Origin: Zygophlyctis sp. KS116
Lineage: Eukaryota > Fungi > Chytridiomycota
Direction of reading: 5' to 3'
Assembly (NCBI GenBank): GCA_054661495.1
Contig: BAAFSQ010000414.1
Span: 1-7,192, forward strand
DNA length: 7,192 nt
The notes below the pieces were generated by a model, which saw only the letters and a program-made list of their open reading frames with translations, was not told the DNA's origin and did no database searches. Position numbers and translations under genes: made by a program. Shown one piece after another: positions 1 to 7,192 of this stretch (within the stretch, counting starts at the first letter, position 1; each line of letters starts with the position of its first letter).

Positions 1-133
1 TACTATGGACATGGTGGGAGTGTTTAACCTAGTTTAAAAATCTGAAATTGTTAGATATCTTCTTATTCTTCAGTATATCTAGCTCTCTACCTTTGACCAT
101 AAATTTAAAAAGAAAATTATAAATTAAAAAGAA

Positions 134-1089
134 ATGCAGACTAGAAATAAACCATGGACTCCTCCTCCCTTTCAGCCTCCTGTAAGAGTATCTACGCCTG
201 TGCAACAACAACAACAACAGCCAGGTCATCAAGGACAGCCAGGACAGCCAGGACAACAAGGAATGTCGCAGCAACAAGGACAACACGGACAGCAAGGACA
301 ACAAGGACAGCAAGGACAGCAAGGACAACAAGGACAGGGACTTAATTTTATAGACTCTTCAACTGGACAGCTGGGATATGCTCTAGGAAGTCAAATGTAC
401 TCTCAAGTCTCTGAAAATGTGAATTCAAATCTAGGAAAAGTAGTTTCTCTAGGACAATTAAGAACTTTATTTAAAGTAGATCATTCGTATGTGTCTGGAA
501 AGATTTCTTTAATTTTATTTCCTTTTAGACACTCTAATTGGTCTAGAATAGGAAACTTGGATTTGGGATATAAAACTCCACGTGAAGACTTGAATGCTCC
601 TGATCTTTATATACCTGTAATGGCTTTTGTGACTTTTGTTTTATTATCTGGAATTTCTTTTGGAATTTCTAAAAAGTTTACTCCAGATTTATTAGGAAGA
701 ACGTCTTCTACGGCTCTATTTCTATTGGCTCTAGAAATTTTATTAATTAAAGGTGGATCTTATTTTCTTAATCTAAATTCTTACTCTTGGATAGAGTTGA
801 TTGCTTATACTGGTTATAAATTTGTATCTCTAGATTTAATTAAATCTATGCAACTTTTTATAGAAAGTAGAATGCTAGTATATTCTATATTTTTATACTT
901 GATGATTGCATATGGATTCTTTACAGTAATTTATTAATTTCTTAAATTTAGTTACGATCTACTAGATATCTTGTTCTTGGAGAGAGTGGATCTTCAGAAC
1001 TTATTGGAAAGGCAGCAAGAAAAAGGAGAATTGTATTTTTGTTTTTAGTTGCTGGAATTCAACTTTTGAATTGTTGGATTTTATTTTGA
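134..1089 (+). CDS. YIF1: Yif1/Hrf1-family ER-Golgi transport membrane protein, 309 aa; exons 134-925, 952-1089
   Basis: Family motifs seen: LRTLFKVDHSYVSGKISLILFPFRH, PREDLNAPDLYIPVMAFVTFVLL, KFTPDLLG, ELIAYTGYKFV. Removing the 26-nt intron 926-951 gives the typical C-terminus YGFFT|LRSTRYLVL...RKRRIVFLFLVAGIQ, ending at TGA 1087-1089. Confidence 0.95.
203..340 (+). repeat. Coding tandem repeat: (CAA)5CAG followed by a degenerate 9-nt GGACARCMA array encoding GQQ/GQP
   Basis: Directly visible (caaggacagcaaggacagcaaggacaacaaggacag); translates as QQQQQQPGHQGQPGQPGQQGMSQQQGQHGQQGQQGQQGQQGQQGQG. Confidence 0.95.
926..951 (+). other. Spliceosomal intron, 26 nt, phase 0 (YIF1)
   Basis: gtaatt...cttaaatttag; contains an in-frame TAA; removal restores the conserved Yif1 C-terminus. 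Confidence 0.95.
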
Positions 1090-1133
1090 ATCTGTAGCTA
1101 TACAGGAATTGAAAGTAAGAATTTCTTAAATAA

Positions 1134-4100
1134 ATGAAATTTTCAGAATTTATAGTCAATTTAAAGAGTCCGTCATGGTTAGATTTATCAGGATTTCTTT
1201 TGCTTTTTCCAGAATTGGATTTCTCTAGAAAGTTTGGGATTTCAGAGTCAAGTTTAAAGACTGAATTGTTTAAATTAAACTTGTTAAAAAGAGTTGATTC
1301 TAGTCAAGAGAGGGATTTTTATGAATTTATTAAAAAGTGTTTTTGTCCTTTAGAATCAGAAAGTCTCTCTGTGCAACAAGTTGGGGATTATTTGGATGAA
1401 TTAGCGTCAAAATGTAAATATTCTACATTGGAGTCTGGAAATTCAATGGTGGAAAGTAAGAGATCTAGATCAGAAATTATATTTGATTTATTCAATGTAT
1501 TTTTAAAATTATAAATTTAGGGACTGGATGGGGATGGAGCAATGTGGTTAAGTAGAATTATCTTGAAAAATCTAAAATTTAATGATCCATGGACTAGACT
1601 CTATGAATATCATCCTTGTGCAGTGATAATATTTAGGAATCAGAATTGTTTAAAGGTTTTACACAGGAATTTAAACAAAATTCATCAGAAATATACGATA
1701 CAAGAGTTGAAAAATGATAAAAGTTTGAGGATCAAGGCGTATCAGGATTATGGAAGGCCTCAAGTTGTAATTATATATTTTTAAAATAATATAGGGTGTA
1801 AAGATTTCAAATATGGAATGTGTAAGGCCAAGTAGTGTTGCTTGTGTTTTGGATAATTTAAGGCAAAAAGGAAATGATGTTGCATTTGCAGAAATTAAAT
1901 ATGATGGGGAGAGGATGCAGATTCATGTTTTAAATCAACAAGAAAGGGATAGAATTAGAATTTATTCTAAATCTGGAAGGAATTCTACAATTGATAGGAA
2001 ATATACTCATCATATTATAAATCAGACATTGGATTTATGTAACAATGATCGTGAATATAAAGTTTATTTTGGAAAAGAACCTTTAGACTCGCTAGTAAAG
2101 GTTGATGAAGTTATATTAGAAGGAGAATTATTGGTTTATAATTCAGAAACAAAGGAAATTGAACCTTTTGGTGGGATACAAGCATTTTCTCGTGGAAGTA
2201 TTATAGAGACTGACAAAAGATATGTACTCATCAAGTTTTTTGATATATTACATTTGAATGGATCGTCATTGCTAAGAATTCCATTTATTGAAAGACGAAG
2301 GATTTTAAATTCTGTAATCAAAATAATACCTACAAGAGTATAGTTATTGCAAATAATTTAAAGGCCGAAATTGGGGATTTAAAGGAATTTAAAGTTCCAA
2401 CAACACTCTCTATGGAAAGTTGTAGGCATTTATCTGATTATTTTACATCTGTACTGATGAAAAAAGAAGAAGGTTTGGTGGTTAAAGGCACACTTTCTTT
2501 ATACAGTCCTGCTGAAAGAGATGATTGGTTCAAGGTGATTATGATTTTCTAAAATTCAAGTTGAAATTGGGCTATCTCGGTTTAGGAGAAACTGCAGAGT
2601 ACTCTGTAATCGGCGGTTCTTTCAGTAGCAAGCATAATGATTTTCTGAATTTAAGTAGAGTTTGATTTTATTACTCATAATAGATGCAAAAAAATATGGA
2701 AGTATGCTGAATGTTTTTCATGTAGGCTGTCTACTAAATAAAGAAGAAGTGAATTTGAATGTAAGTATGATGAATAATTTGAAAGGGAGTTCCTGGTAGA
2801 TTTCGTCTTTTGTTTTCTTTTTCTCTTGGATTTTCAAAGGAAGAGCTCATTCAGTTTTCTCAATTTTTAAAACCTATCATGATTTCTGCAAAAAACAAAT
2901 TTCAGTCAATGGTAAGGATGTTCAGTATCTTATCTTGATAGAACGACTCGCTGCTTTCGTATAATTTCGAGTCTGATTGGTATCAGCCAGAAGTGAAAAT
3001 CGATTATTTTTTTCAATATCCCATTCCTGTAGAATTGACAGGACAAGAATTTGAAAGAAAATATCATCCGCAGACCCGCTCCTACTTTTGGAGTCTGAGG
3101 CATCCAGTTTTCACTAGACAATGTGGAACAGACAAATTGTGGATGGATACAATCTCTTTCAAAGAGCTGCAGGTTTTCATTTTTCACATTAAATTTAGAA
3201 TTTAGCGACGGATAAATCAACTGTTCGAGGAAAAACAATATCTGACATTAAATCACATATTTTCTCGGTCAACAAAGAATATCTACATCCCAACCCCCAG
3301 AAACAGCGTCAAAAGAAACTTCCATTTGCATTTGAAACTACTCATTATGTAGATTTAATCAATCAAAAATTGGCCAAGATTAGAAACCCTGGATTAAGAG
3401 GATATTTAGACTGTAATCATTTTGAATCATGCCAAACTCAATTAAATCATACTACTATTAATTATTCAGAATCTACAGTGGCAAGCTTACCGGATTCAGT
3501 AACGAATGGCGCTTTATTAGAAATCGCATGTCCTTCATCTGAAGATGGACTGAATTTACCCGATCGTTTTTCAAGCGATGATCGCGAGACTGTGGAAGTG
3601 GAATTCGTTAATTCCAATTCTGAAGAAACTATTAATCATACTAGTGATCATTTAAAGGAGTACTTGAGGAAAGAATCATGTCTTAGTATCCAATCTCTTT
3701 CAAATATGAATGATAATGACGAGAAAGAAAATATATATCTGGACATGCAAATTCATAATGAAAATAAATCCAATACTAATGCAAATATTGTACCAGAAAC
3801 CATGGTTTGGGCCGATTGGAATAATTCTGAATACTTATTTGCGGTAATACTTCATCAATGTTTATTTTAGGCGATCGTAGATTCCAGATCAGCTGATTTT
3901 GTTTTTGTATCATTTATCTCCACTGGTGAGAAATCTACTCTAATATTTATAGATAATTTTGATAATCTGCCTAAAACTTCTGTAAAAATCATGATTGAAG
4001 ATATACATCTTTTAACTATGAAAGCGGGTGAAAAGGTGTTTTGTGGAAATCCACAAATAAATTTCAAAAAAGGTCCATTTGTCATTACAAAAGTCTATCC

Positions 4101-4563
4101 AAATTGTTTCAAAATTTGGAATGGATCTTATTTTTTGATAGAAACTCTAGGAAGTATTTTTTTGTCAAAACAAGTGTTGATAAAAAATAGCAAACTCTCA
4201 AACTTTACCAAACTTTTTTCCAATTATAGTGCAACAGTTTGCTTTTCTCCTGATGGAAAGATTGGTATTTTAATTGTTCTAAATTATATAGAAAGTGAAT
4301 TATACCCTGATTCGTTTTCTGATTCTATAAACACTTTTTCTGAACGCGGCGGACTTTTAGAGGACGGGCAAGTTCTAAATGATTGCTTGAGTAAGTATGT
4401 GCGTTTATGCATTACTAATCAACCAAGCAATGGGGATATTTATAGATCAGCGTTAGTTAAAAAAAGATTAATAGTATCTTATGAATGGATCAATCATTGT
4501 GTAAAGAATGTAGGTTTTATGAATTTACCAATAGGATATTCTTATTCCCGAGTCTGTATTTAG
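1134..4563 (+). CDS. ATP-dependent DNA ligase (LIG4-related, resembling the uncharacterised fungal ligase subfamily) with C-terminal tandem Tudor and BRCT; about 1044 aa; exons 1134-1496, 1521-1766, 1795-2337, 2364-2534, 2561-2654, 2684-2760, 2786-2911, 2942-3172, 3199-3843, 3871-3925, 3953-4264, 4292-4563
   Basis: After splicing: DBD-like LLFPELDFSRKFGISESSL and AMWLSRIILKNL; motif I EIKYDGERMQIH (adenylated Lys at 1897-1899); Ia IYSKSGRNST; III ILEGELLV; IIIa FFDILHLNG; IV EEGLVVK; V WFK|LKLGY; OB fold FHVGCLLNK and motif VI SLRHPVFTR...DK. Every frame break is bridged by a 24-30 nt GT-AG intron. The 3' end is uncertain (see findings). Confidence 0.9.
1497..1520 (+). other. Intron, 24 nt, phase 0 (ligase)
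   Basis: gtattt...ataaatttag; in-frame TAA; joins DLFN|GLDGDGAMWLSRII. Confidence 0.92.
1767..1794 (+). other. Intron, 28 nt, phase 0 (ligase)
   Basis: gtaatt...aataatatag; joins GRPQV|GVKISNMECV. Confidence 0.92.
2338..2363 (+). other. Intron, 26 nt, phase 0 (ligase)
   Basis: gtatag...ataatttaaag; opens the exon carrying motif IV EEGLVVK, which is absent from the ORF track. Confidence 0.9.
2535..2560 (+). other. Intron, 26 nt, phase 0 (ligase)
   Basis: gtgatt...ctaaaattcaag; reconstitutes motif V WFK|LKLGYLGLGETAEYSVIGG. Confidence 0.93.
2655..2683 (+). other. Intron, 29 nt, phase 1 (ligase)
   Basis: gtagag...cataatag; this donor reaches the FHVGCLLNK frame, whereas the donor at 2660 runs into a stop. 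Confidence 0.85.
2761..2785 (+). other. Intron, 25 nt, phase 0 (ligase)
   Basis: Consensus gtaagt donor ...ataatttgaaag; joins EEVNLN|GVPGRFRLLF. Confidence 0.92.
2912..2941 (+). other. Intron, 30 nt, phase 0 (ligase)
   Basis: gtaagg...cttgatag; in-frame TGA; the downstream frame contains motif VI. Confidence 0.9.
3173..3198 (+). other. Intron, 26 nt, phase 0 (ligase)
   Basis: cag|gttttc...ttaaatttag; gives SFKELQ|NLA and opens a 645-nt stop-free exon. A second acceptor lies at 3205. Confidence 0.85.
3844..3870 (+). other. Intron, 27 nt, phase 0 (ligase, inside Tudor1)
   Basis: gtaata...tttattttag; the acceptor TAG is itself the in-frame stop; links ORFs 3370 and 3991, which share a frame. 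Confidence 0.92.
3926..3952 (+). other. Probable stop-free in-frame intron, 27 nt, phase 1
   Basis: gtgaga donor, ctaat branch motif, tag acceptor, typical length; not required to keep the frame. Confidence 0.75.
4207..4551 (+). other. Predicted BRCT domain within the ligase CDS
   Basis: KLFSNYSATV (beta1), FSERGGLL (GG turn), LCITNQ (beta3), IYRSALVKKRLIVSYEWINHCVK (alpha2, beta4 and WxxxC alpha3), then LPIGYS as in the 53BP1/Crb2 inter-BRCT linker. Confidence 0.85.
4265..4291 (+). other. Probable stop-free in-frame intron, 27 nt, phase 1
   Basis: gtattt...ctaaattatatag; same donor as intron 1497; removes an out-of-place hydrophobic ILIVLNYI stretch from a BRCT loop. Confidence 0.72.
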
Positions 4564-4633
4564 ATTATCAAGATTCATCTAGATACCAACACTTTTGTCC
4601 GAAAAAACAATTTTTGGTGGTTTAGGGCTGTTA

Positions 4634-6538
4634 ATGACAAAATCTATTTCACAGATTCTCAATGCTCCAGTTTTAGCCCCTCTAAAGAAAAATGTCTTTA
4701 AGATCAAGAGCGATTTCTTAAAGGATGCTTGTATATCAGTGCGATCATCTAATCAAGGACTTATTCAAAAATCAGATCTTGATTCTCAGAATAGGTTTCT
4801 CAACAAGGCTGCTATGGCTGGAAATACTGATGCATTATATGATATATTTAAAAAAACAGAAAAAAAAGATTTTAAAGTATATTCTATCATGATAAAGGGC
4901 CTCACAGTTGCTAAAGATTTGATGGGTGCATTCGCAATGTATCGAGAGATGAAGTATTTAGGCATTCAACCTAATCAAATTGTTTATACTGATCTGATCA
5001 AGGCATGTTTAAGGAATAGACAGGTTGATCGGGCTTGGAAAACTTGGGATTTTATGCGATCACATATTTCTGAACCTGATTATAAAAGTTATTCTCTAAT
5101 GATTCATGCCTGCTCTTATACTGGTGAAGTAGAAAAGGCATTTGGTCTTTTCGAAGAAATGGTAAAAAGCTTTAAAACTAATAATTGGTTAGAAGGAAAA
5201 AGGTCTTGAAATTACACCCACCACTTTATGTAGTCTTATTCAGGTCTGTGGCTCAAGAAGAGACTATTATTTAGAAAGCTTTAATTTGTTTGATCAGCTT
5301 AAGGATATCCAAGTAAAACCAAATCTTTATATTTTTAATACTCTACTTAGTGTGACTTCTAGAGAAGGGGATTACACAAGGGGTATTGCTATATGGAACG
5401 AGTTGACCGAGAACCAAGGTAAATCCTATATTTGATGATGTTAGATGTGGAAATTAATGAATATTCCTTTTCCGTGATATTTAAGACACTAGCAAGGGGT
5501 TTAGCCAAATTAAGCAGTGAGATTAAATCTCTTTCCATAAATTTAAACGCAAGTGAAAATTCTCTAGATTCATTGCCAAATAATGGTCTAAATGATATGA
5601 ATAAATCAGATAATGAAATAACAAGAGAATCAAGCACAGCGGATGACTCTATTTCATCAAATAATGTGAATGATTATCGCAGTAGTACCGATACTTCTGG
5701 AATTAATCTGGAAAATCCTGAAACCTCTACTAATCCTTTTGAAGAAACAAGAATTATATATGAAAAAGCAATAGAGATTTGGACATTGCTAAACTCTCAG
5801 TACACATCTCTTATAAATAATCATATTCTTGATACATATCTAAAAGTTTTGTGTAGTATTCCAATCACAAAGGAATCTTATGAAAATGCATTAAATTTTT
5901 ACAGAGAAAACTACTCTCAGTGTCCTGATAGCTCAAAAGGATATGGATATCTTTCACTACTAGGATATGTCATTAAAAGCCCACAAGTATTCAAAGAGCA
6001 CGGACCAACTCTTTGGAAAGAATTCTTAGACTGGGATAATACTCAAGAATCTAAACTTTTGACTAAAGGTTTAACAGAGATTGAAAAAGAAGAAATTAGA
6101 TTTACTGAAAATCGCGATAGAGATTCTATTTTGAAGGCCTTTATTTGGATGGTTAGAGGATATACTAGATCAGGCCATACTGATGATGCTCTAGAAGTAC
6201 TCAAGAGTAGTCAATCCTTTAGAAGTTTAGATTATCTTCGTCCTATATTTTTTAGAGATATTTGGGTCTTGGTCAAAAGAGCAAGAGATCAATCACAAGA
6301 TGGAAAATGGGCATTGGCTCAAGAACTCTCAGAAATTTGCTCGAGTAACAATACAGATCCTCTACAAGCTGTTCAAAAATCAATGAAACAAAGACTTATG
6401 CCTCAAAATTGGTGGGGATGGAAAGCTGTTGGTTTAGATGAAGTTGATTTGAAACATCTCCAAAAAAAGAATAAACGCATCAAACATAAAGTAAACCAAA
6501 TCTCTGGCTTAAATAAGAAACAAGAAAAACATAGATAA
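4634..6538 (+). CDS. P-type pentatricopeptide repeat protein, probably mitochondrial (possibly Ccm1-like); 615 aa from ATG 4634; exons 4634-5161, 5193-5418, 5445-6538
   Basis: Consecutive 35-aa PPR motifs: VYSIMIKGLTVAKDLMGAFAMYREMKYLGIQPNQI, VYTDLIKACLRNRQVDRAWKTWDFMRSHISEPDYK, SYSLMIHACSYTGEVEKAFGLFEEM|KEKGLEITPT, TLCSLIQVCGSRRDYYLESFNLFDQLKDIQVKPNLY, IFNTLLSVTSREGDYTRGIAIWNEL, plus distal AFIWMVRGYTRSGHTDDALEVL. The first in-frame ATG is 4634 (the ORF track's 4595 is TTG); the start is uncertain. Confidence 0.9.
5162..5192 (+). other. Intron, 31 nt, phase 0 (PPR), with NAGNAG acceptor tagaag
   Basis: gtaaaa...ctaataattggttag; restores 35-aa PPR periodicity (EEM|KEKGLEIT). Confidence 0.92.
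5419..5444 (+). other. Intron, 26 nt, phase 1 (PPR)
   Basis: gtaaat...gatgttag; in-frame TGA; joins ELTENQ-D-VEINEYSFSVIF. Confidence 0.92.
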
Positions 6539-6681
6539 GAGAAGTTAATATTTTACAGATAAAATTTTTTAAAACATTTGATTAACGGGGTTTAGGAATG
6601 AAAATTAATACCCGGATAAACCTCACATTCAGAGAAAATTCAAAAAAATGAAATAAAGTGAAGAAATATTTATTTCTACAC

Positions 6682-7050
6682 CTAAAGACCACATTGAAAC
6701 GATGTTACCTTGTTTTTTCCTTCTCCAACTGTGAGTTCTGTAACGTAGGGACTACAGCAGTCACTTTTTTGAGATTTAGTAACAATTTTCCCGTCCTTAA
6801 TACAACCCTTACGAACACATATTTTATTCTCACAGTTGTTACCATTTTTGCATAATACACCTTTTTTTTTGTCACATGCTGCCCCAAGGTTTGCATAAGT
6901 TTTACTTCGGCATTTATCTGTACCTTCATCACAATAAAGATGATCGGCACAAGCATTTCTAGTGTCACACGATTGACCTGATTGAAGTTTTGCGTTACTT
7001 ATAGTTGCCATTTGAAGAAAAGCAATCAGAGTGAAGAGAGATAATTTCAT
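6682..7050 (-). CDS. Small secreted cysteine-rich protein, 122 aa, 12 Cys, intronless
   Basis: ATG 7050 in A-rich context starts a classical signal peptide MKLSLFTLIAFLQMATISNA. The mature part is Lys-rich, with two GxxC-C-C-C modules and a C..CC..C module. Stop TAG at 6684-6682. Confidence 0.88.
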   Translation of the reverse strand: MKLSLFTLIAFLQMATISNAKLQSGQSCDTRNACADHLYCDEGTDKCRSKTYANLGAACDKKKGVLCKNGNNCENKICVRKGCIKDGKIVTKSQKSDCCSPYVTELTVGEGKNKVTSFQCGL

Positions 7051-7101
7051 TTTTTTAAAGTTCCGAAGTCTGTCCCAGCAGCGCATGTCATCATATCGGT
7101 G

Positions 7102-7124
7102 TGACGTGAAAGTTTTAATGACGT
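7102..7124. promoter_or_regulatory. Two TGACGT (CRE/ATF-type bZIP core) motifs upstream of the secreted protein gene
   Basis: tgacgt at 7102-7107 and 7119-7124, 52-74 nt upstream of ATG 7050; function is inferred only. Confidence 0.35.
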
Positions 7125-7192
7125 ATAACAGTTTAAACTTTATTCTTTTGTAGTAGATAAAACTTGTTAATAATATCTAATGCAGCCAAAGG

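Follow-up and report, generated by a model that had tools for sequence, protein, structure and literature searches.

The window, by which we mean the whole 7,192-nucleotide stretch of DNA analysed here (contig C414, from a genome of 12.7 Mb that contains introns), carries YIF1 (from 134 on), a ligase gene and a PPR gene (about 4637-6538), in this order; a small Cys-rich ORF also lies in the window on the minus strand. The ligase gene spans 1134-4582 on the plus strand, and our model of it comprises 13 exons separated by 12 GT-AG introns of 24-30 nt each, which join to encode 1042 amino acids in one frame. The order of the predicted protein from the N- to the C-terminus is a ligase core, a linker, a tandem Tudor and one BRCT. 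Splicing was deduced from the window sequence together with orthologous loci in other assemblies, which mostly have YIF1 upstream; the tail of L039 is about 92% identical to that of the window, and the adenylation exon is 70% identical in L010 and 60% in L016/L017. Searches were run exon by exon and the frame of the joined protein was checked by script. In exon-by-exon tblastn, the orthologous loci agree with the exon structure of the window.

Three introns in the tail had been overlooked when the open reading frames were read directly (3926-3952, 4265-4291 and 4510-4534). The first two are in-frame introns of 27 nt; the one at 3926-3952 falls within Tudor 1 and measures 34 nt in L016 and 26 nt in L010, while the one at 4265-4291 measures 29 nt in the 92%-identical L039 and is absent in L016 and L035. 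The third, of 25 nt, occupies a position common to L016, L035 and the stand-alone paralogue described below. In both L016 and L035 the splice falls at the corresponding codon and leads into a last exon like that of the window (4535-4582, 15 amino acids and the stop), which also resembles the inter-BRCT linker of the paralogue. The earlier note had ended the gene at 4563, with an LPxGYS signature typical of checkpoint mediators; removal of this intron moves the stop codon to 4580-4582, and 'LPIGYS' proves to be read-through of the intron. Two further splices were considered and rejected. One is a candidate intron at 4391/4395-4427, which is coding in L016; the other, across 4556-4582 into the downstream PPR gene, is unlikely as two orthologues, in which the GT is missing, keep this segment as conserved coding sequence, and the orthologous loci have no adjoining PPR gene and a BRCT2 profile finds no match in this region.

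The N-terminal exons encode an ATP-dependent ligase core. Exons 1-2 (1134-1496 and 1521-1766), corresponding to the N-terminal DNA-binding domain, match Pfam DNA_ligase_A_N (PF04675, E 3e-5, at the cut-off), and exons 3-4 (1795-2337 and 2364-2534), corresponding to the adenylation domain, match DNA_ligase_A_M (PF01068, E 4.6e-23 and 3.1e-6). The OB-fold region is assigned to exons 5-8 (2561-2654, 2684-2760, 2786-2911 and 2942-3172) by similarity to relatives, as these exons are 79-87% identical to their orthologues and match third-family ligases at E values down to 1e-12; a Pfam search of the same exons returned no match. The KxDG lysine of motif I lies at 1897-1899 in the adenylation domain and is followed by motifs III (2119), IIIa (2236), IV (2469) and V (2526 on). 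A motif VI-like segment is found at 3098, in the OB-fold region, with Val in place of the family-consensus Arg. The DNA-binding, adenylation and OB domains of an ATP-dependent ligase, its KxDG lysine and its motifs III-VI are thus all present, in line with the complete ligase core split by tiny introns that had been described before; since the catalytic motifs are in place, the core probably seals nicks.

Three ATP-dependent ligase loci were found in the genome: a Lig1-like gene on contig C182 and a Lig4-like gene on C37, both recognised from their translations, and the window gene. Searching with a profile built from the adenylation exon brings up a third fungal ligase family, represented in chytrids (Clydaea, Lobulomyces, Chytriomyces, Physocladia and others) and basidiomycetes, with ascomycete members recognised by motif; we take this family to be CDD model cd08039. 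Its members (e.g. KAJ3215267.1, KAI8844085.1 and QRV88820.1) share the core and motifs of the window ligase, and among 1.84 billion proteins the closest relatives of the window ligase are third-family ligases of chytrids and basidiomycetes. In a quick tree, where the Lig1 and Lig4 rows are exon fragments of unsure placement and the outgroups are fragmentary, the six rows of the fusion lineage form one clade (SH-aLRT 99) among the chytrid-type members. By profile search and by this tree, the window core is nested within, and closest to, this third, uncharacterised family.

The gene had initially been framed against Lig4, and some databases do label its relatives 'DNA ligase-4'. A variant Lig4 acting in canonical NHEJ would also be consistent with the arrangement of a ligase core and a C-terminal BRCT, which the window protein has in common with DNA ligase IV (Lig4/Dnl4). 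However, the core groups with the third family, and in a PDB search Lig4 was its weakest eukaryotic ligase match (E 4.5e-7, compared to 3.6e-14 for Lig1). The genome also has a distinct Lig4-like gene, on C37, in whose translation two BRCT-like regions can be read, and the single BRCT of the window protein is of the Crb2/53BP1 type. We consider this reading largely refuted and scarcely tenable. Lig4 carries two BRCTs flanking an XRCC4/Lif1-binding region, whereas the window protein, of another family, has no BRCT pair and has a Tudor pair. As both Ku70/80 and Lig4 are present in the genome, canonical NHEJ need not depend on the window ligase; a search for XRCC4 was blank and uninformative.

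Many members of the third family end in a conserved C-terminal domain, which was found in 45 relatives (profile A7) and matches neither BRCT nor any PDB entry. This domain is usual in the chytrid and basidiomycete members, although not universal in the family; profile A7 has no match in the window or in the orthologous loci. The tails of 85 relatives contain no Pfam Tudor, one BRCT and one SAP, a weak comparison as Pfam misses the Tudors of the window too; profiles of the window tail likewise find no match in these relatives.

The ligase core is connected to the tail by exon 9 (3199-3843), which encodes a post-OB segment of about 100 amino acids, a variable linker of about 90, and the first strands of Tudor 1. 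This 645-nt exon has 215 codons without a stop, a length reached by none of 20,000 shuffles, and its other two frames contain 12 and 25 stops. Its counterparts in L039, L010 and L016 are likewise stop-free, despite length differences of up to 56 codons, and the only indels with respect to L039 measure 3 and 6 nt. In the long frame, purifying selection acts on the first 100 codons (pN/pS 0.26-0.32 against L010 and L016). The stop-free bridge of the earlier note is thus borne out in four lineages, while its partly acidic, Ser/Asn-rich linker of about 200 amino acids shrinks to a variable Ser/Asn/acidic stretch at about residues 101-190, the first 100 or so being conserved coding sequence.

It had been envisaged that the ligase might end near 3352 and the Tudor/BRCT part form a separate gene. 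This could come about if an acceptor at 3205 closed the ligase frame at 3352, giving two genes or a short ligase isoform, with the Tudor-BRCT part started from an internal ATG, e.g. that at 3706. Neighbouring genes in this genome lie within tens of bases of each other, and the AG at 3204-3205 is present in the window, L039 and L010; however, L016 has no AG at this place, and neither L010 nor L016 has the Met at 3706. Use of this acceptor is also at odds with the substitutions in the first 48 codons, which fall at third positions of the long frame in 21/33 and 22/35 cases, and the frame remains open across a linker whose length varies by as many as 56 codons. The end of the ligase and Tudor 1, up to its third strand, lie on a single exon in L016. 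We therefore judge two separate products very unlikely. The stop-free bridging exon, the purifying selection acting on it, the unconserved rival acceptor and Met, and the single exon of L016 make the fusion of ligase and tail as one protein well supported, with the joined transcript deduced from sequence and orthologues.

Within the tail, Tudor 1 extends from about 3787 (cage Trp at 3817-3819), Tudor 2 covers about 4012-4185, and the BRCT begins at about 4213; exons 10-11 (3871-3925 and 3953-4264) thus hold the remainder of Tudor 1, Tudor 2 and the start of the BRCT, and exon 12 (4292-4509) the rest of this single BRCT. The fold of the tail was predicted on an orthologue, P0171, in which the whole module lies in one ORF (49% identical, 16-row alignment). 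The resulting model has a mean pLDDT of 58, with values of 60-90 across the beta part and mostly below 50 in the BRCT; single-sequence AlphaFold of 3871-4509 reached a pLDDT of 31 only. The top Foldseek matches of the P0171 model are to the tandem Tudor of 53BP1 (E 3.7e-5), and VIA-align also places 53BP1 first (Z 8.2 over 108 residues), with Crb2 at Z 6.9. These matches support the prediction that the window tail contains the tandem Tudor fold of the 53BP1/Crb2/Rad9 module. Pfam is blind to the Tudors in the tail exons, and Tudor_3 and Rad9_Rad53_bind match nowhere in the genome, so that the evidence for the Tudors is structural and by paralogy. The ESM Atlas assigned the tail to a Tudor_3+BRCT cluster, at just 0.76, and gave nothing for the paralogue on contig C158; a metagenome scan with the tail profile found no match. 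Matches to fluorescent proteins in the PDB were treated as chance.

The BRCT of the tail matches Pfam BRCT_2 at E 0.005, below the cut-off, and its best PDB match by sequence is a weak one to the first BRCT of 53BP1 (E 0.009). No second BRCT was found 3' of it: the stop falls 15 codons past the last intron, and a BRCT2 profile has no match. Uncorrected pN/pS values of 0.29-0.53 show that purifying selection acts on the tail. The Tudor-Tudor-BRCT block following the ligase in one frame, as initially described, is thus upheld by the fold matches through P0171 and by these weak BRCT matches.

A search of the genome with the tail profile identified one paralogue, on contig C158 (E 2.6e-5; hhalign 97%, E 3.8e-11). 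This stand-alone gene encodes a GATA-like Cys4 finger, a Tudor-Tudor-BRCT block assigned by homology to the ligase tail, a linker and a probable second BRCT, the last of which has a weak match to PF18428 in three copies of the gene (E 0.003-0.02, below the cut-off). Two phase-0 intron positions are common to this gene and the ligase tail, one within Tudor 1 and one directly after BRCT1, and the last exon of the ligase is identical at 7/13 residues to the inter-BRCT linker of the paralogue. The kinship of the tail with 53BP1/Crb2/Rad9 asserted in the earlier note thus agrees with both fold and paralogy, and counterparts of the separate Rad9/Crb2 and Lig4 genes that it proposed to look for lie on C158 and C37. 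The simplest history is that the tail is a duplicate of the 3' part (Tudor-Tudor-BRCT1) of this Crb2/Rad9-like gene, and that BRCT2 and the original tail of the ligase were lost. In this history, the duplicate would have replaced the native C-terminal domain of the ligase in the common ancestor of a single small clade, called chytrid-like here after the nearest named relatives of the ligase; the fusion is confined to this clade, where the orthologous loci match exon by exon. We infer the direction of transfer, from checkpoint gene to ligase, from the wide spread of Tudor-free ligase relatives. The ligase fusion and the stand-alone paralogue co-occur in two further samples, and as the stand-alone Crb2/Rad9-like gene is retained, the fusion is no substitute for the checkpoint mediator. 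We hold this account of the architecture and its origin with high confidence.

Ligases with borrowed targeting domains are known, among them Lig3, with a PARP-type zinc finger, and plant LIG6; like the window protein, these combine a ligase core with an accessory domain from another repair protein. To our knowledge, no such ligase carries Tudor domains. A full-text literature search likewise found no ligase with Tudor domains, in keeping with the earlier view of the architecture as undescribed, and no functional paper on the third fungal family; in the passages retrieved from a 2026 review of fungal repair, Lig1/Cdc9 and Lig4 are the only ligases mentioned. As far as the literature searched shows, ligase plus Tudor-Tudor-BRCT is an undescribed architecture, in a ligase family that is known but uncharacterised. 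The tail shares with 53BP1, Crb2 and Rad9 the tandem Tudor and, after it, the type of BRCT, and the window protein differs from these in its single BRCT, in the replacement of the cage Asp and of the phosphopeptide-binding Arg/Lys, and in its N-terminal ligase part.

Cage positions in Tudor 1 were assigned by combining the 53BP1 sequence with the register of the structural alignment and with PMC2034471. The equivalents of 53BP1 W1495, Y1502 and F1519 are all aromatic (Trp/Phe/Phe) and invariant across four copies of the ligase; in the paralogue, Leu or Phe takes the place of the Trp. The equivalent of D1521 is Ser, so that the five-residue cage with its Asp is incomplete; an Asp two residues past the canonical position, conserved among the copies of the ligase, might make methyl-lysine binding possible again. 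In 53BP1, D1521A abolishes histone binding (PMC2034471), and both R1811 and K1814 are needed for binding to gamma-H2AX (PMC4688034). With numbering set by spacing from PMC4688034, sequence alignment places Asn at 4429 and Ile at 4438 in the BRCT of the ligase at these two positions, which are Asn/Ser and Ile/Val across the ligase copies. Given the Ser at the D1521 equivalent, the two replaced basic residues and the missing BRCT2, it is unlikely that the tail reads the classic marks H4K20me2 and gamma-H2A, as the earlier note had supposed by analogy with 53BP1 and Crb2.

The same replacements, and the loss of the second BRCT, weigh against a broader proposal that the tail is a true reader of histone marks, in which the aromatic cage binds methylated Lys or Arg (H3K79me, H4K20me or other) and the ligase finds marked nucleosomes unaided. 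In favour of such a reader are the cage Trp, better kept in the ligase copies than in the paralogue, the conserved Asp near the canonical position, the presence in the genome of Dot1 and of an H2A with an SQEY end, and the rank of 53BP1 as best fold match. This would make the protein the first DNA ligase with its own histone-mark reader, its cage directing a third-family ligase to nucleosomes that are marked or damaged, with no need for XRCC4/Lif1 or PCNA; we regard this as possible but doubtful. If true, a self-contained mark reader would also reveal the role of the whole third fungal ligase family. Budding-yeast Rad9 offers a different precedent: its Tudor has Thr at the D1521 position and binds DNA with micromolar affinity, but not methylated peptides (PMC2034471). 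Its cage, without the Asp, resembles the Trp/Phe/Phe and Ser pattern of the ligase tail. The exon that encodes Tudor 2 has a basic surplus (13 K+R and 6 D+E) where that of the paralogue is neutral, although in L035 this surplus is small (10 and 8).

We favour a mark-independent tether. By analogy with budding-yeast Rad9, the Tudor pair would bind DNA without the cage Asp and, on its flexible linker, tether the ligase to DNA or chromatin, where the catalytic core would seal nicks; the lone BRCT would be a protein-contact module rather than a gamma-H2A reader, and the fusion ligase a back-up or specialised repair ligase alongside Lig1 and Lig4. An alternative use of the tail would be docking, with the module pairing with the Crb2/Rad9-like paralogue or with partners and so bringing the ligase to checkpoint foci indirectly. 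The BRCT regions of 53BP1 and Crb2 dimerise (PMC4688034), the same genomes also contain the paralogue, and BRCT1 and part of the inter-BRCT linker have been retained under selection; however, pairing by a single BRCT is conjecture and would leave the conservation of the Tudor pair unexplained, and we consider docking unlikely. The mark-independent tether is ranked above both the methyl-mark reader and the docking module as a plausible mechanism, though one that falls somewhat short of probable. As an overall explanation, a third-family ligase with a captured Tudor-Tudor-BRCT tether accounts best for the data, and we rate its chances of being right and wrong as about equal.

The reach of these observations is limited to one small uncultured clade and to a role predicted from sequence. 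A third ATP-dependent ligase is found in numerous fungi, ranging from chytrids to moulds. The conserved joining of one member of its family to part of a checkpoint mediator hints, in Rosetta-stone fashion, at a role of this family in chromatin-associated damage repair. The locus is also a clear instance of a stolen domain, dated through the introns in common and with its donor gene still there, and the fusion protein provides a compact, testable construct.

The usual C-terminal end of the third fungal ligase family is a conserved alpha/beta domain of about 120 residues, as seen in an alignment (A7) of relatives' proteins that includes P0031, P0033, P0035, P0169 and others. A Gly-Trp pair is invariant in this domain, and comparison with Pfam, the PDB and BRCT domains gave no match. 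Within the ligase, the OB-region exons (2786-3172) are 79-87% identical among orthologues, and are better conserved than the adenylation exon (60-70%). The linker of the orthologue at L016 contains a near-tandem duplication of about 58 residues (L016:4090-4410).

The stand-alone Crb2/Rad9-like gene, found on a separate contig of the same genome (C158; L033:400-2259), encodes a GATA-like Cys4 finger at its N-terminus. This gene lacks the cage Asp, as does the ligase tail; the cage Trp is usually missing, and the phosphate-binding Lys is absent. The loss of these residues suggests that the checkpoint mediator of this clade, like the ligase tail, may not read the classic marks. Of two H2A genes (L045 and L046), one encodes an SQEY terminus, an ending shared with metazoan H2AX, and the other has no SQ motif.

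Upstream of the ligase lies a YIF1 gene (134-1090) with a single intron of 26 nt (926-951) and a Gln/Gly-rich repeat at the N-terminus of its product. The order cyclin-YIF1-ligase is kept in L010, L013, L017 and L039, but in L011 a 547-residue AAA-like ORF lies upstream in its place. Downstream, a PPR gene (4583-6538) continues in the frame of the last ligase exon, from which a single TAG separates it, and likely starts at ATG 4637; it is not a neighbor of the ligase in the distant orthologous loci extending that far. On the minus strand, an intronless Cys-rich ORF of 134 residues (6682-7086), with a weak EB-module match and no other, has a hydrophobic N-terminal stretch following its second Met, and by appearance looks like a small secreted protein.
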